From contig CANRJN010000033.1 of the NCBI GenBank assembly GCA_947630945.1, forward strand, positions 1 through 15,471: a DNA stretch of 15,471 nt, given 5' to 3'. The translations under genes and the position numbers were made by a program. The stretch is from an uncultured Bacilli bacterium (GTDB lineage Bacteria; Bacillota_I; Bacilli_A; RF39; UBA660). Below, one piece after another: positions 1 through 15,471 of this stretch. The notes below the pieces were generated by a model. It searched no databases, was not told where the DNA came from, and worked only from the letters and a program-made list of their open reading frames with translations. Position 1 is the first letter of the stretch. The number at the start of each line of letters is the position of its first letter.

Positions 1-33
1 TAAATTGTTATTTTTTATTAAACTTAAAAAATA

Positions 34-62
34 TTAATATAAAATATAAGACCTGTTATAAT
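34..62 (+). promoter_or_regulatory. Putative sigma-70-type promoter with extended -10 for the 77..403 gene
   Basis: TTAATA (34-39), 17-nt spacer, then TGtTATAAT extended -10 (54-62), followed by an AAGGAG RBS (71-76). This is a motif match only. AT-rich DNA produces many chance -10-like hexamers. Confidence 0.3.
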
Positions 63-76
63 AATCGTTAAAGGAG

Positions 77-403
77 ATGATCTTTTTGACTAATAATAGA
101 AATTATTCTATTACTTTTCCTTATCAAATTGGAACTGTTATGGAATTAAGTAATAATTCTAATATTTTAGCAGAATTAAAACAATATAGAGTTACTATTG
201 AACATTATAAGAAAACTATTTATGTTTTATTAAGCACTAAAATATATGATAGTGATCTAGAATATAATTTTGAAATAACACTTGATGAATTAAACTCAAA
301 TTGGAAAAAGACTAATCAAATTGTGTTTAAAGGTAGTATTGGAACAAAATTAGATTTAGGAGATGAATTTATAAATAAAGTTAAAACTTTATCATTAAAA
401 TAG
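77..403 (+). CDS. Hypothetical small protein (108 aa as tracked)
   Basis: Intact ORF behind AAGGAG (71-76). The ATG at 77 abuts the RBS, so the in-frame TTG at 86 is the more likely start. No recognisable motif. A hairpin follows at 421-451. Confidence 0.5.
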   Translation: MIFLTNNRNYSITFPYQIGTVMELSNNSNILAELKQYRVTIEHYKKTIYVLLSTKIYDSDLEYNFEITLDELNSNWKKTNQIVFKGSIGTKLDLGDEFINKVKTLSLK

Positions 404-420
404 GTTAATTATTAAAATAA

Positions 421-451
421 AAACTACTTCCAAATTTTTTAAAAGTAGTTT
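421..451. terminator. Putative bidirectional intrinsic terminator between convergent genes
   Basis: Perfect 9-bp inverted repeat AAACTACTT (421-429) / AAGTAGTTT (443-451) with a 13-nt loop. It is A-rich upstream and T-rich downstream. It lies between the 3' ends of 77..403 (+) and 511..1764 (-). Confidence 0.45.
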
Positions 452-510
452 TTAAATTATTCTTTTATACCAAAAATTATCAGTTTTATAGTCTTTAAAT
501 TTTTTAAATT

Positions 511-1764
511 CTATAAGCTATTAGATTTCAAATTATCATTAGGAAGTATTGTATATTCATCAGTAATAGCATTTTCAATACCAATTAACCATTTCTCATC
601 TTTTAAGTATGTTCCTCTTAAATCACAATTAGTAAAATCTCCAAATAAATTAGAATCATTAAACTTAGCATAACTTAAATCTTTATTATATGCAAGTTGT
701 GGGTTATAACTAACTAAATTAGTTTCACTCCAATCAATACCGGATAATTTTAAATTACTAGGTGTAACTAAAGATAAATCAATAAATTTTAATACAGGAA
801 CAAATTCACTTCTAACTTCAAAATGACCATTAATATTTTCAAATAATAGATTTTCATCTACTTTAATACTATGGTATATATCTTTCATTATATTATTATT
901 TGGTTTATTTAATTTTTCTAATCTTTGAACACTTTCATTAACAAAATTAATTGAAGTTAATATACTATTTATTAATTCTTTTCTTTCAGCATTAATTCTT
1001 TTTTCCTCTTTTTGTTTTTCTTCTATCTTATCCATTTCATTTTTATTTTCATCTTCGTTATTATTATAGCCTGCTATTTCTTTGAATTTATCATAATCAA
1101 CAAAACCTTTTGAATTATATTCAGACATAAATTGTTCAAAAGCATTTTTAATATCTTTTTTAGAAATAACTAATTTAGGATAACCTTTTAAATAGGTAAT
1201 TAAAGGTATTTTAGCAAGTATTTTAACATTAATATACTCTTTACCTGTTAATATATCTTTTAAATAATTATTCTCAGTAAACTTACTTTTATCTCTATCA
1301 TATTTTATTTTTGGATAACTGCTTATAAATATATTTGTTTTATTATCTTTTTTCACAATATAGATATCTAATCTTCTAACAAAAATAGGCATTAAATTAT
1401 CACTTTCTTCAAAGATTATTATTTCTTTATTTGGATTTATTTTATTTAATTTGCAAAATGTTTTTACTAAATCTTTATCACATTCAATATACTGCTTACA
1501 TTTTTCAATTGGTAAAACAATTTTCATTTCATCATAATCATAATAATTATGATAAAAAATATCTCTATAAGTACCAAGACCATCTATATATACTATTATA
1601 TAATAATCATCTTTATGTAATTTTTTAAGAAATTTAAATTTAGCAATATACAAGTCTTTGCTATCATAATTTTCATCTGGATTTACTAATTCTAAAACAC
1701 CATATTTTTTTGCTTTTATTTTGTTTTCATTAACTTCATCATTTTTAAAGTATTTATCATCCAT
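511..1764 (-). CDS. Pentapeptide-repeat-containing protein: unknown N-terminal domain, K/E-rich coiled-coil-like middle, C-terminal pentapeptide repeats
   Basis: 417-aa ORF with a strong RBS (GGGGGAG 8 nt upstream of the ATG). The C-terminal ~80 aa has A(D/N)LxX-type periodicity (LSGIDWSETNLVSYNPQLAYNKDLSYAKFNDSNLFGDFTNCDLRGTYL). The middle segment EDENKNEMDKIEEKQKEEKRINAERKE is charged and helical in character. Confidence 0.6.
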   Translation of the reverse strand: MDDKYFKNDEVNENKIKAKKYGVLELVNPDENYDSKDLYIAKFKFLKKLHKDDYYIIVYIDGLGTYRDIFYHNYYDYDEMKIVLPIEKCKQYIECDKDLVKTFCKLNKINPNKEIIIFEESDNLMPIFVRRLDIYIVKKDNKTNIFISSYPKIKYDRDKSKFTENNYLKDILTGKEYINVKILAKIPLITYLKGYPKLVISKKDIKNAFEQFMSEYNSKGFVDYDKFKEIAGYNNNEDENKNEMDKIEEKQKEEKRINAERKELINSILTSINFVNESVQRLEKLNKPNNNIMKDIYHSIKVDENLLFENINGHFEVRSEFVPVLKFIDLSLVTPSNLKLSGIDWSETNLVSYNPQLAYNKDLSYAKFNDSNLFGDFTNCDLRGTYLKDEKWLIGIENAITDEYTILPNDNLKSNSL

Positions 1765-1990
1765 ATCAATAACTCCCCCTTATAAAAAGTATATCATAAC
1801 AACAACCTAAAATAAATAAACAATAAAAAAGTAGGCATATCTTCTTTATAAAATAATCCTCATCAAAACCAATCTTATCTTTAATAAAATATATCATTTT
1901 ATTATTTTGTTTATTATATTTATTAATTAAATAGTTTAATAGTTTTGAATAGATAAAAGTATATTATGAAATATTAATCAAATAATAAAA

Positions 1991-2812
1991 TTACTTTTCA
2001 TAATCAAAAAGTTTATTAAATTCTTCTGTTGCTCTATCCATTTCATAATTTATATTTTTTATTGCTTTTTCTAACATATATTTATTAGGAAATTTTGTAG
2101 CATTAGTAGAACCTTTAAAATAGTTTTCTAAAACTTCTTTTCTAATATGCTTATCACTATTATTTTCTTTATATTTATGATTTAGATAAACTATTTCTTG
2201 TATTAAATCTTCTATACTAATTTCTTCTTTATTAGTATTTTTCTTAACTATTAAAGATATTTTTTCATATTTATATAATGAGTAATTTACTATTGAATTA
2301 TAAATATAGTTATCAATAGCCTGTTTTCATTTTTAAATATTTATGATTTTCTATATTTTTTTAATGAATAAACATTATTAGAAATTTTTTAGTTATGCCT
2401 TGTTGAGACATTAATGGTGATATATCCATATCTAACAAACTTGTTATATAATCATTTTTTTGAAATTTTAAAACATCATTTTGAGCTTTTTTAAAATACT
2501 TCTATCTTTATTTTGAATTTTTAAAATAACATTTTTAGCATTTTTTAAAGCTTTTTTATCTTTAGAATTCTCTAAATATATTGAAATATCTTTAATAATA
2601 TCAAAATATCCAGATTCCCTACCTGCTGTTGCCCATTCTTTAGCAATTAAATATGTAATTATATAACTGTAATTTTTAAAAAATAAATTTTTAGTTTTTA
2701 AAGTATCAACATTATATGGATACCAATCATTATAATAATCTTCAATATTTTCTTCGCTTTCTTCACTTTCACTAGCTATTTCTCCATCAGTAAATACTAT
2801 AGTTTGAATCAT
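1991..2812 (-). pseudogene. Decayed gene of unknown function, broken by at least two frameshifts or stops
   Basis: The 114-aa ORF (2468..2812) continues sensibly in another frame after a T6/A6 run at 2487-2492 (...KAQNDVLKFQKNDYITSLLDMDISPLMSQQGITKKFLIMFIH*). A third start-less open segment of ~113 codons (KQAIDNYIYNS...EEFNKLFDYEK*) runs to the stop at 1991-1993. Confidence 0.5.
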
Positions 2813-3302
2813 TTTGTGTTCAAGTATAGGTACCTGGGACTAAATTTCTTCATGTTTAAGCACTTCCACTACTTGTAAGGGGCAAGTTTCTTTTAATTCT
2901 TGAATTTTCATATAATCTATTCTCCTTTTCGTTATAAAGAGTATTATAGCATATTTTTTACCTATTCCAATAATAAATTTAATTTAATTTCTATTAGAAC
3001 AAAAAATTAAGTTTTAAATATAAATAGTAATTTATTACTATCATCTTTTTTCTATATTAAATATGCCATCGTACTCTTTTTTCCATTCATATTCCAAGAT
3101 TTATAATAACAATCTTTAAATTTTTTTATAAATAGGCAATTATTTTACCATTATATAAATAAAAATCAAATAAAATTATAATTTTTTTAATAAATCTATA
3201 AAATTCTTTTTCTATAATTAATTCATACCAAAGAATTTAATTGTTCCATCACCCAAAAGTAATCCACCTTCAAAGATTCCTACCAATTTTTTATACTAAC
3301 CA

Positions 3303-4940
3303 TTATAATAACTCTTTTTTATATAATTTTTGATAATATTTATTATTTTTTATTAAATTTTTATGAGTATCAAATCCTACTACTTTACCAGCATCAATAA
3401 CTAATATTTTGTCGCAATCAATAACAGTAGACAAACGATGAGCAATTATTAAAATAGTATAATTTTTTTTAATTTTTTTAATAGAATCATTAATATAATC
3501 TTGGGTTTCATTATCTAGGCTACTGGTGGTTTCATCAAGCATAATAATTTTACTATTTTTAACTAATGCTCTTGCTATTGCTAATCTTTGCTTTAAACCA
3601 CCTGATAAAATAACCCCATTTTCTCCCACTAAGGTATCATATTTTTTATCTAAACTATTAATATATTCATCAAGTTTACATAAACGACATTTTTCTTCTA
3701 TTTCTTTATCAGTAATATTAGGATTAACTATTTTTAAATTATCTTTTATACTCATATTAAATATATAAGGATTTTGTGTAATAGTAGAAATATTTTCTCT
3801 AATAGTGTTTTCAGTTAATTCATTAATATTTATATTATCAAATAAAATACTACCTTTATTTGTCATATATAATTTATTAATTAAATTAAATATTGTTGTT
3901 TTACCTACTCCACTTTTACCCACTAAACCTATAGTTTCATTTGGATTTATAGTAAAATTAACTCCTTTTAAAACATTACTTTTATCATAACCAAAATAAA
4001 TATTTTTAAATTCTATTTTTCCATTTAATTCTTTTATTTCTCTATTACCATATACTTCTTTAGAATATTTATTACCATCAACTATCTCATATAATCTTTC
4101 AATAGATAAATTGATATTTTTAAAATTACGATAAATATCAGCAATAGAATCAACAAAACCGGTCGCTTTACCTTTATACATGTATATTACTAATAAATTA
4201 GCTCCATTAAGTAAATTATTTTTAATTAAAACAATACTTAATAAAATAAAGAAGAAATCAAAAATGTTATATAAAAAATTAGTCAGAAAAAATACTTTTT
4301 CATCTTTTAATCTTGTTTCAGAATCATATTTAATAATAGCTTTTTGATCTTTGGTAGTTTTTTTTATTAAAACATTTTTCAAATTAAGTACTTTAATATC
4401 TTTAATACCTCTTATGAGCTCACCAAAATTACTAGAGTATTTTTCATGCATTTCATTATATTTTTTTCGTTCAATTTCCCATTTTTTTGTTCTTCTAATA
4501 CTTAAAGTAAAAAATATAAAAGAAAATGATAAAAAGTATATAGCTATATAAATATTAACATAAAATATATAAAATACTACTCCTAATGAAGTTAAAAAAT
4601 AAACAATATTATAACGAAAACTATTAAAAATTTCAACAATTACACTTGGCTCATTATTAATTCTTTCTGCAAAAAAAGCGGTTCCTTCTTTATCAAAATT
4701 TTTGATTTCTAAATTAAATAATTCTTTTGAAACATCTTTCTTTATCTTTATTTCAACATTATCTTGAATTTTTGTACTACAAACTGTATTAATATAAGAT
4801 ATAATACGATAAAAAAAATTACAAGCAAGAAGAATTAAAGCAAACTTTAACATATTAGACATATCAACTTTAGTAATTGCTTCTAAACTTTTAGCATCAA
4901 TTATTGGAATAATAGTATTTATACCTGTAATAGAATACAT
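3303..4940 (-). CDS. ABC transporter, fused permease/ATP-binding half-transporter (exporter type)
   Basis: Motifs: Walker A GLVGKSGVGKTT, signature LSGGLKQRLAIARAL, Walker B IIMLDETTSSLD, H-loop IAHRLST. The N-terminal ~300 aa is hydrophobic with multiple TM-like segments. The tracked ATG (4940) has no RBS. An RBS-preceded ATG at 5010 in another frame encodes a typical exporter N-terminus (see findings). Confidence 0.9.
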   Translation of the reverse strand: MYSITGINTIIPIIDAKSLEAITKVDMSNMLKFALILLACNFFYRIISYINTVCSTKIQDNVEIKIKKDVSKELFNLEIKNFDKEGTAFFAERINNEPSVIVEIFNSFRYNIVYFLTSLGVVFYIFYVNIYIAIYFLSFSFIFFTLSIRRTKKWEIERKKYNEMHEKYSSNFGELIRGIKDIKVLNLKNVLIKKTTKDQKAIIKYDSETRLKDEKVFFLTNFLYNIFDFFFILLSIVLIKNNLLNGANLLVIYMYKGKATGFVDSIADIYRNFKNINLSIERLYEIVDGNKYSKEVYGNREIKELNGKIEFKNIYFGYDKSNVLKGVNFTINPNETIGLVGKSGVGKTTIFNLINKLYMTNKGSILFDNININELTENTIRENISTITQNPYIFNMSIKDNLKIVNPNITDKEIEEKCRLCKLDEYINSLDKKYDTLVGENGVILSGGLKQRLAIARALVKNSKIIMLDETTSSLDNETQDYINDSIKKIKKNYTILIIAHRLSTVIDCDKILVIDAGKVVGFDTHKNLIKNNKYYQKLYKKELL

Positions 4941-5154
4941 AAATTAAAAGTAATAATTTTTTCTCTTTAAAATAACTAATTAATTTTTTGTAATACTTCC
5001 ATTTTTTCATCAATAACTCCTAATTATATTAATTTTAAACATTACTTAAATTTTTGATTCACTAATTGTATAATATTTAAACTTTTATTTAAAATATTTT
5101 CATATATTTTTTTATTTTTATTATATAATAATCTTAATATTTTCTTAAAATTTA

Positions 5155-6108
5155 TTATTTCATTTTTAAAATTTTTTCTACCTCTTTATCTTCTTCATTT
5201 AGAGTAGTATCATCTGCAAATAATTGTGCAAAATTTTCTCTATTTGCAAATATATCTTCATATCTTTCTTTATTTAAAAGTTCCATTAAATTTATTAAAC
5301 CAATATTTTCTTTTGAATTTCTATTGTTTTTTTCAATTATCATTTTAATATTTTTTATAATGTTAACATTTTTATGGAAAAGAAACGTGAATTTATTATT
5401 TTGAGTTTGTATTATTGCATTTTCTAACTTTTCTATATTAGCTCCTTCTACATATCTAGCGAAATTATAAATATATTCGGCAGACCCTATTTGAATAATC
5501 GCGTCTTGTAATTTCTCAAAATTAGAACCTCTTACATATTTTGCAAATTTATAAATATATTCGGCAGACCCAGTTTTAGCAATTGTTTTCTCTAATTTTT
5601 TTATATTTACACCTTCAATATAATAAGCAAAATTATAAATATATTCGGCATCCATTGTTTGAATTATTGCATTTGCTAACTTTTCTATATTAGCTCCTTC
5701 TACATATCTAGCAAAATTATAAATATATTCGGCATCCATTGTTTGAATTATTGCATTTTCTAACTTTTCTATATTAGCTCCTTCTACATATCTAGCAAAA
5801 TTATAAATATATTCGGCAGACCCTATTTGAATAATCGCATCTTGTAATTTCTCAAAATTAGAACCTTTTATATGTTTTACAAATTTATAAATATATTCGG
5901 CATCCATTGTTTGAATTATTGCATCTTCTAACTCTTCTAAATTTGCATCTTTTACACCACATGCAAAATAATAAATATAATTAGGATTATTGCTCTTTAT
6001 TACTGCTTCACAAGCCCTTTTTTTATCAATAATCTCTAATTCTACTAATTTTAAAAATCCATTATAATTTTGATTCATCAATTGTACCACATTCAAATTC
6101 ATATGCAT
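5155..6108 (-). CDS. Tandem-repeat protein with seven 28-aa helical-looking repeats (consensus AEYIYNFARYVEGANIEKLENAIIQTMD)
   Basis: 317-aa ORF. Repeat anchors ATAAATATATTCGG recur every 84 bp at 5467, 5551, 5635, 5719, 5803 and 5887, with a degenerate copy at 5971. The RBS AAGGAG abuts the first ATG, so the second ATG (6102, MNLNVV...) is the likelier start. Paralog of 7104..7757. Confidence 0.75.
   Translation of the reverse strand: MHMNLNVVQLMNQNYNGFLKLVELEIIDKKRACEAVIKSNNPNYIYYFACGVKDANLEELEDAIIQTMDAEYIYKFVKHIKGSNFEKLQDAIIQIGSAEYIYNFARYVEGANIEKLENAIIQTMDAEYIYNFARYVEGANIEKLANAIIQTMDAEYIYNFAYYIEGVNIKKLEKTIAKTGSAEYIYKFAKYVRGSNFEKLQDAIIQIGSAEYIYNFARYVEGANIEKLENAIIQTQNNKFTFLFHKNVNIIKNIKMIIEKNNRNSKENIGLINLMELLNKERYEDIFANRENFAQLFADDTTLNEEDKEVEKILKMK
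5388..5979. repeat. In-frame 84-bp tandem repeat array (7 units) with a 336-bp higher-order duplication
   Basis: Strict 84-bp periodicity. Units starting near 5635 and 5719 differ by about one base. The block ~5404-5570 is ~95% identical to ~5740-5906, an offset of 336 bp (4 units). Confidence 0.85.
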
Positions 6109-6202
6109 ATCTCCTTTTTAAATATATATTATACTTAAGATTTTAAAAATTGCAAGTTAAAAAATAAAATGTGATGTAATTAGTAATCTTTTATATTCTT
6201 TT
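6095..6202 (-). repeat. Copy A of a duplicated ~107-bp start-codon, RBS, promoter and upstream block (copy B at 7744..7850)
   Basis: Identical to 7744..7850 except for one substitution and one 1-bp indel. Confidence 0.9.
6128..6155 (-). promoter_or_regulatory. Putative promoter of the 317-aa repeat-protein gene
   Basis: On the gene strand: TTGCAA (-35), 16-nt spacer, perfect TATAAT (-10), then AAAGGAG RBS. The same architecture is conserved in copy B. Confidence 0.45.
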
Positions 6203-6233
6203 CAAATATAGGTGTTTATCTTAATTTTTAATA

Positions 6234-6899
6234 TTAAATAAGTTCATTTTTAATAATCCATTTTATATCCTCTATTGATTTATCAATATTAAATCTTCCA
6301 TTACCTACTGGATAATAAACAGAGTAAAATTTATATGTATTACCATTTATTTTCTTTTCAAAAAGTTGCTTTCTTACTTTTGAAACTGATATTTTCTTAT
6401 TTAATACTATAGAACTTACTTGATTACCAAACAAAATAATCACTTTTGGTTTAATTATTTCAAATTCCTTTTTTAATAAGTGTAAATATTTTTTATAAAC
6501 ATTATCAGTTAAAGCTCTTGCATCTTCTTGTGTACATTTTCCTAAATTAGTAATAAAGTATCTATGATTTTCTACATCTTTATAAACTTCTTCTGCAAAT
6601 TTTTCTGTCCAATCTTTTCCCTTAATTTCTTTTATTTTGTTATAAATTTTTCTATTCATTAAATTTAGCTCAAAAAAGAGATCCCATATATTTTTAGATC
6701 CTATAAAGGGAGATTTAATACCTTTCCAATTTTTAGATGAAGCTATATTTCGACTAGTTGGGTTCATAAAAACAAAGCAAATATCAGGATTATTTTTACA
6801 ACCACCATTATAAATTGGAGTTAATTCTTTAGCACCATATTTTAATTGAAGTTTATCATATTCAATTTTTAAATCTTCTAACTGCATTTGAATCACCAA
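6234..6899 (-). CDS. Uracil-DNA glycosylase superfamily protein (family not assignable by eye)
   Basis: The N-terminal pattern ...PIYNGGCKNNPDICFVFMNPTSRN resembles the UDG-superfamily motif-A region (hydrophobic strand, then xNPx). The size (~215 aa) is typical. The Cys cluster of Fe-S family-4 enzymes is absent. The tracked start is TTG (6899); the ATG at 6887, preceded by GGTGA, is more likely. Confidence 0.55.
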   Translation of the reverse strand: MVIQMQLEDLKIEYDKLQLKYGAKELTPIYNGGCKNNPDICFVFMNPTSRNIASSKNWKGIKSPFIGSKNIWDLFFELNLMNRKIYNKIKEIKGKDWTEKFAEEVYKDVENHRYFITNLGKCTQEDARALTDNVYKKYLHLLKKEFEIIKPKVIILFGNQVSSIVLNKKISVSKVRKQLFEKKINGNTYKFYSVYYPVGNGRFNIDKSIEDIKWIIKNELI

Positions 6900-7014
6900 A
6901 ATAATTTTATCATAAAAATGACATCATTTTGAATTACTTAATAAAATTTAACTTATATAACTGAAAATTATGGTAAATATGTTTTTGTAAAAAAAATATA
7001 GGAAATAAAAATAT

Positions 7015-7049
7015 ATAAAAAGAATTGAGTATTAAAATTTTCCTCAATT
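7015..7049 (-). terminator. Putative intrinsic terminator downstream of 7104..7757
   Basis: AATTGAG (7023-7029) / CTCAATT (7043-7049) form a 7-bp stem with a 13-nt loop. On the minus strand the stem is followed by CTTTTTAT. The stem is weak and AT-rich. Confidence 0.35.
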
Positions 7050-7103
7050 ACTATAAATTAATTATAGTATATATTAGTAATTCAAACTATTTAACTTTAA
7101 CTA

Positions 7104-7757
7104 TTATTTTTTTAAATTTCTTTCTAATACTTGTTCTTCTTTATTTTTATTATAATTTTGTTCATTAATAGTTCTTGTATTTATGATATCTTTTAAATAT
7201 TGTATAAATTTTATATCTCCTATTTTAAAATTAGCTTTTGCTAATTCTTCTATATTTGCACCATCAACATAATAAGCAAAATAATAAATATATTCGGCAT
7301 CTCCAGATTGAATTATTGCTTCTTCTAACTTTTTAATATTAGCTTTTTCAACATACTTAGCAAATCTATAAATAAATTCTACATCTTTTGTTTTAATAAT
7401 AGCTTCTTCTAATTTTTCTATGTTTGCACCTTTTATATCACTAGCAAATTCATAAATATATTCTGGATCTTCTAATTTGATAACAGCTTCTTGTAACTTT
7501 TCAATATTAGCTTTTTCTATATCTTTAGCAAATCTAAAAATATATTCAGCATTTTTTAATTGAATTATTACATCTTCTAATTTTTCAATATTAACTTCTT
7601 TTACATTCAAAGCAAATTCATAAATATATTTAACATTATTACTTTTACTAACTGCTTCACAAGCTACTTCTTTATCAATAAACCCTAATTCTACTAATTC
7701 TAAAAATCCCTTAAAGTATTGGTTTATTAATTGCATTATATTTAAATTCATATGCAT
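7104..7757 (-). CDS. Tandem-repeat protein, shorter and more diverged paralog of 5155..6108 (5-6 repeats of 28 aa)
   Basis: 217-aa ORF. The N-terminus MHMNLNIMQLINQYFKGFLELVELGFIDKEVACEAV matches MHMNLNVVQLMNQNYNGFLKLVELEIIDKKRACEAV. Repeats look like AEYIFRFAKDIEKANIEKLQEAVIKLED. The upstream block is the same as for the paralog. Confidence 0.75.
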   Translation of the reverse strand: MHMNLNIMQLINQYFKGFLELVELGFIDKEVACEAVSKSNNVKYIYEFALNVKEVNIEKLEDVIIQLKNAEYIFRFAKDIEKANIEKLQEAVIKLEDPEYIYEFASDIKGANIEKLEEAIIKTKDVEFIYRFAKYVEKANIKKLEEAIIQSGDAEYIYYFAYYVDGANIEELAKANFKIGDIKFIQYLKDIINTRTINEQNYNKNKEEQVLERNLKK

Positions 7758-7850
7758 ATCTCCTTTTTAAATATATATTATACTTAAAATTTTAAAATTG
7801 CAAGTTAAAAAATAAAATGTGATGTAATTAGTAATCTTTTATATTCTTTT
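7744..7850 (-). repeat. Copy B of the duplicated start-codon, RBS, promoter and upstream block
   Basis: See 6095..6202. Putative -10 TATAAT at 7777-7782 and -35 TTGCAA at 7798-7803 (15-nt spacer) on the gene strand. Confidence 0.9.
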
Positions 7851-8001
7851 AAAAATTATTATAAGTTTCTAATCTATTTTCTTCTTTTAAAATTCCCTTA
7901 AAATTATAATTATTATTTTCTTTACTAATTATATCAACATTTCCATCTTCATCTGTAACAGCACTAAGATTATTGCTTATTTGAATTAAATTTTTATTCA
8001 T
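7849..8001 (-). CDS. Possible small ORF (50 aa), unknown function
   Basis: ATG at 8001 is preceded by GAAGGA with 6-nt spacing. Product: MNKNLIQISNNLSAVTDEDGNVDIISKENNNYNFKGILKEENRLETYNNF. Not in the supplied track because it is too short. There is no homology evidence. Confidence 0.3.
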   Translation of the reverse strand: MNKNLIQISNNLSAVTDEDGNVDIISKENNNYNFKGILKEENRLETYNNF

Positions 8002-8053
8002 TTATTATCCTTCTTTCATTGGTTTTTTATTATATTAATAAAATAATATTTGT

Positions 8054-8122
8054 CATTTAATTAAAAATACACTTAATTATTTTTTAAGTTTATATGTGTC
8101 TAAGTCATTAATATTATAATCA
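8054..8122. repeat. Direct repeat, left copy (right copy at 15029..15097)
   Basis: 63 of 69 positions are identical, including a 25-nt perfect core CACTTAATTATTTTTTAAGTTTATA. Confidence 0.85.
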
Positions 8123-8277
8123 TAATTACCATTTATAAATTTTTTTATATCTTCAATATTAAGTAATTTTAGTTTCAAACTAACTAATTCTCCAGCATAT
8201 TTTTCATTTTCTTCAAAACTGGATACATATGAATATGCTTTTTCTAATAAATCTTTATTTTCAGTAATTAAATATAT
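8077..8277 (-). pseudogene. 3' fragment (66 codons, no start) of a paralog of the 15052..15471 gene
   Basis: Translates to ...IKKFINGNYDYNINDLDTYKLKK*, compared with ...FANLLIDFDYNITDLDTYKLKK* at 15052. The DNA and the downstream flank are 91% identical over 69 bp. The open frame ends at an upstream stop (8278-8280), where the transposase remnant begins. Confidence 0.65.
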
Positions 8278-8280
8278 TTA

Positions 8281-8984
8281 GAACACTTAACAAGACAAGG
8301 CATTTAGAATAATTAATCAAATTACCGTTGATCTTGAAAATATGAAAGAAGTTACATAAATTAGTAAAGATGTACAATATTTACTTATGATTCCTTTTTC
8401 AATAGTTTGTTTTTTGTTATATATATATATATTGTTTAGTAATAGCATATTTTGTTAAAAGAAAAAAACTTAAAAAATATTCATTATTTTGTTTCTTCTA
8501 AATTATCTTATGAAGAATTATGGGAAGTTATATTTGATTATGTTAATAAAAAATATGATATTGACAAATTTGAAAATATATTTATTTCTGGTGATGGTGC
8601 ACCTGGTATTAAAAATTATACTAATTGCTTCCCTAATGCTAAATTTGTCTTAGATCCATTCCATTATATTAGAAAACATTTAAATGTTATTTTTAAAGAT
8701 AATATTGATTTAAGAAATATTGCTGATAGCTATATAAGAAATGATTTGATTTCTGATTTTAAATTTTTAGTTCAATCTCAAATAGAAAAGTATCCTAATG
8801 ATAAAAATAATATAACTTATCATATGAATTATATTATAAATAATTTAGATGGTATTAAAAATCAACATGATAAGGTTATAAAATTCATTGTTCTATGGAA
8901 GGACATGTTAATTAAGCTTTTGCTAGATATATTACTTCTTCTCCTATAAGAATATTCGTCATCATTAGAATACAATCTATCTAA
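8281..8984 (+). pseudogene. Decayed DDE transposase remnant (UPF0236/ISLre2-like; ISL3-like not excluded)
   Basis: The 165-aa ORF contains ...FISGDGAPGIKNYTNCFPNAKFVLDPFHYIRK..., a GDGA..I / LD.FH pattern typical of these transposases. The N-terminal half is missing. There is a frameshift near 8870-8890, and the continuation frame (GYKIHCSMEGHVN*AFARYITSSPIRIF...) carries an in-frame TAA at 8913-8915. The remnant ends at 8984, abutting the stop of the convergent vWA gene. Confidence 0.5.
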
Positions 8985-10493
8985 TTATTCTCCATTTATT
9001 AATATTACTCTTCCACCTTTTGGATTTATTTTATTTTCTCCAAATACTATCCAAATAGCATCCATAGGCATATCAGGCATTTCTGCTTTTCCATCAGTAA
9101 ATATTATTTTATTTTCAACTCTTCTTGTAAATGCTTTAACTGCTGTATTAAAGTCAGTTCCACCACCACCTTGAAATTCCATATTTTCAATATCTTCTTC
9201 TCTTCTTATTTCATAAAAACCATAAAATTCTGTATCAAAACATCCAACTTTTAATCTTGAATGTTGCAAAATGTTTTTACATTCTCTTAAAAAATTTCTA
9301 AGTAATGTTTCATCTATTGAACCACTTGTATCTAATACTATTTCAGTTTCTGGCATAGGTTGTTCTTCTAATGTAGCACTTAATACTCCATCTTCAATAT
9401 AAGCATTTTTATAAGACCAATCAATATCATATTTAATTGTTTCTCTTAAAATATATCTCCAATCTAATATTTGTCTAGATTTTCCAATATCATTTACAAC
9501 TCTTTGAGCACCAGTTGAATAATTACCTGCTCCCATAGATTGTTGAGATAACATTTCTTTTAATTTTTCTAATTCTTTTCTTTTATTTTCTAAATGTTTT
9601 TTAAATGCTTTTTTTTCTCCCATTTTACTAATTTTATCTATTTCATCTTTTAATTCTTTATTTTTATCATTTTCTTTAATTTTCTTTAAAGCATCTTTCC
9701 ACATACTATGCGTATCATGTCCAACATCTTTATCTTCACTGTCTTCTTTATTTTCATTAGAATCTTTTTCTTTATCTTTCGAAGAGTTTTCATTACCATG
9801 TTGTTTATCTTTTTCTATACCATCTTTATCTTCTTTTTCTTCTGCTGAATTACCTTCTTTATCTACTTTATCTGAATCATTATTATTTTGTGATGAACCA
9901 CTTTGACCATTTTGATTTTGAGATGATAGATTATTTTCTTGATTATCTTCACTTTGATTACTATTTTGTGATGAATTTCCTTGACCATTTTGATTTTGAG
10001 ATGATTGATTATTTGATGAATTTTGTTTATTTGAGTTGTTTTGTTGATTATTTTGATTATTCTCTTGTTGATTTGATTCATTATTTTTATTAGAATCTTT
10101 TTGTTCTTTTAGTAATTTTTCATATAGTTGTTCTGAATCATAATTAATAGCTTCTGGTATATCTACTGCACCTTTAACCATTTTTAATCCATCACGTTTT
10201 AATAATTGATTTATTACACCATCTGTAGCTATATTCCAAACACTTGGATTTTTATCTTCACTTTTTTTTATATGATCAAATGCAATATGGCAAACTTCAT
10301 GAGCAAATACAAAAGTTTGTTGATCTGAATCTAATCCATTTAAAAACTTAGAATTATAATATATATTTTTTCCATCAGTAGCTGCTGTTGGTATATCATT
10401 ATTTTCTTTATAATTTACATTTGCTAATACACTACCAAAAAATCCATATTTTACATACATTCTTCTTTTAATTTCTTCAATATCAAAATTCAT
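8985..10493 (-). CDS. HExxH metallopeptidase-like N-domain plus C-terminal vWA domain with complete MIDAS (DUF2201_N/DUF2201-like), split by a long low-complexity linker
   Basis: 502-aa ORF. The N-domain has FVFAHEVCHIAFDH (HExxH). The C-domain has VLDTSGSI (DxSxS), GGGTDF and IIFTDG, the canonical MIDAS elements. The RBS GGAGAA lies inside the end of the upstream gene, and the intergenic gap is 3 nt. Confidence 0.8.
   Translation of the reverse strand: MNFDIEEIKRRMYVKYGFFGSVLANVNYKENNDIPTAATDGKNIYYNSKFLNGLDSDQQTFVFAHEVCHIAFDHIKKSEDKNPSVWNIATDGVINQLLKRDGLKMVKGAVDIPEAINYDSEQLYEKLLKEQKDSNKNNESNQQENNQNNQQNNSNKQNSSNNQSSQNQNGQGNSSQNSNQSEDNQENNLSSQNQNGQSGSSQNNNDSDKVDKEGNSAEEKEDKDGIEKDKQHGNENSSKDKEKDSNENKEDSEDKDVGHDTHSMWKDALKKIKENDKNKELKDEIDKISKMGEKKAFKKHLENKRKELEKLKEMLSQQSMGAGNYSTGAQRVVNDIGKSRQILDWRYILRETIKYDIDWSYKNAYIEDGVLSATLEEQPMPETEIVLDTSGSIDETLLRNFLRECKNILQHSRLKVGCFDTEFYGFYEIRREEDIENMEFQGGGGTDFNTAVKAFTRRVENKIIFTDGKAEMPDMPMDAIWIVFGENKINPKGGRVILINGE
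9884..10005. repeat. Coding direct repeat inside the low-complexity linker
   Basis: A ~44-bp unit at 9884-9927 recurs at 9962-10005 (78-bp offset). It includes a perfect 25-mer TTGACCATTTTGATTTTGAGATGAT at 9903-9927 and 9981-10005, and encodes SSQNQNGQ(S/G)... twice. Confidence 0.8.
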
Positions 10494-10496
10494 AAT

Positions 10497-10889
10497 CTAT
10501 TCTCCAATATGAGCAACTAATGAATAAATTTTTTCATTAATTGTATCTTTATTTATTTTGTTTGCTGTTATAATTATTACAATATTTTCAGGTAATTCAA
10601 AAATTGATATTTTTCTATATTTTAATAATTCAACAAATTTTAATTGATCTTCTTTAGAAATACTATCAATATTATTTATAACTAATACTTGTTTATTTTT
10701 TAATTCATAATACCAATCAGGAGCAACAAAATCTATATTTTCATAATGTCCATTTAATTTATTTTTATCTATATCTGCATTTAATATTATTGAGTCTGGA
10801 AAGCTATTTCCATCTATAAAATCAATTAAAATTGGAGATATATTATTTTTAATATATTCTTTTAACAAATTAATTTTTGTTTTATTCAT
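10497..10889 (-). CDS. P-loop-less, Walker-B-degenerate paralog of the adjacent AAA+ core (pseudo-ATPase subunit)
   Basis: The 130-aa ORF aligns by eye with residues ~240-400 of the 542-aa ATPase:
- IDFVAPDWYYELKNKQVLVINNID vs IDIKPSWLKKLENI...HIVFFDEI
- LPENIVIIITAN vs LPDNARIVAAGN
- YSLVAHI vs FNRFAHV
The GPSSEGKS P-loop segment is replaced by IDGNSFPDS. RBS GGGGGA; 2-nt gap after the ATPase stop. Confidence 0.65.
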   Translation of the reverse strand: MNKTKINLLKEYIKNNISPILIDFIDGNSFPDSIILNADIDKNKLNGHYENIDFVAPDWYYELKNKQVLVINNIDSISKEDQLKFVELLKYRKISIFELPENIVIIITANKINKDTINEKIYSLVAHIGE

Positions 10890-10891
10890 AT

Positions 10892-12520
10892 TTATCCCCC
10901 TAATTGTAATTTCTTTATAGCTACTTGTTCTAATCTTTTTTCATTTCCCTGTGCATATAAGGAATTAAATATTGATTCAAACTCAGGTCCTATTTTTGAT
11001 ACAAAACTTCTTACTTTATCATAGTTTTCTTCATCTACTTGTGATAAATTTACTGCTGTTAAATATAATGATGCTGTATTTAATAATGCTATGTCTTCTA
11101 ATGTGTATTTGTCTTGTAATACTCCTTCTAATGTTATTACCTCTTGATTACAAAATTCTACAAATTCATTTGTTATATCTTCTCCTACTAGTGATCTTAT
11201 CATTTTTGGATTTCCTGTCTTATATAACATCTTTGATGCCATTTCCCATTTCCTTGGATCTGCATTTGGTTTTTCTCCTGTATATTTACTTCTAAGTGAT
11301 CTTCCACCTGTGTATGCAATATATGCACATATTGCTGGGTGTATATTATTTTCACTTGCCCACTTTAACCAACCATCTGGTGTTGTTTTTATATATACAT
11401 GAGCAAATCTATTAAATAATGGTTCTGCAAGTTGATTTGCTGCGAGTGAATCTTTCATTTCATTTCCTGCAGCTACTATTCTTGCATTATCTGGTAGTTT
11501 CCATATTCCATTTACTTCTTTATCTAATATTATATTAAAAGCAATACCTTGAATACTTGGAAGAGCATTTGTAATTTCATCAAAAAATACAATGTGTAAT
11601 TTATCTGGTTCACTCTCACAAATATTCTCTAATTTTTTAAGCCAAGATGGTTTAATATCAATCATTTCATGAGTATCTTGATTATACACACTTTTTCCAT
11701 TTAAACTTTCAGGACTTGAATTTCTTAAATATATTATTATTGCATTTGGATCAATTTGTTTTACTCTTGAACTTTTTCCTTCACTTGAAGGTCCATGTAA
11801 AAATACTGCTACTCCACTTTCAATAGATCCTTTAATTATTTCTTCTTCACTTACTGAATCAAACGTTAAATTATATGGATTCTGTTTAAAATTTCTTTCT
11901 TTATTTGTATTTTTCACTATACTATTAGTCTTTTTTGATGATAATGAATTATCTAAACCTAAATCTTTTATCATATAATTATCTAAATATTCTTTCATTA
12001 CTGTTGCAGAAAAATTGCCATCATAATCTTTATCTTTTGACTGAAATGGTATACCAGATAAAAGACATCTTTTAGATATTAAAGTTTTAGTTTTTCTATC
12101 TATTAACCATCTAACAGGCGATACTTTTATCCATATTCTGCCATAATCTGTATATAATTTTCCATCTGATAATATAAATGGTTTAATAACATATTTATTT
12201 GTTCCTGCTTTTATTGAACTTGCTGACTCTATTCTAATATATTTTTTATTATTATATTCGTATTCATCATAATTAATAGGTTGAAATCCTTTAGAATCAT
12301 CAACATTTGCTTTATTAAAAGTATAATTTTTACCTGTTTTTTTCATATTACCATCATGATATTCATTCTCTAACACTTCTTGAATATCAGAATCTGGAAC
12401 ATATTGTGGATATTCACCAAGTTCTACTTCTTCACAATCATTATATCCACGTATAATACTGATTAGTAAATTGATGAATTTGCAAATCATTGATTTATTA
12501 GTATAATAATTTTTAATCAT
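10892..12520 (-). CDS. AAA+ ATPase of the AAA_5/MoxR-like type with an N-terminal ~230-aa DUF6273-like (N-half) domain
   Basis: Motifs: Walker A FLHGPSSEGKSS, Walker B LHIVFFDEITNA, sensor-1 RIVAAGNE, LFNRFAHV. The N-terminus has LGEYPQ...PVRWLIDRKTKTLISKRCLL...FSATVMKEYLDNY, resembling the first half of DUF6273. There is no RBS upstream of the tracked ATG. The frame stays open upstream to 12556, into or adjacent to the IS110 element. Confidence 0.8.
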   Translation of the reverse strand: MIKNYYTNKSMICKFINLLISIIRGYNDCEEVELGEYPQYVPDSDIQEVLENEYHDGNMKKTGKNYTFNKANVDDSKGFQPINYDEYEYNNKKYIRIESASSIKAGTNKYVIKPFILSDGKLYTDYGRIWIKVSPVRWLIDRKTKTLISKRCLLSGIPFQSKDKDYDGNFSATVMKEYLDNYMIKDLGLDNSLSSKKTNSIVKNTNKERNFKQNPYNLTFDSVSEEEIIKGSIESGVAVFLHGPSSEGKSSRVKQIDPNAIIIYLRNSSPESLNGKSVYNQDTHEMIDIKPSWLKKLENICESEPDKLHIVFFDEITNALPSIQGIAFNIILDKEVNGIWKLPDNARIVAAGNEMKDSLAANQLAEPLFNRFAHVYIKTTPDGWLKWASENNIHPAICAYIAYTGGRSLRSKYTGEKPNADPRKWEMASKMLYKTGNPKMIRSLVGEDITNEFVEFCNQEVITLEGVLQDKYTLEDIALLNTASLYLTAVNLSQVDEENYDKVRSFVSKIGPEFESIFNSLYAQGNEKRLEQVAIKKLQLGG

Positions 12521-12543
12521 TTTTATAAAAATGATTAAAAATT
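12508..12543. repeat. Perfect 36-bp palindrome covering the ATPase start codon
   Basis: AATTTTTAATCATTTTTA|TAAAAATGATTAAAAATT is an exact reverse complement of itself. Positions 12507 and 12544 no longer pair. Confidence 0.95.
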
Positions 12544-12544
12544 T

Positions 12545-12713
12545 ACGCGGTTGAGTTTAGGCAAATTATAACAGGGGTTTTCATATCCATTGAAATGACG
12601 GCCTAGCTCTTTTCTTTTTATGTTCCTAGTTTTAGAATGTGAGAATTTATTTCTATATAACAAGCGTGATGAGGAGTAAGAGGTTAAAAAGAGTTCAATC
12701 GTAAAATGAAAGG
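12545..12713 (+). ncRNA. Candidate IS110 bridge RNA (non-coding left end upstream of the recombinase)
   Basis: Locally elevated G+C (ACGCGG, CAGGGG, GACGGCCTAGC, GCGTGATGAGGAG) in an otherwise ~20% GC window, with no ORF. A possible long-range helix pairs 12605-12613 (AGCTCTTTT) with 12687-12695 (AAAAGAGTT). The position matches where IS110-group elements encode their guide RNA. Confidence 0.45.
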
Positions 12714-13904
12714 ATGGTGCTTATGCACAATTGTTTAGCTATTGATGTAGCTAAAGGCAAAAGTATGGTTACTTTAATTAGTTCTTGTGGTGAAGTTCTA
12801 ATTAATCCATACGAAATTAATCATTCTATTAATGATTTTTCTAATTTACTTAATAGAATTAAAAAATTAAAATTAGATAATGTTTCTGTAATAATGGAAT
12901 CTACTGGTATTTATCATAAACCTGTTGAAAGATTTTTCTTAGAAAACAATTTCAAAGTTTTTGTTATTAATCCCATTTATGGAAAAATGCAAAAAAGGAA
13001 TATTAGAAAGACTAAAACTGATAAAGAAGATTGTTTTAATTTAGCTAATCTATTTTTTACTAATGCTTTTAAACAATATAATAAACCAGATAAGTTATAT
13101 TTAGATTTGAATGCTTTATCTAGACAATATTTTGCTTTGGATGAATTATGTGTAAATATTAAGAATAGGTATCGTAATCTACTTTATTTATGCTTTCCTG
13201 AATTTGAAAAAATATTTAAAGGCAATACAATTTATTCTAATCTTGCTTTAGAATTTATTGAAAAATATCCTCATGCTGATATTATTTCTAATACTAGAAT
13301 AGATAAATTACAGAATTTCTTTAAAAAACATGAATTTAGATACTGGAAGAAAAAGGCATCTATGATTAAAGAATTTGCTTTTAATTCTTACCCATCTGTT
13401 AATGAGAATGATGAACTTGTTTCTAACTTATCACAAATAGCTGGATTAATTATTGAGTATCAAAAATCAATCGATATAATTAAATATAAAATTATTTTTC
13501 TAGCAAAGAAAACTAAATATTTTGATTCTATTAATTCTATATTTGGTGTTGGTGAATTTACTACTTCTATTATTATTGCTGAGTTAGGTGATATTAATAG
13601 ATTTCATAATATTAAAGAATTAACTGCTTATTGTGGTTTAGATCCATCTATTAAACAATCAGGAAAGTCTATTAATGTTCATGGCCCTATTTCCAAATCA
13701 GGAAATAAATATATTAGAAAAATCTTATTTATTATTTGTTTAAATATTATTAAACTATCTTCTAAATGCCATAATGAAAATGATATTGAAATTTATTACA
13801 GAAAAAAGCGTAACGAAGGTAAACATCATTACGCCGCAACAATTGCTTGTACAACTAAACTTCTTCGACAAATTTTAGCTTTGTGTAAGCAATTAGATAA
13901 GTAG
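12714..13904 (+). CDS. IS110-family transposase/recombinase (DEDD RuvC-like N-domain plus Tnp C-domain)
   Basis: The N-terminus CLAIDVAKGKS...IMESTGIYH is typical of the DEDD_Tnp_IS110 domain. The C-terminus has FGVGEFTTSIIIAELGDINRFHNIKELTAYCGLDPSIKQSGKS (Transposase_20-like). The likely true start is the ATG at 12723, which has 9-nt spacing from AAAGGA. Confidence 0.9.
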   Translation: MVLMHNCLAIDVAKGKSMVTLISSCGEVLINPYEINHSINDFSNLLNRIKKLKLDNVSVIMESTGIYHKPVERFFLENNFKVFVINPIYGKMQKRNIRKTKTDKEDCFNLANLFFTNAFKQYNKPDKLYLDLNALSRQYFALDELCVNIKNRYRNLLYLCFPEFEKIFKGNTIYSNLALEFIEKYPHADIISNTRIDKLQNFFKKHEFRYWKKKASMIKEFAFNSYPSVNENDELVSNLSQIAGLIIEYQKSIDIIKYKIIFLAKKTKYFDSINSIFGVGEFTTSIIIAELGDINRFHNIKELTAYCGLDPSIKQSGKSINVHGPISKSGNKYIRKILFIICLNIIKLSSKCHNENDIEIYYRKKRNEGKHHYAATIACTTKLLRQILALCKQLDK

Positions 13905-14006
13905 TTACACCACATAACTACATTTAAATTATATACCAAATCAACACATTATTTCTAATTTTTTTAAAAAATAGAAATCTCGTGTGTTTTTGTTGTGTCT
14001 ATAATA

Positions 14007-14396
14007 TCACAAATATTTATGCTTGACAAATCTTAGAATGTCATTAATTTTGTTTCTCCATAATAAGTCAAATATATCAGGATTTTTTATAATTGGTCTA
14101 ATAGCAACTTGACGAAAAAATTGTAATGTAGAACCCATATTACCTGCTTCATTACCAATTATAATATTGCCAAGGATATCAGAAGATTGTGTAAAATATG
14201 AACATGTTCTACCTTTCATACTACCATCATCTGGTATACGATTAATCTCAAAGCTATATGAACCACCAGTTAATATTGCTAAATCACTTATAGCAGCAAT
14301 TGTTCCATATTTTTCTAATACTTCTAATTTTTTATTTTCCCATATTTCTTCTTTAAGTAAAGTTAATCCCTCATTACTATTCATATTTTCATCCAC
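14007..14396 (-). CDS. Small protein resembling the C-terminal half of a DUF6273-like domain
   Basis: LTLLKEEI..., ...AAISDLAILTGG..., ...GRTCSYFTQSS... and ...GNEAGNMGSTLQFFRQVAIRPII follow the order of the VFLLS / T.YA..G / WWLRS / VRPA motifs. The tracked start is GTG (14396). The ATG at 14384 (MNSNEG...), preceded by GGTGGA, is more likely. The last ~10 codons may overlap the IS110 right end. Confidence 0.5.
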   Translation of the reverse strand: MDENMNSNEGLTLLKEEIWENKKLEVLEKYGTIAAISDLAILTGGSYSFEINRIPDDGSMKGRTCSYFTQSSDILGNIIIGNEAGNMGSTLQFFRQVAIRPIIKNPDIFDLLWRNKINDILRFVKHKYL

Positions 14397-14443
14397 CTAA
14401 TTGTAATTTCTTTATAGCTACTTGCTCTAATCTTTTTTCATTT
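14378..14443 (-). repeat. Copy of the ATPase 3' end, stop, RBS and next-gene start junction (original at 10883..10946)
   Basis: 66 bp vs 64 bp, with two substitutions and one 2-bp indel. It encodes NEKRLEQVAIKKLQLGG-stop, as at the end of the 542-aa ATPase. Both substitutions are synonymous (GAA/GAG Glu, GGG/GGT Gly). Confidence 0.9.
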
Positions 14444-14451
14444 TTAAGCTC

Positions 14452-14916
14452 TTAATGTCTATTAAAGAAATTTAATATTTTATTTTTAATTTTTGAATTG
14501 TTCTGTTTCTCAAATTCATAAACAAATTTTTCTAAATAATCATATGCATTTATATACACCCATTCACGAAATTGTTTACGATTTGGTATCTCAATAACTT
14601 TTTTATTCATAAAAAGATCCACTGCATCTTCACCCGTTGTATATCTTATATAAGTAGATTTATAAGTTTTTCTATATTTACCTACAATAGTAGAAAATGA
14701 ATTAAGAATATCTTTAATATAGTCAACTTGGTCTAAAGTTATTTCAGAATTATTTAATACTATACCATCTAAAATTATTGTTCCTCTATCTAATCCAAAA
14801 TATAATGCATTATTTTGATTATTTTTTTCTTTTGTAGTATAGATAAACTTTTCATTATCAAATACAAACATTTCATAATCTATATCTCTATCTCTTAAAA
14901 AAATTTCTAGCATCAA
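14452..14916 (-). CDS. Hypothetical protein (154 aa as tracked)
   Basis: Intact ORF. The likely start is the ATG at 14913, preceded by GGGGGG with 5-nt spacing. No recognisable motif. Its TAA stop is in frame with the 20-codon ATPase-tail remnant that follows. Confidence 0.55.
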   Translation of the reverse strand: MMLEIFLRDRDIDYEMFVFDNEKFIYTTKEKNNQNNALYFGLDRGTIILDGIVLNNSEITLDQVDYIKDILNSFSTIVGKYRKTYKSTYIRYTTGEDAVDLFMNKKVIEIPNRKQFREWVYINAYDYLEKFVYEFEKQNNSKIKNKILNFFNRH

Positions 14917-15028
14917 ATCCCCCCTTTTAATTGCTATATATTATACAACATTTTCAATTACAAAGGAATCAAATAAGACAAAAAAGGTAAAACTTAAAAA
15001 TATTTTAGAAAAAATAATGGTGTAGAAT

Positions 15029-15097
15029 CATTTAAATAAAAATTCACTTAATTATTTTTTAAGTTTATAAGTATCTAAATCAGTAATATTATAATCA
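15029..15097. repeat. Direct repeat, right copy (left copy at 8054..8122)
   Basis: See 8054..8122. Confidence 0.85.
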
Positions 15098-15471
15098 AAA
15101 TCTATTAAAAGATTAGCAAATTCATTTATTGATTCTTCATTAATTTCTTGTTTTAGTAATATGGTTAAATCTTCCATTAATAAATCAAATAAATATTTAC
15201 TAGCATCTAAAATATTATCAAATGCTTTTTCTCTACAAAATGTTCCTCTATCATTTGTTTGCCATACAATCCATAAATTATTAGATTTAAAAATACAAGG
15301 TTGATAAAAATTATTGTATGGACTCATATGAAAACAAACTTGTAATTTATTAGCTACTTCACTTAAAAACTTTAAAGTTTTAACTTCCTCAAATGTTAAA
15401 TCATATGTTTCAGGATATTTTTTTAAAAAAGTTTCAATATGATCAGTTTTGCATTCTTCAAATATATCCAT
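15052..15471 (-). CDS. Hypothetical protein; the start coincides with the window edge, so it may be 5'-incomplete
   Basis: 139-aa ORF whose ATG occupies the last three bases of the window. Its C-terminus DFDYNITDLDTYKLKK is shared with the truncated paralog at 8077..8277. Confidence 0.55.
   Translation of the reverse strand: MDIFEECKTDHIETFLKKYPETYDLTFEEVKTLKFLSEVANKLQVCFHMSPYNNFYQPCIFKSNNLWIVWQTNDRGTFCREKAFDNILDASKYLFDLLMEDLTILLKQEINEESINEFANLLIDFDYNITDLDTYKLKK

What the first reader, a model, noticed from the sequence alone, without database searches (positions are those of the whole stretch)
8985..12520. Candidate novel three-component module: DUF6273-like/AAA_5 ATPase, P-loop-less AAA paralog, and HExxH-peptidase/vWA protein
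Three minus-strand genes are translationally coupled, with 2-nt and 3-nt gaps and each RBS embedded in the preceding gene.

The ATPase has intact Walker A/B, sensor-1 and the L.NRF motif of MoxR/AAA_5 enzymes. The last gene combines a zinc-peptidase HExxH motif with a complete MIDAS vWA domain.

MoxR-type ATPase/vWA pairs are established two-component remodelling machines (RavA-ViaA, CbbQ-CbbO, NorQ-NorD). Some MoxR-vWA modules have been proposed from comparative genomics to act in NTP-dependent conflict systems.

This version is unusual in four ways:
1. It has an N-terminal DUF6273-like putative ligand- or surface-binding domain on the ATPase.
2. It has a dedicated inactive AAA paralog.
3. 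It has a protease fused to the vWA partner, a plausible effector or activator.
4. It sits in a repeat-bracketed patch with two IS elements and several pseudogenes.

It is the best candidate in this window for an undescribed sensor (N-domain), switch (AAA plus pseudo-AAA) and effector (vWA-peptidase) system, for example anti-phage or anti-MGE. That function is inference only.
Basis: partly seen in the sequence, partly recalled or inferred. Interest (0 to 1): 0.8.

Follow-up and report, generated by a model that had tools for sequence, protein, structure and literature searches.

The report
IS-broken copy of hypermutation-targeted ATPase module
The three genes are a real, conserved operon of gut Bacilli (sensor-ATPase, P-loop-less ATPase paralog, zinc-peptidase/vWA protein) whose ATPase head is hypermutated by a diversity-generating retroelement in related genomes, but the copy in this window has lost that retroelement and its ATPase gene is split by an IS110 insertion.

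Summary
The trio is real: three minus-strand ORFs with 2-nt and 3-nt gaps. Motifs check out (intact Walker A/B; HExxH plus DxSxS MIDAS). The 130-aa protein is a P-loop-deleted paralog of the ATPase core.

The "542-aa ATPase" is a truncated gene. An IS110 element (12450-14041) sits after codon 114. The true N-terminus is at 14384-14042, and the first 23 codons of the ORF are IS sequence.

In related genomes the intact ~640-aa ATPase is preceded by Avd-like gene, template repeat and reverse transcriptase. Codons ~72-105 form a variable region: 130 of 146 TR/VR mismatches lie at template adenines. Across 103 near-identical proteins, variation is confined to that segment. So the head is a DGR-diversified, cytoplasmic ligand-binding domain, which supports the "sensor" idea.

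The window lineage has no RT or TR, and its VR has decayed to AT-rich sequence.

No PADLOC hit and no defence-island enrichment were found, and there is no conserved neighbour. Function is inferred. The closest described systems are the DGR-linked MoxR-vWA "ternary" conflict systems, but this architecture differs from them. Verdict: a new variant of a known kind, present here as a degenerate copy.

The parts
14042..14384 (-). 5' fragment (codons 1-114) of the sensor-ATPase gene. The ORF then reads on into IS sequence and stops at 14007.
   Evidence: 94% identical to L008 53-403 and L086 11085-11435, which are intact alleles. The protein aligns to residues 1-115 of the 621-642-aa homologs.
14076..14186 (-). 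Fossil variable-region equivalent (codons ~72-108). It is AT-rich and the GC-rich IMH-like end is lost.
   Evidence: GC is 0.30 here, against 0.40-0.58 in most relatives. The sequence reads GCTATTAGACCAATTATA in place of GCYGTYCGCCCAGCTTTGC. No template repeat or RT is present in the window.
12450..14041 (+). IS110-family insertion sequence (transposase 12714-13904) interrupting the ATPase gene after codon 114.
   Evidence: Pfam DEDD_Tnp_IS110 5e-28 and Transposase_20 5e-21. Breakpoints were defined against the uninterrupted alleles L008 and L086.
10892..12449 (-). 3' part of the sensor-ATPase gene (codons 115-633): second half of the head domain, linker, AAA+ core and C-terminal helical region. 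The called ORF extends to 12520 through 23 IS-derived codons.
   Evidence: 96.5% identical to L008. phrog_1297 ATPase 1e-48. AAA_5 only E 0.023. Walker A/B, sensor-1 and the Arg are invariant.
10497..10889 (-). 130-aa AAA+ alpha/beta-core-only paralog lacking the P-loop and the Walker-B glutamate.
   Evidence: hhalign against the ATPase alignment gives E 4e-6 with a 7-residue gap at Walker A. The AF2 model has pLDDT 87.5. Foldseek top hits are MoxR 2r44, NorQ 9qh7, CbbQ2 6l1q and Rea1 6hyp, with TM 0.62-0.69. 0 of 66 homologs have Walker A.
8985..10493 (-). 502-aa protein: N-terminal HExxH metallopeptidase-like domain, a low-complexity N/Q/S/E/K linker, and a C-terminal vWA domain with DxSxS MIDAS.
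   Evidence: DUF2201_N 4e-31 and DUF2201 3e-14. phrog_1314 8e-62. Motif conservation was checked across the family. Homologous to a phage 'metallopeptidase' next to a gp24-like ATPase.
14385..14443 (-). 59-nt remnant of the 3' end of a formerly upstream tandem ATPase paralog.
   Evidence: 93% identical to 10888-10946 (D12). In L086 a second ATPase gene directly precedes the intact gene.
8452..8949 (+). Truncated UPF0236-family transposase fragment abutting the 3' end of the operon.
   Evidence: Pfam UPF0236 1e-13, covering only profile positions 199-335 of 400.
8053..8126 (.). Left copy of the 74-nt direct repeat that brackets the patch. The right copy is at 15028-15101.
   Evidence: 91% identity (D8). 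It is the 3' end of gene 15052-15471 and of a decayed paralog remnant at ~8085-8280.

Best explanation
**What the family is.** The window holds a degenerate copy of a four-part system found in gut Bacilli and Clostridia with small, low-GC genomes.

**Intact form.** A diversity-generating retroelement (Avd-like gene, template repeat, reverse transcriptase) lies directly upstream of three translationally coupled genes. The retroelement rewrites codons ~72-105 of the first gene by adenine-specific mutagenesis. This gives each cell lineage a different binding surface on a cytoplasmic ~280-residue head domain. The head is fused to an active MoxR/AAA_5-like AAA+ ATPase.

**Inferred mechanism.**
1. 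The head binds a changing intracellular ligand, most plausibly a phage or mobile-element protein.
2. Binding changes the ATPase ring. The P-loop-less 130-aa paralog either joins the ring as a non-catalytic subunit or regulates it.
3. The ring acts through the MIDAS vWA domain of the third protein, as NorQ does on NorD. This either activates the tethered HExxH zinc peptidase or feeds the bound target to it.

**This window.**
- The retroelement is gone.
- The variable segment has drifted to genomic AT-richness.
- An IS110 element split the ATPase gene after codon 114. The insertion is recent, because the flanking gene parts are still 94-98% identical to intact alleles.
- This copy is therefore most likely non-functional as a sensor.

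**Shown versus inferred.** Shown: gene anatomy, the IS break, the DGR link and the hypervariation. Inferred: the ligand, the signalling order and the biological role.
For: **IS break.** Intact alleles L008 and L086 join window 14042 to 12449.

**DGR link.**
- Of 75 species-level genome loci, 13 have a full RT (10 of them with a detectable Avd-like gene) directly upstream of the ATPase. 7 more have RT remnants at the same place.
- 12 loci have TR/VR pairs in which 130 of 146 mismatches sit at template adenines. A fixed A-to-C difference lies in the GC-rich 3' end.
- The RT carries LGNQSSQ and YMDD motifs (sequence).
- The 193-aa upstream protein gives a weak bAvd hit (E 0.01).

**Hypervariation.** 103 proteins are 97.7% identical outside residues 72-105 and 73% identical inside. 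Entropy is 0.87 bits inside versus 0.02-0.13 elsewhere.

**VR composition.** In relatives the VR is a GC island (0.44-0.49 against a locus GC of 0.29), even in many RT-less loci. In the window lineage it is not (0.30).

**Head domain.**
- It is modelled confidently (pLDDT 91.6).
- It has no TM segment or signal-like hydrophobic stretch.
- The family comprises 2785 clusters at 50% identity and is fused to varied C-terminal modules.

**Pseudo-AAA.**

**Peptidase-vWA.**

**Independent cassette.** 207 different Pfam families occur among 150 flanking genes, with no recurrent partner. Positions include between greA and tig, and next to rpoC or tRNA synthetase genes.

**Precedent.** DGR-diversified sensors coupled to MoxR and vWA proteins are described in PMC7159879 and PMC10907252.
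Against: - No experimental or PADLOC support for defence.
- Flanking genes are mostly housekeeping, with few defence hits.
- The ATPase does not reach Pfam AAA_5 or any PDB sequence match, so 'MoxR-like' rests on weak hits and on the paralog's predicted fold.
- The head model has no significant Foldseek match in PDB or BFVD, so a C-type-lectin fold is not demonstrated.
- Most loci (55 of 75) have no intact or remnant RT nearby. The trio persists there, so it can work, or at least survive, without ongoing diversification.
- The truncated window ORF keeps all catalytic motifs and a start codon, so residual activity cannot be excluded.
Confidence: 0.6

Rival explanations
1. Programmable protease. 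The same parts work as a targeted degradation machine rather than as a signalling switch. The hypervariable head captures a foreign protein, the AAA+ ring unfolds it, and the vWA-tethered HExxH peptidase degrades it. This would be analogous to FtsH or Lon, where an AAA+ module and a protease act together.
For: An active AAA+ ATPase and a zinc-peptidase motif are strictly co-inherited and translationally coupled. The Foldseek neighbours of the paralog core include Lon as well as MoxR-type rings. The variable head is on the ATPase itself, where substrate adaptors sit in AAA+ proteases.
Against: MoxR/AAA_5-type rings with vWA partners (NorQ-NorD, CbbQ-CbbO) are remodelers, not known unfoldase-proteases (established knowledge of those families). 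Pore-loop analysis was not done. The DUF2201_N peptidase has never been shown to be active.
Confidence: 0.15
2. Housekeeping MoxR-vWA maturation factor. The trio inserts a cofactor into, or remodels, a cellular complex, as NorQD, CbbQO and RavA-ViaA do. Its head variability would then be incidental.
For: There is a general precedent of MoxR-vWA pairs. The trio often sits between housekeeping genes. No defence model hit was found.
Against: There is no conserved client gene nearby: 207 families occur among 150 neighbours. Copy number varies from one to six heads per locus, with tandem arrays. Pseudogenisation and IS disruption are tolerated. A dedicated DGR hypermutates the head, which is not expected for a fixed client.
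Confidence: 0.08
3. Phage-derived module serving a mobile element. The ATPase and peptidase-vWA pair would be a domesticated or prophage-borne version of the N4 gp24/gp25 core pair, acting in phage replication, assembly or superinfection exclusion.
For: The AAA part hits 652 phage records at 26-28% identity, and phrog_1297 and phrog_1314 match strongly. gp24 and gp25 are core middle genes of N4-like phages (PMC4193335). The phage partner is homologous in both the HExxH and MIDAS regions. One IMG/VR contig carries the full cassette next to lysis-like genes.
Against: The head domain and the 130-aa paralog have no match in 50,697 phage genomes. The two phage genes next to the gp24-like ATPase gene that were tested do not match the paralog. 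Only 1 of 2.9 million viral contigs holds a close relative, and ABC-transporter genes separate it from the phage-like genes. The genome loci are chromosomal with housekeeping neighbours.
Confidence: 0.08
4. The window's truncated ORF is still a working gene. The IS110 end supplies a start codon, and perhaps a promoter. The product would be a head-clipped ATPase that, with its two partners, acts constitutively or as a ligand-independent variant.
For: The ORF is open from an ATG in the IS end through all catalytic motifs. The downstream genes are intact and coupled.
Against: No RBS or promoter was examined or is evident upstream of 12520. The removed 114 residues are part of one compact predicted domain, so the remainder is likely misfolded. 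The same truncated product is recorded on only one other metagenome contig, L003, which is 99.98% identical and breaks off inside the IS; the closest other relatives have the uninterrupted gene.
Confidence: 0.05

Closest known systems
DGR-associated vWA-MoxR 'ternary' conflict systems (Kaur, Burroughs, Iyer & Aravind 2020, PMC7159879; Dore et al. 2024, PMC10907252)
   Same: A MoxR-like AAA+ ATPase, a vWA protein and a peptidase are encoded together. A diversity-generating retroelement hypermutates a predicted cytoplasmic ligand-binding domain of one component. The proposed logic is sensor, then NTPase switch, then effector.
   Different: - In those systems the variable C-type-lectin/FGS domain is C-terminal and sits on the vWA component. 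Here it is N-terminal and sits on the ATPase.
- There is no VMAP protein here.
- The peptidase here is a DUF2201_N HExxH domain fused to the vWA protein, not a trypsin or caspase.
- A P-loop-less AAA paralog is an extra dedicated subunit.
- The hosts are small-genome gut Bacilli and Clostridia, not multicellular cyanobacteria, actinobacteria or Chromatiales.
MoxR-vWA remodelling pairs NorQ-NorD, CbbQ-CbbO, RavA-ViaA
   Same: An AAA+ ring is paired with a MIDAS-containing vWA partner. The predicted structure of the 130-aa paralog is closest to MoxR CHU_0153, NorQ and CbbQ2 cores.
   Different: The ATPase does not reach the Pfam AAA_5 threshold and has no PDB sequence match. There is no client enzyme operon. 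It has a hypervariable head, a peptidase fusion and a pseudo-AAA subunit.
N4 gp24 / gp25 (vWFA) core gene pair of Schitoviridae and related phage pairs (phrog_1297 + phrog_1314)
   Same: The AAA part (26-28% identity) and the HExxH-vWA protein are homologous. The genes are adjacent or nearly so.
   Different: The phage ATPases are ~350 aa and have no head domain. They have no 130-aa paralog and no DGR. The function of the phage pair is itself unknown (PMC4193335).
DGR variable proteins with DUF6273 / C-type-lectin heads, e.g. gut-phage tentaclins (PMC10743442) and Faecalibacterium prophage targets (PMC11792537)
   Same: They are adenine-mutagenised VRs ending in a G-x-R-P motif. In tentaclins the VR lies in an N-terminal domain. 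The VR segment here gives a weak DUF6273 match to the C-terminal end of the profile (E 0.03-0.04).
   Different: The match is below threshold. Only the VR segment resembles DUF6273, and it precedes the rest of the domain instead of ending it. An artificial circular permutation did not improve the match. The model has no Foldseek hit to solved C-lectin DGR proteins. The protein is cytoplasmic and fused to an ATPase, so it is not a virion or surface protein.
CPR/DPANN DGR targets with AAA/Midasin-like ATPase domains (Wu et al. 2018, PMC5758913; cited in PMC10907252)
   Same: The DGR target is a variable domain fused to an AAA-type ATPase, in organisms with reduced genomes.
   Different: As described in PMC10907252, the variable ligand-binding region there is C-terminal. 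Homology to this family was not tested here. N-terminal VRs were seen in only 3 of 372 DGRs in that survey.

Membership tests
Diversity-generating retroelement target (family level, related loci) | Template repeat / variable repeat pair whose differences fall at template adenines | tested here: met
   12 loci have TR/VR pairs. Over the 14 loci scanned (two gave only short spurious matches), 130 of 146 mismatches are at TR adenines.
Diversity-generating retroelement target (family level, related loci) | Adjacent DGR-type reverse transcriptase (RVT_1 with GxxxSQ and YxDD motifs) | tested here: met
   RVT_1 8e-19. LGNQSSQ and YMDD are seen in the sequence. A full RT lies upstream in 13 of 75 loci and remnants in 7 more.
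Diversity-generating retroelement target (family level, related loci) | Accessory variability determinant (Avd) | tested here: inconclusive
   A 193-aa protein upstream of the TR gives only a weak bAvd-like hit (E 0.01, 16.7 bits against a cut-off of 40). It is conserved in position next to the RT in 10 of the 13 loci with a full RT; the other three contigs end or are deleted just upstream of the RT.
Diversity-generating retroelement target (family level, related loci) | Population-level hypervariation confined to the VR | tested here: met
   In 103 proteins, identity is 97.7% outside the VR and 73% inside. The entropy peak is at residues 83-97.
Diversity-generating retroelement target (this window's copy) | RT, TR and a GC-rich VR/IMH present | tested here: not met
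   No RT by tblastn and no TR-like repeat. VR-equivalent GC is 0.30 and the IMH-like motif is absent.
C-type lectin / DUF6273 variable domain | Pfam DUF6273 (PF19789) match above the gathering score | tested here: not met
   The best result is E 0.034, 14.5 bits against a cut-off of 23.5. It falls only on the VR segment and matches profile positions 122-168 of 172. There is no hit on the part inside the finding.
C-type lectin / DUF6273 variable domain | C-type-lectin fold | tested here: inconclusive
   The AF2 model is confident (pLDDT 91.6). Foldseek finds nothing with E below 0.05 in PDB or BFVD. A phage DUF6273 protein ranks second at E 0.13 with TM 0.24.
MoxR / AAA_5 ATPase | Pfam AAA_5 match above the gathering score | tested here: not met
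   E 0.0035-0.028, 15-18 bits against a cut-off of 22, always to profile positions 65-139. The PDB profile search found nothing at E up to 10.
MoxR / AAA_5 ATPase | Intact Walker A, Walker B, sensor-1 and arginine | tested here: met
   G243, K249, D314, E315, N353 and R371 are invariant. 89 of 96 ORFs have both Walker motifs.
MoxR / AAA_5 ATPase | MoxR-like three-dimensional core | tested here: inconclusive
   Only the 130-aa paralog was modelled. Its best PDB neighbours are MoxR 2r44, NorQ, CbbQ2 and Rea1, but also Lon, MCM and NtrC1.
MoxR / AAA_5 ATPase | Cognate vWA partner with MIDAS encoded alongside | tested here: met
   DUF2201 vWA-like domain 3e-14. DTSGS plus downstream T and D are present.
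DUF2201_N/DUF2201 metallopeptidase-vWA proteins | Both Pfam domains above the gathering score, with an HExxH motif | tested here: met
   109 and 53.5 bits against cut-offs of 23.2 and 26.4. HEVCH or HEICH is present in 64 of 65 ORFs.
vWA-MoxR ternary conflict system (Kaur et al. 2020) | Third component is a VMAP protein | not tested
   No VMAP profile was available. The third gene here is a 130-aa AAA-core paralog, which is not the VMAP architecture as described in PMC7159879.
Known anti-phage defence systems (PADLOC-DB v2) | Any component matches a PADLOC model | tested here: not met
   No hits for the three window proteins or for their L004 homologs. Only the RT matches generic RT models.

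The most novel reading that the evidence does not exclude
Small-genome gut Bacilli carry a somatically diversifying intracellular immune receptor. A retroelement rewrites the antigen-binding head of an AAA+ ATPase, and the ATPase then drives a dedicated zinc peptidase through a vWA/MIDAS coupling, helped by a pseudo-ATPase subunit. Lineages that lose the retroelement, like the one in this window, would compensate with germline tandem arrays of paralogous heads.
Probability: 0.3. Interest if true: 0.85.

Novelty: new variant of a known kind. Interest (0 to 1): 0.62.

Why it matters
**If the family works as inferred.** It would be a compact, five-gene example of adaptive-like receptor diversification wired directly to an ATPase and a protease. 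It occurs in abundant but uncultured human and animal gut bacteria.

**Testable points it offers.**
- DGR hypermutation aimed at a cytoplasmic target.
- A variable region at the N-terminus of the target. A survey of 372 DGRs found this in only 3 (PMC5758913).
- A first functional handle on the uncharacterised DUF2201 peptidase-vWA proteins.
- A first functional handle on the N4 gp24/gp25 core gene pair of phages.

**For this window.** The practical message is narrower. The locus is a decayed, IS-interrupted copy. It should be annotated as a disrupted gene plus two intact partners, not as an intact system.

Tried and rejected
**Searches that found nothing**
- PADLOC scans of the window trio and of the intact L004 homologs gave nothing except generic RT models.
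- NCBIfam gave nothing.
- Pfam on the ATPase gave only sub-threshold AAA hits.
- PDB sequence searches with the ATPase profile (E up to 10), the 130-aa profile and the vWA protein gave nothing meaningful.
- Foldseek of the confident head-domain model against PDB and BFVD gave no significant match. I therefore did not file the head as a C-type lectin.
- tblastn of the 130-aa protein and of the head domain against 50,697 phage genomes gave no match. A phage origin for those two parts was set aside.
- Rfam on the window gave no hit.

**Tests that came out negative**
- Circular-permutation idea: the VR segment precedes the rest of the domain, the opposite of DUF6273. Artificially permuted sequences scored no better in Pfam, so the idea is left unsupported.
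- hhalign of the 130-aa profile against two of the phage genes next to the gp24-like ATPase gene (one upstream, one downstream) showed no relation.
- Neighbour survey of 150 flanking proteins from about 55 loci: there was no recurrent partner and no clear defence enrichment. Both 'conserved housekeeping operon' and 'defence-island resident' were rejected as descriptions.

**Procedural**

Full report
**1. The observation**

The window is very AT-rich (18-28% GC). Three minus-strand ORFs lie at 10892-12520 (542 aa), 10497-10889 (130 aa) and 8985-10493 (502 aa). They are separated by 2 and 3 nt. GGGGGA and GGAGA Shine-Dalgarno-like motifs lie inside the last codons of the preceding genes.

- **Third protein.** It matches DUF2201_N (putative metallopeptidase, E 4e-31) and DUF2201 (vWA-like, E 3e-14). 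It carries HEVCH and DTSGS. These motifs are conserved in 56 of 65 family members, and most exceptions are cut by contig ends.
- **First protein.** It has no Pfam hit at E below 0.01. AAA_5 reaches only E 0.023, below the curated cut-off. It does match phage family phrog_1297 'ATPase' at 1e-48. Its Walker A, Walker B, sensor-1 asparagine and LFNRF arginine are invariant among relatives.
- **Middle protein.** It has no family hit.

**2. The ATPase gene is broken**

Homologs of the first protein are about 100 residues longer: 621-643 aa, and 2592 proteins match at E up to 1e-5. Their first ~115 residues align with a separate window ORF at 14007-14396.

Two uninterrupted alleles exist. One is L008, from a sister metagenome. 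The other is L086, a rabbit-gut Bacilli MAG that is 98% identical to the window. Both join window position 14042 directly to 12449.

An IS110-family element therefore occupies 12450-14041 (transposase 12714-13904). It is inserted after codon 114. The first 23 codons of the '542-aa ORF' are IS sequence. The flanking gene parts are still 94-98% identical to the intact alleles, so the insertion is recent.

A 59-nt copy of the ATPase 3' end sits just upstream of the N-terminal fragment (14385-14443). It is the remnant of a tandem ATPase paralog that is still present in L086.

A truncated UPF0236 transposase (8452-8949) and a 74-nt direct repeat (8053-8126 and 15028-15101) bound the patch.

**3. 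What the family is**

*Reverse transcriptase upstream.* In the contigs that carry the 63%-identical homolog P0028, the trio is directly preceded on the same strand by a 339-aa reverse transcriptase and a 193-aa protein. The 193-aa protein gives a weak bAvd-like hit.

*Template and variable repeats.* A 100-nt repeat links the spacer between those two genes (L004 8581-8680) to codons 72-105 of the ATPase (L004 10215-10314). 11 of its 12 mismatches fall at adenines of the upstream copy.

*Survey of 75 loci.* I scanned one genome per species. The 75 loci come mostly from uncultured gut Bacilli and 'Tenericutes' MAGs, plus Anaerovoracaceae such as Zhenpiania.
- 13 loci have a full RT at that position, 10 of them with a detectable Avd-like gene.
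- 7 more have RT remnants at that position.
- 12 loci yield TR/VR pairs. 130 of 146 mismatches are at template adenines, and a fixed A-to-C difference lies in the GC-rich 3' end, which behaves like an IMH/IMH* pair.
- The RT has the DGR-typical LGNQSSQ and YMDD motifs (sequence).

*Variation in natural populations.* Among 103 near-identical 642-aa proteins from different metagenomes, identity is 97.7% outside residues 72-105 and 73% inside. Up to 15 different residues occur at one position.

**4. State of the window lineage**

No RT and no TR-like repeat are present in the window.

In relatives the VR is a GC island. It averages 0.44-0.49 against a locus GC of 0.29, and this holds even in many loci without an RT. 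An IMH-like CGYCCRGC motif is often retained.

In the window, and in its closest relatives L008, L009 and L086, the equivalent segment (14076-14186) has 0.28-0.31 GC. It reads GCTATTAGACCAATTATA where the others have GCYGTYCGCCCAGCTTTGC. This lineage therefore lost diversification well before the IS insertion.

Arrays with two or more head-domain copies (extra ATPase genes or whole trios) are seen in 9 of 43 RT-less loci, but in only 1 of 19 loci with an RT or RT remnant. This is suggestive only. It would fit germline paralog arrays replacing somatic diversification.

**5. The parts**

*Head domain (residues ~1-280).*
- AlphaFold2 gives a confident single compact model (pLDDT 91.6, pTM 0.91).
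- Foldseek finds no significant match in PDB or BFVD.
- Pfam gives only a sub-threshold DUF6273 match. It is restricted to the VR segment and to the C-terminal end of the profile, and artificial permutation does not help.
- DUF6273 is a C-type-lectin-fold DGR target in gut phages (PMC10743442, PMC11792537). The resemblance is a lead, not a membership.
- The head has no TM or signal-like segment.
- Its family has 2785 clusters at 50% identity. It also occurs alone, in tandem, and fused to ankyrin, coiled-coil or pentapeptide-like modules.

*130-aa protein.*
- Profile-profile alignment places it on the ATPase core from just before Walker A to the LFNRF motif. A 7-residue gap removes the P-loop, and Walker B DE is replaced by D-K or N-N (E 4e-6).
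- Its model (pLDDT 87.5) is closest to MoxR CHU_0153, NorQ, CbbQ2 and Rea1 cores, with TM 0.62-0.69.
- None of 66 homologs has Walker A.
- It is absent from the Anaerovoracaceae-type loci, where the ATPase gene is followed directly by the peptidase-vWA gene.

**6. Context**

150 flanking proteins from about 55 loci hit 207 Pfam families. No partner recurs. The commonest families are HTH_3 and HTH_19, at 5 of 150. Neighbours include rpoC, tRNA synthetases, and greA/tig.

PADLOC hits among the neighbours are few, and none of the system's own proteins matches PADLOC.

The module is therefore an autonomous cassette. It is not part of a housekeeping operon, and by this crude test it is not a defence-island resident either.

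The AAA part and the peptidase-vWA protein are distant homologs of the N4 gp24/gp25 core pair, which is present in 652 phage records. The head and the 130-aa paralog have no phage counterpart. Only one IMG/VR contig has the full cassette, and there it lies beside a prophage rather than within it.

**7. Mechanism**

Shown: the anatomy, the DGR targeting and the hypervariation.

Inferred: the variable cytoplasmic head binds a changing ligand. The ATPase ring, with or regulated by the pseudo-AAA subunit, then acts through the MIDAS vWA domain to activate or feed the HExxH peptidase.

This parallels the sensor-switch-effector logic proposed for DGR-linked MoxR-vWA ternary systems (PMC7159879, PMC10907252). 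In those systems, however, the variable domain is C-terminal on the vWA protein, the peptidases are trypsin- or caspase-like, and a VMAP protein is the third part. N-terminal VRs are rare: 3 of 372 in PMC5758913.

I found no paper describing this architecture in the searchable library.

**8. Verdict**

- **Observation:** partly confirmed. The trio and its motifs are real. The ATPase ORF is a truncated, IS-fused fragment, and the DUF6273 and AAA_5 calls are sub-threshold.
- **Interpretation:** partly supported. The sensor idea gains strong indirect support from the DGR link. Defence function and full novelty are not established, and the window copy is degenerate.
- **Novelty:** new variant of a known kind.
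- **Interest:** 0.62. This is driven by the family rather than by this particular locus.

Noticed in passing
window 5155-6108 (-) and 7104-7757 (-): Two paralogous genes are built from 84-nt (28-aa) tandem repeats with similar N-termini. Each is preceded by a 65-nt block that is 97% identical between the two (6142-6206 and 7790-7854). A UDG-family gene lies between them. They have no Pfam family above threshold.
   Followed up: no
window 511-1764 (-): The C-terminal ~150 residues of this 417-aa protein are 36% identical (E 4e-19) to the C-terminus of P0274. The N-terminus of P0274 is the same head-domain family as the ATPase's. So a shared pentapeptide-like C-terminal module carries different heads in this group of bacteria.
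   Followed up: partly
window 8053-8126 and 15028-15101; remnant at ~8085-8280: A 74-nt direct repeat (91% identical) brackets the whole patch. It is the 3' end of gene 15052-15471 and of a decayed paralog remnant. This suggests the module plus IS elements sit between two copies of a duplicated gene.
   Followed up: partly
L076 ~9866-9976 and L077 ~9836-9946: The variable regions of these two reference MAGs contain in-frame stop codons, within the stretch of template-adenine mismatches. The retroelement has apparently produced null alleles that were captured in the assemblies.
   Followed up: no
L009 (whole 7196-nt contig); L034; L052; L086: The trio, or the ATPase gene alone, occurs in head-to-tail tandem arrays, with up to six head-domain copies in L034. 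The four VR copies in L052 are identical, and its TR/VR mismatches include many non-adenine positions. That DGR looks as if it is decaying.
   Followed up: partly
L074-L090 (Anaerovoracaceae, Oscillospiraceae-labelled and other Bacillota MAGs): A two-gene version exists. The ATPase with its head is followed directly by the peptidase-vWA gene, with no 130-aa pseudo-AAA gene. Locus GC is 0.42-0.48 and the VR GC reaches 0.69.
   Followed up: no
P0252-P0401, e.g. P0258, P0270, P0298, P0339: The head domain defines a large family (2785 clusters at 50% identity). It is also found stand-alone, duplicated or triplicated, and fused to ankyrin repeats, long coiled coils or unknown C-terminal regions. 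Whether those forms are DGR targets was not examined.
   Followed up: no
window 14452-14916 (-) and 15052-15471 (-): Two ORFs upstream of the broken ATPase gene have no family match in Pfam, NCBIfam or PHROGs, apart from one weak PHROG hit (E 0.002). They occupy the position where relatives have the RT and the Avd-like gene, but they are unrelated to them.
   Followed up: partly

Follow-up and report, generated by a model that had tools for sequence, protein, structure and literature searches.

An IS110-group insertion sequence of a gut Bacilli lineage with a candidate bridge RNA in its left end and apparent targeting of extended -10 boxes

Results

An IS110-family element interrupts a host gene

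The window analysed here, a stretch of 15,471 nucleotides from an uncultured Bacilli bacterium (GenBank assembly GCA_947630945.1, contig CANRJN010000033.1), contains an insertion sequence (IS) of the IS110 family that spans 12450-14043 and is 1594 bp long with one CA counted, as defined by an empty site in a related genome (Table 1). Upstream of the recombinase ATG at 12723 lies a non-coding left end of 273 bp (12450-12722). The initial annotation had allowed this leader 169 bp, which proved too short because the IS also includes, left of 12545, a 36-bp palindrome and two promoter elements. The leader was rightly described as devoid of coding capacity, no ORF of at least 60 aa being present in 12545-12713, and the G+C enrichment ascribed to it does exist, if modestly, at 33% in 12540-12712 and 33.5% in 12595-12764 against 23.5% for the genome.

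The encoded recombinase, of 393 aa like most of its homologues, matched the Pfam families PF01548 (5.1e-28) and PF02371 (5.3e-21) and aligned with the IS621 transposase (PDB 8wt6) with an E value of 6.4e-15, the D, E, D..D and SG motifs being aligned and in register (IDVAK/IDTAK, ESTG/EATG, KTDKEDC/KTDTVDA and QSG/ESG). Its relatives number thousands in gut metagenomes, rabbit and ruminant samples included, many of them 83-97% identical, and 59 loci were fetched from genome and metagenome contigs for comparison of the IS. No second copy of the IS was detected in the 85%-complete metagenome-assembled genome (MAG) by DNA search or with the covariance model R1 described below. L035, L077 and many other contigs of 1.5-1.6 kb consist of the IS as a stand-alone contig of near-exact IS length, as is expected because a multi-copy repeat breaks assemblies, and the copy numbers of this IS in MAGs, the 'single copy' reported here included, are probably underestimated. 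One further locus, L065 (CANPVK010000004.1), is a rearranged or deleted copy in which about 600 nt separate the first 52 nt of the left end from the remainder downstream and a 54-nt right-end fragment directly follows about 40 first codons of the recombinase.

Ends of the element and the core dinucleotide

Homology between the window and at least 40 copies in unrelated flanks always starts at 12440 and ends near 14044, and every copy shares ATTATAnCACG at the left boundary, so that the element was initially read as starting at 12440 with an AT core. In the sister genome G069 (contig C14), the corresponding gene is uninterrupted and reads ...CAATC-ATTATATC-CA-TTAATTTTG..., with flanks 94-100% identical to those in the window. 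Because of this empty site, positions 12440-49 can be assigned to host DNA and CA is the only sequence common to both junctions. Comparison of the occupied with the empty site showed that CA alone is duplicated, with no other target duplication, and CA is present at both junctions in the tabulated relatives whose junction lies on the contig. The left target (LT), ATTATATC, resembles the guide-specified ATTATAn with one extra C, and the relatives carry ATTATAn at this place. The two IS ends, CGTATAAT... and ...TTAGAATGT, are not inverted repeats of each other, and terminal inverted repeats are absent. The ends of the IS were thereby fixed from multiple copies, as the initial annotation had advised, and the 9-mer to which it had drawn attention falls at a junction.

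If the core were AT and the IS began at 12440, the ATTATAn-CA found in the target loop of the RNA (see below) would be a bottom-strand handshake with the element's own left end and not a target guide. The sharing of ATTATAnCACG by all copies would fit such a reading, and the host gene stays in frame whichever core is taken. However, the empty site contains ATTATATCCA, which refutes an AT core, and L038 and L039, two copies from one genome, differ at the n alone, that is, by one difference in 1600 positions, located at LT position 7, the base before CA. Furthermore, an AT core would place the -35 and -10 elements of the junction promoter 25 nt apart, whereas with CA they are exactly 17 nt apart in all relatives with both ends; with CA, moreover, the 9-mer ends at the core and TG is in register in both right-type guides. 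The AT core was dropped because of the empty site, the single difference between L038 and L039 and the 17-nt junction spacing, and we now give it next to no probability; CA is taken as the core hereafter.

The position of these ends changes the local annotation. One minus-strand gene of 636 codons is split by the IS into 10892-12449 and 14044-14396, the halves of which had appeared as ORFs 10892-12520 and 14007-14396. An intact copy is present in G069:C14 (L089:2585-3083), and orthologues of 631-648 aa were found in G071 and G029. The first 24 codons of the '542-aa ORF' (12520-12449), the ATG at 12520 included, consist of IS sequence plus the core copy, and since the 36-bp palindrome lies inside the IS and forms a hairpin in other copies, ATG 12520 is not the start of a host gene. 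The palindrome and ATG 12520 are therefore reassigned to the IS and the two flanking ORFs to one gene.

Table 1. Features of the insertion sequence and its flanks, in window coordinates
Feature	Position	Strand	Evidence or remark
IS110-family insertion sequence, between two core copies	12450..14041	+	blastn against at least 40 copies in differing contexts; empty site
Left target (LT), host DNA, ATTATATC	12440..12447	+	present once in the G069:C14 empty site
Core dinucleotide CA, left copy	12448..12449	+	single CA between LT and RT in the empty site
TATAAT, -10 of putative circle-junction promoter	12452..12457	+	17 nt from TTGACA after circularisation
Internal promoter-like site, TTGCAA, 16 nt, TATAAT	12480..12507	+	promoter scan, 10/12 matches; conserved in copies
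Conserved hairpin, here a perfect 36-bp palindrome	12508..12543	+	self-match; paired changes in copies
Bridge RNA structured core (predicted)	12547..12702	+	single-sequence fold, RNAalifold, pair counts, model R1, compensatory changes
Closing stem P1	12547-54/12695-702	+	bridge RNA core
Target arm P2	12559-62/12601-04	+	bridge RNA core
Left target guide ATTATAA (12565-71) and core-matching CA (12572-73)	12565..12573	+	equals LT plus core
Target arm P3	12575-78/12585-88	+	bridge RNA core
Right target guide TTGAAA (12590-95), core-binding TG (12596-97), putative handshake guide AC (12598-99)	12590..12599	+	right-flank complementarity
Donor arm P4	12606-18/12678-94	+	bridge RNA core
Donor arm P5	12624-27/12672-75	+	bridge RNA core
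Left donor guide TTAGAATGT	12632..12640	+	identical to 14033-41; covaries with right end
Donor arm P6	12642-45/12651-54	+	bridge RNA core
Right donor guide CG (12665-66), core-binding TG (12667-68), putative handshake guide AT (12669-70)	12665..12670	+	covariation with left end
Recombinase gene, 393 aa, DEDD RuvC-like and Tnp domains	12723..13904	+	Pfam; IS621 alignment
TTGACA, -35 of putative circle-junction promoter	14023..14028	+	invariant in listed right ends
Left donor (LD), last 9 nt of right end	14033..14041	+	right-end comparison across copies
Core dinucleotide CA, right copy	14042..14043	+	empty site; relatives
Right target (RT), host DNA, TTAATT	14044..14049	+	2/6 match to own right target guide

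A predicted promoter at the circle junction

The TTGACA of the right end had been correctly located, and proposed as the -35 half of a circle-junction promoter, in the initial annotation, which had found no properly spaced -10 for it; the missing partner is the TATAAT of the left end, reached across the circle junction. Joined in silico, the two ends read TTGACA, 13 nt, CA, 2 nt, TATAAT, a consensus sigma-70 promoter with a 17-nt spacer, and the arrangement TTGACA-N13-CA-N2-TAnnnT is kept in every relative with both ends, down to 41% protein identity. The junction sequence itself, TTAGAATGTCAYGTATAAT, was absent from 98 fetched loci and from viral contigs.

Between the -10 of the internal promoter-like site and the bridge RNA lies the conserved hairpin, which in other copies shows the paired variants AATCA/TGATT, ACTCA/TGAGT, ACTTA/TAAGT and AACTT/AAGTT as well as short TTACTCT/AGAGTAA forms; it is probably a 5'-terminal stem-loop of the transcript. 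Transcripts would be expected to begin near 12464 if made from the junction promoter and near 12514 if made from the internal site. At the other end of the element, between the recombinase stop and TTGACA, an A/T-run inverted repeat (TTTCTAATTTTTTT / AAAAAATAGAAA, 13951-13978) is conserved as a self-match in several copies and may be a terminator or a protein site. On the minus strand, reading outward from the left end, a TTTACT within 12450-12471 lies 18 nt (here 19) upstream of the retained host TATAAT and might replace the lost -35 of the downstream gene; the corresponding AGTAAA is conserved among close copies and was not seen in the one distant relative checked by eye (L081).

The left end is predicted to encode a conserved two-armed RNA

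The predicted RNA consists of a closing stem and two arms with one internal loop per arm, and its core (12547-12702) lies upstream of the recombinase gene, so that the arrangement of the IS1111 subgroup, with the non-coding RNA downstream, which the initial annotation had named as an alternative, does not apply. Among 37 distinct close copies (alignment A1), 98% of the pair cells are standard pairs against 39-58% in slid controls, and both-side changes occur in 6 pairs against 0.8 in shuffles (0/500). The long-range helix proposed initially between 12605-12613 and 12687-12695, with 8 Watson-Crick pairs and one G-U, corresponds to helix 4 of this structure.

The covariance model R1, built from A1, matched full-length in the nine distant relatives tested (41-52% protein identity) with E values from 4e-6 to 7e-16, the matches lying upstream of the recombinase. 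In a second alignment, A2, which was fitted to the model and hence favours structure, 95.4% of the cells are paired, the shuffles giving 77.6%; of the 40 pairs in this model-fitted alignment, 32 changed on both sides and still pair (17.2±1.9 in shuffles), and each of the seven helices has, in the same model-fitted alignment, at least 3 such pairs. The comparative support for a fold that the initial annotation had called for is thus provided by both alignments. With the family model, the RNA of the copy in the window obtained 185.8 bits, a value inside the range spanned by other copies. A search for a known bridge RNA with covariance models, also suggested at the outset, found no Rfam family: nothing in the window reached the gathering score, and the matches in 12400-12760 were at chance level only (E>1). 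A further pairing, of 12579-83 with 12591-95, forms in the RNA of the window and was rejected as not general across copies.

Guides of the donor-binding loop

In IS621, the left guides have top-strand sense and the right guides are complementary, both include the core, and each right guide is followed by a 2-nt handshake guide that pairs with positions 6-7 of the non-cognate DNA (PMC11208160). For comparison with IS621 we used Durrant et al. 2024 (PMC11208160), Hiraizumi et al. 2024 (PMC11208158) and PDB 8wt6.

The 9-mer TTAGAATGT occurs at 12632-12640 and 14033-14041, as first noticed, and nowhere else in the window. It had been suggested to be a guide segment, with the caution that a single 9-mer could be chance, and this caution was justified: when the window was shuffled with its dinucleotides preserved, the 9-mer was present at least twice in 12 of 200 shuffles, and on its own it is not significant. 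It gains significance only with the relatives, because the internal segment and the right-end terminus change together, to TTAGATAGT in L052, L081 and L084, AGATAGT in L009 and L010, AGATAAT in L015 and AGAAAG in L060 and L061. The internal segment forms part of the 5' strand of the second internal loop (the donor-binding loop) and recurs as the terminal 9 nt of the right end, directly before the CA core; it is accordingly placed as the left donor guide of the IS621 model. It carries no match to the first core base, having G against the expected C.

On the 3' side of the same loop, CG-TG (12665-68) complements the CA-CG at 12448-51, and the right donor guide and the first two IS bases change in concert through five variants (CG/CG, TG/CA, AG/CT, GG/CC and TA/TA). 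The putative handshake guide AT of the donor loop pairs with the A-n of the target only where n is a T, and pairing with its own donor, which in IS621 is inhibitory, is likewise available to it.

Guides of the target-binding loop

The left target guide, on the 5' side of the target loop and in the same sense as the left flank and core, equals the left junction in 43 of 43 copies if position 7 and a few isolated mismatches are disregarded. Guide and flank covary at position 7 (permutation p=0.001, optimistic since the copies are related), 6 of the 7 non-A cases matching, and in L009 and L010 guide and flank have both switched to AAATTA-CA. No left target guide was indicated at 12579-84 or elsewhere when column covariation and sliding 7-mers were applied to the 7 nt left of 12440 (best z 2.7-3.0), because the bases so tested lie beyond the real left target; by eye, position 12564 bears no relation to the base left of ATTATA.

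Near-identical copies differ strongly in their 6-nt right target guide, which is hypervariable. In 30 copies, it is complementary to the core and right flank at a mean of 5.43/7 positions, against 3.83±0.20/7 for permuted flanks, none of 10000 permutations reaching the observed value (the copies are related, so that this p is optimistic), and for the five flank positions alone the values are 3.57 and 2.18. Columns 12594 to 12591 covary with the flank positions in antiparallel order, along a diagonal, with z of 3.4-5.5. The right end terminates in GT, to which the putative handshake guide AC of this loop is complementary, a relation only partly kept in L060, L061 and L015. Complementarity of the loops to target and donor flanks around a shared core, which the initial annotation had anticipated, was thus found, with CA as the core.

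A different account of these correspondences is that the left end is a transcribed leader with a promoter, and that the 9-mer and ATTATA-CA are subterminal repeats bound by the recombinase. A left-type guide repeats the sequence of the DNA that it addresses, and two protein-binding sites would covary alike; the 9-mer alone is within chance, and the RNA itself is a prediction from sequence. The right-type guides, however, are reverse complements of the DNA that they address, and one of them covaries with host flanks that the IS does not carry, the other with the two bases that open the IS, as five variants show. In addition, the seven helices keep their pairing through compensatory changes that DNA sites for a protein do not require, and the layout matches that of IS621 position for position. 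We therefore regard binding sites for the recombinase as a very improbable explanation and interpret the four segments as RNA guides.

Insertion sites resemble extended -10 boxes

Read on the opposite strand, the sequence ATTATAn-CA specified by the left target guide becomes TGnTATAAT, which is an extended -10 box. The genome contains 464 TGnTATAAT sites, 28% of which are followed by a ribosome-binding site (RBS) and start codon within 25 nt, against 4-8% for control motifs in the same genome. By the same 25-nt criterion, 30 of 41 independent left flanks of IS copies lie just upstream of an RBS and start codon, and in most of the remaining ones the start codon is slightly further on. The lineage thus apparently inserts at extended -10 boxes and leaves a copy of the box before the downstream gene. 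Since CA is duplicated, the downstream gene retains TGnTATAAT after insertion, which would preserve its expression. A search of the literature for IS110 elements that target TATAAT or -10 boxes returned nothing relevant.

Inspected by eye, the right flanks are rich in A and in many cases continue into a hairpin, which would be a terminator on the other strand. In L072, L069, L032, L080, L008 and L081, an A-run is followed by a GC-containing hairpin, which on the opposite strand resembles an intrinsic terminator with its T-tract ending at the insertion point, and the U-rich right target guides CUUUUA, UUUUUG and UUUUCA fit such A-run flanks.

The copy in the window occupies an imperfect site

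For the copy in the window, a 1-nt bulge is needed to fit the left flank to the guide (ATTATAT-C-CA), the right flank matches the copy's own right target guide at 2 of 6 positions, and a perfect cognate target (15/15) is absent from the assembled genome. This copy thus looks to be at an imperfect, off-target site inside a coding sequence, and off-target insertion would explain why it sits inside a gene. Half-match off-target insertions have been described for IS621 (bioRxiv 10.64898/2026.08.31.748434), and the site found here resembles them.

The same poor match could instead have arisen by drift after insertion, were the element a decayed or immobile relic with an intact yet nonfunctional RNA gene. 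The single copy in the 85%-complete MAG, the agreement of guide and right flank at 2 of 6 positions only and the lack of a cognate 15/15 target in the genome are what a relic might leave. On the other side, the 393-aa ORF is full-length with its catalytic motifs, the RNA scores as well against the family model as those of other copies, and the flanks are still 94-100% identical to the empty site of the sister genome, which suggests recent insertion; the extra C, moreover, belongs to host DNA and was already present in the empty site, so that it is not due to drift. A relic is on balance unlikely, and we favour a recent off-target insertion.

Discussion

In this study, an IS110-group insertion sequence was delimited in an uncultured gut Bacilli bacterium, and we consider it highly probable that its left end encodes a bridge RNA that guides insertion in the manner of IS621, apparently at extended -10 boxes. 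The candidate bridge RNA first suggested for this leader is supported by the defined IS ends, by a covarying fold and by guides lying where the IS621 model puts them; at the level of sequence, comparison among copies establishes the core and the fold, where the IS ends, and that each of the four guides covaries. Transcription, circle formation and RNA-guided strand exchange are proposed by analogy. Following IS621 (PMC11208160, PMC11208158), the IS would excise as a circle whose junction forms TTGACA-17 nt-TATAAT, and this junction promoter would drive both the RNA and the recombinase. The RNA-bound DEDD/Ser recombinase would then pair the circle junction with a target made up of ATTATAn-CA and 6 further nt that the right target guide specifies and, as in IS621 (PMC11208160, PMC11208158), exchange strands at CA.

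Judged by its sequence, the bridge RNA is an ordinary member of the IS621-type class, except that one guide appears to be aimed at the -10 box of host promoters. As in IS621, the RNA is located in the left end, upstream of a DEDD+Ser recombinase, and has two internal loops, each with a left guide on the 5' side and a complementary right guide on the 3' side; the left target guide comprises 7 nt plus the 2-nt core, and putative 2-nt handshake guides follow the right guides. The circle junction would likewise unite a right-end -35 with a left-end -10, and insertion takes place at the core dinucleotide with no other duplication. The differences are several: the core is CA here and CT in IS621; the recombinase is distant (E 6.4e-15 over a partial alignment) and has 393 aa, where the solved chain has 328; the first core base is left unmatched by the left donor guide; and an internal promoter and a conserved 5' hairpin are additional here. 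While the natural target of IS621 is a REP element, that of the present lineage is an AT-rich TGnTATAAT promoter box, and unlike in IS621 the right target guide has 6 nt and is hypervariable between near-identical copies. The closing stem P1, predicted here to join the two arms, may be a further difference from IS621.

The ISCro4 transposase (PDB 9t56) was the second solved IS110-family recombinase to match the Tnp domain (E 2.4e-11), the C-terminal domain alone being aligned in this comparison of proteins. In IS1111-group elements (PMC11208160), reportedly described also by Siddiquee et al. in 2024, the seekRNA or bridge RNA lies downstream of the recombinase. The element reported here shares with that group the recombinase family and RNA-guided pairing with target and donor; it differs in that the RNA is 5' of the gene, and not in the right end 3' of the gene, and nothing but the -35 and the donor sequence is present in its own right end. 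Mycobacterial IS110 elements of the IS900/IS901/IS902 type insert in one orientation at translation-initiation signals, between the ribosome-binding site and the start codon. Oriented insertion by gene-expression signals, immediately upstream of a host gene, is common to these elements and to the lineage studied here, whereas the site is an extended -10 box in the present case, a choice for which the RNA guide would account.

Bridge RNAs underlie a new class of programmable recombinases, and each resolved natural example adds design rules. The guide map presented here comprises four guides, the core, a putative handshake guide of the target loop and a predicted junction promoter; its source is a gut Bacilli lineage of very high A+T content (23.5% G+C), and the core in use is CA. 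The hypervariable 6-nt right target guide provides a natural retargeting series across dozens of near-identical copies. We lean slightly towards the view that this is a promoter-seeking lineage, in which the left guide is fixed on the reverse complement of TGnTATAAT, the right guide alone diversifies and downstream expression is largely spared. If this is true, the IS homes to promoters and cuts them downstream of the -35 region and before the TG, an unbroken extended -10 box joined to IS sequence stays in front of the downstream gene, and near-identical copies retarget by mutating six RNA bases. Homing to -10 boxes, if confirmed, would represent an RNA guide tuned to a regulatory consensus of the host.
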